This document shows positions 1 to 64,000 of a stretch of DNA of 64,000 nucleotides, in pieces. The stretch's first letter is position 1. Each line of letters begins with the position of its first letter. A program made the translations under genes and the position numbers. The DNA is from Deltaproteobacteria bacterium (GTDB lineage: Bacteria; Desulfobacterota; Desulfobulbia; Desulfobulbales; JAJRZW01), in assembly GCA_024275015.1 (NCBI GenBank), contig JAJRZW010000001.1, forward strand, positions 706 through 64,705, in the 5' to 3' direction. The notes under the pieces were generated by a model. That model searched no databases. It was not told the origin of the DNA and saw nothing but the letters and a program-made list of their open reading frames with translations.

Positions 1-1
1 G

Positions 2-712
2 TTCGACGCCGCCCTGGAGCTTGGTTTTGAACTTTTTCAGGGGTATTTTTTCAAGAAGCCGCATATCCTCAGCGGCCTTGATATACCGGGGGCAAAGCTG
101 CAATATCTTGAGATTCTGCGGCTGATACGTAATGAATTTTATGATTTTGACCATCTTTCCCGGCTTATTGCCGATGATGTATCCCTTTCCTATAAACTTC
201 TGAAATATGTTAATTCCCCCTGTTACCGCCGTCGAAGTGAGATAAGGTCGTTAAAGAGTGCTGTCGCCCTGGTGGGGGAGGAGGAACTGCGTAAGTGGCT
301 GTCGTTGGTGATGATGAGTGATATGGCCGAGGACAAGCCCGACGAGTTGGTGCGCCTGGCAGTCATCCGGGGGCAGTTCTGCGAGATTCTCGGCGGGGAG
401 ATTGAGGGGGAGAAAGGTCGCGATCGTTTTCATACCGTGGGTATGTTTTCACTCCTTGACGCCCTCCTTGACCGTCCCATGGATGAGCTTCTGGCTGAGC
501 TGAATTTCAGCGATGAGATTAATCATGCCCTGACCGGTAAGTCAGGGGGACTTCTTGCTCAAGTCCTTCATTTGGTCAAGGCCTATGAGATGGGGGCATG
601 GGAGCGGGTGACCCGGGCGGCGGATTCCCTCGGCCTTGACACTGACCGTCTGCCGGAGATATTCATCGTCGCCCTTGAGCGTTCCCGTTATTTCGAGGCC
701 CTGCTCAATTGA
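2..712 (+). CDS. EAL/HDOD-domain signalling protein, 5' end outside window
   Basis: Frame is open from the window edge. The visible N-terminus ends an EAL-type domain (ELFQGYFFKKP) and is followed by an HDOD-like region (LKYVNSPCYRR, ALVGEEELRKWL). ORF-track 272..712 is its tail. Confidence 0.7.
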   Translation, partial: FDAALELGFELFQGYFFKKPHILSGLDIPGAKLQYLEILRLIRNEFYDFDHLSRLIADDVSLSYKLLKYVNSPCYRRRSEIRSLKSAVALVGEEELRKWLSLVMMSDMAEDKPDELVRLAVIRGQFCEILGGEIEGEKGRDRFHTVGMFSLLDALLDRPMDELLAELNFSDEINHALTGKSGGLLAQVLHLVKAYEMGAWERVTRAADSLGLDTDRLPEIFIVALERSRYFEALLN

Positions 713-738
713 AAAAGAGGGAAGACGGGAAAGGCCCC

Positions 739-790
739 GACGCTTTTTCCGAAAATCGCCGAAGACGCCTCCGCGGGGAATTACGAGACC
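739..790 (+). repeat. family-B repeat copy B1
   Basis: CGCTTTTTCCGAAAATCGCCGAAGACGCCTCCGCGGGGAATTACGAGACC, immediately after the HDOD gene stop. Confidence 0.75.
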
Positions 791-878
791 ATCTTTTTTT
801 CCCTTCCCCATCCGCCGCGGTCAATGGCGAAATGTTATTTTACCGGAGCCGTCTGCTTTTGCGGGCATGGGAGATGGG

Positions 879-2939
879 TCAGACGGACATTCTTGAGAAA
901 TCCCCCACCCGGAGAAAGAGGGCGGCCACCCGGCCAAGCAGGCTTACGCGGTTGTCGCGGCGTCTTTCGTCTTCGTCCATGACCATGACCTGATCGAAGA
1001 AGGTGTCAACCGGGTCTTTCAAGGCGAGAAAGGCGCGCATGGCGGCGGTGAAATCTCCGGCCGCGAGTTTTGGCCTTGCCTCTTCTTCGACCCGGACCAG
1101 GGCGGAGTAGAGTTCTTTTTCCTCAGCCTCGACCAGCAGGGCGGGATCAACGGTGCCGGGGATCTGGTCCTTGATGATGTTTCGCACCCGCTTGAATGAC
1201 CCGGCGAGGATGGCAAAGGCCTTGTCTTCACTGATTTCGACCAGGGCTCTGATCCTGCGGTCGGCTTCGGGGATGGAGTCAAAATGCACCGAGGTGACCG
1301 CCTCCACCGCTGCCTGAGACCAGGTGGTGCCGCGGTCGTTGACGTAGCGGCCGCGGATAAAGGCGATGATCGCGGTCAGGGTCTTGGCACCGTCCCTGCT
1401 TACTTTGTCTCCGAGAAGAGCAAGGCTCTTTTCGGTTAATTCGCCAAGGGAGATATTCAGGTCATGGGCGGCGATGAGGTGGATCAGGCCAAGGGCCAGA
1501 CGGCGGAGACCGAAGGGGTCGGTATTGCCGCTTGGTTCCTTGCCGATGCCGAAACAGGCGCTGATGGTGTCGATGCGGTCGGCGATGCCGACAATGGCCC
1601 CGGTTTTTGATTGCGGCAATGCCGCCCCGGCCCGCACCGGCATATAATGCTCGGCAATGGCAAGGGCGATTTCGGGCGGGATGCCTTCGTTCCGGGCGTA
1701 TTCCCGGCCCATGATTCCCTGCAGCGACGGAAATTCGGCGACCATTTCGGTGAGGAGGTCGGCCTTGGCCAGACGGGCCGCGGTCATTGCCGTGTCCGTT
1801 TCTTCCGGAGCCGCCTTGGCGCATATCCATTCTGCCATGGCGGTGATGCGGTCACTCTTTTCGCGCATGGTTCCGAGACCGGCCTGGAACACCACCCCGT
1901 CGAGCCGGGGCAGAAGCTCTTCAAGACGGTGGTTCCTGTCTTCACGGAAGAAGAATAACGCGTCTTCGAGCCGGGCCCGGAGTACCCGTTCATGGCCCCG
2001 GACCGCGAGGTCGTCGTTGCCGGTGTCGAGGTTGTTGATGGCGACGAAGTTGGCCCGCAGCTCGCCTTTGTCGTCGACCACGGCGAAATATTTCTGGTGC
2101 TCGCGCATGGAGGTGATCAGGACTCCGCGCGGCAGATGGAGGAACTTATGGTCAAATGAGCCGGCCACCGCGTGCGGCATTTCGACGAGGTTGGTTACCA
2201 GGTCGAGGAGGGCGTCATCTTCAAGGAGATGGCCACCGGTTTTTTCCGCCGCCGCCCGGGCCTGTTCGATGATCATCTCCCGGCGTTCGGCGATATCGAC
2301 GATCACTCCGGCCCGGCGCATCTGTTCGCGGTAATTATTCGGAGTGACGGAAATGGCGGCCGGGGTGGTGAAGCGGTGGCCGCGGCTTTCCCTGCCGCTT
2401 CTGATTTCGTTGATGGCGCAGTCTATTACTTTTTCGCCGAATATGGCGACGATCCACCGTACCGGTCGGGCAAAGGCGTCCCGGCCCGAGCCCCAGCGCA
2501 TGGATTTGGGGAACGGGATCTGGCTGATGATTCCGTTTAATACCGGGGACAGCAGGGCGGCGGTGTCCTGACCGCGGTTTTCCACCACCGCCATCAGGTA
2601 GTCGCCCTTATCGGTCTTGATGGTCTTGAGGTCGGATAGTTCCACTCCCCGGGTACGGGCAAAGCCGATGGCCGCCTTTGTCGGCTTGCCGTCGGGGGCA
2701 AAGGCGGCTTTTTTCGGGGGGCCGGTCACTTCTTCGCGTCGGTCTGCCTGCCTTTCCGGCAGACCGGTCACCACAAGGGCCAGACGGCGCGGGGTTCCGG
2801 CGGTGCTGATGTCGTTGTATTCGAGGCGGAGGGCCGCCAGCTCTTTCGCTATTTTTCCGGCCATAAAATTGAGGGCGGGGGTGATGTATGCCGCCGGGAT
2901 TTCCTCGGTGCCGATTTCAACTATAAGATCATTGGCCAT
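879..2939 (-). CDS. glyS: glycine--tRNA ligase beta subunit
   Basis: 686 aa ORF with a typical GlyS N-terminus (MANDLIVEIGTEEIPA) and GlyS length. Confidence 0.95.
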   Translation of the reverse strand: MANDLIVEIGTEEIPAAYITPALNFMAGKIAKELAALRLEYNDISTAGTPRRLALVVTGLPERQADRREEVTGPPKKAAFAPDGKPTKAAIGFARTRGVELSDLKTIKTDKGDYLMAVVENRGQDTAALLSPVLNGIISQIPFPKSMRWGSGRDAFARPVRWIVAIFGEKVIDCAINEIRSGRESRGHRFTTPAAISVTPNNYREQMRRAGVIVDIAERREMIIEQARAAAEKTGGHLLEDDALLDLVTNLVEMPHAVAGSFDHKFLHLPRGVLITSMREHQKYFAVVDDKGELRANFVAINNLDTGNDDLAVRGHERVLRARLEDALFFFREDRNHRLEELLPRLDGVVFQAGLGTMREKSDRITAMAEWICAKAAPEETDTAMTAARLAKADLLTEMVAEFPSLQGIMGREYARNEGIPPEIALAIAEHYMPVRAGAALPQSKTGAIVGIADRIDTISACFGIGKEPSGNTDPFGLRRLALGLIHLIAAHDLNISLGELTEKSLALLGDKVSRDGAKTLTAIIAFIRGRYVNDRGTTWSQAAVEAVTSVHFDSIPEADRRIRALVEISEDKAFAILAGSFKRVRNIIKDQIPGTVDPALLVEAEEKELYSALVRVEEEARPKLAAGDFTAAMRAFLALKDPVDTFFDQVMVMDEDERRRDNRVSLLGRVAALFLRVGDFSRMSV

Positions 2940-2948
2940 TTTTTATCC

Positions 2949-3671
2949 CTATCCTTCTATCATTGCGAAGGTGCTGTATCCTTCGGAAAGGTTTTTTACC
3001 TTGAGGGAAAACCACTTGATGGCCGCAAATTCCGTAAGCGCACGTCCAAGGGCCTGGGCCATGCCCTCGACCGTGGGTGAGAAATTGTCGCCGTCAAGCC
3101 CGTCATTATGGCGCAAGATCGCCTCTTCCGCCAGGTTAATTATCTCTTCGATCCAGGCGAAATATTCAAACCGTACCTTGAGGATCGCTTCGCCCCAGCG
3201 TCCCCGGGACCGGGGCATTAATTCACGTATCGGCGCCGGCGGCGTGAGTCTGATGGGGATTTTGACCTCAAGGGTGAGTTTTTCCTCGCGGCCGAGGGAG
3301 CCGTGCAGGCGGCAGGCGTAGCGGTCCATTTCGACCCGGACCGGGGCTGGTCGCGGTCGTTTGACAAAAAAGGGGAAGGCTATTTCCACATGGGCCTCTT
3401 CGGCCTCGAGGTGGTCTTTCATCTCTTCGAGGATGCGGTGGAAGCTTTTGATGTCGATCCGGTCGCGATGGTGGTTGAGGATTTCGACAAAGCGGCTCAT
3501 GTGGGTGCCCTTGAAGTGGTGGGGCAGATTGACGAACATGTTTACCGAGGCGATGGTCTGCTGTTCGCGGTTGGCGCGATCAAGCACGGTGATCGGGTAG
3601 GTGATTTCCCGGACCCCGACCTTGCGGATGTTTATCAGGCGGTGGTCAGGTTGGTTCTGGATGTCTTTCAT
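2949..3671 (-). CDS. folE2: GTP cyclohydrolase FolE2/MptA family
   Basis: 240 aa with FolE2-like motifs (RKVGVREITYPITV, NLPHHFKGTHMSRF). Lies directly upstream of glyS. Confidence 0.8.
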   Translation of the reverse strand: MKDIQNQPDHRLINIRKVGVREITYPITVLDRANREQQTIASVNMFVNLPHHFKGTHMSRFVEILNHHRDRIDIKSFHRILEEMKDHLEAEEAHVEIAFPFFVKRPRPAPVRVEMDRYACRLHGSLGREEKLTLEVKIPIRLTPPAPIRELMPRSRGRWGEAILKVRFEYFAWIEEIINLAEEAILRHNDGLDGDNFSPTVEGMAQALGRALTEFAAIKWFSLKVKNLSEGYSTFAMIEG

Positions 3672-3838
3672 CGAAGGTCAGGTGATTTACTGGTTCGTGA
3701 TGAAGGTTACGGTTACGGGTTCAGCGTGAATCTGTCCCGGGAAATTTTGCCTGGGAGTGACGCGGTCGCGAATCGGTAAAAAAGGCCTGCAGACACGGGG
3801 CCGGCAGGCCGTGGGATGGGGCCATGAGGATGAAGGAC

Positions 3839-4192
3839 TTATTTTTTCAGGACCCTGGCCACTGTCTCCCGCAGTTCGTCAAGGTCGGCGGATTTGACCA
3901 CAAAGGCGTCGCAGGCCCAGGAGGAGAGGTCCTGTTTGTATTCCTGATAGGCGGAACTGAGGATTACCGGCAGGTTGCTGTTGTCTTCCTTGAGTTTGCG
4001 CAGGACCTCGATGCCGTTGATCCCCGGCATCTGGATATCGAGGATGATCAGATCGGGGTTGAGGGCCGGGACCAGACGCAGGGCCTCCTCGCCGTTCATG
4101 GCTGAATGGACTTCGTAGCCTTCGTTTTCGAGTTCATCGCGAAATAGCAGATGGATTGACTCTTCGTCGTCGACAACCAGGATTTTTTTCAT
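3839..4192 (-). CDS. single-domain CheY-like response regulator
   Basis: 117 aa receiver domain starting MKKILVVDDEE, with DIQMPGINGIE. ATG at 4192. The 283-aa ORF-track extension runs into galT-like coding sequence in another frame. Confidence 0.9.
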   Translation of the reverse strand: MKKILVVDDEESIHLLFRDELENEGYEVHSAMNGEEALRLVPALNPDLIILDIQMPGINGIEVLRKLKEDNSNLPVILSSAYQEYKQDLSSWACDAFVVKSADLDELRETVARVLKK

Positions 4193-4235
4193 TGGTTTAT
4201 CTCCCTGTTTCCGTGATCTGTAGCATGATGATCCA

Positions 4236-5234
4236 TCATATTTCCGCGTCGCGGAGGAACGATGCCGCTTCTTCCGGGGGCATGGGATTGATATAGAAAC
4301 CGGAACCCCATTCAAAACCGGCGATTTGGGTGAGTTTGGGCATGATCTCGAAATGCCAGTGAAAATGTTCAAGGGGATTTTCCCGTAAGGGGGCGGTGTG
4401 GAGAACGAAGTTGTAGGGGACGTCTTGTATGCAGGCGTCAAGCCTCCGCATGCAGTCGGAAAAGATGGCGGCAAGGGACTTGAACTGCGGTTCGGCCATA
4501 TCGATATATGATGAGCCATGGACGGTGGGCATGATCCACATTTCAAACGGCGACCGGGGCGCGAACGGGGTAATGGCGATGAAGTCGTCGTTGTCGGCGA
4601 CAATCCGCACTTGCTGTTTGCGTTCCTGACGGATGATGTCGCAGAAGATGCAGCGTTCCTTATAGCCGTAATAACGTTTGCTGCCCTCAAGTTCGCTGAC
4701 GATCATTCGGGGGAGAATCGGCAGGGCGACCAGTTGCGAGTGGGAATGCTCAAGGGAGGCCCCGGCGGCGTGGCCGTAATTTTTGAAGACCATGACGTAT
4801 TTAAAGCGGGGGTCGCGACCGAGGTCGATAATCCGGTCGCGATAGGCCCAGAAGACCTGAACCATCCGTTCAACCGGCAATTGCGCGAACGACAGGTCGT
4901 GTTCCGGGATCTCGACGATGACCTCATGGGCGCCGATGCCGTTCATCTTGTCGTAGATGCCGTCGCCTTCCTTGCCGATCTCGCCTTCGATGATCAGGGC
5001 GGGGAATTTATTCGGTACCACCCGTAGATTCCATCCGGGTTTGTTGGGGGCGGGGACGGCCCGGCCGTAGCTCAGAACCTCGGGCGGGGTGGTATTTTCG
5101 TGCCCCGGACACAGGGGACAGAAACCCTCACGGGTGGAGACCCGGTCGATGACAAAATCGGTGGGTCGCTTGGAACGCTCGGTGGCGATGATGATCCAGC
5201 GGCCAAGGATGGGATCGCGACGCAGTTCAGGCAT
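4236..5234 (-). CDS. galactose-1-phosphate uridylyltransferase-like HIT-superfamily enzyme
   Basis: 332 aa from MPELRRDPILGRWIIIA. Contains the CPLCPGHE zinc motif and the HSHSQL histidine-triad motif. Start trimmed so it does not overlap dksA. Confidence 0.8.
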   Translation of the reverse strand: MPELRRDPILGRWIIIATERSKRPTDFVIDRVSTREGFCPLCPGHENTTPPEVLSYGRAVPAPNKPGWNLRVVPNKFPALIIEGEIGKEGDGIYDKMNGIGAHEVIVEIPEHDLSFAQLPVERMVQVFWAYRDRIIDLGRDPRFKYVMVFKNYGHAAGASLEHSHSQLVALPILPRMIVSELEGSKRYYGYKERCIFCDIIRQERKQQVRIVADNDDFIAITPFAPRSPFEMWIMPTVHGSSYIDMAEPQFKSLAAIFSDCMRRLDACIQDVPYNFVLHTAPLRENPLEHFHWHFEIMPKLTQIAGFEWGSGFYINPMPPEEAASFLRDAEI

Positions 5235-5241
5235 GATCTGC

Positions 5242-5604
5242 TCAGCCGGCCTTGGCGTTTTCCTGCTGTTCCTGCCGGGTTTTGCAGTCAATACAGTATG
5301 ACGCGACCGGACGGGCCTTAAGTCTTTCGATTGCGATATCGTCGCCGCATGACTCGCAGATGCCGTAGTCACCGCTGTCGATCTTGTTTATGGTTGACTG
5401 GATCTTGGCAAGGAGCTTGCGTTCCCGGTCGCGCAGGCGTAACTCAAAACTGCGGTCTGACTCTGCCGCGGCCCGGTCGGCGGGGTCAGGGTAGTTGTCG
5501 TTGTGGTCGGTCATATCAACAAGGGTCTTTTCAGCTTCTCCCAGGATTTCCCTGCTCATGTCCTCAAGCCTTTCCCGAAAGTGAACCAGATTCTCCTTAT
5601 TCAT
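5242..5604 (-). CDS. dksA: DksA/TraR family C4 zinc-finger RNA polymerase-binding regulator
   Basis: 120 aa with a coiled-coil region and the CESCGDDI...CIDCK four-cysteine finger. Confidence 0.85.
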   Translation of the reverse strand: MNKENLVHFRERLEDMSREILGEAEKTLVDMTDHNDNYPDPADRAAAESDRSFELRLRDRERKLLAKIQSTINKIDSGDYGICESCGDDIAIERLKARPVASYCIDCKTRQEQQENAKAG

Positions 5605-5720
5605 ACCATATCTCCGCGAATTTACTGTTTTGGCACCGCCGTTGTTAGGCTTTGCGTTGATTCTATCAGATCGGGATCTGATTGCTTAAACACTTTTTGA
5701 TTTTTATATTCCCTGGTTCG

Positions 5721-5877
5721 TAACAGACTGTTGAAAAAGCCGTCCTGCCTTTTTCAACTCCCGGTTGGCCAAAACAAGTTCCGGCCAACCTCTCGATTTT
5801 ATTGGATTTTAAAAACCCAATAAAATCGGCGGTGCGTCGATGCACCGCGACCAGTCCGTTTTTTAACGGACTGGTAA
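5721..5877 (+). mobile_element. family-A MITE copy A1 (multi-hairpin, ~155 bp)
   Basis: TIR CAGACTGTTGAAAAA at the left and its inverted copy at the right. Flanked by direct GTAA/GTAA. Four internal hairpins. Confidence 0.8.
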
Positions 5878-5909
5878 CCCAAAAGGCTGATTGTTAAAGG
5901 GGTCATTTT

Positions 5910-7013
5910 TCAAGAAGCCATGCGAAACAATTTTTTTAGAAATCCTTCATCAGCGGTACTGTTTTCCTCTTCAAGGACGGCGAATTCCTCAAGCAGTTCT
6001 TTCTGTCTCGATGACAGCTTTTTTGGGGTTTTTACATCAACCTCAATGATCATATCACCGGTGCCGCCACCACGCAGCCGCGGGATTCCCTGTTTTTTAA
6101 GCCGCAGGGTGTCGCCGGACTGGGTCCCGGCCGGGACCTCAAGGGTCTTCTCTCCGTGGATGGTCGGAACCTCTATGCTGCATCCGAGGGCGGCCCTGGT
6201 CATGGAAAGAGGCAGGCGCAGGTGTATATCGGCACCGTCGCGGAGAAAAAACTCATGCGGTTCAACATAGAGAAAGACGTAGAGGTCTCCAGGTGGACCG
6301 TGGTGGCGACCGCCTTCACCCTCGCCGCTGACCCGCATCCGGGCGCCATGATCAACCCCGGCCGGGATTTTCAGTGACAGCCTTTTGCTTATCTCCTTGA
6401 GCCCATGCCCATTACAGACCTTGCACGGATCTTTGATGACCCGGCCTTCGCCCCGGCAGGTGGGACATGTGGTGCTGACCCGGAAAAATCCCTGAGAACG
6501 GATGACCTGACCCCGGCCCCGGCATTCGGGACATGTCTCGGCCTCCCGGCCTTCCCTGGTCCCGGATCCCCGGCACTCATCGCAGGTATCGGCGCGAGTG
6601 ATCTCGATTTCCTTTTCAGTTCCGAGAGCGGCGTCCATAAAGGTGATGTTGAGATCAAAACGGAGGTCGGCCCCGCGGATCGGGCCGTTTTGAGTCTGCC
6701 TTGCGCCGCCGAAACTGAAGAGATCGTCGAATATGTCGCCGAAACTTGAGAATATATCGTTGAAATTTCCCGGGCCCTGATAGCCGCTGTTTCTGAGTCC
6801 GTCAATGCCGTATTGATCGTATATCTGCCGCTTTTTCGCGTCGCCCAGAACTTCGTAGGCCTCGGCCGCTTCCTTGAAGCGTTCTTCCGCCTCTTTATTG
6901 TTTGGGTTGCGGTCGGGGTGATATTTGAGCGCCAGTTTCCGGTAGGCCTTTTTTATCTCTTCGGCCGTGCTGGATTGGTCAACCTTTAATGTCTGATAAT
7001 AATCCGTACCCAT
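5910..7013 (-). CDS. dnaJ: molecular chaperone DnaJ (type I, with zinc-finger domain)
   Basis: J-domain (YHPDRNP), a G/F-rich region and four CxxCxGxG repeats. Confidence 0.9.
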
Positions 7014-7025
7014 GATGTTATGATT

Positions 7026-7292
7026 TTATGTCGTTTGCGATTCAGCGGGTTCTTCCATTGGGGTTTCGGCCTTTTTTGTCTCGATTTTGCCGATTTCCTC
7101 GATATTGCCAAAGGTTACCTTCCCGGCGGCAATTTCACGCAGGGACGATACCGCCTCCTTGTTCTTGCATTCAACAAGATAAGGCAGGCCTTTGCGGTGC
7201 TGTTTGATCCGGGCAACCGCCAGATGAATCAGGGAAAAACGATTTTCGTTCCCTATTTTTGTCAGACAGTCTTCAACCGTAATTCTCGCCAT
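7026..7292 (-). CDS. rpoZ: DNA-directed RNA polymerase subunit omega
   Basis: 88 aa starting MARITVEDCL, with NRFSLIHLAVARIKQ, typical of RpoZ. Confidence 0.9.
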   Translation of the reverse strand: MARITVEDCLTKIGNENRFSLIHLAVARIKQHRKGLPYLVECKNKEAVSSLREIAAGKVTFGNIEEIGKIETKKAETPMEEPAESQTT

Positions 7293-7685
7293 GGCCGCAG
7301 CGTTCTCCTGGATTTGGTCCGCCGGATACCGTGGTTCCCGACAGTTATTTTAAGACATTCAAGATGAAGTCAGGTTAATGGATCATCGTTAAACACTTAA
7401 TTATAATCCTATCGTCGTAATTGGCAAATTGTTTTTTGTTATTCGGAATCAGGGCAGTTAAATAATCACTATGGCGCTGGTGCTATTTTCTTTATTTACG
7501 GCTGGATGGCATGGAAAGTGCTTTTAAAGCAACGGCATGGAGTACATATGGCGGAAATTACGGTTATGGTCAGCGGTGATGGCCGTTAAGACGGGGGCGT
7601 GGCCCGGTATTAAGGCGGTCGTGCTTCAGGTCGCAGGGGGGGGAATTTTTTGCCGTGCAAGGCCTTGCCGCTGACGGGAGGAGGC

Positions 7686-7910
7686 ATGAGGAGATTGTTG
7701 TTGATGTTGCTTATCGGTCTTGCCGGCTGTGTTGCCCGGGTGGATAGCCGTTTTGTCCGTCTGAGGGCGGAAGGGGCGGCCCCGGGGAGCATTTACGGGG
7801 TCGCGGTTTATCCCCGGCTTTCGGGGGACGCTGTCGGCACTGATCTGCCCGGACGTTTTGGCCCGGCCTGGAGGGCGGTCAGGGTGCATCCCGGCCACAA
7901 TTTTAATTGA
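7686..7910 (+). CDS. small lipoprotein, function unknown
   Basis: GGAGGAGG RBS upstream of ATG 7686. Signal MRRLLLMLLIGLAGC carries a lipobox. First gene of a four-gene lipoprotein cluster. Confidence 0.5.
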   Translation: MRRLLLMLLIGLAGCVARVDSRFVRLRAEGAAPGSIYGVAVYPRLSGDAVGTDLPGRFGPAWRAVRVHPGHNFN

Positions 7911-7929
7911 TTTATCCCGGAGGATGGTG

Positions 7930-8727
7930 ATGGGTAATTTTGTCGCGGGTCTGGTATGTCTTTTATCTTTTTTTACCGCCGTTCCGGTCATTGCCGCTGC
8001 CGGAACGGGGGAATCGGCATGGCAGCGCCCCGGTAATCAGGGCGGGGTTGCGGCCGGGGAGCGGAAATACTTTTATAATTATCCCCACCAGGTTCCGCCG
8101 GATTACGTTTACCGTACTGGCCGGATCTGGGCGCCGTTGTCGTTTATCCCCGGCGCGTCCCGGCCGGGGACTGTCCGGGACGAAAAAAAGTCTTTGCCGG
8201 GGGGGATGAGCCGGGGGGGGGAACTGGCCCTGGCGGTAAAGGGGATGGCGGCGCAGCTGGTAAGCGGCGGCCGGGATTATCTGGTTGATGATTATGTGGT
8301 CGCGGTGGCGAGTTTCGTTAACCTCGGTGATCTTTACCAGACCTCGTCTCTGGGACGTTATCTTGGGGAAGAACTCATGGGCGATCTTGCCCGGGCCGGG
8401 GTCGGGGTGGTTGAGATTCGGAAGACCCCGGGGCTTTTTCTTCGGCGTCAGGGGGGGGAGTACGGTCTGTCGCGTGACCTCGATGCGTTGAATCCGGTCC
8501 AGGACGCCCAGGCGGTGGTGGTCGGCACCTACACCTATGATAAATCGCAGATCCTGGTCAACGCCCGTCTCCTCCGTAATGGTGACAGCATGGTTATATC
8601 AACCGCGAGTCTGATACTTGACATGGATGAGCTGACCCGGTCTTTGCTGGCTGACGAGAACCAGTCGGTAAGCCGGCGTCAGAAACACGGCGGAGTGGTG
8701 CGGGTGCGTCAGGCCGCCGCCGAGTAG
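7930..8727 (+). CDS. FlgO-family-like envelope protein
   Basis: N-terminal hydrophobic segment, then an FlgO-like core (VASFVNLGDLYQTSSLGRYLGEELMGDLARAGVGVVEIRK...VVVGTYTYDKSQILVNARLL). Start chosen after GGAGG at 7919-7923; 7924 is an alternative. Confidence 0.6.
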   Translation: MGNFVAGLVCLLSFFTAVPVIAAAGTGESAWQRPGNQGGVAAGERKYFYNYPHQVPPDYVYRTGRIWAPLSFIPGASRPGTVRDEKKSLPGGMSRGGELALAVKGMAAQLVSGGRDYLVDDYVVAVASFVNLGDLYQTSSLGRYLGEELMGDLARAGVGVVEIRKTPGLFLRRQGGEYGLSRDLDALNPVQDAQAVVVGTYTYDKSQILVNARLLRNGDSMVISTASLILDMDELTRSLLADENQSVSRRQKHGGVVRVRQAAAE

Positions 8728-8765
8728 GAGGGGTATTTATGAACATGTGGCAATTATCGGGGACT

Positions 8766-8902
8766 CTGGAAAATGGTCTTTTCGCCCGATCCCGGCGGGA
8801 TGAGCAAAATGAAAATGCTCATATCGCCACGGCGGGACTGCGATGTTTGATTTTGCTCATTCCCCGGCCCCGGATGAAAAGCCTGACTCTTCAAGATACC
8901 CT
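8766..8902 (+). repeat. family-C repeat copy C1
   Basis: Aligns over ~135 bp with 37991-38127 and partly with 32228-32268. Contains the ATG (8874) used by the downstream lipoprotein gene. Confidence 0.75.
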
Positions 8903-9467
8903 GTTGTTTTTACTGCTGTTCATGCTCCTGCCTGGTTGTTCTTTTTTCCCGGCCGGGCGCGGCGGCACCGTGTCGGTAAAAAGTCCGGATTTTTTCGGGG
9001 TCGGCGAAGAGATCAGTCGCCAGCTGGTCCATAATCAGAGCGAGATTCTCGCCGGGGATAAACGTTTGATAATGACCACCTTTGTCGATATCGATGACCT
9101 TTCCCATACCAGTCGTTTCGGCCGGGTTCTGGCCGAGAGTCTGGCGACGCGGCTTTTTAACAACGGTTTCGGGGTGGTTGAGGTTCGTCAGGGGGCGGAT
9201 TTGACGATAAAAAAGAAGCGCGGCGAGGTTATGCTGACCCGGACCGGGGTCCTCAGGAACGCTGAGCATCAGGCCGAGGGGATAGTGGTCGGCACTTATG
9301 CCCTGACTCCGACCACGGTGATCATAAACGCCAAGATGCTGGATGCCGCAAATGGCGAGGTCATAAGCGTTGCCGGGCTTGAACTGCAGCGGACCGCCCA
9401 GATTGAGGGCCTTCTTGCCGAGGACTGGCCTGAGCGGATCGGTCGGCTTTCGGCCTACGAGAGATAG
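8874..9467 (+). CDS. FlgO-family-like lipoprotein (paralog of 7930..8727)
   Basis: Signal MKSLTLQDTLLFLLLFMLLPGC with lipobox. Core TTFVDIDDLSHTSRFGRVLAESLATRLFNNGFGVVEVRQ...IVVGTYALTPTTVIINAKML parallels the upstream gene. The ORF-track N-terminus (8739) lies inside repeat C1. Confidence 0.65.
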   Translation: MKSLTLQDTLLFLLLFMLLPGCSFFPAGRGGTVSVKSPDFFGVGEEISRQLVHNQSEILAGDKRLIMTTFVDIDDLSHTSRFGRVLAESLATRLFNNGFGVVEVRQGADLTIKKKRGEVMLTRTGVLRNAEHQAEGIVVGTYALTPTTVIINAKMLDAANGEVISVAGLELQRTAQIEGLLAEDWPERIGRLSAYER

Positions 9468-9476
9468 GAGAGCGAT

Positions 9477-10130
9477 ATGCGAAACTTCACCGGCCTTGTC
9501 CGACCGTTGAAAAAACCGGCCATGGCTTTTTCGATCCTGCTCTTTTGTTTACTGCCGGCCTGTGTCATGGCTCCGGCGCCGCGGACGGCCGGGGCCGGGA
9601 TCGTCGAATCGCCGCCGGTGGTATTTGTCCATCCTCTCAATCATGAACTGTACCGGGGGGCGCGGCTGGCGGTGCTGCCGTTTGCGGGCGAAAATCGTGA
9701 GCTCGGGATGAACGCGGCCGCGGTGTTTCGTGACATCTTTCTTGCCAGTGGTCTGTTCAAAGCCGTTTTTGTGGTCGATAAGCAGGCGGGGACCCGGGCC
9801 CGGGCCCGGGCGGTCGCGGGCGATGCCGATCTGGTGGTATTTGCCCGGATCAACCGTGCCTTTATTGATGGCGGCGTCGGCGGCGCCGGGCTGGATGTGT
9901 CATTAAGGATATTGCATGGTAAGAGCGGCGATACGGTGTGGTATATGCGTCAGAGTGTGGAACGACCGGTACGGTGGCCGCGCAAGGACTTTGGCGCCCG
10001 TCTCGGTCGGGCTTTCAGTCCCCAAGCGGTGCTGGCGCCGGCGCCGGCCGCGGTGCTGCCGAATATGCTCACGGTTGTCGCCCGGGATATGGCCCGGGTG
10101 ATGGCCGACAGGAGACGGGCGGGTATCTGA
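9477..10130 (+). CDS. putative lipoprotein, function unknown
   Basis: AGGAG RBS. Signal ends LLPAC. The LAVLPFAGEN...ADLVVFARI pattern loosely resembles LpoB/FlgO/CsgG-fold lipoproteins. Confidence 0.5.
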   Translation: MRNFTGLVRPLKKPAMAFSILLFCLLPACVMAPAPRTAGAGIVESPPVVFVHPLNHELYRGARLAVLPFAGENRELGMNAAAVFRDIFLASGLFKAVFVVDKQAGTRARARAVAGDADLVVFARINRAFIDGGVGGAGLDVSLRILHGKSGDTVWYMRQSVERPVRWPRKDFGARLGRAFSPQAVLAPAPAAVLPNMLTVVARDMARVMADRRRAGI

Positions 10131-10200
10131 AAATTATGGATCCGTGAACTTCTGAAGGGGGCGGCCAAGGCACGGATTTCAGGAAAATGCGTATGCCCCG

Positions 10201-11907
<1,707 letters not shown>

Positions 11908-12277
11908 TTAATATCGTGGTCTCCCCGTACCTGACTCGACCTCAAGCACTCACGGCTTCAGGTGATATGTCTGCATCAGACACGAGACGTTGAATTGTGA
12001 CCGTGTCTGAATTAGACTGACGCAGTCAGTTGCTCTCCTTTGTAATTCCGTTGAAAAAGACAAAGGGTATGCGGCGGTGTGGCCGCGTCTGACATAAAAC
12101 CTGAATCCGTGCCGTCTTTGCCCGCCCTGCGGGGCGTCCCGGTAACCGGCAATTTGCTTTGTCGGCGAGTGCGTTGATATCCGGTGACCGAAGTAATCAA
12201 CCTGCTCTCCTCTCCGCATCCGGTCCGTCCCTGAACGCTCATGGATTCAGGCGTAAATCCTTAATCTGGTGGTTTTT

Positions 12278-12622
12278 ATGTTTGGTATCGGTCTGCCCGA
12301 GTTAATTCTGATTATGGTCATTGCCCTGCTGGTGGTGGGGCCGGAGAAATTACCCGGCCTGGCGCGAACCATTGCCGGCTATGTGGTGGAGTTGAAAAAG
12401 GCCGCCAATACCCTGAAACAGAGCCTGAACGACGAAGAAGATCAGCGCCCCTGGGAAGGAACGCCGCGGGACTTTACCCTGCCGGAAGGGTTCTCTGCCG
12501 CGACTGGAATCGTGCCGGAACCGGAACCGGAACCGGAGAACGTGGACGCGCAGCAGGCGGCCCCTGCTGATACCGTCCCCGAATCCGGCCACGACCCTGA
12601 GGTCGAAGAAACCGATGGCTGA
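12278..12622 (+). CDS. tatA: twin-arginine translocase TatA/TatB-family subunit
   Basis: MFGIGLPELILIMVIALLVVGPEKLP is a canonical TatA/B N-terminus. Long acidic, Pro-rich tail. ATG 12278 preferred over GTG 12269. Confidence 0.85.
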   Translation: MFGIGLPELILIMVIALLVVGPEKLPGLARTIAGYVVELKKAANTLKQSLNDEEDQRPWEGTPRDFTLPEGFSAATGIVPEPEPEPENVDAQQAAPADTVPESGHDPEVEETDG

Positions 12623-13337
12623 TAATGGCCTGCTTTCGGAATTATTTATCCATCATCTTCGGGAGCTGCGGCGGCGGATTGGCTTTTCTCTCCTGGCGGT
12701 GGTGGTTGCCGCCGGGGTGGTCTATCCCCTGCGGTTGCCGATCTCCCGTTTTCTCTGCCGCCCCCTGGCGCTGCGGATGCCTGATTTCAACGGGCTGGTT
12801 TATACCAGTCTCCCCGAGGCCTTTGTCGCTTATATTAAATTAGCGGCGGTTCTGGGGCTGCTTATCGCGTCCCCGGTGCTGCTTTTCAACCTCTGGCGTT
12901 TTGTTTCCCCGGGGCTGAAGCCGGAGGAGCGGCGGGCCGGACGGATGGTGGTCCTGACCGGGAGCCTGCTATTCTTTTCCGGGGTCGCTTTTTATTATCT
13001 CGTCGCCCTGCCGCGGATGCTGGCCTTTTTCCTCTGGTTTGAAGGAGGGCGTTTTGAGCCGGTGCTGAAACTCGGCAGCTATCTTGGTTTTGTCGCCCGG
13101 GGCGGCCTGGTATTCGGCCTTGCCTTTGAGATCCCGTTTCTGGTGGCGGCGGCGATCCGGATCGGGGCGGTGCGCAAGGACTATTTTCGTAAAAAACGAT
13201 TGTCATTCTATTTCGCCCTCGCGGTCATCGCTTTTCTTCTTGCCGGCGGCGACGTGGTTGCCACTGTTTTTCTCATGATTCCCCTGGCCGGACTGCAGGA
13301 ACTCGGGGTTCTCTTTGCCGGTAATCCGGCAGACTGA
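12615..13337 (+). CDS. tatC: twin-arginine translocase subunit TatC
   Basis: 240 aa polytopic protein with TatC-like HLRELRRR and a six-TM pattern. Overlaps the tatA stop. Confidence 0.9.
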   Translation: MADNGLLSELFIHHLRELRRRIGFSLLAVVVAAGVVYPLRLPISRFLCRPLALRMPDFNGLVYTSLPEAFVAYIKLAAVLGLLIASPVLLFNLWRFVSPGLKPEERRAGRMVVLTGSLLFFSGVAFYYLVALPRMLAFFLWFEGGRFEPVLKLGSYLGFVARGGLVFGLAFEIPFLVAAAIRIGAVRKDYFRKKRLSFYFALAVIAFLLAGGDVVATVFLMIPLAGLQELGVLFAGNPAD

Positions 13338-13437
13338 TTTTCTCTCCCTCTGTTTTTCCGGGAAAACTTGACGAACTCGTAACAATTATCAGGATGGATA
13401 GTTTAAGGATTTTGATATAACAAGGAGTCAAACGCTC

Positions 13438-13560
13438 CATCAACACCACCCTGAACTCGATTTAACCCTTTGATATAAATAAGTATAATCAAGTGGGGTA
13501 AACCTCGCGCATGACGGTGTCCTGAAATCTTTACAGAGTGTGATTGTTTTTGCATTAGGG
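13438..13560 (+). repeat. family-F repeat copy F1 (promoter-like core)
   Basis: ~125 bp homologous to 61612-61738. Contains TTAACC-16 nt-TATAAT (13462-13489). Confidence 0.7.
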
Positions 13561-13574
13561 GTGATTGATTGATC

Positions 13575-13652
13575 GCTTACCCAAGGAGCAGGGGGGGCTG
13601 GGAGTGAGTCCCTGTCCCGCCATGGCGGGATCGAACGAGCAACATGCGTTAC
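13575..13652. repeat. family-D repeat, degenerate copy D1
   Basis: Core CCCGCCATGGCGGGAT plus a degenerate right arm GCGTTACGACGCCAT. Confidence 0.55.
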
Positions 13653-13712
13653 GACGCCATTAAACTTGTCAGCAACAATTTTACTGTCCTAAGATAAAAA
13701 AATACTTGTCTG

Positions 13713-13739
13713 TGATAATTTTTAATGATAATCGTTAGC
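13713..13739. promoter_or_regulatory. Fur-box-like operator upstream of the cyd operon
   Basis: TTTAATGATAATCGTTAGC (13721-13739) matches 15 of 19 positions of the classical GATAATGATAATCATTATC box. An extra GATAAT hexamer lies just upstream. Confidence 0.45.
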
Positions 13740-13774
13740 ATTAACAAAACAGCTTATTGCCCGGTGGAGGAGGT

Positions 13775-14041
13775 ATGAAGGCGTTACTGTCAAGGACATA
13801 TTCCTTTTATCGTGACGGGTTAGCCGCCATGACCATCGGCCGAACCCTGTGGAAGATCATCATCATCAAGCTGATCATCATATTCGGAGTGATCCGGTTT
13901 TTTTTTATGCCCGATGTTTTAAATGAGAATTTTGCCGACGCCGCGGCAAAGGCGGATCATGTCGCCGCCGTGTTGACCCGCGTAACCCCGGTCGTTTCGG
14001 GAGCGGCCGTAAATTTTAAAACGGGAGGTAGAGATGATTGA
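13775..14041 (+). CDS. DUF4492-like small membrane protein of the cytochrome bd operon
   Basis: GGAGGAGG RBS. 88 aa with one TM segment (WKIIIIKLIIIFGVIRFFF). Overlaps the cydA start. Confidence 0.6.
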   Translation: MKALLSRTYSFYRDGLAAMTIGRTLWKIIIIKLIIIFGVIRFFFMPDVLNENFADAAAKADHVAAVLTRVTPVVSGAAVNFKTGGRDD

Positions 14042-15569
14042 GCAATTAGGTGCGGCGACGGTAAATTGGGCTCGGGCCCAGTTTGCCCTTACCGCCATGT
14101 ACCACTGGATTTTTGTGCCCCTGACCCTGGGGTTGTCGTTTCTGTTAGCCTTTTTTGAGACGATTTACGTCAAGACCGGGGACGAGAGCTGGAAACGGCT
14201 GACCCGCTTCTGGATGCGGCTGTTTGCGATTAACTTTGCCATCGGTATTGCCACCGGGATCATCCTTGAATTTGAGTTCGGCACCAACTGGTCCAATTAC
14301 TCCTGGATGGTCGGCGATATCTTCGGCGCGCCGCTTGCGGCCGAGGGTATTTTTGCCTTCTTCCTTGAGGCCACCTTTTTCGCGGTGATGTTTTTTGGTT
14401 GGGATCGGGTGTCGAAAAGGATGCACCTTTTTTCCACCTGGATGGTCGCTGTCGGCTCAAATCTTTCCGCCCTGTGGATTCTGGTCGCCAACGCCTGGAT
14501 GCAGCACCCGGTGGGGATGGATTTCAACGCCGAGATGGCCCGTTTCGAGATGCGTAATTTTCGTGAGATCCTTTTTTCGCCGGTGGCAATCAGCAAGTTC
14601 ACTCACACCACAAGTTCAGCCTTCATGTTAGGCTCTTTTTTCGTTATCGCGGTGTCGTCATGGTACCTTCTCAAGGGACGGCATCTGAAGATGGCGAAAA
14701 GGAGCATGATCGTCGCCGCGGTATTCGCCCTGCTGTCCTCGGTGATGGTCGGGGTAACCGGCGATGAGGCGGCTTATAGCATTGCCCGGATTCAGCCGAT
14801 GAAGCTTGCCGCCATTGAGGGATTATATCAGGGTGAGGATAATGCCGGTCTTGTGGCGGTGGGGTTGATGAATCACGCCAAGAAGGTGGATAACGACGAG
14901 GCCCCTTTTCTTGCCGCCGCCAGGATCCCGGGGCTCCTTTCCCTGCTGGCCAACAGGCGTTTCGGTTCGTTTGTTCCCGGGATCAATGACCTGGTCTACG
15001 GTAACCAACAGCGCCATATTGTCGGGATAAAGGAAAAGATGGTTCGCGGCCGGGAGGCTGTCTGGGCCCTGGGGATGTATAAAAAGGCGCGCAGGAACGA
15101 CGATGCCCGCGGTGCATCCGCGGCCCTGACTAACTTTAATCTTAATAAGGCCTATCTCGGCTACGGTTACCTTTCACGTCCGGAAGAGGCGGTTCCGCCG
15201 GTGCCGTTGAGTTTCTACAGTTTCCATATCATGGTGGTTCTGGGCACTGTCCTGCCCCTTGTCTGTATCTTTATTTTGTATTTCAGCAATAAGGGCAGTC
15301 TTGAAAGGCAGCGCTGGCTTCTGGGTGCCGGGGTCGCCTCGGTGTTCATGGGGTGGGTCGCCCAGGAGGCGGGCTGGGTGGTGGCCGAGGTCGGGCGGCA
15401 GCCGTGGGCGATCCAGGGGCTTTTGCCGGTGAGTGTGGCCCGTTCAAATATCGGCGCCGGATCGGTACAGACGACTTTCTTCATGTTTCTCATCCTCTTT
15501 ACCCTGCTGGCCTGGGCCGAGGTACGGATTATGCTCAATCAGATAAAAAAAGGCCCGGAGGATAATTGA
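14034..15569 (+). CDS. cydA: cytochrome bd ubiquinol oxidase subunit I
   Basis: 511 aa starting ARAQFALTAMYHWIFVPLTLG. CydA-like throughout, including a Q-loop region. Confidence 0.95.
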   Translation: MIEQLGAATVNWARAQFALTAMYHWIFVPLTLGLSFLLAFFETIYVKTGDESWKRLTRFWMRLFAINFAIGIATGIILEFEFGTNWSNYSWMVGDIFGAPLAAEGIFAFFLEATFFAVMFFGWDRVSKRMHLFSTWMVAVGSNLSALWILVANAWMQHPVGMDFNAEMARFEMRNFREILFSPVAISKFTHTTSSAFMLGSFFVIAVSSWYLLKGRHLKMAKRSMIVAAVFALLSSVMVGVTGDEAAYSIARIQPMKLAAIEGLYQGEDNAGLVAVGLMNHAKKVDNDEAPFLAAARIPGLLSLLANRRFGSFVPGINDLVYGNQQRHIVGIKEKMVRGREAVWALGMYKKARRNDDARGASAALTNFNLNKAYLGYGYLSRPEEAVPPVPLSFYSFHIMVVLGTVLPLVCIFILYFSNKGSLERQRWLLGAGVASVFMGWVAQEAGWVVAEVGRQPWAIQGLLPVSVARSNIGAGSVQTTFFMFLILFTLLAWAEVRIMLNQIKKGPEDN

Positions 15570-15570
15570 A

Positions 15571-16701
15571 ATGATCGGTAAACTTGATCTCGCAACCCTG
15601 CAGAACCTCTGGTGGCTCATCTGCTCCGTGGTCGGCGCTCTTTTTGTTTTTCTCACCTTTGTCCAGGGGGGGCAGTCGATGCTCCTTGCCATCGGTCATG
15701 ACGAGGATGAAAAACGGCTGGTGGTCAACTCGTTAGGTCGTAAATGGGAACTGACTTTCACTACCCTGGTCCTTTTCGGCGGGGCGCTTTTTGCCGCCTT
15801 TCCCAAATTTTACGCCACCAGTTTTGGCGGCGCCTACTGGGTCTGGATGTTTATTCTTTTCACCTTCATTATTCAGGCGGTGAGCTATGAATACCGCAGC
15901 AAGGAGGACAATTTCCTGGGGACCCTGACCTATGATATTTTTCTTCTTGTAAACGGGGTGGTGGGTGTCCTCCTCATCGGAGTCGCGGTTGGGACCTTTT
16001 TTACCGGGGCCAATTTCAGCCTTAATGCCTATAACCTGGTTACCTGGCACCATCCCCTGCGGGGGCTCGAAGCGGTTTTCAACCCCTTCAATCTCGCCCT
16101 GGGGTTGTTCCTGGTCTTTCTTGCCCGGACGCTCGCGGCCCTGTATCTGAAGAATAACCTCGCCCACGAGGGCCTGCGGCTGAGGCTGGGCCGGGCGGGG
16201 TTCAGGAACCTGCTCTATGCCCTGCCGTTTCTTTTATATGTCCTTGGCCGGCTTGTTTTCATGGACGGCTACGCGGTTGATCCGGAAAGCGGGGCGGTGG
16301 GGCTCGAGGCGGGGAAATATCTCCACAATCTCATGGTCATGCCGCTGCTGGCTGTCATGCTGGCCTGCGGCCTTGTTCTGGTGATATGGGGGGTGGTGGG
16401 CAATCGTTTTACCAGCGGCGACAAGGGGATCTGGCTTGCCGGGCCGGGAACGTTCCTGGTGGCGCTTACCCTCTTTCTTCTCGCCGGTTACAACAACACC
16501 CCGTTTTATCCCTCGACCTTTGATCCGGCGAGTTCGCTTACCATTCACAATGCCTCAAGCAGCCATTATACCCTCACCGTCATGAGCTATATCGCCCTCG
16601 CGATCCCGGTGGTTCTCGCCTATGTCTTCTGTTTCTGGCGCAAGATGGACATCGGCAAACTTTCTACCGCCGACATGGCCCGGGAACTTGATCTTTATTG
16701 A
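15571..16701 (+). CDS. cydB: cytochrome bd ubiquinol oxidase subunit II
   Basis: 376 aa polytopic protein starting 2 nt after the cydA stop. Confidence 0.93.
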   Translation: MIGKLDLATLQNLWWLICSVVGALFVFLTFVQGGQSMLLAIGHDEDEKRLVVNSLGRKWELTFTTLVLFGGALFAAFPKFYATSFGGAYWVWMFILFTFIIQAVSYEYRSKEDNFLGTLTYDIFLLVNGVVGVLLIGVAVGTFFTGANFSLNAYNLVTWHHPLRGLEAVFNPFNLALGLFLVFLARTLAALYLKNNLAHEGLRLRLGRAGFRNLLYALPFLLYVLGRLVFMDGYAVDPESGAVGLEAGKYLHNLMVMPLLAVMLACGLVLVIWGVVGNRFTSGDKGIWLAGPGTFLVALTLFLLAGYNNTPFYPSTFDPASSLTIHNASSSHYTLTVMSYIALAIPVVLAYVFCFWRKMDIGKLSTADMARELDLY

Positions 16702-16712
16702 AGGAGGAAATA

Positions 16713-16805
16713 ATGCAGATGATTTTATTGATCGGCTGGCTGGTGTTGATAGTCGCTTCCCTGAAAGGGGCGGAGTATGCCCTGAAAAAAATGGGAGAGC
16801 TGTAA
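16713..16805 (+). CDS. candidate CydX-like small membrane peptide (30 aa)
   Basis: AAGGAGG RBS at 16701-16707. Encodes MQMILLIGWLVLIVASLKGAEYALKKMGEL, a single TM segment, directly after cydB. Below the ORF-track size cut-off. Confidence 0.45.
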   Translation: MQMILLIGWLVLIVASLKGAEYALKKMGEL

Positions 16806-16843
16806 TACCGGCCCTGAGTCGTTGAACGGTGAATTTGGCTTTT

Positions 16844-16955
16844 GATGGTGTTGTAAAAAGTCCGATTCACTGCGTCCTGGCGTTTTTTTGTTCGCCATAT
16901 CCCGCCATGGCGGGATATGGCCTCGATCGCGAATCGGAATTATTGCGACGCCATC
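16844..16955. repeat. family-D palindromic repeat copy D2
   Basis: Arms GATGGTGTTGTAAAAAGTCCGAT and ATCGGAATTATTGCGACGCCATC flank the core ATATCCCGCCATGGCGGGATAT. Confidence 0.7.
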
Positions 16956-16982
16956 ATCCTTGAATCTGAATGGAGGTAACAA

Positions 16983-17567
16983 ATGAGTATCGTAACCAGT
17001 TCGGCCCCGGATTTCACCGCCCAGGCGGTGATGGCGGACAACAGTTTTGCAGAGTTGAACCTGTCGGCCTATAAGGGCCGCTATGTCCTTCTGTTTTTCT
17101 ATCCCCTGGACTTCACCTTTGTCTGTCCCTCGGAAATCCTCGCCTTTAACCGGGCTAATGATGAGTTCAAAAAACGCGATTGCGACCTGATCGGGGTTTC
17201 GGTTGATTCGCATTACACCCATTTCGCCTGGCGCAACACCCCGGTAAACGAGGGCGGTATCGGACAGATAAGTTTTCCCCTGGTCGCTGATCTCGACAAG
17301 TCGATCGCGAGGAAATACGGAGTGCTGTTCAACAACGAGGTCGCGCTCCGGGGACAGTTCATCATCGACAAGGATCAGGTGGTGCGTCACGCCCTGATCA
17401 ATGATCTGCCCCTGGGACGTAATGTTGAAGAGGCATTGAGGATTCTCGACGCCCTTCAGTTCCACGAGGCCCACGGTGAGGTCTGCCCGGCCAACTGGCG
17501 CCCGGGTGAAGACGGTATGACTCCCACCGCCGAAGGGGTGGCCAGCTACCTCGCGAACCACGGCTGA
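16983..17567 (+). CDS. ahpC: 2-Cys peroxiredoxin (AhpC/Prx1 type)
   Basis: 194 aa with LFFYPLDFTFVCPSEI (peroxidatic Cys) and a resolving Cys in EVCPANW. Confidence 0.92.
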   Translation: MSIVTSSAPDFTAQAVMADNSFAELNLSAYKGRYVLLFFYPLDFTFVCPSEILAFNRANDEFKKRDCDLIGVSVDSHYTHFAWRNTPVNEGGIGQISFPLVADLDKSIARKYGVLFNNEVALRGQFIIDKDQVVRHALINDLPLGRNVEEALRILDALQFHEAHGEVCPANWRPGEDGMTPTAEGVASYLANHG

Positions 17568-17571
17568 GAAC

Positions 17572-17729
17572 TTAACAGACTGTCGAAAAAGCCGTCCTGG
17601 CTTTTTCAACTCCCGGTTGGCCAAAACAAGTTCCGGCTAACCTCTTGATTTCACTGTAATTTTTCAACCCGGTGAAATCGGCGACGCGTCCGTGCGCCGC
17701 GACCAGCCCGTTTTTCAACGGGCTGTTAA
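17572..17729 (+). mobile_element. family-A MITE copy A3
   Basis: Full copy flanked by TTAA/TTAA. TIRs CAGACTGTCGAAAAA and TTTTTCAACGGGCTG. Confidence 0.8.
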
Positions 17730-17844
17730 GGTTTTTTCCGTTGTCCGGATTTGATCCCTCTTGTCCCTTCATCTCCCGTGTGGCTGTGGCGTGAGGAATA
17801 ATGAGGCCTTAACCGGTCAGGGGATATTTTACTGCCGGTGTTGG

Positions 17845-17974
17845 TTGTTGGCCTTGCGATAAATTGCGGGTCAACGGTAATCGCGCTTCTAACTTGTTGA
17901 AATTACGTAGATCAATTTCCGTTTGAGAGACTTGTTACGACTTCATCTTGGTTGATGAAGTCGTAACAAGTCTC
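17845..17974 (+). repeat. family-E repeat copy E1, ending in a 48-nt perfect hairpin
   Basis: Homologous to 32096-32204. Positions 17927-17947 and 17954-17974 are perfect 21-nt inverted arms around a 6-nt loop. Confidence 0.75.
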
Positions 17975-18050
17975 CGTTCCGGCTTGAAACACCGCTTGTC
18001 CCGGTATGGCAGGGGTACGAAGTAATCCCGGGGCGAACAATCAGATTCTT

Positions 18051-18494
18051 TCAGGGCCTCCTGATAACAAATTCGTCGACGAGTTTGTTGCCGTTGATCA
18101 GGATTTTGGTTTTGATCCGGTTTTCTCCCGGTTTCAGGTCGACATCGCCGCCGTGTCCCATGTTCATTACCATGGTCATCACCTTCTGGACCCCGTCGTC
18201 CGCGGTTGTGATCAGGTAACCGACCCGGCCGTTTTCGGTCATTTTCCCTTTCATGTCAGTAAGATAGAGCATCAGGTGATGCGATTTTATCCCCGGGGTT
18301 GTTTTCAGCCCCTTTTCTTTGACCTCCGTCTTCATGTCGATGAGGTAATACTGCAGCCGGTAGCCCTTAACCACGGCGCTACGGATTTTTTCGCCCTTCG
18401 GCGCGCTCATGGCATTGGCGGAATGGTCCATGCCCGGGGCCAGACCGGCGGTCATGATGAAAATAGCGGCGGTGATAATGATTTTTTTAAGCAT
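18051..18494 (-). CDS. periplasmic Met/His-rich protein, putative metal-binding accessory of the Cus-type operon
   Basis: Signal peptide (MLKKIIITAAIFIMTAGLAPG) and Met/His clusters (HHLMLYLTDMKGKM, MTMVMNMGHGG). Last gene of the efflux operon. Confidence 0.5.
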   Translation of the reverse strand: MLKKIIITAAIFIMTAGLAPGMDHSANAMSAPKGEKIRSAVVKGYRLQYYLIDMKTEVKEKGLKTTPGIKSHHLMLYLTDMKGKMTENGRVGYLITTADDGVQKVMTMVMNMGHGGDVDLKPGENRIKTKILINGNKLVDEFVIRRP

Positions 18495-18527
18495 GTTGTT
18501 CTCCTTGGTTATCAGGGTTGGATGGTT

Positions 18528-21500
18528 TTATCTTTCAGCTTTATGAAAGTTGTAGCTTCCGGACTTCCAGAGAAAATAAATCGCCGGGATGATCACCAGG
18601 GTCAGAATGGTTGATGAGATCAGCCCTCCGACCATGGGGGCGGCGATTCGTTTCATTACCTGGGAGCCGGTTTCGTGACCGCTCATCACCGGCAACAGTC
18701 CGATCAGGGTGGTGGACACGGTCATAAGTTTCGGTCTGACCCTCTCAACCGCGCCGTCGATTATCGCCTCTTTCAACCGTTTCCGGTCGCGGCAGGGTTT
18801 GTCGCCGAAATAACGATCGTAGGCCTCATCGAGATAGACCAGCATCACCACTCCGGTCTCGGCCGCAAGCCCGGCGAGGGCGATGAATCCCACCACCACC
18901 GCCACTGAGACGTTATAGTCGAGGAGGTAGAGGAGCCATACTCCGCCGATCAGGGCGAAGGGCAGTGAACCCATTACCAGCGCGGCCTCGGTCAGGTTGC
19001 CGAAGTGGAGGAAAAGGAGGATGAAGATCACCAACAGGGTTCCGGGGACGATCATTCGCAGGGTGGCGCGGGCCTTTTGCATATACTCATATTGCCCTGA
19101 CCATACAAGGGAGTATCCAGGCGGCAGTTTGATCTCGTGGTCGATGGTCTTTTTCGCCAGCTTGACATACGAACCCACGTCGACCCCGTGGATGTCGATG
19201 AATACCCAGGCGGTGCGGCGACCGTTTTCACTCTTGATCCCGGCCGGGCCCTTGTGGATTTTTATCGTTGCCAATTGTCCCAGCGGGATCTGGGCCCCGG
19301 TGGGCGCGGCGACCAGGATTCGTTTCAACCGTTCCGGGTTATCCCGCAGCCCCCGGGGGTAACGGAGGTTTACCGGGTAGCGTTCGAGGCCTTCAACCGT
19401 TGTGGTGACGTTCATGCCGCCGATGGCGCTCATGATCACTTCTTCCACCGCGGCCACCGACAGTCCGTAACGGGCGATTTCATCGCGGTTGATGACAAAG
19501 TCGAGGTAATTGCCGCCGGTAATCCGTTCGGCAAAGGCGGAGCTGGTACCGGGTATCCGCCGTGCCAGGGCCTCGATTTTGGCGCCGATCCGGGAGAGCG
19601 TTCCCAGGTCCGGTCCCATGATCTTGATCCCCACCGGGGTCTTGATCCCGGTGGAGAGCATGTCTATCCGGGTCTTGATCGGCATGGTCCATGCGTTGGT
19701 GAGCCCGGGAAAACGGATGGCGCGGTTCATGTCGGCGGCGAGTTCGTCGATGGTGATATAGCGTTCCTCCGGCCAGATACTGGTAAGCGGCGGGAATTTA
19801 AGGAAGTCGGGCAGCCAGGAATAGAAACGCCTGATCTTTTTTTTGCGCCAATGGCTCACAAGCCTGGTCTTTACCTCTTCCGGCCAGATGAAGGTAAGGG
19901 GTTTTTTCAGCCATGGGGGCCAGGGTGAGAAGAAACGGTGCACCGGATTTGTCTCCCAGACCTCCTTGGGCTTGAGGGTGATGGTGGTCTCGATCATTGA
20001 CAGCGGCGCCGGGTCGGTGGCGGTCTCGGCCCGGCCGATCTTGCCCAATACGTTTTTCACCTCGGGGAATTTTTTGATGATCCGGTCGGTCTGCTGGAGA
20101 AGCTCCCGGGCCTTGGTTATCGATATCCCCGGCAGGGTGGTGGGCATATAGAGGATGTCGCCTTCATTAAGCGGCGGCATGAACTCATGCCCCAGACGGG
20201 TGGCGGGCAGGAGCGATATCAGCAGCAGGATCACCGCGGCGGTCACCGTGCGCAGCGGGTGGGCGAGGACGTGTTTTATTACCGGCAGGTAGATCCTGAT
20301 GAAGAAACGGTTGAGCGGGTTGGCCTTTTCCGGCAGGAGTTTCTGCGGCAGAAGGGCGAGGTAAACCATAAGTGACAGTGCCATGGCGATCACCAGCCCC
20401 CAGGGTCCGGGGGTATAGCCGAAGATCGCGGCAAGGATGAGCAGGAACACCGGGAGGAGCGATACCGCCACCGTCTGCCATTTGCGGACAAAAAGGGTGG
20501 TCATCCTTTCGCGGACGAACACGGTCATCAGCACCGGGATAATGGTGATCGCCAGCAGGGCAGAGGAAGCCATGGCAAAGGTCTTGGTATAGGCCAGCGG
20601 TTTGAACATCCTTCCCGATTGTTCGCCGAGGGCGAATACCGGCAGAAACGATACGGTGATGATCAACAGGCTGTAGAACAGGGCCGGTCCCACTTCCTGG
20701 GCCGCGAGCGATATGATCTCCGGGTGGCTCATACCGCCGCCCTTTTCGCGGAAATGTTCCAGATGTTTGTGGGCGTTCTCCACCATCACCACCGAGGCGT
20801 CGACCATCACCCCGATGGCGATGGCGATTCCCCCCAGGCTCATGATGTTGGCGTTAAGGCCCATGACCCGCATGATGATAAAGGCCATGAGTATCCCCAC
20901 CGGCAGGGTGAAGATCGCCACCAGGGCGGAGCGGAAGTGGAGGAGGAAAATGATGCAGATGATCGCCACCACCGCCATCTCTTCGACCAGCTTTGATTTC
21001 AGGGTATCAACCGCCCGCAGGATCAGGCCGCTTCTGTCATAGCCGGTTCTTATTTTTACTCCCGGCGGCAGACCTTTTTTCAGTTCCGCGAGCCTTTTTT
21101 TGACCTTGCTTATTACCGCGAGGGCGTTGGCGCCGCTACGCATAATCACGATACCGCCAGCGGCCTCACCGGCGCCGTTAACGTCAAGGACGCCGCGGCG
21201 CAGTTCCGGGCCGAGGTGGATGTTGGCGAGGTTTCTCAGCAGGATCGGGGTCCCCGCTTTATCGACCCCGAGGCTGATTTTTCCGAGATCGGCGATGGAT
21301 TTTATATAGCCCAGGCCGCGGACCATGAACTCGGTCTCACCCATTTCCAGCACCCGGCCGCCGACGTCGCCGTTGGCCGCCTTTATCGCCTTCCTGATCT
21401 TTGCCAGGGAGATGTTATAGGCAAGGAGGCGATTGGGATCGACCTCGATCTGGTATTGCTTGACAAAGCCGCCGATGCTCGCGACCTCGCTGACCCCGGG

Positions 21501-22013
21501 GATAGCGGCCAGTTCAAAGCGCAGGTACCAGTCCTGGATGCTCCGCAATTCCGCGAGGTCATGTTTGCCGGAGGTGTCTTCCAGGGTGTACTCGTAAATC
21601 CAGCCGACTCCGGTGGCGTCGGGGCCCAATGTCGGGGAGACCCCGGCCGGGAGGCGACCGGTGACGAAGTTCAGGTATTCCAGCACCCGGCTCCGGGCCC
21701 AGTAGAGGTCGGTGCCGTCCTTGAAGATGATGTAGACGAAAGAGAGGCCGAAGAACGAGTAGCCCCGCACCACCTTGGCGTAGGGGACACTGAGCATGGC
21801 GGAAGTCAGGGGGTAGGTGACCTGGTCCTCCACCACCTGCGGCGACTGTCCCGGGTATTTGGTCATGATGATTACCTGGGTGTCGGAGAGGTCGGGGATG
21901 GCGTCAAGGGGGATTGAGCGCATGGCCAGAACCCCGGCAATAATAACCGCGATGGTCATCAGCATGACCATGAAGCGGTTTTTGATCGACCATTTTATTA
22001 TCTTTGCGATCAT
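18528..22013 (-). CDS. cusA: CusA/CzcA-family heavy-metal RND efflux pump (with two insertions)
   Basis: 1161 aa with RND/HME signature throughout. About 110 aa longer than typical CusA. Confidence 0.92.
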   Translation of the reverse strand: MIAKIIKWSIKNRFMVMLMTIAVIIAGVLAMRSIPLDAIPDLSDTQVIIMTKYPGQSPQVVEDQVTYPLTSAMLSVPYAKVVRGYSFFGLSFVYIIFKDGTDLYWARSRVLEYLNFVTGRLPAGVSPTLGPDATGVGWIYEYTLEDTSGKHDLAELRSIQDWYLRFELAAIPGVSEVASIGGFVKQYQIEVDPNRLLAYNISLAKIRKAIKAANGDVGGRVLEMGETEFMVRGLGYIKSIADLGKISLGVDKAGTPILLRNLANIHLGPELRRGVLDVNGAGEAAGGIVIMRSGANALAVISKVKKRLAELKKGLPPGVKIRTGYDRSGLILRAVDTLKSKLVEEMAVVAIICIIFLLHFRSALVAIFTLPVGILMAFIIMRVMGLNANIMSLGGIAIAIGVMVDASVVMVENAHKHLEHFREKGGGMSHPEIISLAAQEVGPALFYSLLIITVSFLPVFALGEQSGRMFKPLAYTKTFAMASSALLAITIIPVLMTVFVRERMTTLFVRKWQTVAVSLLPVFLLILAAIFGYTPGPWGLVIAMALSLMVYLALLPQKLLPEKANPLNRFFIRIYLPVIKHVLAHPLRTVTAAVILLLISLLPATRLGHEFMPPLNEGDILYMPTTLPGISITKARELLQQTDRIIKKFPEVKNVLGKIGRAETATDPAPLSMIETTITLKPKEVWETNPVHRFFSPWPPWLKKPLTFIWPEEVKTRLVSHWRKKKIRRFYSWLPDFLKFPPLTSIWPEERYITIDELAADMNRAIRFPGLTNAWTMPIKTRIDMLSTGIKTPVGIKIMGPDLGTLSRIGAKIEALARRIPGTSSAFAERITGGNYLDFVINRDEIARYGLSVAAVEEVIMSAIGGMNVTTTVEGLERYPVNLRYPRGLRDNPERLKRILVAAPTGAQIPLGQLATIKIHKGPAGIKSENGRRTAWVFIDIHGVDVGSYVKLAKKTIDHEIKLPPGYSLVWSGQYEYMQKARATLRMIVPGTLLVIFILLFLHFGNLTEAALVMGSLPFALIGGVWLLYLLDYNVSVAVVVGFIALAGLAAETGVVMLVYLDEAYDRYFGDKPCRDRKRLKEAIIDGAVERVRPKLMTVSTTLIGLLPVMSGHETGSQVMKRIAAPMVGGLISSTILTLVIIPAIYFLWKSGSYNFHKAER

Positions 22014-22022
22014 CGTCGGGCC

Positions 22023-23438
22023 TCACATGTCGTCGAAGAAGTCGTCGCCGTTTTTTGTCGCCGGCGCGATTTTCGTGGCCGGGGCGGCCTTTTTTTCTTT
22101 CTTGGGGGCCAACATTTTGGCCACCGCCTCTTTGAGTTTGCTTTCGCTGTCAAGGAGGAACTGGCCCGATATCACCACCTTTTCTCCCGGGGCGATTCCG
22201 TTCTTTATTTCGACCCGGTCACCTTCGATGTTGACTCCCAGGGTGACCTTGCGGGGGATGAAGTTGTCGTTGTCACCGACGACAAAGACCAGATTCTCGG
22301 TGCCGCTGCGGAGGATCGCCTCGGAGGGGACCACGGTGCCGCTGCGACCGGGATCGCTTTTGATCTCAATGTCGGCGTACATGTCGGGTTTGAGGACCAG
22401 ACCGGGGTTTTTGAATTCAATGCGGATGACCACGTCGCGGGTTTTTTTTTGCAGGTAGGGATAAATATAGGAGACCTTGCCGGTGAAAGCGGTCCCGGGC
22501 TGATAGGGCAGGGTCATCTTAGCTGTCTGTCCCATTTTGATCCACGGCAGTTCATATTCAAAGATATGGGCCTCGACCCAGACCCGGGAGAGATCACTTA
22601 TGGCGTATAAAATCTGTCCCGGCCTGATCGCCGCTCCGGCCACCGCCCGGGTGGAGGTCACCACCCCGGTGTAGGGTGAGCGCAGGGGGATGGTCTTGCT
22701 GACCCGGCCGCTTTTTTCGAGATCCCTGATGGTCTCTTCCGGTACATCCCAATAAAGCAGACGGCTGCGGGCCGCTTTTTTCATCTCGCCGCTTGAGCCG
22801 AGGAGCTCCTCCTCGGCGGTGAGGAGTTGCGGTGAATAGATTTCGGCGAGGAGCTCGCCTTTTTTTACCATGGCGCCGGTGAAATCAACCGTCACCTTCT
22901 CAATCCAGCCGCTGACCTTGGGGCTGAGACGATAGGTGCGGGTTTCGTCATAGGTTATATGGCCGTAGGTGCGGATGGTTCGGACCAGCGGCGCGGTTTT
23001 AGCCCTGGCGGTGCGCAGACCCATGTTCTGCCGGGTCACGGGGTTGATTTTTATTTCCACCCCACCTGCGACCTGATCTTCATAGACCGGAACCAGGTCC
23101 ATCCCCATTTTGCTTTTGCCTGGATGGTTATAGACCTCGGTCGGTTCCATCGGCGCGCGCCAGAAGGCGATCTTTCTCTTTTTGTCTCCGTTTTTAGCGG
23201 TGGAGTTGTCGACCTTGGGGACCAGGGTCATGCCGCAGATGGGGCATTGCCCCGGGGCCTCGGTGACGATCCACGGGTGCATGCCGCAGGTCCAGAGCTG
23301 TTTTTCCTCACTGGTGGCGGTGGTCGCGTTCGACCGCTCGTTGTTGCTGCGACCGATGATGATGCCGGTTCCGGTGGCGATCAGCAACAGGATGACGCCT
23401 CCGATGAGGATCAGTTTTTTGTCAGCAGGGATTTTCAT
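22023..23438 (-). CDS. cusB: RND efflux periplasmic adaptor (CusB-like) with N-terminal heavy-metal-binding domain
   Basis: 471 aa. WTCGMHPWIVTEAPGQCPICGMTLVP motif followed by an MFP barrel/lipoyl region. Confidence 0.88.
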   Translation of the reverse strand: MKIPADKKLILIGGVILLLIATGTGIIIGRSNNERSNATTATSEEKQLWTCGMHPWIVTEAPGQCPICGMTLVPKVDNSTAKNGDKKRKIAFWRAPMEPTEVYNHPGKSKMGMDLVPVYEDQVAGGVEIKINPVTRQNMGLRTARAKTAPLVRTIRTYGHITYDETRTYRLSPKVSGWIEKVTVDFTGAMVKKGELLAEIYSPQLLTAEEELLGSSGEMKKAARSRLLYWDVPEETIRDLEKSGRVSKTIPLRSPYTGVVTSTRAVAGAAIRPGQILYAISDLSRVWVEAHIFEYELPWIKMGQTAKMTLPYQPGTAFTGKVSYIYPYLQKKTRDVVIRIEFKNPGLVLKPDMYADIEIKSDPGRSGTVVPSEAILRSGTENLVFVVGDNDNFIPRKVTLGVNIEGDRVEIKNGIAPGEKVVISGQFLLDSESKLKEAVAKMLAPKKEKKAAPATKIAPATKNGDDFFDDM

Positions 23439-24838
23439 TGCATATCCTCCAGGTTGCGGCCGACAGCGAGGGAAAGTTCGGCTGTGGCTGTTCCCAGTTG
23501 CATTTGCGCCGTTGAAAGGGCGAGACGGTTGTTAAGCCAGGCGTCATCAGCCCGGGTGAGGGCGGTAAAGCTGATACTCCCGGCCTCGAGACCGCGGCGG
23601 GCGACGGCAAGGGCGGCCCGGGACAGGGGGACGACGTGTTCTTTAAGCAGTTTAATCCGCCGCCGGTGACGGTCGGCTGTATCCCAGGCGTCGCGGGCTG
23701 TGCCCCGGGCCCGGTGTTTTGCGGCCTTGACTTTTTCATCGGCCGCGTTTACCGCGAGGCGCAGACGTTCAAGGTAAAAGAGGTTGGCGCCCTTGAATCC
23801 GTCCGTTATCCGTCCGGTGGCGGTCATTTTTTTATCCGTGAACCTGCCGCTGATTTCGCCGCCCATACGTCGCGACAGACCGGCGCTGAAGTCGGGAACG
23901 GCCATGAAACGGCCGAGATCGTACATGGTCGCCAGCGTCAGACGGCGGTTTTTTGCCAGCCGCAGGTCAAGGTTTGTCTGTTCGGCCGCGGCGATCATCG
24001 CCTTTGGGTCTGGCGGCGTCGGCGTTGTCGCCGGGGGGATGAAGGTGAAATGGTCAATGGGGGCAGCGCAGAGTTCGAAGAGGTCGCGGCGCAGGGTCTT
24101 TTCCTCTTCTTCAAGATCGCGGAGCCGGGTGGTGAGTTTTTGTTTTTTTATCCGGATGGCGATCACCTGTCCATAGGGGGTCTTGCCGCTGCTATAGCGC
24201 GTCATGGCGACCTTTTCGAGATCACGGAAAAGTTTAAGACTTTTGCCGGTGAGGCCTTGGGCGGTCTGGTTATGGATCAGGCGGAAATAGAGTTTCCGGC
24301 CCCGGGTTATGGCCCGGGCAATGGTCTTTTCCCTCGCGATTCGGGCCTGTTCCACCTCAAGGGCGGCAAGGCGGCTGCGCAGGCTCGCTGATTGCGGCAG
24401 GGCAAGGTCGGTGGTGGCCATTTTTACCGGCCCGACCCCGGGGGCAAGCCCGGCAGTGAAGGATTGATAGGTGGAAAGGAGGTCGTTGATCGCCTGCTCC
24501 TGGCCGTATGTCTCGATCCTGGCCGCCACCGTGGCCCGGGTGCTTTTAATCGCGGGGTTATGTCTCAGGATGAGGGCGCTTAAACGGTTGAGTTCGTTGT
24601 TGCGGTCAAGTCCGGCCTGATCGATGAACGGGATGGTGGTATCGGCGGCGACAGTGATTTTCGCCGTTTCCAGGGATGGGGCCGCCGGGCGTTCTGTCTG
24701 GGGCATGGTGGCCGGTTCGAGGCCTGCCGCGGCCTCGGGCGGTGCGGCAAAAAGCCGCTTTTGTTCGCCGTAGGTCGCGGCGCAGGCGGGGATGGTGGCG
24801 ACGATGGCCAGAAGCATCAAGGTGGTCCGGATGGTCAT
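23435..24838 (-). CDS. TolC-family outer-membrane efflux protein (second of a tandem pair)
   Basis: 467 aa with a signal peptide and coiled-coil-rich TolC/OEP-like repeats. Overlaps both neighbours by 4 nt. Confidence 0.8.
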   Translation of the reverse strand: MTIRTTLMLLAIVATIPACAATYGEQKRLFAAPPEAAAGLEPATMPQTERPAAPSLETAKITVAADTTIPFIDQAGLDRNNELNRLSALILRHNPAIKSTRATVAARIETYGQEQAINDLLSTYQSFTAGLAPGVGPVKMATTDLALPQSASLRSRLAALEVEQARIAREKTIARAITRGRKLYFRLIHNQTAQGLTGKSLKLFRDLEKVAMTRYSSGKTPYGQVIAIRIKKQKLTTRLRDLEEEEKTLRRDLFELCAAPIDHFTFIPPATTPTPPDPKAMIAAAEQTNLDLRLAKNRRLTLATMYDLGRFMAVPDFSAGLSRRMGGEISGRFTDKKMTATGRITDGFKGANLFYLERLRLAVNAADEKVKAAKHRARGTARDAWDTADRHRRRIKLLKEHVVPLSRAALAVARRGLEAGSISFTALTRADDAWLNNRLALSTAQMQLGTATAELSLAVGRNLEDMQ

Positions 24839-26139
24839 TGTTCCCTGCCTCCACTGGTAATGTTTCCGGCCAGGGCCTCAAGGTCGGCCAGGTCCTGATG
24901 GTAATCGCTTCTGGCCCGGGCCAGTGACAGACGGAAATTATACAGGGTGGCCAAGGCCTCAAGATGTTCGGCCAGGGTCTTTAATTCGTTTCTGGCCGTT
25001 GATTCACTGGTTCCCAATTGCGATATGGCCTGGGGCAGGAGGTTGTCACGGTAGAGGCGCACGGTGCGCCGGTCGTTTTTTATTTTGAAGTACAGCCGTG
25101 TTACCCGGGTTCGGGTCTGGTTTTCAAGGTTCCGTTCCGTCGCCCGGGCCGATTTCTCTTCCGCCTTCGCCCGGGTCAGGCGTCTGGTGTTTTTCCCCAT
25201 CCACAGGGGCAGGGTGAGACCGCCGCTGATTCCCATGGCGTTGCGCCCCGCGTCCGGCGGTGGGCTTGCCACATCGGGGCGGCCGATTTCGGCGTAGAAG
25301 AGCCCCACCGAGAAGTCGGGGAGAAAACCCAGACGCGCGAGGTTCTTTCCTCCGGCGGCGATCTTGATTTTTATCTTCGCGGCCCGGATTTCTTCAAGGC
25401 GGGAGAGGACGAGGGTCTGGAGTCGGTTGAGGTTGAGATTCAGGGGTGGTTCAGGGGCAAGGCGCATTCTGCCGGGAATGCTTTCCGGCTTACGGCCGAG
25501 GAGGGCGTTGAAATTGGCCTTTTCGCCGGTGAGTTGTTCCCGCAGCAGCACGAGATCGTAGCGCCCCTGGGCCTGTTGTGACGCGGCCCGCATGAGATCA
25601 AGGCTGAGGGCCTTGCCCTCCTTGCCGGGGTCGGCGGCAAGGAGGGCGGCCTTTTGCAGCAGGGCAAGATTCTCTGCCGCCAGGGTTTCGGCCCGGCGGA
25701 GATAGACGATCCGGGCGAAACTGCGGCGCAGTTTTCTGATGGTCTCCCGAACGGTTATTTCATAGGCAAGCCGGGCGAGCTCGGCCCGGGCTTCGGCGAT
25801 ATCGGTTTTTTTCGCTAATTTGGCCGGCAGGGGGATCTTCTGGTTTATGGTCAGGCTCCATTCCTGGGGCCCGAGACGGGTTTCAATGGGGTCGGTGAAA
25901 TCGGTGAATTTCGCCTGGGGATCAGGGAGGCTCGCGGCGAGGCGGATATCCTCTATCGCCGCCCGCCATTTGAGCTTTGCCGCCGCGATCCCCGGGTTGT
26001 GGTTCACCGCCTCGCGGATAAGTTTTACCGGAGGTTCCGGCTCTTTCCCGGCGGCGGGAGCGTCGCCGGCATTGGCACCGGTGGCGGCAAGGGCCGTAAG
26101 GAGGATGATGCTGAAGAGGTAAATTTTATTTTTGCGCAT
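24835..26139 (-). CDS. TolC-family outer-membrane efflux protein (first of a tandem pair)
   Basis: 434 aa with signal peptide MRKNKIYLFSIILLTALAATGANA and OEP-like repeats. Confidence 0.8.
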   Translation of the reverse strand: MRKNKIYLFSIILLTALAATGANAGDAPAAGKEPEPPVKLIREAVNHNPGIAAAKLKWRAAIEDIRLAASLPDPQAKFTDFTDPIETRLGPQEWSLTINQKIPLPAKLAKKTDIAEARAELARLAYEITVRETIRKLRRSFARIVYLRRAETLAAENLALLQKAALLAADPGKEGKALSLDLMRAASQQAQGRYDLVLLREQLTGEKANFNALLGRKPESIPGRMRLAPEPPLNLNLNRLQTLVLSRLEEIRAAKIKIKIAAGGKNLARLGFLPDFSVGLFYAEIGRPDVASPPPDAGRNAMGISGGLTLPLWMGKNTRRLTRAKAEEKSARATERNLENQTRTRVTRLYFKIKNDRRTVRLYRDNLLPQAISQLGTSESTARNELKTLAEHLEALATLYNFRLSLARARSDYHQDLADLEALAGNITSGGREQ

Positions 26140-26272
26140 AAGCTTTGTTTGCCTTTGAGGTTTTTAATCAACCTCTAAAGGGTAGCAAAGACGATGCCAC
26201 AGGGTTTTTATTTTATTTTTCTTTTTAAATCATGTAGTTACGCGGATTGATTTTTTTGATGGGTGCTGGAGG

Positions 26273-26311
26273 TGAATAATATTATTCATCTCAAATGGAG
26301 AATATTATTCA
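26273..26311. promoter_or_regulatory. palindromic operator candidates upstream of the Cus-type operon
   Basis: Perfect 16-bp palindrome TGAATAATATTATTCA (26273-26288) and a second half-degenerate copy GAATATTATTC (26300-26310), 134-172 bp upstream of the first tolC-like start. Confidence 0.45.
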
Positions 26312-26408
26312 ATGGTTCGGGGTTGAAGCCGCCCCCACGTAAGATCATGAAGATTAGGTCTCAGTTATTGTGTCCAGGCGTATCGTGATTTGCTGGATTA
26401 CCGCGCCA

Positions 26409-27386
26409 TCAGTGGTTATAGCTGTCGTCGCAGATTAGAAGGAGTTCCTTTTTCGTGTCTTCGAGAACCAGTTTTGCCTCTTCCACGTCGTTGGCGATAT
26501 GGGCTGCCAACTCCTTGATTCCGGAGAATTTCCTTTCGCCCCGGAGGTAGCGGAGGAGGTTGATCTTGATCGGCTGTCCGTAGATATCGCGGTTGAAGTC
26601 AAAGATGTGGGTCTCGGCCATGATTGTCGGATCGTTATTGCGGTCAAATGTGGGGTTGCGGCCGATATTGATTACCCCGCCGTAACAGTGGCCGCCGTAT
26701 GTCACCTGGGCCACGTAAACCCCATGTTTGGGACAGAGGTCTTCGGGTGATATATGGAGGTTGGCGGTGGGGAAGCCGATTTCGGCCGCGCCGCGTCGTT
26801 CTCCCATCTTTACTTCGCCGCGGATCTGGTAGGGCCGTCCCATGAGCTTGGCCACGTCCCGCATCCGGCCTTCACTTACCAGTTCACGGATTTTTGTGCT
26901 GCTGACAAGGATGGAATCCACATGCAGGGCATCTATCACCGTGAGAACGAACCCCTTTTCCTCTCCATGCTTTTTCAGAAAGGGGATATTCCCCTCACGG
27001 CCGCGGCCGAAGGCGTAATCGTAGCCGACCACCAGCTCTTTCATCTTGAGATGGGCGAGGATGGCGTTGATGAAGGCGGCGGCCGGGGTTGCGGCCAGTT
27101 CCCGGGTAAAGGGGAGGACAACCAGGGTGTCGATGCCTGTCTGACGTATGAGCTCCACCTTTTGCTGTATGGTTGAGATCAGTTTGATTCCGCCTGGACG
27201 CAGGATTTTCAATGGGTGAGGCTCAAAGGTTATGGCAACGCTTGCGCCTCTTCGGGCCAGGGCCTGCTGCGCCACCCGCTTAAACAGAAGCTGGTGGCCT
27301 TTATGAACTCCGTCGAAATTGCCGATAGTGACGAAGGCGGGACTGTCCCTGGTTTGAATTTCACTGAATTTATTATAAACCTGCAT
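26409..27386 (-). CDS. ribF: bifunctional riboflavin kinase / FMN adenylyltransferase
   Basis: 325 aa with TIGNFDGVHKGHQ and the C-terminal riboflavin kinase motif PTANL. Confidence 0.93.
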   Translation of the reverse strand: MQVYNKFSEIQTRDSPAFVTIGNFDGVHKGHQLLFKRVAQQALARRGASVAITFEPHPLKILRPGGIKLISTIQQKVELIRQTGIDTLVVLPFTRELAATPAAAFINAILAHLKMKELVVGYDYAFGRGREGNIPFLKKHGEEKGFVLTVIDALHVDSILVSSTKIRELVSEGRMRDVAKLMGRPYQIRGEVKMGERRGAAEIGFPTANLHISPEDLCPKHGVYVAQVTYGGHCYGGVINIGRNPTFDRNNDPTIMAETHIFDFNRDIYGQPIKINLLRYLRGERKFSGIKELAAHIANDVEEAKLVLEDTKKELLLICDDSYNH

Positions 27387-27507
27387 CTTTTTCTGTCCTT
27401 TTATCTGACTGTGTCGGCCAAAGAATAGGTTCTAACAAGATTACTGGCAAGGACAAAAATCTTGACAAGTGGCAGGGAGAATAATTAAAGTCGCTCTCAT
27501 TGTTGCT

Positions 27508-27594
27508 GCCGAAGTGGCGGAATTGGTAGACGCGCTAGGTTCAGGGTCTAGTGCCCGTACGGGTGTGGGAGTTCGAGTCTCCCCTTCGGCACCA
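27508..27594 (+). tRNA. tRNA-Leu (anticodon CAG)
   Basis: Cloverleaf: acceptor GCCGAAG/CTTCGGC, anticodon loop TTCAGGG, long variable arm, T-arm GGGAGTTCGAGTCTCCC, encoded CCA. Confidence 0.9.
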
Positions 27595-27610
27595 TTTTAA
27601 AGCCTTTATC

Positions 27611-27649
27611 AGAGGCGTAACCGGATGCGCGGTTGTGCCTCTTTTTTTT
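27611..27649 (+). terminator. rho-independent terminator after tRNA-Leu(CAG)
   Basis: AGAGGC...GCCTCT stem with an inner AACCG/CGGTT pairing, followed by a T7 run. Confidence 0.7.
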
Positions 27650-27665
27650 ATGTCTTATTGTTGAC

Positions 27666-27841
27666 AGACTCGTAACAATTCCCCGCGTAGGCGTCTTCGG
27701 CGATTTCCGGAAAAAGCGGCGGGCGGCGGGATGCGTTAAAAAACCCCGCATGTCTGAGGGTTTAGCCCGAGTTCGGGGTTTTAGCATCCCGCTGCCCGAA
27801 AATCGCCGTTTTCAGCCGGAGCGGGGGATTGTTACGAGTTC
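27666..27841. repeat. inverted pair of family-B repeats (B3 reverse, B4 forward) forming a ~175-bp imperfect palindrome
   Basis: Left arm GACTCGTAACAATTCCCCGCG...GGCGGGATGC. Right arm GCATCCCGC...GCGGGGGATTGTTACGAGTTC. Confidence 0.7.
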
Positions 27842-27899
27842 ATCATTGTTATTTATTTCGTTCCCCGGTTTCCTGATAAATTCGTAACCATAATCATGG

Positions 27900-28033
27900 G
27901 ATGGCCAAGCAATAATTCCGATATACCAAGGATCGGTCTCTTTTGGAGAGCGAGGTCATATCCTCGCCATGGCGGGACCGAGCGGGCAAAAGGAGGTCAC
28001 TAAGTCGTAGATCGGAATTATTGTTTGGCCATC
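27900..28033. mobile_element. family-D palindromic MITE-like element copy D3
   Basis: 23-bp TIRs GATGGCCAAGCAATAATTCCGAT and ATCGGAATTATTGTTTGGCCATC, with central CCTCGCCATGGCGGGAC. Confidence 0.7.
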
Positions 28034-28043
28034 TTAATTTCTC

Positions 28044-28940
28044 ATGGAAAATAACCCGGCAGAACAAAAAAACGAAGAGGAAGAGATCGTCGCCCGCTGT
28101 CTCGACAGTCGGGAGCTGTCTGATTTCTGTCTGGTGTTGGCGGCGCGGCGGATTTCGTGTCGTTTTCTTTTCCGCAACGGTTTTTATCACCTCATGGCTC
28201 CGGTTGTCGAGGCGGACCGGGCCCGGGAGGAGATCCGTGCCTTTCGTCATGAAAACCAGGGCTGGCCGCCGCGTCTCCGTGCCGATGATTTTGCCGTCGA
28301 GGCGGGAATGTGGTTCTGGCCCCTGGTTCTTGTGGCCCTTTTTTACGGGGTAAGCGGGCCCTGGGACGGCAACGGCCATTTGTTTGTCCGCGGGGCGCTG
28401 AATAAAGCCTTTCTCAACGGCGACTGGTGGCGGCCGGTCACGGCTCTTTTTCTCCATTCCGGTCCGGTGCATCTTTTGTCAAACCTGGTTTTCGGGTGGA
28501 TCTTTTTCCTGCTTCTGTCGCGGAGCGTCGGCGGCGGGGCGGCCTGGTTTTTCGCCACCATAGCGGCGGTGGCCGCTGGAGTGGTCAATATTGTCATCAG
28601 GCCTGACGCCCGGCAGATTATCGGGTTTTCCACCGCGGTTTTTGCCGCCATCGGCATGCTCTGCGGTCTGGCCTTGCGTAAGCCTGCCGCCGGGCGGCGT
28701 CTTCTTATCGTCTTCGGCAGCGGGCTGGGATTTTATGCCATGCTCGGGGTCGGCAACGGTGCCGGGCGGGTGGATATTCGTTCCCATCTCTATGGTCTTG
28801 GGACTGGTATACTTGTCGGAGTGTTATTGGCTTTTTATAAGGGGCTGCCCGGTTTTGTCGGTCGCCGCCGGGTACAGGAGGGCGCCTGGCTGTTTTTCGG
28901 CTCGGCGGTGGCGATTGCCTGGCTTGCGGCCCTTGCCTGA
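28044..28940 (+). CDS. rhomboid-family intramembrane serine protease
   Basis: 298 aa with WWRPVTALFLHSGPVHLLSNLVFG, the catalytic GFSTAVFAAIG motif, and a downstream His in a TM segment. Confidence 0.8.
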   Translation: MENNPAEQKNEEEEIVARCLDSRELSDFCLVLAARRISCRFLFRNGFYHLMAPVVEADRAREEIRAFRHENQGWPPRLRADDFAVEAGMWFWPLVLVALFYGVSGPWDGNGHLFVRGALNKAFLNGDWWRPVTALFLHSGPVHLLSNLVFGWIFFLLLSRSVGGGAAWFFATIAAVAAGVVNIVIRPDARQIIGFSTAVFAAIGMLCGLALRKPAAGRRLLIVFGSGLGFYAMLGVGNGAGRVDIRSHLYGLGTGILVGVLLAFYKGLPGFVGRRRVQEGAWLFFGSAVAIAWLAALA

Positions 28941-29050
28941 ATTCCGCCGGCCTGAAAAGGCCAGGGGATTCGAGTGACACCTCACGGGTTCAGCGGAGAA
29001 AACAGAAGGCATAAAGTCTGGAACTGGTATAGTATGAATCACTAACCGGA

Positions 29051-29097
29051 TCAGGCCGTTGAAAAAGTCATGGACGGCTTTTTCAACAGTCTGTTAA
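29051..29097 (-). repeat. family-A fragment A4 (terminal hairpin only)
   Basis: GTTGAAAAAGTCATGGACGGCTTTTTCAACAGTCTGTTAA. Confidence 0.65.
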
Positions 29098-29140
29098 GGT
29101 GCCTTTGTATCGATTGAATTTGAAAAATGAGGCAGAGAAT

Positions 29141-30247
29141 ATGAGCTGGGACGAGCAACAGCCGCCATGGGGCGGTAAGCAGAACCCCGGGCCTGAAGAT
29201 TTTATCGCGGCCCTGATCCGTAAGATTAAGGAAACTTTTGATCCTGATGCCGCCGGCGGTCAGAGAGGCGGTAACGGCAATGGCGGGAAAAAGACTGCGT
29301 CCGGGGCCGGGGGCGGTAAGCTTATGCTGGTGATTGCGGCCCTGGTAGCATTTGCGTTCATTAACGCCTCGTTTTTTACCATTGAGCCCGGACAGCAGGG
29401 GGTGGTGCTGCGTTTCGGCAAATTCAGCCGTATTGCCAGTCCCGGCCTGAATTTCAAGATTCCGATGGTCGACCAAATGATCAAGGTCGATGTCAAGACG
29501 GTGCGTAAGGAGGAATTCGGATTTCGGACCCGTAAGGCGGCGCGGCGCAGCCAGTTCGCCAAAAGGGGTTATGAGGCCGAGAGCCTGATGCTCACCGGCG
29601 ATAAGAATGTCATTGATGTCGAGTGGATTGTTCAGTATCGAATCAAGGATCCGGTTGACTATCTTTTCCGGGTCGGTGATGTGCCCGAGGCGGTGCGGGA
29701 CCTGTCGGAAAAGGTCATGCGTCGGATCATTGGCAACATGGATTTTGATTACGTCCTCGGTAATCGTGATGTTCTTGCCTCTGCCATGAGCCGGGAACTG
29801 CAGAGGGATCTTGATTCCTATCGCAGCGGTGTTGACGTGGTCAAGGTTCAGCTTCAGGACGTCAACCCCCCGGACGCGGTCAAGCCCGCCTTTAACGAGG
29901 TTAACGAGGCTGATCAGGATATGAAACGTTTGGTCAACGAGGCCGAGGAGACCTACAACCGCCAGATTCCCAAGGCCAGGGGTACTGCCAAGCAGAGAAT
30001 TCAGGAGGCCCAGGGTTACGCGGTGGAGCGGATCAATAAGGCCAGGGGTGACACGGTCAGGTTCCTGGATATTTACAAGGAATACCGTCTGGCCAAGGAT
30101 GTGACCCGTAAGCGTATGTATCTGGAGACCATGCAGAAGGTCATGCCGCGGATCAAGGAAATATATATCATGGATAAAGATCAGCGTTCCATTCTGCCGT
30201 TGTTGAATCTTAACCAGCCCCGCGCCAATAGCGCTGCCGCCAGATAA
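29141..30247 (+). CDS. hflK: FtsH protease modulator HflK
   Basis: 368 aa from MSWDEQQPPWGG, with a Gly-rich N-terminus, one TM segment and an SPFH/band-7 domain. Confidence 0.9.
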   Translation: MSWDEQQPPWGGKQNPGPEDFIAALIRKIKETFDPDAAGGQRGGNGNGGKKTASGAGGGKLMLVIAALVAFAFINASFFTIEPGQQGVVLRFGKFSRIASPGLNFKIPMVDQMIKVDVKTVRKEEFGFRTRKAARRSQFAKRGYEAESLMLTGDKNVIDVEWIVQYRIKDPVDYLFRVGDVPEAVRDLSEKVMRRIIGNMDFDYVLGNRDVLASAMSRELQRDLDSYRSGVDVVKVQLQDVNPPDAVKPAFNEVNEADQDMKRLVNEAEETYNRQIPKARGTAKQRIQEAQGYAVERINKARGDTVRFLDIYKEYRLAKDVTRKRMYLETMQKVMPRIKEIYIMDKDQRSILPLLNLNQPRANSAAAR

Positions 30248-30258
30248 GGAGGAAAGAT

Positions 30259-31200
30259 ATGCAGAGGATTATCAGGACCCTGGCGATAGTGGTGGCGGTG
30301 GCTCTGGGAATCGTGGCCTGGAACGGTTTTTACGTCATCCCCGAGGGTTATCAGGCGGTCATTACCCAATTCGGCCGTCCGGTGGGTCGTCCGGTGGCCG
30401 ATGCCGGGCTTAAGCTCAAGGTCCCTTTTATTCAGGACGTGACCTATTTTGACAAGAAGATCCAGGTATGGGACGGTGACCCGAACCAGATCCCCACCAG
30501 GGACAAGACCTATATCTTTCTTGATGTCACCGCCCGCTGGCGTATTGCCGACGCTCTTAAATTCATGCAGGCGGTGGGTAATACCACCCGGGCCCAGTCG
30601 GCCCTGGATGACATCATCGACGGTACCGTCCGCGATATGGTTAATAAAAACGACCTGGTGGAGATTATCCGCAGTTCCGACTGGTCGCCGGAGACCATGA
30701 GTAAAAGCAACCGTACCGGAACCAACGAGAAGGTCAAGATGGGCCGTGACCGGATTACCGCCCTTATTCATGAGACCGCTTCCAGGATCACGCCCCAATA
30801 CGGCATTGAGCTGGTTGACGTGATGTTCAAACGGGTCAATTACATTGAAAAGGTGCGGCTCAAGGTCTATGAACGAATGATCTCGGAGCGCAAGCGGATC
30901 GCGGCTGAGAAACGTTCTCTCGGCGAGGGCCGCAAGGCCGAGATTCTCGGCCGGGTGAATAAGGAATTAAAGGAGATTATGTCCACCGCCAACCGCAAGG
31001 CCAAGGAAATTCGCGGTCGGGCCGATGCCAGTGCCTCTAGAATTTATGCCGATGCCTACAGCCGCGATGTTGAGTTCTACGACTTTATGAAGAGCCTTGA
31101 AGCCTACGACAGCGCGATCAAGGGTAATGCCAGCCTGGTGATCAACTCTGACAAGGGGTTTTATCGCTACCTCAAGGATTATCGCCCCGGCAAGAGGTAA
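30259..31200 (+). CDS. hflC: FtsH protease modulator HflC
   Basis: 313 aa with an N-terminal TM segment and SPFH domain, directly after hflK. Confidence 0.9.
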   Translation: MQRIIRTLAIVVAVALGIVAWNGFYVIPEGYQAVITQFGRPVGRPVADAGLKLKVPFIQDVTYFDKKIQVWDGDPNQIPTRDKTYIFLDVTARWRIADALKFMQAVGNTTRAQSALDDIIDGTVRDMVNKNDLVEIIRSSDWSPETMSKSNRTGTNEKVKMGRDRITALIHETASRITPQYGIELVDVMFKRVNYIEKVRLKVYERMISERKRIAAEKRSLGEGRKAEILGRVNKELKEIMSTANRKAKEIRGRADASASRIYADAYSRDVEFYDFMKSLEAYDSAIKGNASLVINSDKGFYRYLKDYRPGKR

Positions 31201-31245
31201 TATTGACAGCACTCAACAAACTCCATCCCGTGCTACATGGAGCGC

Positions 31246-31995
31246 TTAAGTATTCATGTCGTTCATATAGCTTGGGCGGTGAGAGGCCGCGTCGTAGGGG
31301 ACGCGGCCTTTTTTTTCAAGCAGGGCCAAAAGTTCGTCCAGGTGTTTTTCCCGGTTCAGGCGGTCACGGCCGATTATATCAAAACGGCAATTGCAGCCGG
31401 TGAGCTGGCCCGCGCACCAGGGGCAGATCTCCACCGGGCATCCGGGCGCGTGGAACTCGTTGTCACCGGTACCGCAGACAGGGCAGAGCCTGATGTCGGT
31501 GGCCACGGGGCAATATAGCTCCAGGTGGTCGATGGTTGGGTATTTTTTTTTGAAGGCATCGTCGTCGGCAAAGGCGAAAAAGGTCAATACCTCCCTGACC
31601 GGGATTCCCTGGCTCAGGGGGCCCAGAAACTCGACTTTTTCCATGCTGACCAGATAGAGATAATTGTCTGTAAAGGTGATGGCGCAGAGGAGGAAAACAC
31701 CGTTTTTTCTCGTCAGTTCCCGGATCTCCCTGATTCCGTCTTCCCTTGCCTCGGGGAGAAAGCTGTAGAAATTGTGGAGGACGTTCATCGCTATCCGATC
31801 AGCGGCGAATTCGTGGATTAGTTCTTTCACCTCGTCACGGTGGGATTCAGGGCTGTTGTATTCGGCCAGCATCTTGGTCTCTTCGGTTATCTCTTTGATC
31901 GGGCGCATATTATCATTTCCTGTGGACTTATGGGTATCCTGAAAGATGGTCTTTTCGTCTGATGCTGCGTCATGAGCAAGACGAAGAATGCTCAT
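31246..31995 (-). CDS. hypothetical protein with C-terminal eight-cysteine cluster
   Basis: 249 aa ORF (alternative ATG at 31908). Cys cluster: CPVATDIRLCPVCGTGDNEFHAPGCPVEICPWCAGQLTGCNC. No family recognised. Confidence 0.5.
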   Translation of the reverse strand: MSILRLAHDAASDEKTIFQDTHKSTGNDNMRPIKEITEETKMLAEYNSPESHRDEVKELIHEFAADRIAMNVLHNFYSFLPEAREDGIREIRELTRKNGVFLLCAITFTDNYLYLVSMEKVEFLGPLSQGIPVREVLTFFAFADDDAFKKKYPTIDHLELYCPVATDIRLCPVCGTGDNEFHAPGCPVEICPWCAGQLTGCNCRFDIIGRDRLNREKHLDELLALLEKKGRVPYDAASHRPSYMNDMNT

Positions 31996-32032
31996 CCCGC
32001 CGGCGGGAGATGGCCTCGCTTGTAAAAGCGAT

Positions 32033-32087
32033 GCCGCTCTTTCCGGAAATCACCGAAGCCGCCTCCGCGGGGATTTGTTACTGGTCC
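32033..32087 (+). repeat. family-B repeat copy B5
   Basis: GCCGCTCTTTCCGGAAATCACCGAAGCCGCCTCCGCGGGGATTTGTTACTGG. Confidence 0.7.
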
Positions 32088-32095
32088 ATCAATTA

Positions 32096-32204
32096 TTGTT
32101 GGCCTCGCAATAAATTGCGGGCCAACGGCAATTGCACTTCTGACTTATTGAAATTACGTGGACCCGCTTCCGTTTGAGATATTTGTTACGACTTCATCTT
32201 GTTG
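32096..32204 (+). repeat. family-E repeat copy E2
   Basis: Aligns with 17845-17950 but lacks the second hairpin arm. Confidence 0.7.
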
Positions 32205-32227
32205 TTTCGCCATCCCGGAGATTATTA

Positions 32228-32268
32228 CGGATTCATCATTCCCGGGTCTCGGACGAAAATCTTCATTT
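32228..32268 (+). repeat. family-C fragment C3
   Basis: CATTCCCGGGTCTCGGACGAAAATCTTCATTTTTCAATAT matches the 3' part of C1 and C2. Confidence 0.55.
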
Positions 32269-32925
32269 TTCAATATATCCTGATATTTTTTTTATCCATT
32301 TCCGGATTTCGGCGGTCATGTCCGCGGCCTGAGTGATGGCGGTAACCACCGCGATCCTCCGGGCCCCGGCGGCCAGAAGTTCATCAAGATGAGCAAACTT
32401 TATTCCCCCCATTACCGTAAACGGTAGGTCTGATCTTTCTGACCACCCGGCGATTGCCCCGCTGCCTGAAAAATGATGCAGGCCTTTCTTGGTTGAGGTC
32501 GGGAACAGGGGGCCGATATTATAATAGGACGCCCCCCGGGTCGCGGCGCTTTGGACCTGCTCCGCCCGGTTGGCCGAGACCCCGATGATCATTTCCGGCA
32601 AAAGCCCGCGGGCGGCTTCGGCGGGGATATCGCTGTTTCCCAGGTGGACGCCGTCGGCGTCGGCGAGGATGGCGATATCGATGCGGTTGTTGACCATGAA
32701 CAGGGCTCCGGCGGCGCGGGTTTTATCGCGGAACATCATGGCCTTCTGGTAGAGCGTGCGGTCGTCGGAGACCTTGTCGCGCAGCTGGACTATTTTTGCG
32801 CCGCCGGCAAGGACCGCGTCAAGCCATTCCCGGTCACTTCTTCCGGCACATAATGGCTCACAGGATACCGGGTAAACCGTGACCTGGTCGGTGAAGATCT
32901 GCATCCGGCGGCTGAGGTTGTTCAT
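32263..32925 (-). CDS. thiE: thiamine-phosphate synthase
   Basis: 220 aa with IVQLRDK, DGVHLG and GGI motifs typical of ThiE. Confidence 0.9.
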   Translation of the reverse strand: MNNLSRRMQIFTDQVTVYPVSCEPLCAGRSDREWLDAVLAGGAKIVQLRDKVSDDRTLYQKAMMFRDKTRAAGALFMVNNRIDIAILADADGVHLGNSDIPAEAARGLLPEMIIGVSANRAEQVQSAATRGASYYNIGPLFPTSTKKGLHHFSGSGAIAGWSERSDLPFTVMGGIKFAHLDELLAAGARRIAVVTAITQAADMTAEIRKWIKKISGYIEK

Positions 32926-33111
32926 CTGTCTGATCCTGGCGTGTTTACGGACAACTTGAAAAAAACAAAGAAAAATGTCAGTATACCCGATTGTCTTGAA
33001 ACTTTTCCTGACGCAGGAGGTGTATTTTTAAGACTTCATCCCCATTTATCAGGTAGATGTCCGGGACGCAAGCCCTGGGTTCTAAAAATAAAGAGAATAT
33101 GGAGTTTTACG

Positions 33112-34416
33112 ATGATTGACAGATTCACGACCGACAGAAAGGCCACGCTTACCGTGGACGGCCGGACATTCGAGTTGCCGATCGTCGAGGGTAGCGAGGG
33201 AGAAAAAGCTATTGATATCAGGATGTTGAGGGGGAAGAGCGGTTATATTACCCTTGACACCGGTTTCATGAACACCGGATCCTGCAGCAGTGATATAACC
33301 TTTCTTGACGGTGAAAACGGGGTGTTGTTGTACCGCGGCTACGCCATCGAAGACCTGGCTGGCAATTGTTCTTTTATCGAAGTCGCCTATCTCCTTATTA
33401 ACGGTCATCTTCCGACCCGGGATCAATTGCGGGATTTCAGCGAACTGCTGGGCCTTTTCGCCCTTATCCATGAGGACATGGTCCATTTCTTTGACCGTTT
33501 CCCGCCCGGGGCCTCGCCGATGTCCATTCTTTCGTCCATGGTAAGCTGCCTGTGTAATTTCTATCCGGAAATGAATGAAAACCCCATGGACAATATTGAT
33601 ATGATGGCGGCGCGGTTGATTTCCAAGGTCCGGACCATTGCCGCTTTTTCCTACAAAAAGTCCCTGGGGGCACCGCTGGTCTATCCCCGGCACGATCTTT
33701 CCTATTGTGCCAATTTTCTCAATATGATGTTCGACTCTCCGGTGAGGTCCTACGAGGTCAACTCAACCATGGTCAGGGCCCTGAACCAGCTCCTCATTCT
33801 TCACGGAGACCATGAGCAGAACTGTTCCACTGCCACGGTGCGGATGGTCGGCAGCGCCCGGGTAAATCTTTACGCCTCAATATCCGCCGGGATCAACGCC
33901 CTGTGGGGACCGTTGCACGGCGGAGCCAACCAAGCGGTCATGGAAATGCTGGAAGATATCCATGCCAGTGGCGGCGATTATAAAAAATATATCGCCAGGG
34001 CCAAGAATCCCGATGATCCATTCCGGCTTGTCGGCTTTGGGCACCGGGTTTACAAGACCTTTGACCCCCGTTCCCGGATCATAAAGAAGGCCTGCGATGA
34101 TGTCCTCGCTTCCCTTGGAATCAACAATGACCCCCTGCTTGAGTTGGCCAAGGAGATCGAGGAGGTGGTGTTGAAGGATGAATATTTCATTGAGCGCAAC
34201 CTCTATCCCAATGTTGATTTTTACAGCGGCATAATTTACCGGGCCATGGGGATTCCGGTGGATATGTTCACGGTGATGTTCGCCCTTGGACGTCTGCCGG
34301 GGTGGATTGCCCACTGGAAAGAAATGTGGGACGACCCCAATGGCAGGATCAGTCGGCCGCGGCAGGTCTATGTGGGGCCGTCGCAGCGGGATTTTGTCGA
34401 CATTGGGCAGCGGTAA
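33112..34416 (+). CDS. gltA: citrate synthase
   Basis: 434 aa from MIDRFTTDRKATLTVDG (GGAG RBS), with HGDHEQNCST and GFGHRVYK catalytic motifs. The ORF-track N-terminal 57 aa were rejected. Confidence 0.93.
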   Translation: MIDRFTTDRKATLTVDGRTFELPIVEGSEGEKAIDIRMLRGKSGYITLDTGFMNTGSCSSDITFLDGENGVLLYRGYAIEDLAGNCSFIEVAYLLINGHLPTRDQLRDFSELLGLFALIHEDMVHFFDRFPPGASPMSILSSMVSCLCNFYPEMNENPMDNIDMMAARLISKVRTIAAFSYKKSLGAPLVYPRHDLSYCANFLNMMFDSPVRSYEVNSTMVRALNQLLILHGDHEQNCSTATVRMVGSARVNLYASISAGINALWGPLHGGANQAVMEMLEDIHASGGDYKKYIARAKNPDDPFRLVGFGHRVYKTFDPRSRIIKKACDDVLASLGINNDPLLELAKEIEEVVLKDEYFIERNLYPNVDFYSGIIYRAMGIPVDMFTVMFALGRLPGWIAHWKEMWDDPNGRISRPRQVYVGPSQRDFVDIGQR

Positions 34417-34437
34417 TTTTTTTAAAACAGGCTTTTT

Positions 34438-34467
34438 AAATGCGGCCTTTCTGACCCGCATTTTTTT
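34438..34467 (+). terminator. rho-independent terminator after gltA
   Basis: AAATGCGG...CCGCATTT stem followed by a T-run. Confidence 0.6.
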
Positions 34468-34777
34468 GCCGAGTTTCAGGCTGTTTTTTGTTCGCCAGAT
34501 ACGGATTCGGGAAAAATTAACAGAGAGGGGAATGAAGGATAGCCCCCTGTGTCAGGAGAGTTACGGCCAAATAACGGTGTTGTTTCTCAAAAACACAAGA
34601 TGTTGCATAAGAAAGATCATACAAACACAACAAACTGCCAAGTTGGCTGAGATTTTACAAATATTCTACTTGGTTGCTAAATAGGCCGCCAAATCGGGAG
34701 TTGCTGCCTATTTAGCGGATCAATCCCTGATTCCCCCCGGTCCGGATTCAGGGTATTGATAGAATTTTTTTACTGTA

Positions 34778-35059
34778 TTACGATTCAAGTTTCCTTTGCG
34801 GCGATTTTTCCGGGGCGACGCCTTTTTTTTCAAGTTTTTTCAGGTAAATGTCGGGCTGGGCACTGATGGCGTCGTCGCAGCCGCGGCAGCAGACGTAGAC
34901 CCGTTTCCCTTTCACGTCCACATAGATATTGCGGTCGATTTCACCGCCCATGACCGGGCAGCGGATCTGGGGACGCATGCCTTCCTTTAAGTCATTTTTC
35001 GTTCGGGTGCAGGCCCCGCACAGGAAAAGTAGCGGTAGCAGGGTGAGAAAAAAAATCAT
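34778..35059 (-). CDS. YHS/TRASH-like domain lipoprotein
   Basis: 93 aa from MIFFLTLLPLLFLCGAC (lipobox). CPVMGGEID...KRVYVCCRGCDDAISAQPDIY resembles a YHS metal-binding domain. Confidence 0.55.
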   Translation of the reverse strand: MIFFLTLLPLLFLCGACTRTKNDLKEGMRPQIRCPVMGGEIDRNIYVDVKGKRVYVCCRGCDDAISAQPDIYLKKLEKKGVAPEKSPQRKLES

Positions 35060-35264
35060 CTTAACCTTTTTTTTCCCTCCCTGTTTGCGCAGGGAGGGGA
35101 TGGCCGGAATAGAGGACGTGACTCGGTCGCATCCCTGCTCCAGGACTGTTGTCCTAACCCTCACTTTTTCAGGTGGTTTTTTCATCGGCTTGTTCCATGG
35201 GGTAAGTAGTTTGTCAATCCGGTTAGGGAAAGATGCCGTGGGGGCTCTATAGCCCGGGGTACTC

Positions 35265-35477
35265 TTATCAGACCGTTGAAAAAGCCGTCCATGGCTTTTC
35301 AGCCATAGTTGCTGAATCCGTGACGGCTTAGTGGCAACCGAGTATATATTTATCTGAATTCATGCGTTTTTTACCGGAATTTCACTCCGGCGGAAATTTT
35401 ACCCCGCCGCCCTTCGGGCGTCCGGGAACGGCGCGTCCATGCGCCGCGTACAGTCCGTTTTTCAACGGACTGTTATA
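35265..35477 (+). mobile_element. family-A MITE, long variant A5
   Basis: Family-A termini with a divergent interior. Flanked by TTAT/TTAT. The right flank supplies the TAA stop of the response-regulator gene. Confidence 0.7.
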
Positions 35478-36138
35478 CATCGGTGATTCCGTGTTTTATC
35501 GCAAACTTGACCAGGGCGGGAATATTAGGGGTTCCGAGTTTCTTCATCAACCGACTGCGATAGGTCTCGACGGTTTTGGCCGAGATGAAGAGGATTCCGG
35601 CGATCTCGGTGCTTGATTTTCCCTATACCACCAGTTGAACGATCTCCCGTTCCCGGGGGCTTAATGACTTCAACGGCCCGTTTTTTTTCAGCCGCATTCC
35701 CTTGGAAAGCAACTCATCGGCCATGGTCCCGGATATCCTCCGGGCCAGGTATCTTTTTCCCCGGGCCACGGTTTTTATGGCCAGAACCACTTCCTGACCG
35801 GCTGATTCTTTGAGGAGATATCCCGTTGCCCCGGCGTTGAGGGCCTGGTGGATATATTCACTGGTGGCGTGCATGGACAGAATGATCACCCGGCATTCCG
35901 GGCAGGCGGTGACGATTTGCAGGGTCGCTTCGATACCGTTCATCTCCGGCATGGCGATATCAACCAGGGCCACATCGGGGCCATGCTCCCTGACCATCCT
36001 GACCGCCTCCCGGCCGTTGGCGGCCTCGCCGACAACCGTGATTCCGCCGGCGGCGAGAAGGCTTTTTAATCCTTCCCGGACAATTCGGTGGTCATCGGCG
36101 AGAAGGATCCTGATATTTTTCGTTTCATACCTCGACAC
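35473..36138 (-). pseudogene. NarL/FixJ-type response regulator interrupted by an in-frame TAG
   Basis: Receiver domain (RILLADDH, DIAMPEMNG), then [43 protein letters not shown]. The stop at 35623-35625 sits where LuxR HTH domains usually have E/Q. Confidence 0.75.
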
Positions 36139-37411
36139 TTATACTTGTTCCCTCCCCGGGGGCCGAGTTCAGTTCCATCCTGCCGCCGATGGCGGTTATC
36201 CTCTCCCGCATGGCAATTATGCCCAAGCCGGAAGCCTCGTCCCCGGAGGTTTCCCGGGTAAAGCCGATACCATCGTCGTTTATCGTCATCCTGGTGCAAT
36301 CCTGTCGGTGTTCGATTCTTACGGTGACGCTGTGGGCCTTGGCGTGTTTGACCACGTTGGTCAACGCCTCCTGGGCGATACGGAACAGGGGCGTTTCCAC
36401 ATTTTCCGTAAGCCTCAGGCCCGGCTCATCGTCGATGATATCTATTTTTAATCCGGTCCGCATGGCTATTTTGTCGCTATAACAGCGAATCGCCGCCGCA
36501 AGTCCGTGGTCGTCGAGGTTGCTTGGTCGCAGTTCCGACATGATGTCACGGATCTCCTCGGTGCTTTCCTCAATGAGACGGAAGGAGTCGGCGAAGAAGG
36601 TTTCCGCCTCTCCTGAGTCATCATGTGTGAACCGATTTTTGATGATGTTGAGGTTGAGGTTGAGGGCGCTCAGCTTCTGCCCGACCCGGTCGTGCAGTTC
36701 GATGGCGATTTTTCGTTTTGCCGACTCTTCAAGATTGGCAAGGCGGGCGGAAAATATCTTCAGTTTCCTCTCGGCCTTTTTCTCCAGGACAAGACTGCGG
36801 CCGGCCCTGAACGCGAGGAGAATGATCAGAACCCCCAGGATCATGGAGATCAGGTAGGTGGCCATGTTTGAGTGGGCGGCAAGGCTGCCAAGCTCCTTTT
36901 TGCTTTTTGTGATGTCGTAATATATCTCAAAAACCCCGATTACCCTGCCACTTCTTATGATCGGGACATAGGTCTCGACCAGGTCGAATTTGTGTAGATC
37001 GCCGTAACGGTTCAGCCCCTCTTTCCGGCTGAGCAGGGTATGGGTTTCGCCGGTCCGGATGATATCTGGGAAGAACGTCTTGCTGGTGTTGCCGCCGATC
37101 TCGGTATGATAGGTGGAATAGACGATTACTCAGTCGGGGGAGTAGACCTTGATTTTCCACAGGCCGATCAGCTTTTTGGTATTTTCGATTTCGCGGATGA
37201 AGTCCGCGGGGAGGTTGTCTTTTGACAGATTGCTGACCTCGATGAGATGAAATGATATCTGGTGGGCGATATTTTCAACCACTTTTTCCGTTTCCCGGAC
37301 GATAAATCCATTATACAGGGGGTTGATTACAAAGATGGAGTAAAGGGGGAGAGTAATGATCGCGACAAAGGCGATAACGACAAAAAGGCGGAGGATTTTC
37401 AGTCTGGGCAC
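36125..37411 (-). pseudogene. HisKA_3/HATPase sensor histidine kinase interrupted by an in-frame TGA
   Basis: Same frame across the stop: TM1, a sensor domain (KVYSPD-TGA-VIVYSTYHTEIGG...VETYVPIIRSGRVIGVFEIYYDIT), TM2, the ELHDRVGQ H-box, and an ATPase domain. Stop at 37130-37132. GTG start at 37411 after GGAG. Confidence 0.7.
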
Positions 37412-37446
37412 ACCCGGCTCCGTTTCGGAATTAAAGAGAAGTAACT

Positions 37447-37575
37447 TCTCAGATCGTTGAAGAAAGCGTCCATGGCTTTTAAACCCCGGTTGACCAAAAC
37501 TTTGTTTCGGCCAGCCTCTCAATTTCGCTGGCGCGTCCCTGCGCCGCACACAGTTCGTTTTCCAACGGACTGTCA
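37447..37575 (+). mobile_element. family-A MITE, shortened copy A6
   Basis: Family-A termini with an internal deletion. Overlaps the ORF-track N-terminal extension of the kinase. Confidence 0.65.
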
Positions 37576-37938
37576 TGATTGTCCACGAATATCTTCCTAT
37601 GGATATTAATGCAATGATTTAGTCCATTTCTTTAAGCCGCGAGTGTCTGGGAACGGGTCAGGTGTAAGTGGGGAACTATGTTGATTATCCTTCGGTATAT
37701 CAATGGGTTGTCCGTCATGCAACCGGCCTGTTTCCTGGAATCCTTCAGGGCGTCAGCATGAGCCCCGACAACTTTAGGCAGACAAACAACAACGTTATAA
37801 CAATTGGTTGGGTTGCTTCCCGCCGCTATCGTCATGGATCCAGGCATTTATCAAAGACTCCCTACAGATAAAACAAACAGACCTGGTTAATAATAAAAGC
37901 GCATACATCATGCATGGAAAATATTTTCCTTTGTTTTC

Positions 37939-37982
37939 CCCTCCTCCGGCCCCCCCTATTGTCCCGGAGGAGGGTTTTTTTT
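37939..37982 (+). terminator. strong orphan rho-independent terminator
   Basis: 11-bp stem CCCTCCTCCGG/CCGGAGGAGGG followed by T8. No annotated gene upstream on the + strand. Confidence 0.7.
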
Positions 37983-37990
37983 AAGGGTAT

Positions 37991-38127
37991 CTTGAAAATG
38001 GCCTTTTCGCCCGATCCCGGCGTCATGAGCAAAATGAAAAATGCTCACATATTCTCGATATGCTACGCTTTTTAATTTTGCTTATTCCTTGGCCTCGGAC
38101 GAAAATCCTCATTTTTCAAGATACCCT
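37991..38127 (+). repeat. family-C repeat copy C2
   Basis: Aligns end to end with 8766-8902. Confidence 0.75.
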
Positions 38128-38282
38128 TAACAGAGTGTTGAAAAAGCCGTCCTGTCTTTTTCAACCGTCGGTTGGATAAAACAAGTTTCATCCAACCTCT
38201 CGATTTCACCGGGTTTTTTAAACCGGTGAAATCGGCGGCGCGTCCATGCGTCGTAACAGCCCGTTTTTCAACGGGCTGTTAC
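38127..38282 (+). mobile_element. family-A MITE copy A7
   Basis: Full copy with flanks TTAA/TTAC. Confidence 0.75.
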
Positions 38283-38387
38283 GGCAAATCCCGTGGTAAT
38301 TTCATTTCCAATTATATATATTGCGGACGCAGACAGAGTTTTTCTTGCCTTTCGGCTTTTTGCCGCAGGTCTTTCCCGGGTTTTGAT

Positions 38388-38822
38388 ATGCGCCAGGACG
38401 AAGTTCCACAGGATGAGGGTATTGCCGAGGGGTTGGTCGAGGTCACCTACGCGGTTGATGATGACGGGCATTATACCCAGGTCGGCAGCGCCGGATGGGA
38501 ACCCAAGAATATCTCCAATCATCAGGCATGGGAAGAGATCGTGAAAAAGGTCGAGGCGGTCCGGGCCGAAGTCGAGGCCGGGCGGGTATCGCCGTTGGCC
38601 TTTCACATGGCGAGAAACCAGATGGAGGCGGGGCTTCTGGCAAGCTATATGGGGCTTTTCCGCTGGCAGGTGCGCCGTCACCTTAAACCGGCGGTATTCG
38701 CCCGGCTTGAGTCCGAACTCCTTGAACGCTATGCCGCGATGCTCAGGACCACGGTGGCGGCCCTGGGCGACATTAATCTTGCCCCGGAGATGAAGATTCC
38801 CGGCAGCCGCGGGGGGGCATGA
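38388..38822 (+). CDS. hypothetical protein (possible HTH-like), first gene of a three-gene cluster
   Basis: 144 aa from MRQDEVPQDEG. Its stop overlaps the next start (ATGA). The ORF-track N-terminus lies in MITE A7. Confidence 0.5.
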   Translation: MRQDEVPQDEGIAEGLVEVTYAVDDDGHYTQVGSAGWEPKNISNHQAWEEIVKKVEAVRAEVEAGRVSPLAFHMARNQMEAGLLASYMGLFRWQVRRHLKPAVFARLESELLERYAAMLRTTVAALGDINLAPEMKIPGSRGGA

Positions 38823-39820
38823 TGGAGATTGACTTTACCCACCGCCAGTCGGCCCACTGCGAGAACGGGGTTACCGCCAACCTCGTCAGTCATTACGGCA
38901 TTTCCATGAGTGAGCCCCTGGCGTTTGGTATCGGCGGCGGACTTTTTTTTGGCTATATCCCCTTCATGCGTTTAAACGGCCTGCCCCTTACCACTTTCAG
39001 GGCCATAACCGGGCTTATCTTTAAGCGGGTAACCCGGGAACTCGGGATAAAGACCGTGAGCCGCAGATTCAGGAGCCGGGCGGAGTCGATGCGGGTTCTC
39101 GACGAGGTTCTTGGTCGCGGGATTCCGGTGGGGCTGCAGACCGGGGCCTGGTGGCTGCCCTATTTCCCCGAGGCCTATCGTTTTCATTTCAACATGCATA
39201 ACCTGGTGGTGTACGGCAAGCGGGGCGACGATTATCTTATCAGCGACCCGGTGTTCCCGGAGCCGGTGGTCTGTGACGGCGCCGACCTCGCCCGGGCAAG
39301 GTTTACCAAGGGAACCCTGGCGCCAAAGGGGCGGATGTACTACCTCGAACATGTCCCGGAAAATGTCGACTGCAGGGACCCGGTGCGCAAGGGTATCAAG
39401 ACCGTTTGCCGGGCGATGCTCAAAAGCTCTCTGCCCATTATCGGCGTTTCCGGTATCCGTTTTCTTGCCCGCCGGCTTGAACGGTGGCCGCGGAAACTCG
39501 GTGATGACCGGGCCCTGCTTCATCTCGGGCAGTTGATCCGGATGCAGGAGGAGATCGGCACCGGCGGCGCCGGGTTCCGTTTTATCTACGCCGCCTTTTT
39601 AGAGGAGGCGGCCGGGGTGTTCGGCGAGGATTACTTCCTCGAGTTGTCGAAGCGTCTCACTGCTATCGGTGACCGCTGGCGTGAATTTGCGGTCCGTGCG
39701 GCGAGAAATTGCAAGGGCCGCGCCAGCGACGATGACAGCTATCCGGCGATGGCGGCTATTTTAATGGATTGCGCCGAGCGGGAGGAAAAACTCTATCGTG
39801 ATCTGTTGCAGACTGTCTGA
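38819..39820 (+). CDS. BtrH_N / DUF4872 domain protein (papain-like fold family)
   Basis: 333 aa. The N-terminal QSAHCENGVTANL motif and overall layout match BtrH N-terminal plus DUF4872 proteins. Confidence 0.65.
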   Translation: MMEIDFTHRQSAHCENGVTANLVSHYGISMSEPLAFGIGGGLFFGYIPFMRLNGLPLTTFRAITGLIFKRVTRELGIKTVSRRFRSRAESMRVLDEVLGRGIPVGLQTGAWWLPYFPEAYRFHFNMHNLVVYGKRGDDYLISDPVFPEPVVCDGADLARARFTKGTLAPKGRMYYLEHVPENVDCRDPVRKGIKTVCRAMLKSSLPIIGVSGIRFLARRLERWPRKLGDDRALLHLGQLIRMQEEIGTGGAGFRFIYAAFLEEAAGVFGEDYFLELSKRLTAIGDRWREFAVRAARNCKGRASDDDSYPAMAAILMDCAEREEKLYRDLLQTV

Positions 39821-39850
39821 GTCGGGGATTTTAATCTTAAAGACCTTAAC

Positions 39851-41185
39851 ATGAAAATTCTCCTTGTAAGTCCTGCCTGGCACGACAAGATGAACGAGAA
39901 TATCCGGGTTTTGGCCCTGCCGCCGCTTAATCTCGCCACCATTGCCGCCTGTACCCCGGAAGGGCACGAGGTGGAAATTTTCGACGAGGCCTTTGACGAG
40001 ATTGATTACGCCGTTGATGTCGATCTGGTCGGAATTACCTGCATGACCCCGCTTGCGCCACGGGCCTATGATATCGCGGCTGGATTCCGCCAACGGGGGG
40101 TGCCGGTGGTCATAGGCGGCATTCATTCTTCGATGTTGCCGGATGAGGCCGCGGCTCACGCCGACTGCGTGGTTGTGGGCGAGGCCGAGGGGATCTGGCC
40201 CCAGGTAGTCAACGACTGTGCCGCCGGGAAGATGAAAAAGCTCTATCAGGCGGAGAAAAGGCCGGACATCACTTTTTTGAAACAACCGCGCCGTGATCTC
40301 CTGACCAATAAATATTTTGTTCAGACGGTGCAGACCTCGCGCGGATGTCCCAATAACTGCAAATTCTGTTCAGTCACCCGGTTTAACGGTGGTCAGTACC
40401 GTCTTCGCGATATCGATAACGTCATCGACGAAATCCGTTCGATTGCCGACAAGCGTCTGTTCATCATCGACGACAATATCATCGGCTCGGGCAATAACTG
40501 CATTGACCGCGCCTTTGTTTTTTTTGAGCGTTTGGCCGAGTGTAAAAAAGAGTGGGGCGGCCAGACCTGTCTCAATATAGTCGAGCACGACGGATTGCTG
40601 GCCGCGGCGCGCAAGAGCGGCGCCCGTGCTTTTTTAATCGGGTTTGAGTCCATCGACGATGCCGCACTCGGCGGTTTTGACAAGAAGATCAACATGCGTC
40701 CGACCACCCGTAATTTTCGCGAGGCGATAAAAAAAATTCACGACCACGGTATAGCTGTTGTCGGCGGCTTTATCTTTGGTACCGACAGTGACAACCCTGA
40801 TACCTTTCGCCGGACCCTCGATTTTATTATTGAGACCGGAGTTGACGCGGTGCAGCTTTCGATTCAGACCCCGCTGCCCGGCACCGAACTTTATCGGCAA
40901 TTGCAGCAGGACGGGCGGTTGCTCCTCACCGATTACCCTGCCGACTGGGAGGCCTACAATATTTTTGAGCCGGTTTTTCAGCCATTGAACCAAAGCCCGG
41001 AAGAACTTTACCGCAACCTGATGGCTGCCTACCGTGAGGTCTCGGCCCCTTGGCCGTCGTTTATCCGCGGGCTTAAGACCTTGATGGCGACAAGGAGTAT
41101 GTTCGCCACTGGTATTTCTTTTTTCTGGAACTACGACTCCTGTAAGACCATTTCCAAGATAACCCGGCCCCGGATTTACACTTGA
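39851..41185 (+). CDS. B12-binding-domain radical SAM protein (class B)
   Basis: 444 aa with an N-terminal cobalamin-binding-like Rossmann region (MKILLVSPAW...VVIGGIH) and the CPNNCKFC CxxxCxxC motif. Confidence 0.88.
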   Translation: MKILLVSPAWHDKMNENIRVLALPPLNLATIAACTPEGHEVEIFDEAFDEIDYAVDVDLVGITCMTPLAPRAYDIAAGFRQRGVPVVIGGIHSSMLPDEAAAHADCVVVGEAEGIWPQVVNDCAAGKMKKLYQAEKRPDITFLKQPRRDLLTNKYFVQTVQTSRGCPNNCKFCSVTRFNGGQYRLRDIDNVIDEIRSIADKRLFIIDDNIIGSGNNCIDRAFVFFERLAECKKEWGGQTCLNIVEHDGLLAAARKSGARAFLIGFESIDDAALGGFDKKINMRPTTRNFREAIKKIHDHGIAVVGGFIFGTDSDNPDTFRRTLDFIIETGVDAVQLSIQTPLPGTELYRQLQQDGRLLLTDYPADWEAYNIFEPVFQPLNQSPEELYRNLMAAYREVSAPWPSFIRGLKTLMATRSMFATGISFFWNYDSCKTISKITRPRIYT

Positions 41186-41275
41186 TGGCGTTGTGATAAT
41201 TCCGATTTACGGTACCCTTTTGTTCGCTCGATCCCGCCATGGCTGGATATGGCATTGCTCACAAAAGGAAATCAC
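41184..41275. repeat. family-D repeat, truncated copy D4
   Basis: Left arm GATGGCGTTGTGATAATTCCGAT overlaps the radical SAM stop codon. Core GATCCCGCCATGGCTGGATAT. Confidence 0.6.
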
Positions 41276-41340
41276 TCCTCAGTATGTATAACTTATTGAT
41301 GATTTCGCAAAAATCCCTTCTTTTCGTTTTTTCAAGACAC

Positions 41341-41496
41341 CTATCAGAGTGTTGAAAAAGCCGTCCTCTCTTTTTCAACCGCCGGTTGGATAAAACAAGT
41401 TTCATCCAACCTCTCGATTTCACCGTGTTTTTCAAACCGGTGAAATCGGCGGCGCGTCCATGCGCCGCAACCAGCCCGTTTTTCAACGGGCTGCTA
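41341..41496 (+). mobile_element. family-A MITE copy A8
   Basis: Full copy flanked by CTAT/CTAT. The right flank supplies the glnS TAG stop on the minus strand. Confidence 0.8.
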
Positions 41497-43197
41497 TGGT
41501 TGCTGGCCTCGTAACAAGTCCCCGCGGAGGCGTCTTCGGCTGTTCCATGTGTCGCGAAGAGTCACGGTGCGGTTGAATACCAGTCGCTTGCGGGTTGAGT
41601 CGCCTGAATCAAGACAGAAATAACCGTTGCGTTCAAACTGGTAGTTTTCGCCCGGCCTTGCCGCGGCCAGCGACGGTTCAAGCCGGGAGTCGGTCATCAC
41701 CGTGAGGGAATCGGGATTGACGCACCCCAGGAAATCGCCGTCCCCCTCGGGATCGGGCCGGGTGAAGAGGCGGTCGTAGAGCCTGACCTCGGCGGGGACC
41801 GCGTGCCGGGCTGAGACCCAGTGGATGGTCCCCTTGACCTTGCGTCCGTCCGGGGCGTTGCCACCGCGGGTTTCGGGGTCGTAAGAGCAACGTAATTCTA
41901 CGACCACCCCGTTGTCGTCCTTTATCACCTCCTCACAGGTGATAAAATAGGCGTAGCGCAGTCTCACCTCGCGGCCGGGGGCGAGGCGTTTGAATTTTTT
42001 CACCGGCTCTTCCATGAAATCGCCCCGTTCAATGTATATCTCGCGGGAAAAGGGGATTTTTCTCTCTCCCATCTCCGGCCGCTTGGGATGGTTGGCGGCG
42101 GGCAGGTCTTCTTCCAGTTCCTCCGGGTAATTGCTGATTACCACCTTCAGAGGATCAAGCACCCCTAAGACCCGGGGGGCGTTTTCGTTAAGGTCGTCCC
42201 GCAGGCAATGCTCGAGGAGTTCGACCTCAACGGTTGAATCTTTTCTGGCAACGCCGATGCGGTAGCAGAAGTAACGGATCGCCGCCGGGGTGTAGCCGCG
42301 ACGGCGGATACCGGAAAGGGTGGGCATCCGCGGGTCGTCCCATCCTGAGACTACGTTCTCGTTGACCAGCTTGAGGAGTTTACGCTTGCTGACCACGGTA
42401 TAGCTGAGGTTGAGGCGGGCGAATTCTATCTGCCGCGGGTGGCATGAAATGGTGATATGGTCGAGGACCCAGTCGTATAAGGGACGGTGGTATTCAAATT
42501 CGAGGGTGCAGAGGGAATGGGTGATGCCCTCGAGGGCGTCTGAGATCGGATGGGTGAAATCGTACATCGGATAGACACACCAGGCGTCGCCTGTGCGGGG
42601 ATGGCTGGTGTGCATGATCCGGTAGATAACGGGATCGCGCAGATTTAGATTGCCGTTTTTCATGTCTATCTTCGCCCGCAGCACTTTTGAACCGTCCGGA
42701 AACTCCCCGGCCCGCATCCTCTCGAAGAGGTCGAGATTTTCCTCCGCCGATCGTTCGCGGAACGGGCTTTCCTTTCCCGGTTCGGTGAGGGTGCCGCGGT
42801 GTTCGCGGATCTCGTCGGCAGTGAGCTCGCAGACATATGCCAGCCCTTTTTTTATCAGTTCTTCGGCGAAACCATAGAGCTTTTCGAAATAGTCCGAGGC
42901 GTGAAAGAGGTGGTCGCCCCAGTCGAAACCGAGCCATTTGATATCCGCCTTGATCGCGTCGACGTATTCCTGCTCCTCCTTGCTTGGGTTGGTGTCGTCA
43001 AAGCGCAGGTGGACCCGGGTATGGGGGTATCCGGCAGCGATGCCGAAGTTGAGGCAGATGGATTTGGCATGGCCGATATGGAGATAGCCGTTGGGCTCGG
43101 GGGGGAAACGGGTGACGATTTCCGCGTGTCGACCGTTTTCAAGGTCGGAGTCGATGATCTTGCGGATAAAGTCGCGGGGACGGTCGTTGTTTGTCAT
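41494..43197 (-). CDS. glnS: glutamine--tRNA ligase
   Basis: 567 aa with [17 protein letters not shown] (HIGH) and a KMSKS-region equivalent. GlnRS-like throughout except the last ~15 aa. Confidence 0.95.
41507..41546 (-). repeat. family-B repeat copy B6, inside the glnS 3' end
   Basis: CCTCGTAACAAGTCCCCGCGGAGGCGTCTTCGGCTGTTCC. Translated as the GlnRS C-terminal tail. Confidence 0.7.
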
Positions 43198-44684
43198 GAC
43201 GCGGCCTCGAATATCCTACCCACCCGGCGCAGGCGTTTCAGCACCGTATCGCGGTCGAAATGGGCGAAAAGCTCGAACATGCTCGGCCCCTTGATTCGGC
43301 CGGTGATCAAGGCCCGGGCGGCGTTGACCGGTATTCCCATCTTTATCCCCAGCTCTTCGGCCAGCCCCCTGGCGACGGCCTCGGCCTTTTCCGGAGTTAT
43401 TTCGTTCGTCGCCTCCAGCCGGTCGGCCAACATCGGCAGCCATTTGACCAGGTCAGGGTGTTTGAGGACATTTTTTTTCAGCGCCTTTTCTTCGATCTCA
43501 AAGTCATCGGCGAAAAAGGCGCGGCCGGCAGTGACAAAATCGCGGGTGGTGTAGAACCGTTCCCGCAGCATGTCGATGGTTTTGAGGTACCATCCCTTCC
43601 TGTCGCCATCAAAGGCCTCGTGCCATAACCCATCTTTTACGAGTTCATTTTTGACCATTGCCGCAATATCTTCAACCGGCATGGTTCGCAGGTAATGGCC
43701 GTTGATGTTGATCGCCTTGGGGTCGGTGAAGAATTTGGGGTCCCCCTGGCGGTAATTGAAAATCGAGTTTGATTTGTTTATCCGTTCAAGGGAAAAGGCC
43801 TCGATCAGTTCTTCCTTTGAAAAAATCTCCCGGTCGTCGCCGGGGTTCCAGCCGAGGAGGACAAGAAAATTGACCAGGGCCCAGGGGATGAAGCCGTGGT
43901 CGCGGTAAAATTGCACCGCCACGATTTCGCCATGGCTACGCTTGGATATTTTCGCCTTTTTCAGGTCAAGGGTGAGCGGCATGTGGGCGAACACCGGCAC
44001 CGGAGCGTTGAGGGCCTGGTAGAGAAGGATCTGGCGCAGGGTATTGGTCATGTGGTCCTGGCCGCGGATGATGTGGCTGATGCGGTCGCGGATGTCGTCG
44101 ACCACGTTGCAGAGGAGGTAGAGGGGCTTGCCGTTGGAACGGACGATGACAAAATCCTCGATCTCGTTACAGGGTCTGGCGATTCGACCCAGGACCTTGT
44201 CGACGTAGCCTACCTCTCCTTCCGGCGGGACCTTGAACCGGACGACAAAGGGGCGGTTTTCGGCCTCAAATGCGGCAATTTGTTCCTGGGCAAGGTCGCG
44301 GCAGTGGCCGTCATAGCCGACGTGGGTCTGCTTTGCCGTCAGGGCCGCCTCGCGCTTGGCCTCCAGTTCTTCCCGGGTGCAGAAACATTTATACGCCTTG
44401 CCGGAGGCCAGCAGTCTTTCCGCCGCCGTCCTGTGTGCGGCCGTGAACGCGGTCTGAAAGTACGGGCCTTCGTCCCAGTCAAGCCCGAGCCATTTCATCC
44501 CGTCGATGATCCCTTTTATTGACTCTTTGGTTGATCTTTCGGCATCGGTGTCTTCAATACGCAGTATCAGTTTTCCCCCGTGCCTGCGGGCGAAAAGCCA
44601 GTTGGCGATCGCGGTGCGGGCCCCGCCGATATGGAGGTAGCCGGTGGGGCTGGGGGGGAAACGGACTCTCACTTCTTTATTCAT
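43194..44684 (-). CDS. gltX: glutamate--tRNA ligase
   Basis: 496 aa with [17 protein letters not shown] and KISKR motifs. ATGA overlap with glnS. Confidence 0.95.
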
Positions 44685-44704
44685 CAGATATAGCTCCCGG
44701 AACG

Positions 44705-44790
44705 TTAACAGATCGTCTAATAAAGTCGTCCATGGCTTTCTGTACTGCCGTTGGCAGAAACAAGTTTCGCCTAATCTTTTGATTCCGTAG
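44705..44790 (+). repeat. family-A fragment A9
   Basis: TTAACAGATCGTCTAATAAAGTCGTCCATGGCTTTC..., a degenerate left half. Confidence 0.55.
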
Positions 44791-44989
44791 AATTCTTAAT
44801 CCGGGAGAGTGGACGGCGCATCTGCGGTGTCGGCAAGTCGTTGATATATCGAAGTATAATAAACACTCTTGCCTCCTCGTATCTGCGCTGTTCCCGAACG
44901 TCACGGATTCAGGGTGTTTTATAAAACTTTTATGGGCCGCAGGCAACAGGGGAGTTTTTGTCGCGGTTGTGTTAGGATTACAGCGGTTG

Positions 44990-45034
44990 CAGCCCGTTGA
45001 AAGAGCCAGGACGGCTTTTTCAGCAGTCTGTTAA
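44990..45034 (-). repeat. family-A fragment A10
   Basis: CAGCCCGTTGAAAGAGCCAGGACGGCTTTTTCAGCAGTCTGTTAA. Confidence 0.6.
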
Positions 45035-45095
45035 GCCTGAATCTGGTTGCGGGCTGCTGGTTTTTAACAGGATTTTGGCATTTTAAATTAAGGAT

Positions 45096-45512
45096 ATGAG
45101 CATGAAGAATATAAATCTGTTATGCGTCGGCCTTGGTCTGTGTGCTGTTGTCTCAACCTCCATCCCGGCCCTTGCCGGAAACCATGCCCGGGGCGAGTGG
45201 CATATCACCACCTCAATGCAGATGCCGGGGATGCCGGTGGCTATTCCCGGCGGATCCTTTAATCAGTGCATGAATCGTGACGGGATTCCCCATCAGGAAA
45301 GCCCGGACCAGAAGTGCAGAAAACTTTCGCGTAAGATCAGCGGTAATACCGTGACCTGGCATATGACCTGCACCGGTCCCGAGGGTGATGTCGATATGCA
45401 GGGGACTTCAACTTATAACGGCAACTCGATGCACGGCAGCATGACCATGACCACCGCCGACGGCAGTATGACCATTCAGATGCAGGGGCAGAAAGTAGGA
45501 CCATGCCGTTGA
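45096..45512 (+). CDS. DUF3617-like secreted protein
   Basis: 138 aa with a signal peptide and conserved Cys spacing (NQCM, QKCRKL, WHMTCTGPEG, GPCR). Confidence 0.55.
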   Translation: MSMKNINLLCVGLGLCAVVSTSIPALAGNHARGEWHITTSMQMPGMPVAIPGGSFNQCMNRDGIPHQESPDQKCRKLSRKISGNTVTWHMTCTGPEGDVDMQGTSTYNGNSMHGSMTMTTADGSMTIQMQGQKVGPCR

Positions 45513-45598
45513 GATGGTGAGCATATGGATTATGTTGATGAATGTCTCGTCATTGCGATTACCCCCCTGTCCTTGCCTTCGCAGATTGGGAGATGCCG

Positions 45599-45642
45599 CT
45601 ACCAGACCGTTTTAAAAGCCATGGACGGCTTTTGAAACTCCG
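45599..45642 (+). repeat. family-A fragment A11
   Basis: CAGACCGTTTTAAAAGCCATGGACGGCTTTTGAAACTCCGG. Confidence 0.55.
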
Positions 45643-45658
45643 GTAAAGGGGAGGCCGG

Positions 45659-46042
45659 TTAATTATCGAGGCTGATGGTAAGCGGAATGCGGTATAGTTT
45701 TTTATCCACCGGCAAGGTCGCGCCGAGGCGCCATTGCCGGCAGTTTTTCCCTTCAAGGCGAGCTTCGATTTCTTTTACCAGTCCTTCGACGTTGATCACC
45801 GGGTGGCGCGAGAAGACCTCGGGCAGGCCGTAGGTGAGATTGCAGGCGAGACATTTGCCCGGGCGCTCGTGAAGCTCAAGGCTGAAGTTCAGGGTTTTTC
45901 CCTCCAGGCCGTGAAATGCGAGGCGGATATCATAGACCCCTTCGTCGGCGTCACCGTAAAGGGCCTCGAAGAATTCGTTTGAGCGTTCCGGCGGGAATAA
46001 CTCGTCAAGGATGTCGGCATTGAACATTTTTTCAATTGTCAT
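45659..46042 (-). CDS. hypothetical protein
   Basis: 127 aa ORF with coding-like composition and no recognisable family. Contains CLACNLTYGLPEVF. Confidence 0.5.
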   Translation of the reverse strand: MTIEKMFNADILDELFPPERSNEFFEALYGDADEGVYDIRLAFHGLEGKTLNFSLELHERPGKCLACNLTYGLPEVFSRHPVINVEGLVKEIEARLEGKNCRQWRLGATLPVDKKLYRIPLTISLDN

Positions 46043-46164
46043 GGCTCTTTTATGGTTCTGGTTTTCGGCAGAATAAACGATTACTGAAAATAGCGTGTTG
46101 TCGGGATTAAAGTCAAATCAAAATATCCCCCCGGAGGTGGGGCAAGGGTTATTGCCGTTGCGGG

Positions 46165-48354
46165 ATGCGCCCGGCCTGTGTTAATTTTGCCGCTATGCAG
46201 CCAGGCCTTTTTGATAATCAACCATCTTTTTCCGGCCGCCTTTCCCGGATGACCGAGGCCCTTAATCCGGCCCAGCGGCAGGCGGTGGAACATGGCCCGG
46301 GGCCGATTCTGGTGATCGCCGGCGCCGGTACCGGCAAGACCCGGACCCTGGTCTGCCGCCTGGCATATCTCATGGGCCGCGGGGTGGCGCCGGAGAATAT
46401 CCTTCTTCTCACCTTTACCCGCAAGGCGGCCGAGGAGATGATCAGCCGGGCCACCTCCATTGTCGGCGACGATACCGGCCGTCTTACCGGCGGCACCTTC
46501 CACTCGGTGGCCAACATCCTCCTGCGCCGTTACGCCCGCCATCTCGGCTATGAACCCGGTTTTGTCATCAGTGACCGCGGTGATGCCGAGGGGATCGTCA
46601 ACCTCCTCCGCTCCTCCCTCAGTCTTGGCGGCCACGGCCGCCGTTTTCCCTCACGGCGTATGGTGATCAATGTCATCAGCCGGGCGGTTAACCGCTGTGT
46701 TCCCATCGGGGCGGTGCTTGAGGAACAATATTCCCATCTCCTTGAATTCCAGGGGGATATCGAGTCCCTGGCAAGGCATTATCAGGCATTTAAGCGTGAG
46801 CATCAGCTCATGGACTATGATGACCTCCTGGTTAACTTCCGTGATCTCCTTCGGGACCATCCGGGACCATGCCGGGAGATTCGGGAACGTTTTGTCCATG
46901 TTCTGGTTGATGAATATCAGGATACCAATCCGGTGCAGGCGGAGATCGTCCGTCTTATCGCCGTCCCGGGCAATAACGTTATGGTGGTGGGGGATGACGC
47001 CCAGTCGATCTACAGTTTCCGCGGCGCTGACTTTCGTAATATCATTCAGTTCCCCGATCTCTTCCCCGGCACGGTTGTTGTCCGTCTGGAAGAGAATTAT
47101 CGTTCAACCCAGAATATCCTCGATCTTGGCAATGCCATCATCGCCCATGCCGGCGAGGGCTTTAAAAAGAGGCTGTTCACCTCCATCGGCGAAGGCGATA
47201 AACCGCTTCTCCATCCTCTGAGCAATGAGGCGGTCCAGGCCCGCTATGTTGCCGGCGAGATCAAAAAGCTTCTCGATCGGGGCGACTCCGCGGCCGAGAT
47301 CGCGGTCCTTTTCCGTTCTGGTTTTCATTCCTATAAACTGGAGATTGAACTTGCCTCTCTCGGGATAGTTTTTGAGAAAAGAGGGGGGATGAAATTGCTG
47401 GAATCAGCCCATATCAAGGACGTGGTCTCATATTTTCGCCTCCTGATCAATCCCCACGACAGTCTTTCCTGGAACCGTCTGTTGCTGATGCTGCCTAAAT
47501 TAGGGCCCAAGACTGCGGCGAAGATTGTCCAGGCGGCGCGGGACAGCGATGACCCTTTTTCCGCTCTTGAGGAGTATCCCGCTCCGGCTTCATGGGGTGA
47601 GGGGCTGCGGGAGCTGGTCCTTCTGTTCCAAGGGATTCGTGGCGGAGCCATGACCCCCGCGGCGGTGTTCGGGGCGGTGATGGAGGTCTACCGGCCCCGG
47701 CTCGAGATCCTCTATGCCGATGATTACCCCCGCCGTCTTAGGGACCTTGAACAGCTGGATATCCTTCTTGGCGGTTATGCCGATATCCCCTCGTTCCTTG
47801 ACGATATCGCCCTTGATCCGCCCGAGGCTGACGGTTTTGCCGATGGGGCCGCGGGCGGCAGTGTGATTCTTTCCACCATTCATTCGGCCAAGGGCCTTGA
47901 ATGGGACAATGTCTTTGTCATTAATCTGGCCGAGGGGCGGTTCCCCTCGACCAGGTCTGGTTTTGGCCCGGAACTTGAGGAGGAGCGCCGTCTTTTCTAC
48001 GTTGCCGTCACCCGGGCGCGGAAGCGGGTTTTTCTCACTTATCCCCGTGAGGTCAAGGGATACGGTGGATTTGACGGCGGCGGGCCTTCGCCCTTTGTTA
48101 CCCAGTTGCCCCATGATGTCGTCAGGGTTGCCGGGCTGCGGCCGGTTCCGGTGTATGGTGGTGGGGATGATTTCCGGGTATCCTCTCCGACGTCCGCGGG
48201 CGGGGGATTTGCCGTCGGCGACCGGGTGAAACACCCTTTTTTCGCTCTGGGCACGGTGATCGGCAAGACCGGCAAGAGCAAGGTCGTGGTCGCCTTCGAC
48301 CGCCACGGGAATAAGGAGTTACACCTTGACTATGCCCGGCTTGAGCGGGCTTGA
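46165..48354 (+). CDS. UvrD/PcrA/Rep-family ATP-dependent DNA helicase
   Basis: LNPAQRQAVEH, Walker A AGAGTGKT, DEYQDTN, and a C-terminal UvrD_C region. Start uncertain (46165, 46195 or 46249). Confidence 0.9.
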   Translation: MRPACVNFAAMQPGLFDNQPSFSGRLSRMTEALNPAQRQAVEHGPGPILVIAGAGTGKTRTLVCRLAYLMGRGVAPENILLLTFTRKAAEEMISRATSIVGDDTGRLTGGTFHSVANILLRRYARHLGYEPGFVISDRGDAEGIVNLLRSSLSLGGHGRRFPSRRMVINVISRAVNRCVPIGAVLEEQYSHLLEFQGDIESLARHYQAFKREHQLMDYDDLLVNFRDLLRDHPGPCREIRERFVHVLVDEYQDTNPVQAEIVRLIAVPGNNVMVVGDDAQSIYSFRGADFRNIIQFPDLFPGTVVVRLEENYRSTQNILDLGNAIIAHAGEGFKKRLFTSIGEGDKPLLHPLSNEAVQARYVAGEIKKLLDRGDSAAEIAVLFRSGFHSYKLEIELASLGIVFEKRGGMKLLESAHIKDVVSYFRLLINPHDSLSWNRLLLMLPKLGPKTAAKIVQAARDSDDPFSALEEYPAPASWGEGLRELVLLFQGIRGGAMTPAAVFGAVMEVYRPRLEILYADDYPRRLRDLEQLDILLGGYADIPSFLDDIALDPPEADGFADGAAGGSVILSTIHSAKGLEWDNVFVINLAEGRFPSTRSGFGPELEEERRLFYVAVTRARKRVFLTYPREVKGYGGFDGGGPSPFVTQLPHDVVRVAGLRPVPVYGGGDDFRVSSPTSAGGGFAVGDRVKHPFFALGTVIGKTGKSKVVVAFDRHGNKELHLDYARLERA

Positions 48355-49675
48355 TTTTTTTACGGGACCATCAACCTTGAACTATCAGCGGGCCTGGGAA
48401 TTTCTCGATAAACTGCAGTTTTTCAAGATCAAGCTTGGTCTTGATTCCATGCGTATCTTTTTAGACCGTCTCGGACGCCCGGACCGGCGGCTTCGTTTTA
48501 TCCATCTGGCCGGGACCAACGGCAAGGGCTCGGTGGGGGCGATGCTCCACGCCATTTTATCTGCGGCCGGATTCAGGGTCGGATTTTATACCTCGCCCCA
48601 CCTGAGTTCGGTGCGGGAGCGGTTCCGGATCGGTGATGAATATATCAGTGAGGATGATTTTGCCTTTCACTCAGGCGAGATCATCGCGGCCATGGGGGCG
48701 GAACGGATCACCTATTTTGAGTTCACCACCGCCCTGGCTCTGCTCTGGTTTGCCGCCCGGGATGTGGATATCGTTATTCTTGAAACCGGTCTCGGCGGCC
48801 GTCTTGACGCCACCAATGTCATTACTCCGGAACTGAGCCTGATTACCAATGTCGCCATGGATCATGAGGCATATCTGGGAAACACGATTACCTCGGTGGC
48901 GACGGAGAAGGCGGGGATCATCAAGCCCGGGGTTCCGGTGATCAGCGGGGTCGAAGATCCGGAGGCGGCGGCGGTGGTGGCGGGATCCTGTTGTCAGCGA
49001 CGGGCGCCGCTTTTTCGTCTTGGACGTGAGTTCACCTTTACCGTCGAGGCGGATGGATGGGGGTTCCAGGGGCGCGATCGGCATTATGACCATTTGCCGC
49101 TGGCCCTTGCCGGGCGGCATCAACGACGAAACGCGGCCCTGGCCCTGGCCGCCCTTGATGCTCTGGACGGAACCGGAATCCGGGTCTGTGAGGAGGATAT
49201 ACGCCGTGGCCTCGCCGGGGTAAGGTGGCCGGGACGGCTTGAATTTTTTTCCCTTGCCGGGCCGCTATGCGGCATCAGGGCCGGGGACCGGCGGCAGGTA
49301 CTTGTTGACGGGGCCCATAATCCCGCCGGGGCCGCGGCTCTGGCCCATGCCCTCGCGAACGGTTATCGCCGTCAACGGCTTATTGTGGTCTGGGCCGCGA
49401 TGGCCGATAAAGACATGGCCTCCACCCTTGGCAGGATTACTCCCCTGGCCGGGGTGATCTTTCTGACCCGGCCCGAGTCTGAGCGTTCAGCCTGCACTGA
49501 TGCCCTGGCCGCCTCGATTGCCGGGTTTTCGGGTGAAGTACATTGTGAGGATGATGTTGCCGCCGCCCTGACCGCGGCCTTTGTCACGGCCGGACCGGAT
49601 GATCTGGTCCTGATTGCCGGTTCCCTGTACCTTGTCGGCCGGGCCCGGGAGATAATGCTTGGAGGGTTGGTCTGA
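48326..49675 (+). CDS. folC: bifunctional folylpolyglutamate synthase / dihydrofolate synthase
   Basis: AGTNGKGS P-loop and a Mur-ligase fold pattern. TTG start 7 nt after AAGGAG. Confidence 0.9.
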   Translation: MTMPGLSGLDFFTGPSTLNYQRAWEFLDKLQFFKIKLGLDSMRIFLDRLGRPDRRLRFIHLAGTNGKGSVGAMLHAILSAAGFRVGFYTSPHLSSVRERFRIGDEYISEDDFAFHSGEIIAAMGAERITYFEFTTALALLWFAARDVDIVILETGLGGRLDATNVITPELSLITNVAMDHEAYLGNTITSVATEKAGIIKPGVPVISGVEDPEAAAVVAGSCCQRRAPLFRLGREFTFTVEADGWGFQGRDRHYDHLPLALAGRHQRRNAALALAALDALDGTGIRVCEEDIRRGLAGVRWPGRLEFFSLAGPLCGIRAGDRRQVLVDGAHNPAGAAALAHALANGYRRQRLIVVWAAMADKDMASTLGRITPLAGVIFLTRPESERSACTDALAASIAGFSGEVHCEDDVAAALTAAFVTAGPDDLVLIAGSLYLVGRAREIMLGGLV

Positions 49676-49676
49676 G

Positions 49677-49988
49677 ATGGGATGGGATGACCACGGCTTC
49701 GGGGTAGTGGACGACGAATTTATCCGCCGGGAAAAGAACAAGGCCCGCGACCTGCGTCGCGGCCGTTGGTGGAAACAGAAAATATCATCCGGCCGCTGTC
49801 ATTATTGCGGCGAAAGATTTAAGCCGGCGGAACTGACCATGGATCATGTGGTTCCCATTGCCCGGGGCGGTTTGAGTGTAAAGAATAATCTGGTCGCGGC
49901 CTGTACGGGGTGCAACAGCGCCAAGAAGGCCAGTCTTCTCCAGGAGTGGTCCGGAGATTACCGGGTCGATGGTGGGGGAGGGGGATAG
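49677..49988 (+). CDS. small HNH endonuclease
   Basis: 103 aa. CHYCGE...DHVVPIARGG...NLVAACTGCN is an HNH motif. Confidence 0.8.
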   Translation: MGWDDHGFGVVDDEFIRREKNKARDLRRGRWWKQKISSGRCHYCGERFKPAELTMDHVVPIARGGLSVKNNLVAACTGCNSAKKASLLQEWSGDYRVDGGGGG

Positions 49989-50000
49989 CCCGGCCGGGGA

Positions 50001-50417
50001 TCAATGCCGGGTGGTGTTGGCTCCGCGGCAGCCGGGGCAGGTGCCGTGAAATTCGACATGATGACCTTTGATCTCATAGCCGCTGATTTCTTCGGCCTGG
50101 TTTTCAAGCTCGTGGTGCATGGGGATGTGAATATCATCAACCCGGCCGCATTTGCTACAACTTATATGATAATGCGGTGCCGGATTGCCGTCGAAACGTT
50201 TCTGGGTCTCGCCGAAATCAAGTTTCTGGATGATGTCGCTGCTTGAGAGGAGTTCGAGGTTGCGGTAAACCGTGCCAAGACTGATGCGTGGCAGGCGTTC
50301 CCGGACCATGTCGTAGATCTCGGTGGCGGTGGGGTGGCTGGTTACCTTGCGTAACTCTTCGAGGATTACCTTGCGTTGGCTGGTCAATCGCATGACCTTG
50401 TTGTCTTTGCCTGTCAT
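50001..50417 (-). CDS. fur: Fur-family transcriptional regulator
   Basis: 138 aa with a winged-helix N-terminus (LTSQRKVILEEL) and the HHxxC / CxxC pairs of Fur/Zur/PerR proteins. Confidence 0.85.
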   Translation of the reverse strand: MTGKDNKVMRLTSQRKVILEELRKVTSHPTATEIYDMVRERLPRISLGTVYRNLELLSSSDIIQKLDFGETQKRFDGNPAPHYHISCSKCGRVDDIHIPMHHELENQAEEISGYEIKGHHVEFHGTCPGCRGANTTRH

Positions 50418-50434
50418 ATTATTGCACCACTAAA

Positions 50435-50453
50435 AATAATGATTATTATTAAC
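50435..50453. promoter_or_regulatory. Fur-box-like site upstream of fur (autoregulation candidate)
   Basis: AATAATGATTATTATTAAC matches 15 of 19 positions of GATAATGATAATCATTATC and lies 18-36 bp upstream of the fur ATG. Confidence 0.5.
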
Positions 50454-50548
50454 AACAATAGCAAGGCTGTTCCTTTTTGTCAAGATATGCGATCTGTCTG
50501 AAAAATCAATAAAAATCCGGTGATGCTTCAGTGAGGTGCTGCCTGTCA

Positions 50549-51664
50549 TTATTTTTCCCCGGATTCGGGGATATCACCCAGGCAGATACCGATTTCGCGG
50601 GCGGTTTTCATCTTGTCGCAGTCAAGGGGGACCTGTTTTCTTTTTTCTATCGCCCGGGCCAGGGGGACGGCGGTCATGCTGGTGCCTTCAAGGGCGACCA
50701 TGTGATCAAAGGTGCCCTCCTCGGCAAGTCTTACCGCCGCAGCCCCGAAGCGCAGGGCCAGCAGGCGGTCAAAGGTGGTGGGGGAGCCGCCCCGCTGCAG
50801 GTGCCCCAGGACCAGGGATCGGGTGTCCTTGCCGGCGCAGGTCCTGATTTTGTCAGCCACCCATTCGCCGATGCCGCCGAGGAGGACCTCGTGGCGGCCG
50901 ACCTCTTTCTTGTCGTTTCCCTTGCAGATGACGGTGTTGTCCTTGCCTTTGGCTCCTTCGGCGACCACGACGATGGCGTAATGTTTGCCGTGCAGTTCGT
51001 TTTCGGCTATCTTGTCGCATATCCCCTTGATCTCAAAAGGAATCTCGGGGAGAAGGATGATGTCGGCGCCGCCGGATATCCCCGAGTTGAGAGCGATCCA
51101 GCCTGCTTCTCGACCCATTACTTCGACCACCATAACCCGGTCATGGCTTTTGGCGGTGGAGTGGAGTTTGTCCAGGGCCTCGGTGGCGGTGGAGACCGCG
51201 GTGTCGAAACCAAAGGTGAGCTGGGTCGCCTCAAGGTCGTTGTCAATGGTCTTTGGGACTCCGATCACCGGCATCCCTTTTTTTTCGGCAAAGCGGTGGG
51301 CGATTTCAAGGCTGCCGTCCCCGCCGACGGCGATGTGGCAGAAGAATCCCATCCGCTCAAAGTTTTTCATTACCCGGTCGGACACATCGCGGATCTGGAT
51401 CTCGCCGGCCAGGTTTTCCACCGGCATCGCAAAGGGGTTGCCCTTGTTGGTGGAGCCGAGGATGGTGCCGCCGGTTGGGGTGATGTCTTTGACCTCTTCC
51501 GCGGTCAGGCGTACAAGTTCATCGGGATCGAGAAGTCCCCTGTAGCCGCTCTTTGAGCCGTAGACTTCCCAATCCCGGGACTCCGCCGCCCGCACCACCG
51601 CGTAGATGACGGCGTTGAGTCCAGGGGCGTCCCCGCCGCCGGTTGAGATGACGATTCGTTTCAT
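50549..51664 (-). CDS. pfkA: 6-phosphofructokinase (ATP-dependent type by the GGDGS motif)
   Basis: 371 aa with TGGGDAPGLNA, VGGDGS and PKTIDND motifs. Confidence 0.92.
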   Translation of the reverse strand: MKRIVISTGGGDAPGLNAVIYAVVRAAESRDWEVYGSKSGYRGLLDPDELVRLTAEEVKDITPTGGTILGSTNKGNPFAMPVENLAGEIQIRDVSDRVMKNFERMGFFCHIAVGGDGSLEIAHRFAEKKGMPVIGVPKTIDNDLEATQLTFGFDTAVSTATEALDKLHSTAKSHDRVMVVEVMGREAGWIALNSGISGGADIILLPEIPFEIKGICDKIAENELHGKHYAIVVVAEGAKGKDNTVICKGNDKKEVGRHEVLLGGIGEWVADKIRTCAGKDTRSLVLGHLQRGGSPTTFDRLLALRFGAAAVRLAEEGTFDHMVALEGTSMTAVPLARAIEKRKQVPLDCDKMKTAREIGICLGDIPESGEK

Positions 51665-51718
51665 GCTCGCTCCTTTTCATATCCCGGTGGGATTTATTGT
51701 CGTTTATTCATCCATCAT

Positions 51719-51832
51719 CTTAGCAGACCGTTCAAAAAGCCGTCCATGGCTTTTTGAACGGTTTGCTGGGCAAAACAGGTTTCGTCCAACATCTTGATTG
51801 CACTGGATTCCTCAATTTAGATGAAATCAGCG
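51719..51832 (+). repeat. family-A degenerate copy A12
   Basis: CAGACCGTTCAAAAAGCCGTCCATGGCTTTTTGAACGG followed by diverged hairpins. Confidence 0.6.
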
Positions 51833-52048
51833 GAGTGTCAATGGTCCCTTCAAGGTACAAAAATGGAAGAGAAAAAGTCGCGGCAACTTCAGGCTTTGCT
51901 TAAATATTGAATTGACTATTTCCCTTATCGGATATATTATTAGATCTAAGTTATGTTTTTGGTAATGAGAGTTTCGGGGCCGGCCCGATGGAGTTTATTA
52001 CCGAAAGTAAATGCGGCGCAAGCCCCAAAAGAACCGGAGGTTTACTGT

Positions 52049-52379
52049 CATGCTGGAAGTAACTGATCTGGCGATCGAGAACATCAAGACCTATATGGAG
52101 GAGAACAGCCTTGATTCCGCTCTAAGGGTTGCCCTTATGCAGGGTGGCTGATCGGGGCCCTCCCTGGGATTGGCTCTGGATGAGCCAAAAGACACTGATT
52201 TTCGCCTGGATAAAGACGCCGTTACCTTTGTCGTTGATAACGATTTGCTTGGCAATTGTGGCGGTATCAAGGTCGATTTTATTGACTCCGGAATGCGTTC
52301 CGGTTTTTCTGTGACCTCAACCAATCCCATTGCCGACGGTGGCAGTGGTTGTGGCAGTTGCGGCAGCAGCTGCGGTTAA
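52049..52379 (+). CDS. HesB/IscA-like selenoprotein (in-frame UGA; apparent 1-nt frameshift near the 5' end)
   Basis: GGAGG RBS, then ATG 52049 encoding MLEVTDLAIE. After the A-run at 52079-81 the family-like sequence continues in the +1 frame: NIKTYMEENSLDSALRVALMQGG-TGA(52149-51)-SGPSLGLALDEPKD...GSGCGSCGSSCG. Confidence 0.6.
52170..52188 (+). promoter_or_regulatory. candidate bacterial SECIS hairpin
   Basis: UUGGCUC-UGGAU-GAGCCAA: a 7-bp stem whose 5-nt apical loop contains GG, starting 19 nt after the UGA. Confidence 0.5.
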
Positions 52380-52412
52380 ACTGAAAACAATTTCTCTTCA
52401 TCTCCTCACTTT

Positions 52413-52451
52413 AAGCCTGCCGTGGTTTTTTGATCCCGGTAGGCTTTTTTT
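52413..52451 (+). terminator. rho-independent terminator after the selenoprotein gene
   Basis: AAGCCTGCCG...CGGTAGGCTT stem followed by T7. Confidence 0.7.
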
Positions 52452-52497
52452 CGTTCACCAGGGCCAGGCGCAGATCTGCGCCTGGCCCTGGTGAACG
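52452..52497. repeat. 46-bp perfect palindrome
   Basis: CGTTCACCAGGGCCAGGCGCAGATCTGCGCCTGGCCCTGGTGAACG with no mismatch, centred on AGATCT. Confidence 0.9.
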
Positions 52498-52568
52498 GTA
52501 TTTCTTTGCCGCTGAGTTTGAAATTGCGTTCATCCTGCTTGAATTTTTCGCCCGGCTTCATTTAAGCT

Positions 52569-54056
52569 ATGGCCATGGCAGGTAAATCCGTCACAGCTAT
52601 TCTCGTTATTTTTTTTCTCTTCCCTCCGCTTGCGGCAATCGCCGGTGCTTCCGGGGTTCGGGAGGCGGTATGGGCCGGGGCCTTTTATCCTGCCGATTAC
52701 AGGGAACTGAAGAGGGAGGTGGCCGGGGATATCGCCTACGGGGCTGCGCGGCTGCGCCGGAGGGGGGTGTCGGCAAGGCCCCTGATTATCATTATTCCCC
52801 ATGCCGGTTACCGTTATTCCGGCCGCATTGCCGGGGTCGCCGCCGCCGCGGTTGCCCGGCGCGGATATAAACGGGTTATCATTATCGCCCCCGACCACCG
52901 GGTCGGTTTCTCCGGGGTGGCGACCATGGCCCGGGGCGCCTACCGCACTCCCCTGGGGCTGGTTTCCGTTGATCCGGAGGCGGCGGTATTGATGTCCCGG
53001 GGGAGATTATTTCATCGGGTTGCCGCTTCGGACAACAGCGAGCACGCGGTTGAGGTGGTTCTGCCCTTTCTCCAGTCGGCCCTGGGCGGATTTTCCCTGA
53101 TCCCTCTGGTTTCCTCCAGGGTTGCGCCGCAGACGCTGGCGGACGCCGTTGTTCCCCTCCTTTCCCCGGAAACCCTGCTGGTTATTTCGAGTGATTTTTC
53201 CCATTATCTCCCCTATGACCGGGCCGTGGCCCATGACCAGGCCACCATAAGGGCCATCCTTAACCTTGATCTGGACGTTTTTCAGGGGATCAAAAATAGT
53301 GCCTGCGGCCGTACCGGGATCGCGGCGGCGATAATCGTCGCCCGGCGACTCGGTCTTGCTCCGGAACTTCTGGCCCGGGCCAACAGCGGTGATGCCACCG
53401 CCGACCGCGGCCGGGTGGTGGGTTACGTTGCCATGGGGTTTTATAAAAATGAAAAAACAGCGACGGAGAGAAAAATGCCGGAACTCAGTAACGAACAGGG
53501 CCGGGCGCTGTTGCTTCTGGCGCGGCGTACTATCCTGAAAAAGTTCGGCCGGGATCCCGGCGTCGAAGACGGGCCGGAGGCCGTCGTCCTCGACGATCCG
53601 GTTTTTTCAACCCGGCGGGGGGTATTTGTCACCCTTAACCGCCGCGGGCGTCTGCGTGGATGTATCGGCAGCCTTGCCGGGGTTGAGAGTATTGTCGCGG
53701 GGGTGAGGAGAAACGCCGTTAATGCCGCCTTTAATGATCCACGTTTTAAACCCCTGAGCGCGGAGGAACTTGCGGATCTGGAGATCGAGGTCAGTATTCT
53801 CACCGAGGCTGAGCCGCTGGCCTTTAACGACAGCGACGAGCTGATAAGAAAATTGCGGCCCGGCATCGATGGGGTCATTATTCGCGACGGCATCCACAGC
53901 GCTACTTTTCTTCCCCAGGTGTGGGAGCAGATTCCGGTCCCGGCTGATTTTCTGACCCATCTCTGCCGCAAGGCCGGAATGGCGGGGAACCGCTGGCAGC
54001 GTCCCGGACTCACCGTCCTTGCTTATCAGGTGCAGTATTTTGCCGAGGGCGGATGA
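52569..54056 (+). CDS. AmmeMemoRadiSam system fusion protein: MEMO1-like (protein B) + AMMECR1 (protein A), with signal-like N-terminus
   Basis: N-terminal half has FYPADYRELK, IIIPHAGYRYSG and SEHAVEVVLPFLQ (MEMO). C-terminal half has GVFVTLNRRGRLRGCIGS and ATFLPQVWEQ (AMMECR1). First 29 aa are hydrophobic, ending AIAGASG. Confidence 0.85.
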   Translation: MAMAGKSVTAILVIFFLFPPLAAIAGASGVREAVWAGAFYPADYRELKREVAGDIAYGAARLRRRGVSARPLIIIIPHAGYRYSGRIAGVAAAAVARRGYKRVIIIAPDHRVGFSGVATMARGAYRTPLGLVSVDPEAAVLMSRGRLFHRVAASDNSEHAVEVVLPFLQSALGGFSLIPLVSSRVAPQTLADAVVPLLSPETLLVISSDFSHYLPYDRAVAHDQATIRAILNLDLDVFQGIKNSACGRTGIAAAIIVARRLGLAPELLARANSGDATADRGRVVGYVAMGFYKNEKTATERKMPELSNEQGRALLLLARRTILKKFGRDPGVEDGPEAVVLDDPVFSTRRGVFVTLNRRGRLRGCIGSLAGVESIVAGVRRNAVNAAFNDPRFKPLSAEELADLEIEVSILTEAEPLAFNDSDELIRKLRPGIDGVIIRDGIHSATFLPQVWEQIPVPADFLTHLCRKAGMAGNRWQRPGLTVLAYQVQYFAEGG

Positions 54057-56136
54057 GGCGCTGCGGGTAAAGCGGCTCCTGTTCGCCGCCGGTGCCGCCA
54101 CCGTATTGGTGCAGTTGGTGATGGTGCGGGAGCTTTTGGTCCGTTTCAGTGGCAATGAATTCGTCATCGCGGTCATCTTTTTTATCTGGCTTGTCAGTGG
54201 CGCTATCGGTGCCTTTGCCGCCCCCCGCCTTGGCCGTTTTTTTTCCGCCACCGGTGAGCGTTTATGGTGGCTTGCCCTCCTGCTTGTTATTCTGCCGCAG
54301 CTTATGGTCGGCGCTGTTGCCATCCTCGCCCCCATCCTGACCCTGCCCGGGGTATCAGCGGGATTTTACCCCACCCTGTTTTTTGTTATTCTCCTTATCA
54401 GTCCCTATTGTTTTGCCATCGGGGTTTTTTTCCCCTGGGCCCTTGCCCGGTACGCCCCGCGCGTGAGCGGCAGGGGCGCGGCCCGGATCTATCTTGCCGA
54501 TACCGGCGGCGGGGTAATCGCCTCTTTGCTGTTTGTCCTGTTGCTGGTACGTTTTTTTTCTTCATTCACGGTGGTGGTCGGGGGGGGCTTTGTTTTTTTT
54601 CTGGCGGCCCTGCCTTTTATGCCGCAACATAGGCGTGCCCGGGCGGCAGGCCTGTTTTTCCTCTGTCTGGCGATTGCGGCGGCGGCATTACTGCGTTTTT
54701 TTGCTCCATCTCCCTATAATGGCAGGATCGTAAGCGCGCGCGATTCCCGTTTCGGCCGGATCGAGGTGGTGAAAAAGGCGGAACAGAGCACGGTGATGAC
54801 AAACGGCCGGCCGGTATTCATCAGTCAGACGCCGGCCCTGGCCGAGGAATTGGTGCATTACCCCGCCTCCCTGGTTGCCTCGCCCCGGCGGATGTTGTTT
54901 ATCGGCGCGGTGGCGGGTATTTTTGTCGAGGCGGCGAAATACCGTCCCCGGACCCTTGATTATCTTGAGATTGATCCGGACTTAAGCCGCGTTCTCCTGG
55001 CCGGGGGGCTGGTTGTTCCGGTATCCGGCCTGAGGGTGATTAACCGTGATCCGCGTCTTTTCCTGGCCGGGAGCGGGGATAAATACGATATGATCGTCAT
55101 CGCCCGCGGTGAGCCTGAGACCTTTGGCGATAACCGTCTTTTCACCCGGGAGTTCATGGCCCTGGTCCGAGCTCACCTCGCTCCCGGCGGGGTCTTTGCC
55201 TTCGGGGTTGACGGTTTTGAAAATTACCTTGGCCCCGCGTCCCGGCAGCGGTTTGCCTGTTATTATGCCACCATGAGATCGGTTTTTCCCGAGGTAGCGA
55301 TGATCCCAGGCCGGAAAACGATTTTTATCGGTTCATCCCGTCGGCCGCGGCTGGACATCCCCGGGATTCTCCGATCCCGGGGGATCGTTACCAGTTATCT
55401 GGCGCCGTTTTTCCGGGGTGAGGTTACTCCGGAGCGTCTGCGGTACCTTGAGGACGCGGTCCGGGTCCGGAACGCGTCGCTGAATCTTGATCTGCACCCC
55501 GCCATTGTCCGCATGGTCCTTGATCACTGGTTTGAAAGGTTTGCCGGCTCGCCTTTCTGGTTTGCGGTTCCGGTCTGCGTGTTTTTTCTCTTGCTTCTCC
55601 TCCGCGCCTCTCCCGGAGAGTATACCCTGCTCACCGCCGGTTTTACCTCGATGGCGGTGGAGACTGTGGCGGTGTTCGCCTTTGCCGTTTTTCATGGTTA
55701 TATTTTTGAACAAATCGGTATTTTGATCTCCCTTGCCCTGGCCGGGATTTTTGTCGGCCTCCGCTTTGGCGCCGGAGTCCGGGATAAAGAGAGCCGGGGG
55801 GTGATCCTGGCCGCTGACGCGGCGATTATCGTCCTTGCCCTTTTATGGGCCGTAAGCCTTGGCCGTTTTAATGACGGGATAACCACGGTTATTATTCTGT
55901 TTATGACTTTTACCCTTTCACTTGCCTCCGGGTTGCAGTTCGGCCCGGCAATAAATCTCAGCCCTGACGGGCCGAATGGGGCGGCCGGGGCCTTTGGCGC
56001 CGATCTCGCCGGGGCCGGGGCCGGGGTGCTTCTCATCGCCCTTGTGATCCTGCCCGGTTATGGCCTGGCGGCGGCGGTGGCGTCAATCGCGATAATAAAG
56101 GCCACAGGTATGGTCCGGGTTTTTTCCGCGGGGTGA
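54019..56136 (+). CDS. polytopic membrane protein with central spermidine-synthase-like (AdoMet-dependent) domain
   Basis: 705 aa with many TM segments at both ends. The middle region (FGRIEVVKK...MLFIGAVAGI...YLEIDPDL...YDMIVIA...FTREF) resembles aminopropyltransferases. Overlaps the upstream gene; start uncertain (54019 or 54040). Confidence 0.72.
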   Translation: MLIRCSILPRADEALRVKRLLFAAGAATVLVQLVMVRELLVRFSGNEFVIAVIFFIWLVSGAIGAFAAPRLGRFFSATGERLWWLALLLVILPQLMVGAVAILAPILTLPGVSAGFYPTLFFVILLISPYCFAIGVFFPWALARYAPRVSGRGAARIYLADTGGGVIASLLFVLLLVRFFSSFTVVVGGGFVFFLAALPFMPQHRRARAAGLFFLCLAIAAAALLRFFAPSPYNGRIVSARDSRFGRIEVVKKAEQSTVMTNGRPVFISQTPALAEELVHYPASLVASPRRMLFIGAVAGIFVEAAKYRPRTLDYLEIDPDLSRVLLAGGLVVPVSGLRVINRDPRLFLAGSGDKYDMIVIARGEPETFGDNRLFTREFMALVRAHLAPGGVFAFGVDGFENYLGPASRQRFACYYATMRSVFPEVAMIPGRKTIFIGSSRRPRLDIPGILRSRGIVTSYLAPFFRGEVTPERLRYLEDAVRVRNASLNLDLHPAIVRMVLDHWFERFAGSPFWFAVPVCVFFLLLLLRASPGEYTLLTAGFTSMAVETVAVFAFAVFHGYIFEQIGILISLALAGIFVGLRFGAGVRDKESRGVILAADAAIIVLALLWAVSLGRFNDGITTVIILFMTFTLSLASGLQFGPAINLSPDGPNGAAGAFGADLAGAGAGVLLIALVILPGYGLAAAVASIAIIKATGMVRVFSAG

Positions 56137-56139
56137 AAA

Positions 56140-57318
56140 ATGGCTGTTGACCGGCGCAGGTTCATAAAGGGCTCAGCCCTCATCGTCTCGTCCTTGGCCC
56201 TTGGCGGCGGGGTAATCTGGCTTGGCAATAACCGCGGTCGTTTCAGTCGGTTGAGCGATATCACCGGCCATGTTTTTCGCGGTCAGGCCCCGGATACCCC
56301 CGGCCCTTTCGCCCGCGAGGCGATGTTTTATGAAAAGACACCCGGTGCCACGGTGGTCTGCGCTCATTGCCGTCATGCCTGCCGCCTTGCTGCCGGTGAC
56401 ATGGGCCTCTGTCGCAATCGCGCCAATATAGGCGGGGTTCTCTATTCCCTGGCGTACGGTAACCCCTGTTCTTTCAACCTTGATCCGGTGGAGAAAAAGC
56501 CCCTGTTTCATTATCGTCCCGGGACCAGCGCTTTTTCCATCGCCACTGCCGGCTGTAATTTTCGCTGCCTCAACTGTCAGAACTGGGAAATATCACAGAA
56601 GCGGCCCGACGAGGTACGGCATCGGGAGATGTTCCCGGCGGCGGTGGTTGAAGAGGCGCGGAAGAGGGGGGCGGCGTCCATCGCCTATACCTATTCCGAG
56701 CCGGCGACCTTCTACGAGTATATGCTTGACACCGCCGCTCTGGCAAAAGAACGGGGGATCGGTGGTCTGTTCATCTCCAACGGCTATCTTAACCCTGAAC
56801 CCCTTGTCGGTCTCTGCCGGGTCATTACCGCCGCCAATATCAATCTCAAGGCCTTTGACGAGACCACCTACCGCAGCCTTGACGGCGGTGGGCTTGCCCC
56901 GGTGCTTGAGACCCTCAGGATTATCCACCGTGAAGGGGTGCATCTTGAGGTTACCAGCCTGGTGATTCCCGGTTATACCGACAAGGTTGAAGACCTGAAA
57001 AGGATGTGCGCCTGGATTCTCGCCAACCTCGGCCCTGACGTGCCGCTGCATTTTCTCCGTTTCTTTCCCCGTTATCGTCTTGACCGTCTTGAGGCTACCC
57101 CGGTTTCCACCATCGAGTCATTCCGCGAAATCGCCATGGCCCAGGGTATTCATTACGCCTATGTCGGTAATGCGGGGATCACTCCCGGGGCCGATACCTT
57201 CTGCCATAATTGCGGCAAATTGCTGATTGAGAGAAGGGGGTACCTCCTGCCGGTGATGGACGTCATTGCCGGCCACTGCAAATACTGCCGCGCCGTGATT
57301 CCCGGGTTATGGGGATGA
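56140..57318 (+). CDS. AmmeMemoRadiSam system radical SAM enzyme with N-terminal twin-arginine motif
   Basis: MAVDRRRFIKGSALIVSSLALGGG, then an auxiliary Cys cluster (CAHCRHAC...LC), then CNFRCLNCQNW (CxxxCxxC). Starts 4 nt after the upstream stop. Confidence 0.85.
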   Translation: MAVDRRRFIKGSALIVSSLALGGGVIWLGNNRGRFSRLSDITGHVFRGQAPDTPGPFAREAMFYEKTPGATVVCAHCRHACRLAAGDMGLCRNRANIGGVLYSLAYGNPCSFNLDPVEKKPLFHYRPGTSAFSIATAGCNFRCLNCQNWEISQKRPDEVRHREMFPAAVVEEARKRGAASIAYTYSEPATFYEYMLDTAALAKERGIGGLFISNGYLNPEPLVGLCRVITAANINLKAFDETTYRSLDGGGLAPVLETLRIIHREGVHLEVTSLVIPGYTDKVEDLKRMCAWILANLGPDVPLHFLRFFPRYRLDRLEATPVSTIESFREIAMAQGIHYAYVGNAGITPGADTFCHNCGKLLIERRGYLLPVMDVIAGHCKYCRAVIPGLWG

Positions 57319-57325
57319 GGGTAAA

Positions 57326-57367
57326 GGCCGGCTTTGGCTCCCGGGAGCAGGCGCCGGCTTTTTTTCT
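57326..57367 (+). terminator. rho-independent terminator ending the AmmeMemoRadiSam operon
   Basis: GCCGGC...GCTCCCGGGAGC...GCCGGC stem followed by T9. Confidence 0.7.
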
Positions 57368-57437
57368 ACGACCGGTGTGCATTTGCTTGTGGGCGCCGGG
57401 ATAATCTGCTAATAAAAAAGACCTGCCCGTACCAAAA

Positions 57438-57525
57438 GCCCGGGTGGCGGAACTGGTAGACGCAAGGGACTTAAAATCCCTCGGAGTTCATCTCTGTGCG
57501 AGTTCGATTCTCGCCCCGGGCACCA
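57438..57525 (+). tRNA. tRNA-Leu (anticodon TAA)
   Basis: Acceptor GCCCGGG/CCCGGGC, anticodon stem-loop AGGGACTTAAAATCCCT, long variable arm, T-arm GCGAGTTCGATTCTCGC, encoded CCA. Confidence 0.9.
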
Positions 57526-57648
57526 GTAAAATCAAGGACTTTCCGTTGGCCGGTCAGTTCCGTTTTTCACGCGCTTTTGGCTAATTTGACTACGCCGTCA
57601 TGGATTCAGCAACATGCCACCTGCCCATAATCCCCCACCTGTCCTGTA

Positions 57649-58977
57649 ATGACTGAAATCTTTCCGCCAGGGGTCAAGCGCATGAAGGGGATAACAGCCG
57701 GGATCACTGCCGCCGATATCGTCTTTGACCGCGAGCATGTCTGGCACCCATATTCCTCCATGGTCAGTCCGCCGCCGGTGTGGCCGGTGTCCGGTGCCGT
57801 GGGCTGCCGGATAACTCTTGCCGACGGTCGGGAACTGGTGGACGGGATGGCTTCGTGGTGGTCGGCGATTCATGGTTATGGTCATCCGCGCCTGAACGCT
57901 GCCGCCCATGAGCAGATTGACCGTTTTTCCCATGTGATGTTCGGGGGGTTGACCCATGAATCGGCGATCGGGCTCTGCCGCCGCCTGGTGAGTCTTACCC
58001 CCGGAGGGCTTGATCGGGTATTTCTCTGCGACTCCGGCTCGGTGGCGGTGGAGGTGGCGATCAAGATGGCGCTTCAGTATCACCATGCCCGTGGGCGGTC
58101 GGAAAAACACCGGCTGGTCACGATAAGAAACGGCTACCACGGTGATACTTTCGCGGCGATGAGCGTCTGTGACCCGGTGACCGGGATGCACGGTATTTTC
58201 AAAGGCGTTCTGTCGGAGCAGCTTTTCGTCCCGGCCCCGCAGGTCACATTTGACGGGGAATTTGACGAGGCCGATATAGCCCCCCTGGCCGCGTTGATTG
58301 AACAACATTGCCATGAACTCGCGGCCCTTATCCTTGAGCCGGTGGTCCAGGGCGCCGGTGGGATGCGTTTTTATTCTCCGGCCTATCTTGCCCGGGCCCG
58401 GGATCTCTGCGACCGTTACGATATCCTCCTGATCGCCGATGAGATTGCCACCGGCTTCGGCCGTACCGGCAGGCTTTTTGCCTGTGAGCACGCAAAGGTC
58501 AGTCCCGATATTCTCTGCCTCGGCAAGGCGATGACCGGCGGTTACCTGTCGCTCGCCGCCACCCTGACTACCGCCGGGATTGCCGAAACCATCTGTTCCG
58601 GCGCGGCGGGCTGTTTCATGCATGGTCCCACCTTCATGGGCAACCCTCTCGCCTGCCGGATTGCCTGTGAGAGTATTGATCTGTTGCTGGAGTCTGACTG
58701 GAAGAGGCGGGTCGCGGCCATAGAGACCCGGACAGGACAAGGCCTTGCCCCCTGTGCCGACCTTGAGACGGTGAAAGATGTACGGGTTCTCGGGGGAATC
58801 GGGGTGGTCGAACTGCGGGAGGCGCCGGACGGCGGCGTGCTTCAGGAGATGCTGGTGGCCGAGGGAGTGTGGGTCAGGCCCTTTGGTCGCCTGGTCTATA
58901 TCATGCCTGCCTATACCATCAGTGACGCGGAGGTCGATTGTCTGACCGCAGCTATATTCAATGTTCTTTCGTCGTGA
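57649..58977 (+). CDS. bioA: adenosylmethionine-8-amino-7-oxononanoate aminotransferase
   Basis: 442 aa with [17 protein letters not shown] and [12 protein letters not shown], plus the PLP lysine context [10 protein letters not shown]. Confidence 0.92.
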
Positions 58978-59013
58978 TGATTTTTTATCGCAAAGTAGCG
59001 ATGTTACGGCTCA

Positions 59014-60540
59014 TCACCCTTCCCCGGGTGGGCGACGGTACTGGATGGCCTCGGCCAGGTGGGGGGCGCGGATGTCTTTCTCGCCGGCCAGGTCGGCGAT
59101 TGTCCGGGCGACCTTGATGATCCGGTGGCAGCTTCGGGCCGAAAGGGCCAGGCGGTCGGCGGCCCGGACCAGCAGGGTCTCTCCTTCACTGTCAAGACGG
59201 CAATAGCGTTCGATCGCCATCGGGACGAGGACGCTGTTCCAGGCCCTGCCGTTACCGTTGCTCCGGCCGGCCTGAACGTCTCTTGCTGTTTGCACCCGTT
59301 TTCTGATCGCGGTTGAACTTTCACCTTTATGGTCTTTTTTCATCTCCCGCCATGGTACTGCCGGAACTTCCACATGCATGTCTATGCGGTCCAGCAGGGG
59401 GCCGGAGAGCCGGGAGGTGTAGCGTCGGATCTGGACTTCGTTACAGGTACAATCATGGCGGGGATCGCCGAAAAAACCGCAGGGACATGGATTCATTGCC
59501 CCGATCAAAAGAAAGGCGGCGGGAAAGGTGAGGGAGGTCGCGGCCCGGGAAATGGTTACCACCCCGTCTTCCATGGGCTGGCGCATTACTTCGAGGACGT
59601 TGCGGCGGAACTCCGGCAGTTCATCCAGGAACAGGACGCCATTATGGGCCAGGGTCACCTCGCCGGGACGGGGGATATTGCCCCCGCCGATGAGACCGGC
59701 ATCGGAGATGGTGTGGTGCGGGGCGCGGAATGGCCGCTGTCGCACCAGGGTTCCGGTCTTCTTCAGCATCCCGGCGACGCTCATGATTCTGGAGGTCTCA
59801 AGGGTCTCCTCAAAGGAGAGTTCCGGCATGATTGTCGGCACCCGCCGGGCCAGCATGGTCTTGCCGGTGCCGGGTGGGCCTTTTAAAAGGATATTATGGT
59901 TCCCGGCCACGGCGACCTCCAGAGCCCGTTTGACCGATTCCTGGCCCCGGACCTCGGAAAAATCGATTGTTGTTGACTCTTCGGGGTCATCATCCACATT
60001 GATCCCCGGCGGCAGCGGCGCAATTTCGCGTTTCCCGGCGATAAATTCCACCGCTGTTGCCAGATCCTCCACCGCGATGACTTTGATTCCGGCCACTGCC
60101 GCGGCTTCGCGGCCGTTTTTTGTCGGGACCATGACCTGCTTTCTGCCACTGTCCCGGGCGGCGATGACCATCGGCAAAATGCCGTTTACCGGCCGGAGCT
60201 CACCATCAAGGGAAAGTTCTCCCATGATCATCATCGTTTTTAGTGTTGAAGCGGGAATCAGATCGCAGGCGGTGAGGATGCCGATGGCAATGGGTAGGTC
60301 GTAGGTGGAGCCGGCTTTTTTCAGGTCGGCCGGGGCGAGGTTTACGGTGATCCTGCGGCTGGGAAAATCGTAACCTGAGTTTTTGATTGCGGCCCGAACC
60401 CGGTCTTTACTTTCCCTGACCGCGCCTTCGGGCAGTCCTACGGTGGTAAAGGCCGGCAGACCGGCGGCAAGATCGACCTCGACATCGATTTCGATCCCCT
60501 CAACCCCGATTACCGCGCCGCTCGTTACTTTTGCGATCAT
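59014..60540 (-). CDS. comM: YifB/ComM-family Mg-chelatase-like AAA+ ATPase
   Basis: 508 aa with an N-terminal Lon-like ChlI domain (DLPIAIGIL), Walker A GPPGTGKT and a C-terminal Mg_chelatase_C region. Confidence 0.92.
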   Translation of the reverse strand: MIAKVTSGAVIGVEGIEIDVEVDLAAGLPAFTTVGLPEGAVRESKDRVRAAIKNSGYDFPSRRITVNLAPADLKKAGSTYDLPIAIGILTACDLIPASTLKTMMIMGELSLDGELRPVNGILPMVIAARDSGRKQVMVPTKNGREAAAVAGIKVIAVEDLATAVEFIAGKREIAPLPPGINVDDDPEESTTIDFSEVRGQESVKRALEVAVAGNHNILLKGPPGTGKTMLARRVPTIMPELSFEETLETSRIMSVAGMLKKTGTLVRQRPFRAPHHTISDAGLIGGGNIPRPGEVTLAHNGVLFLDELPEFRRNVLEVMRQPMEDGVVTISRAATSLTFPAAFLLIGAMNPCPCGFFGDPRHDCTCNEVQIRRYTSRLSGPLLDRIDMHVEVPAVPWREMKKDHKGESSTAIRKRVQTARDVQAGRSNGNGRAWNSVLVPMAIERYCRLDSEGETLLVRAADRLALSARSCHRIIKVARTIADLAGEKDIRAPHLAEAIQYRRPPGEG

Positions 60541-60681
60541 AAAAGATTCTGTATCCTGTCAGGAAATATGATAGCACTCAATAAACCCCACCCCCACGCT
60601 ATAATGTCACGGTCTGTAAGGGTTTCAGGGAGCGCTTACGGAAATATAGTCGCGGCCGGGAGGTGATGCCGGGGGGGCGTT

Positions 60682-61068
60682 TCAGGCAGAGAACTCTTCA
60701 TCGGCTTCGTTAAAATCGATGGTGTTGGCCCAGATGAAGTACTCCAGTTGTTCAAGCTGTTTTTTAGTCAGTTTTTTGAACTGTACCCCGCAGCGGCGGG
60801 TGATGTTGATCCCGTCATTGATGGCGCAGTCGGAGATGACTTTCAGGGGTATGTCTTCAAGGCAGAGTTCACCGTTACCAAAGAGGATGCCTAAATCAGA
60901 CGGGGGCATGTCTTTCCATTCACCCCGGTCAACGTATCTGAAGGCAAGGCCGCCGCGGCTGATATCGATGATCTCGCCGACCCTGGAATTGAGGGCGCAT
61001 GTGCCTGATTTGGCCCGGTAACGTTTATGTGCTCTTCGTTCGTTTTCGCCTGCCTTCTTTTCACTCAT
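60682..61068 (-). CDS. PilZ-domain protein
   Basis: RRAHKRY and DISRGGLAF match the RxxxR / DxSxxG c-di-GMP-binding motifs. ATG 61068 preferred over 61101. Confidence 0.7.
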   Translation of the reverse strand: MSEKKAGENERRAHKRYRAKSGTCALNSRVGEIIDISRGGLAFRYVDRGEWKDMPPSDLGILFGNGELCLEDIPLKVISDCAINDGINITRRCGVQFKKLTKKQLEQLEYFIWANTIDFNEADEEFSA

Positions 61069-61084
61069 AGAGTTCGGAAATGGT

Positions 61085-61453
61085 TTACGCCTCACCCTCA
61101 CAATTATTGATGATGAAATTTTTTATCCTTGCCTGCTGATTTGCGTCGATCCCCACGAATTCCAATGACAGACGCTGCATTTTGATTGCGCTCTGGGGAA
61201 TCTGGTTATTCCCGGCCCGGCGGGAACGCACGCGAAAGGTAATTTGATCAAGACAGAGATTGTCGTTACCGAAGATATGACCGGTACCCTGATTTATCGG
61301 GTCCCATTCTTCCTGTCGGAGACAGGTGAAGGACAGACCCCCGATGCTGATATCGATTATTCGGCCGAATCGGGTTGAATCCATGGCGAAAAAACCATTT
61401 TTTACCCGATACCTTTTTGACTCTCTGCGTTCTCTTTCCATCGTACCGCGCAT
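61085..61453 (-). CDS. PilZ-domain protein (tandem paralog)
   Basis: RRESKRY and DISIGGLSF motifs, with the same architecture as the downstream gene. Confidence 0.7.
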   Translation of the reverse strand: MRGTMERERRESKRYRVKNGFFAMDSTRFGRIIDISIGGLSFTCLRQEEWDPINQGTGHIFGNDNLCLDQITFRVRSRRAGNNQIPQSAIKMQRLSLEFVGIDANQQARIKNFIINNCEGEA

Positions 61454-61611
61454 TGGTAAAACCTCCCGGATTACGGAAATATAATTTGTCCTTCCGTTAT
61501 TCCTCCGTTTCTGATTTTACCGTAAAAAAGGAAAAAAGAGAATAAACAAAATCTCTGATCTCCAGGGACGTCGGCTGTCAACGGGGTCGGGTGATCAGTA
61601 GTTGAGTGCTT

Positions 61612-61738
61612 CATTAACACCACCCTGCACGCGCTTTAATCCTTTAATGTACCTAAAATTATAATCAAAGGGGGTAAAACGCGCGCATGGCGGTGTCCCT
61701 GAAGTTTTTACAGAGTGCGTCTTTTTTGTATCAGGTGC
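61612..61738 (+). repeat. family-F repeat copy F2
   Basis: Homologous to 13438-13560. TTAATC-18 nt-TATAAT at 61636-61665. Confidence 0.7.
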
Positions 61739-61740
61739 GT

Positions 61741-61898
61741 TTAACAGTCTGTTGAAAAACGGACTGTATGCGGCTGATGTCCGCGCCGTCGATTTTGCCG
61801 GGTTGAAAAACCCGGTGAAATCGAGAGTTCGGCCGGAAATTGTTTTGGCCAGCCGGAGAGATAAAAAGCCATGGACGGCTTTTTCAACAGTCTGTTAA
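61741..61898 (-). mobile_element. family-A MITE copy A13
   Basis: Full copy flanked by TTAA/TTAA. TIRs CAGTCTGTTGAAAAA and TTTTTCAACAGTCTG. Confidence 0.8.
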
Positions 61899-61912
61899 TT
61901 GATCGCTTGCGA

Positions 61913-62512
61913 TCAGTAAACCGGAACCAGAATGAGGTTACCATTATGGTCGAATATCACTCCTTCCGGGGTGATCTCGTGAACGGTGATTCCTGGCTCA
62001 ACCTCATCGCCCTGGTGGAGGATACGGCCATTGACGCTGGCCATGCGCGCGGCCGGAGTGTCGGAATAAAAGTGGGCCGATATCTTCAGTTGTGGCAGGC
62101 GGTTGGAAGGTTTTGCAGGCAGATCGGCCAGGTGGGTCACCCCGGTGGTTTTTTTATTCCCTGGGGCATGCGCGGGTGCGGCAGTCGGGATTGCCGCGAT
62201 CGGGACCGGGGCGTTGTTGTCAGTTTTTGCCGTGTCTTCTTTTAAACCGGGGGGGGCAATGGTGATTACGGCCACTGCCTTTGGCGCCGGAGGGTGTGGC
62301 GGTGCCGGGATCTCGATTGCCCCCTGGTCGCGGTTGAGAAGGAAGACGATAACCGCGATAATCGCGACCACGCAGACCGCGGCAAGGATTTTTATCGGCG
62401 TCTTCTTCCCCGGTGGCGTAAGGATGTCGCCGTGCAGGGAGGAGATGTCCGGAACCTGTCCCTGCCGACGTTCCTGCTCCGATTTTTTTAAGGCTTCAAG
62501 GATATATGACAT
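61913..62512 (-). CDS. GspB-like (T2SS protein B family) membrane protein
   Basis: 199 aa from MSYILEALKKSEQER (typical GspB N-terminus), one TM segment, and a C-terminal ASVNGRILHQGDEV...VHEITPEGVIF motif. Confidence 0.6.
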   Translation of the reverse strand: MSYILEALKKSEQERRQGQVPDISSLHGDILTPPGKKTPIKILAAVCVVAIIAVIVFLLNRDQGAIEIPAPPHPPAPKAVAVITIAPPGLKEDTAKTDNNAPVPIAAIPTAAPAHAPGNKKTTGVTHLADLPAKPSNRLPQLKISAHFYSDTPAARMASVNGRILHQGDEVEPGITVHEITPEGVIFDHNGNLILVPVY

Positions 62513-62585
62513 GATTAGGGTTAAATCCCGGTTCTGTGATCGTGTTCGTTCGTGGCCTAAAGGCCGTTCCCGCAATAGGCCCGGT

Positions 62586-64000
62586 TCAAGGTTGTGGGAG
62601 CTGCATTTCGGCCGCGAATACTCCGTCGGTGAAGACCGGGCCGGTTCCCCGACGGAAGCGGTTTATTACCACAATGGTCTCCGGGCCGGCGATGCCGTCG
62701 GCGGAGAGCATATGTTCTTTCTGGATTTTTTTTATTTTTTCGCCGAGGTCCGGGGCGAAATCACCGTTGCGGCCGGGGGTAAGGATACGGCGCAGCCAGG
62801 TGACTCCGGGGCCGCTGTCGCCGTTTTTTAGTGGGTGGCGGTATCCCGGCGGCGGTTGCCAGAAAATGGTGAACTGGCCGTCCCAGCGTCGGGCCAGATC
62901 GGCGTAGGACATTCGGCGGGTGGCGGCGGGGGTGACAATGGTGACCCCGTTTTTGTTCCTGCCGGTGATCAGAGCGGGTCTGTATGCGCCGTTGGCGTTT
63001 TTTATCCGGACCAGGGCCGGGCGGCCAAGCCCGACCAGGGTACCGATACTGCCACGGGCGGTAAGACAGGAAAGACCGGCGGCAGTGGCGGCGGTGCAGG
63101 CAGTGGCACCCGGGCGCGGGGCCGGGATATCCCACAGACGACAGAGTTCAATCGCCGGGTCATCGCCGTTTGTCGGTGCCGGTTTTATGGCCGTAACCGG
63201 GCTTGCGGTTTTGTGTTGTAACAGGATGACGATCGGGCTGTAGGGAGAGACGGAGAGAAAAAGGATAATCGCGGCAACGGCGATGGCCGCCAGAATCACG
63301 GTCAGGGGGCGGATAAGTATGGGCCTGGGCAGAACTTCTTTTGCCGCCCGGTTGAGGATGGAGCTGCTGACCTTTTTTTTGTCGTCGGCGTAGGCACCGA
63401 GGAGACAGCGGTCGCAGATGACGTTGATCAGGCGCGGAATTCCCCGGCTTAAGCGATGTATGGTGGTCAGAAGCGCATCCGGGAAGGGATTGTCGTCGTG
63501 GCCCGCAATCCGGAGACGGTGTTTTATGTACGCTCTGGTCTCGATCCGGTTCAAGGGCTCAATATGGTAACGGGCGGTGATCCGTTGCGATAATTGCCGT
63601 AACTCCGGGCGTTCCAGGAGCTCATTTAATTCCGGCTGTCCCAGGAGGATTATTTGCAGGAGTTTTCTTCTGTCGGTTTCAAGGTTGGTCAAAAGCCGTA
63701 CCTGTTCCAGAACCTCCGGAGTCAGATTCTGGGCCTCGTCGATAATAAGCAGGACCCTGGTGCCGTCGCGGTTGGCATTGAGGAGGTAATGGTTGATCGC
63801 GTCCACCAGGGTCTTGATACTGCCGTGTTCATGATCCACCTGGATCTCAAGTTCATCGCAGATGGTGGCCAGAAGCTCGACCGCGGTGACCTTGGGGTTG
63901 ATGATAAAGGCGACCTCGGTATCTTCGGAGAGCTGGGCCAGAAGGCAGCGGCATACGGTGGTCTTGCCGGTGCCGACCTCGCCGGTTAAAAGGACGAACC
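62586..64000 (-). CDS. ExeA/GspA-like AAA ATPase with C-terminal peptidoglycan-binding domain, 5' end outside window
   Basis: Frame is open to the window edge (LLTGEVGTGKTT Walker A at 63950-63985). Also DEAQNL, a TM segment and a PG_binding-like GDSGPGVTWLRRIL...ADGIAGPET. ORF-track start 63839 is internal. Confidence 0.85.
   Translation of the reverse strand, partial: FVLLTGEVGTGKTTVCRCLLAQLSEDTEVAFIINPKVTAVELLATICDELEIQVDHEHGSIKTLVDAINHYLLNANRDGTRVLLIIDEAQNLTPEVLEQVRLLTNLETDRRKLLQIILLGQPELNELLERPELRQLSQRITARYHIEPLNRIETRAYIKHRLRIAGHDDNPFPDALLTTIHRLSRGIPRLINVICDRCLLGAYADDKKKVSSSILNRAAKEVLPRPILIRPLTVILAAIAVAAIILFLSVSPYSPIVILLQHKTASPVTAIKPAPTNGDDPAIELCRLWDIPAPRPGATACTAATAAGLSCLTARGSIGTLVGLGRPALVRIKNANGAYRPALITGRNKNGVTIVTPAATRRMSYADLARRWDGQFTIFWQPPPGYRHPLKNGDSGPGVTWLRRILTPGRNGDFAPDLGEKIKKIQKEHMLSADGIAGPETIVVINRFRRGTGPVFTDGVFAAEMQLPQP

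Follow-up and report, generated by a model that had tools for sequence, protein, structure and literature searches.

We hypothesize that three closely packed genes in the 64,000-nucleotide stretch of DNA analysed here (the window) form an operon for a conserved, periplasm-facing variant of the AmmeMemoRadiSam system, a variant of four modules in which a membrane protein would supply SAM or a substrate; judged from sequence and predicted structure, this is on balance the likely reading. The putatively exported four-module variant appears to be new, as no earlier description of an exported AmmeMemoRadiSam variant with a membrane partner was found in the searchable literature; the fusion of Memo with AMMECR1 itself was already known (Balaji & Aravind 2007, PMC2034487). 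The export of the parts and the envelope modification pathway that they would serve are predictions: signals were judged by motif rules and topology by the positive-inside rule, and both kinds of call are predictive.

Organization of the locus

According to the ORF listing, the three genes (g1, g2 and g3) lie close together in one direction on the + strand, at 52569-57318. The first, g1 (52569..54056, + strand), encodes a Memo-AMMECR1 fusion of 495 aa that joins AmmeMemoRadiSam protein B to protein A in a single chain; g2 (54040..56136, + strand) encodes a membrane protein of 698 aa with seven TM helices, a predicted periplasmic domain of the spermidine synthase (SpeE) fold, and seven further TM helices; and g3 (56140..57318, + strand) encodes the AmmeMemoRadiSam radical SAM (rSAM) enzyme, of 392 aa, with a predicted N-terminal Tat signal. 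The listing gives g2 as 54019/54040-56136 on the + strand, and the preliminary description had made it a protein of 705 aa; its start is most likely the TTG at 54040, not 54019, with the Shine-Dalgarno sequence AGGTG, and the resulting 698 aa are identical to database protein P0001. The reading frames had been described as overlapping or 4 nt apart: with the TTG start g1 and g2 do overlap, by 17 nt, and the spacer between the g2 stop and the ATG of g3 at 56140, which is preceded by the Shine-Dalgarno sequence GGGGTGA, is 3 nt long. A TAA (52563-52565) stands immediately 5' of the ATG of g1 at 52569, and no other in-frame start precedes the Memo domain, so that the hydrophobic N-terminus of g1 is unavoidable. 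As first proposed, a single intrinsic terminator ends the operon (57318..57367, + strand; hairpin of -25.2 kcal/mol, then U7), and a tRNA-Leu at 57438 lies 3' of it.

Conservation of the gene cluster

The membrane protein had been called an inserted element of the operon, a view that the comparison of loci overturns. In 75 of 79 species-level Desulfobacterota loci (clade 1) the gene immediately upstream of the rSAM gene is a g2 homologue, and a second clade of g2, about 28% identical (clade 2, whose named rSAM homologues are mostly from Terriglobia/Acidobacteriia), adjoins the rSAM and Memo-AMMECR1 genes in convergent order in 65 of 80 metagenome loci. The AmmeMemoRadiSam components are encoded together in the large majority of the 159 related loci, and the overlap of g1 with g2 recurs among them, in several cases with the window's exact 17 nt. 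No further conserved neighbour gene, and no other transporter, was found at the surveyed loci. Judged from gene order, g2 belongs regularly to this operon, which is widespread, and is not a local insertion; the system is kept together with its 14-helix membrane protein in two bacterial phyla. There are exceptions in both directions: loci L033 and L042 carry a Tat-type rSAM gene with neither g1 nor g2 within 10 kb, in L007 the Memo-AMMECR1 protein bears a signal but its rSAM partner apparently has none, and some members of the wider g2 family (1612 clusters at E<=1e-30), L008 for example, lack adjacent rSAM and AMMECR1 genes.

Domains and predicted export signals of the soluble components

The three AmmeMemoRadiSam domains recognized at first sight all score above the curated cut-offs of their family models. 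In g1, the Memo model TIGR04336 AmmeMemoSam_B covers residues 31-289 at 212.8 bits (cut-off 26) and the AMMECR1 model TIGR04335 AmmeMemoSam_A residues 313-491 at 189.1 bits (cut-off 99), in agreement with the MEMO1-like and AMMECR1 fusion originally seen in this 495-aa protein; the Pfam Memo and AMMECR1 models match as well, and the nearest solved structures are MEMO1 (3bcz/7kq8) and AMMECR1 homologues (1zq7/1vaj). The Memo metal-site residues (H78, D109-H110, H159, D209/H212, C246) and the AMMECR1 motif LRGC365IG are invariant in 51 g1 orthologues. Over residues 63-391, after the signal, g3 scores 327.7 bits with TIGR04337 (cut-off 220). Its rSAM cluster motif CNFRCLNC (C139, C143, C146; 56554..56577, + strand) was read from the sequence; the pattern C139-x3-C143-x2-C146 is invariant in the alignment of 59 g3 homologues, as are the additional cysteines C74, C77, C81, C91, C355, C358, C380 and C383. 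By these residue patterns Memo, AMMECR1 and the rSAM enzyme have each kept their predicted catalytic residues, and in its family matches, its clustered genes, its Memo metal site, its LRGCIG motif and its CX3CX2C motif the locus is like the canonical AmmeMemoRadiSam system. The closest characterized relatives of g3 are the PFL-activating enzyme and other glycyl-radical activases (3c8f/3cb8), which are cytoplasmic, and from which g3 differs by its eight extra invariant cysteines and its Tat signal: the nearest solved structure is the PFL-activating enzyme 3c8f (E 1e-4), and the PFLA, YjjW and NrdG models match g3 at E 1e-9 to 1e-13 with scores far under their cut-offs.

Three features set the window variant apart from the canonical system: the Sec signal, the Tat signal and the membrane-embedded protein as a fourth module. 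None of the family models or of the solved MEMO1 and AMMECR1 structures begins until after the signals seen in the window; in g1 the family model and the MEMO1 structures align from residue 31 on. The predicted Sec-type signal peptide of g1 occupies aa 1-29 (MAMAGKSVTAILVIFFLFPPLAAIAGASG; 52569..52655, + strand). The signal-peptide-like character of this N-terminus, noted from the start, extends to the orthologues: 50 of 51 have an N-terminal h-region (KD12, the mean Kyte-Doolittle hydropathy of the best 12-residue window, >=2.0), and in 48 of 51 a small-x-small site lies 5-16 residues ahead of the conserved AG.FYP motif, these cleavage-type sites directly preceding the Memo domain. AMMECR1-only variants and the clade-2 proteins likewise carry a Sec signal.

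The predicted twin-arginine signal of g3 (aa 1-32, MAVDRRRFIKGSALIVSSLALGGGVIWLGNNR; 56140..56235, + strand) consists of DRRRFIK followed by 21 uncharged residues, in keeping with the Tat consensus (S/T)RRxFLK, and TIGR01409 TAT_signal matches residues 3-23 at 17.6 bits (cut-off 16.7). The margin over this cut-off is slim, and TIGR01409 falls outside the top 25 families by number of orthologues matched. R5 and R6 are invariant in the g3 alignment. The RR motif is present in 117 of 120 close (clade-1) rSAM homologues, and RR with an uncharged stretch in 84 of 90 distant (clade-2) ones, so the twin-arginine motif and h-region initially read in the window protein hold across both groups; about 95% of the orthologues from the two clades have retained the canonical form, RRxF[LI]K and then >=13 uncharged residues. 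An A-x-A sequence follows the Tat motif in 82 of the 117 RR-bearing homologues, and the window protein's own signal has no strict A-x-A cleavage site. Among the 59 window ORFs with >=200 aa, 5 pass a simplified Tat rule, as against 114 of 120 rSAM homologues. Since the orthologues retain the signal segments, the true starts do not lie downstream of them, and the predicted export signals of g1 and g3 are conserved, not artefacts of start-codon choice. With the family models matching, the starts upheld and the membrane gene syntenic in two clades that are distant and arrange the genes differently, nothing that the preliminary description had named as speaking against its reading was observed.

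The tatA and tatC genes also reported for the window (12278..13337, + strand) represent the host's general Tat machinery and serve here as context: tatC (12615-13337) matches TIGR00945 at 144.6 bits (cut-off 132.7), and the TatA/B-like gene (12278-12622) matches its family models at 48.6-55.7 bits, each slightly under cut-off (tatB 55.7 vs 56.5).

The membrane protein and its SpeE-like domain

The TM helices anticipated at both ends of g2 are present in its AF2 model (pLDDT 91.6, pTM 0.91), which has 14 helices in two blocks of seven around a SpeE-fold domain. The N-terminal block (aa 4-221; 54049..54702, + strand) comprises helices 4-35, 41-65, 71-100, 109-138, 144-172, 175-193 and 198-221, with conserved polar residues Q25, R30, E31, N39, E40 and D154; the C-terminal block (aa 505-697; 55552..56130, + strand) comprises helices 505-522, 525-552, 558-578, 582-606, 612-632, 645-674 and 676-697, with conserved E541, G553, D655, P672, G675 and K687. 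The central domain (aa 229-500; 54724..55539, + strand) is predicted to be periplasmic because of the positive-inside rule: in clade 1 the loops on the N-terminal side average 15.4 K+R and those on the domain side 1.9, and in clade 2 the averages are 19.1 and 2.8.

The fold of this domain is that of SpeE (T. thermophilus 1uir/3anx) and of membrane-bound SpeE (PRK03612), including the N-terminal beta-hairpin part. Foldseek matches it to 1uir/3anx/6qmm (E ~1e-9; TM-score 0.66-0.71, normalized to target), the g2 family profile matches T. thermophilus SpeE (3anx) at E 1.5e-44, and g2 exceeds the cut-off of Pfam Spermine_synth (26.1 vs 22.9 bits). It stays far under the SpeE equivalog cut-offs (PRK03612, 61 vs 472; PRK00811, 30.6 vs 260; TIGR00417, 17.3 vs 249.55). 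The best database matches are named 'spermidine synthase' and 'fused MFS/spermidine synthase', the latter being the NCBI name of homologue P0004; the window protein nevertheless matches the model for this fused family, NF037959 MFS_SpdSyn, below its cut-off (29.6 vs 40), and over residues 132-427 only. Assignment of g2 to the MFS is weak: Foldseek aligns the whole chain to SV2A, GLUT3 and PfHT1 at no better than E 5e-5 to 2e-4, and MFS_1 matches 2 of 29 g2 relatives. The helices number 14 rather than 12. The position of the SpeE-like domain between TM7 and TM8 recalls SV2A, in which the TM7-TM8 loop carries a large luminal domain.

Like SpeE, g2 keeps the ribose- and adenine-binding acidic residues (E310/D312, D337-G-R) that hold adenosine; unlike SpeE, it lacks both the gatekeeper Asp for dcSAM in the GGGDG loop (window residues 289-293 are GAVAG) and the catalytic first Asp of D-x-x-D-P (A355 in the window protein), and its domain is predicted to lie in the periplasm between two seven-helix blocks. 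The gatekeeper position is G in 58 of 70 clade-1 and N in 71 of 78 clade-2 sequences, and the catalytic position is N in 41 and D in 15 of 70 (clade 1), or N in 69 and D in 9 of 78 (clade 2). The second acidic residue, E/D358-P359, is kept and aligns with the second Asp of DLTDP, the DxxDP motif of T. thermophilus SpeE, which we take to be the amine-binding position. N365, R366, T369, F372, N482, D484 and P487 are family-specific invariants. Thus the central aminopropyltransferase-like domain proposed earlier stands as to its fold, and aminopropyltransferase activity is unlikely, because the catalytic and gatekeeper Asp residues are missing. As the adenosine-holding residues are kept and the residues that exclude the SAM carboxylate and catalyse transfer are lost, the domain is more likely a module binding an adenosyl ligand (SAM) than a polyamine synthase. 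Loss of the gatekeeper Asp has a parallel in putrescine N-methyltransferase, an SpeE-derived enzyme that works with SAM, and about half of the g2 relatives also match generic SAM-methyltransferase models. The glycine-rich nucleotide loop is degenerate in the Desulfobacterota clade (IS..GG; GAVAG in the window protein), and SAM binding in that clade is therefore uncertain.

Proposed mechanism and alternatives

From gene content, signal conservation, two-clade synteny, predicted topology and residue pattern, all computed here, we infer the actual export and assembly of the parts, the supply of SAM by g2, a periplasmic reductant and the substrate. The Memo-AMMECR1 fusion would be released into the periplasm upon cleavage of its Sec-type signal peptide, and g3 would be loaded with Fe-S clusters in the cytoplasm and then exported folded via Tat. 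The MFS-like g2, with its 7+7 helices, would have its SpeE-fold domain within a loop outside the cytoplasm, where g1 and g3 would also be; it would take SAM (or the substrate) across the membrane and hand it to the exported rSAM enzyme, which together with Memo and AMMECR1 would modify a periplasmic or envelope substrate. Supply of SAM or substrate is probably the role of g2.

The difficulty lies in the chemistry of rSAM enzymes, which depends on SAM and on a low-potential electron; to our knowledge, all characterized ones act in the cytoplasm, and we know of no periplasmic source of SAM or low-potential electron donor and of no MFS transporter for SAM. Tat-exported redox enzymes (periplasmic hydrogenases, formate dehydrogenases, glucose-fructose oxidoreductase), with which g3 shares its signal type, receive their Fe-S clusters, molybdopterin or NADP while still in the cytoplasm and cross the membrane in folded form, but unlike g3 none requires a consumable cytoplasmic co-substrate after export. 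In its boldest form, our proposal is that this would be the first rSAM system to catalyse outside the cytoplasm, with the Tat-exported rSAM enzyme and Sec-exported Memo and AMMECR1 acting jointly on an envelope substrate, the MFS-like g2 exporting SAM and presenting it on its periplasmic, SpeE-derived domain, and electrons drawn from the redox network of low potential that anaerobes have in the periplasm; this full version is put forward tentatively, as a possibility.

A less likely alternative is that the parts are indeed extracytoplasmic and that g2, rather than supplying SAM, acts on the substrate by exporting, flipping or binding it, or else carries out a final SAM-dependent transfer, the rSAM enzyme being exported with tightly bound, regenerated SAM. 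The substrate would then be a polyamine, a different amine or a lipid that bears an amine. There are analogies for both features, since lysine 2,3-aminomutase regenerates SAM and glucose-fructose oxidoreductase carries NADP through Tat. The descent of the g2 domain from polyamine aminopropyltransferases, the retained acidic E/D358-P359 and the lack of any other transporter conserved at the locus all favour such substrate handling; the conserved acidic residues E31, E40, D154, E541 and D655 in membrane helices would fit a cationic substrate, and the family-specific invariants suggest a dedicated substrate site. Against it, the closest characterized relatives of g3 are PFL-activase-type enzymes, which use up SAM stoichiometrically, the Asp that would deprotonate the amine is missing, and the present data indicate no polyamine or lipid substrate.

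We regard as improbable that the N-terminal segments are membrane anchors or vestigial motifs, comparable to the remnant Tat motif of NarG, and that the system acts on the cytoplasmic face of the membrane with the SAM and reductant available there. The paradox of SAM and reductant would then disappear, and the missing strict A-x-A site in the window g3, its marginal TIGR01409 score and the possibly signal-less rSAM enzyme of L007 would be accommodated; yet a canonical Tat motif in about 95% of orthologues from two clades, with A-x-A in 82/117, would be hard to reconcile with this, the charges N-terminal to the h-region point the C-terminus outward, the cleavage-type sites of g1 orthologues lie right before the Memo domain, and the positive-inside rule independently puts the g2 domain outside (15-19 vs 2-3 K+R). 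That g2 has nothing to do with its neighbours and is a membrane-bound polyamine synthase located in the operon by chance is suggested by the names of its best database matches and by the large family with members such as L008 away from rSAM and AMMECR1 genes, but this is already disfavoured and very improbable given its place beside the AmmeMemoRadiSam genes in both clades (75/79 and 65/80 loci), which are distant and differ in gene order, the recurrent g1/g2 overlap, scores far under the SpeE equivalog cut-offs and the absence of both the catalytic and the gatekeeper Asp.

Implications

Under the favoured reading of a periplasm-facing four-module variant, the near-universal Tat signal, the partners predicted to be exported by Sec and the SAM-fold domain predicted to face the periplasm challenge the view that rSAM enzymes work only in the cytoplasm, and the finding predicts a trans-membrane SAM-delivery route that is as yet undescribed. 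The compact three-gene unit, which is found in cultured sulfate reducers, is suited to genetic and biochemical tests; Desulfosudis oleivorans and Desulfonema limicola are examples of cultured carriers.

Both AMMECR1 and Memo have been conserved all the way from archaea to humans, with ties to human disease, and guesses at their function have named the modification of RNA or of nucleotides. Burroughs et al., writing in JBC in 2019, reportedly predicted nucleotide-base or isoprenoid modification for the canonical system. RNA base modification has been predicted for it as well (PMC2034487). Both published predictions presuppose a cytoplasmic setting, unlike that predicted for the window variant. 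The putatively exported version speaks for a substrate other than nucleic acid, at any rate in this clade. If extracytoplasmic catalysis is true, Memo and AMMECR1 would act on a non-nucleic-acid substrate, such as a membrane lipid or isoprenoid, and efforts to learn what their human homologues do would take a new direction.

The operon and its surroundings

The operon (52569-57318) consists of three open reading frames read in one direction: g1, encoding a Memo-AMMECR1 fusion (52569-54056, + strand; 495 aa); g2, encoding a membrane protein; and g3, encoding a radical SAM (rSAM) enzyme (56140-57318, + strand; 392 aa). In profile searches, TIGR04336 (protein B, Memo) matches g1 residues 31-289 at 212.8 bits, TIGR04335 (protein A, AMMECR1) matches g1 residues 313-491 at 189.1 bits, and TIGR04337 matches g3 residues 63-391 at 327.7 bits, against a cut-off of 220. 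By these family models the locus belongs to the AmmeMemoRadiSam system, as the preliminary description had proposed; its gene content is clear, and the catalytic residues of Memo, AMMECR1 and the rSAM enzyme are intact.

The ATG of g1 (52569) is immediately preceded by a TAA (52563-52565), and no later in-frame start lies upstream of the Memo domain, so the hydrophobic N-terminus of this protein is unavoidable. The most likely start of g2 is TTG 54040, which has an AGGTG Shine-Dalgarno sequence and gives a 698-aa protein that is present in identical form in a public collection (P0001); g2 then overlaps g1 by 17 nt, and such overlaps recur among related loci, being exactly 17 nt in several. The ATG of g3 (56140), with a GGGGTGA Shine-Dalgarno sequence, lies 3 nt downstream of the g2 stop. 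A hairpin with a U7 run (57318-57367, + strand) closes the operon at its 3' end, and a tRNA-Leu gene (anticodon UAA; 57438-57525, + strand) follows about 70 nt past this terminator.

Directly upstream, in the window and in three related loci (L020, L021 and L045), is a gene for an IscA/HesB-family Fe-S cluster carrier (52050-52379, + strand), with an in-frame TGA (52149-52151) in a GG-[C/U]-SG motif. When the TGA is taken to encode Cys, the product reaches 136.9 bits on NF038090 (IscA_HesB_Se; cut-off 85); it is therefore a selenocysteine-containing HesB-like protein, whose gene an ORF caller would split. Between this gene and g1 lies a 46-nt palindrome with a 20-bp stem, followed by a T-rich tract (52452-52497, + strand). 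This strong hairpin terminates the upstream gene and leaves about 70 nt as promoter space for the operon, in which a search for a sigma-70-like site found none. Elsewhere in the window, two ARAGORN calls look doubtful: a tRNA-Ser(gct) within a TatA/B-like ORF (12512-12590, - strand) and a 'tRNA-His' with anticodon atg (24240-24326, + strand).

Predicted export signals

The twin-arginine signal model TIGR01409 matches g3 residues 3-23 at 17.6 bits (cut-off 16.7). Of the 120 best g3 homologues (Desulfobacterota; 54-76% identity), 117 have (S/T/D/N)RRxF(L/I) close to their N-terminus, 82 of these 117 with A-x-A after the h-region, and the three lacking the RR motif seem to be truncated gene calls. 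An alignment of 59 sequences shows no variation at R5 or R6, and a simplified Tat rule is passed by 114 of the 120 homologues versus 5 of 59 long ORFs of the window. An N-terminal h-region is likewise found in 50 of 51 Memo-AMMECR1 orthologues, with a small-x-small site right before the conserved Memo-domain start, R-x-P-x-x-AG-x-FYP, in 48. In clade 2, defined by distant g2 homologues from metagenomes, the rSAM enzymes have DRRxFLK and an h-region in 40 of 42 loci and 84 of 90 database proteins, and Memo-AMMECR1 bears a signal peptide as well.

The predicted Sec and Tat signals are thus conserved, and the starts do not lie downstream of them, which bears out the signals described earlier for the two proteins. 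Alignments to the family models, and to the solved structures of MEMO1 and AMMECR1, begin only past the signal segments, which indicates that the signals are additions to the canonical proteins. The presence of tatC in the window, also described previously, was confirmed. At one locus of clade-2-type gene order (L007:8123-10693, - strand; g2 homologue P0010) the rSAM ORF apparently begins without a Tat motif (MKMAGGDAQF...) while the adjoining Memo-AMMECR1 retains its signal peptide. Either the start codon is misassigned there or the topology is mixed.

Linkage of the membrane protein to AmmeMemoRadiSam genes

A scan with g3, using one genome per species, found at least 589 relatives. The best 80 loci are all labelled Desulfobacterota or deltaproteobacterial, except for a few MAGs whose labels are generic or doubtful; carriers include Desulfonema limicola, Desulfosudis oleivorans, Desulfosarcina and Desulfatitalea. 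Within this set of best relatives (clade 1), 75 of 79 loci have a g2 homologue of about 700 aa immediately before the rSAM gene, and in 63 loci a Memo-AMMECR1 gene precedes g2. In 13 loci (L058, L065, L068, L072, L073, L075, L077 and L081-L086), forming a Desulfobacterota sub-group, the place before g2 is taken by a gene for an AMMECR1-only protein of about 245 aa that bears a signal, with an N-terminal hydrophobic segment and a linker of about 40 aa. No Memo gene was found in the flanks of these 13 loci, where the system may do without Memo or have its gene at another site. Besides g2 and the AmmeMemoRadiSam genes, the clade-1 loci show no conserved neighbours. Two loci (L033:9980-11194 and L042:9992-11197) hold a Tat-bearing rSAM gene alone, with g1 and g2 absent within 10 kb and mobile-element-like genes among the neighbours.

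Independent retrieval recovered the same gene order around more divergent g2 homologues (33-47% identity). The clade-2 homologues (~28% identity) adjoin, in convergent orientation, an rSAM-then-Memo-AMMECR1 pair in 65 of 80 loci, the others being mostly short contigs; named rSAM homologues of this clade are mostly Terriglobia/Acidobacteriia. That the linkage is kept between two distant clades despite a changed gene order argues strongly that g2 and AmmeMemoRadiSam are functional partners. The tight linkage noted in the preliminary description therefore holds across genomes, but the protein it called inserted is a regular component.

Topology and fold of the membrane protein

The AlphaFold2 model of g2 is confident (pLDDT 91.6, pTM 0.91) and places seven helices at aa 4-221, a globular domain at 229-500 and seven more helices at 505-697. 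Mean loop K+R is 15.4 on the N-terminal side and 1.9 on the domain side in 71 Desulfobacterota orthologues, and 19.1 and 2.8 in 79 clade-2 sequences. By the positive-inside rule this asymmetry predicts cytoplasmic termini and a periplasmic globular domain, which would share its side of the membrane with both predicted-exported partners.

Similar motifs in the first helices of the two membrane blocks (QL..(I)RE.L..F.GNE...W at aa 20-60 and MG.E....F.FQ...GY.Y.Q.G at aa 535-575) suggest that the membrane domain was duplicated internally. Foldseek gives weak full-length matches of g2 to MFS transporters. One of these, SV2A, holds a large domain outside the cytoplasm in the loop from TM7 to TM8, where g2 has its SpeE-fold domain; the case for MFS membership is weak. 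The 7TM-SpeE-7TM family comprises 1612 clusters (50% identity) at E<=1e-30, and as a whole appears functionally unstudied. Some members are extended by about 130 aa N-terminally or about 300 aa C-terminally. For a member from Omnitrophota (L008), the sole AmmeMemoRadiSam gene nearby is a Memo gene lacking a signal, at a distance of 1.2 kb.

The globular domain has a spermidine-synthase fold (Foldseek matches 1uir, 3anx and 6qmm), and the family profile matches Thermus thermophilus SpeE at E 1.5e-44. Across the family, the positions that bind ribose (E310/D312) and adenine (D337-G-R) are nearly invariant. The Asp of GGGDG, which excludes the carboxylate of SAM, is G or N in the family and A in the g2 of the window; in DxxDP the first Asp, the catalytic one, is replaced mostly by N, and again by A in the window. 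Residues N365, R366, T369, F372, N482, D484 and P487 are invariant and family-specific, the glycine-rich loop is degenerate in the Desulfobacterota clade, and generic SAM-methyltransferase models also match half of the relatives. With the adenosine site kept, the gatekeeper and catalytic Asp lost and these methyltransferase matches, the domain looks like an adenosyl-ligand binder rather than a canonical aminopropyltransferase. The sole family match of g2 is Pfam Spermine_synth (26.1 bits), and it scores well under all SpeE equivalog cut-offs. We therefore advise against naming it a spermidine synthase: of the spermidine-synthase-like domain described earlier, the fold stands but aminopropyltransferase activity is unlikely.

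A proposed periplasm-facing system

The present variant differs from canonical AmmeMemoRadiSam in its predicted export signals and in having a fourth module, g2. The canonical system is reportedly predicted by Burroughs et al. 2019 to act in nucleotide-base or isoprenoid modification. In the literature open to full-text search, neither an exported AmmeMemoRadiSam nor a radical SAM enzyme of the periplasm nor a g2-type membrane partner was found to be mentioned. RNA base modification has been predicted for the canonical system (Balaji & Aravind 2007, PMC2034487); RNA would be a difficult substrate to square with an exported system.

We consider a four-module system facing the periplasm somewhat probable. 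The Fe-S-loaded rSAM enzyme would be exported folded via Tat and Memo-AMMECR1 via Sec, and both would assemble at the outer face of g2. Since no other membrane component is conserved, g2 may carry either SAM or the substrate across the membrane and present it, and the three enzymes would then modify a periplasmic or envelope molecule. Within such a system, SAM supply by g2 is a tentative suggestion, and a role of g2 as transporter or binder of the substrate is only slightly less likely. Plausible candidates for the electron source in these anaerobes are the networks that hydrogenase, formate dehydrogenase and cytochromes form in the periplasm.
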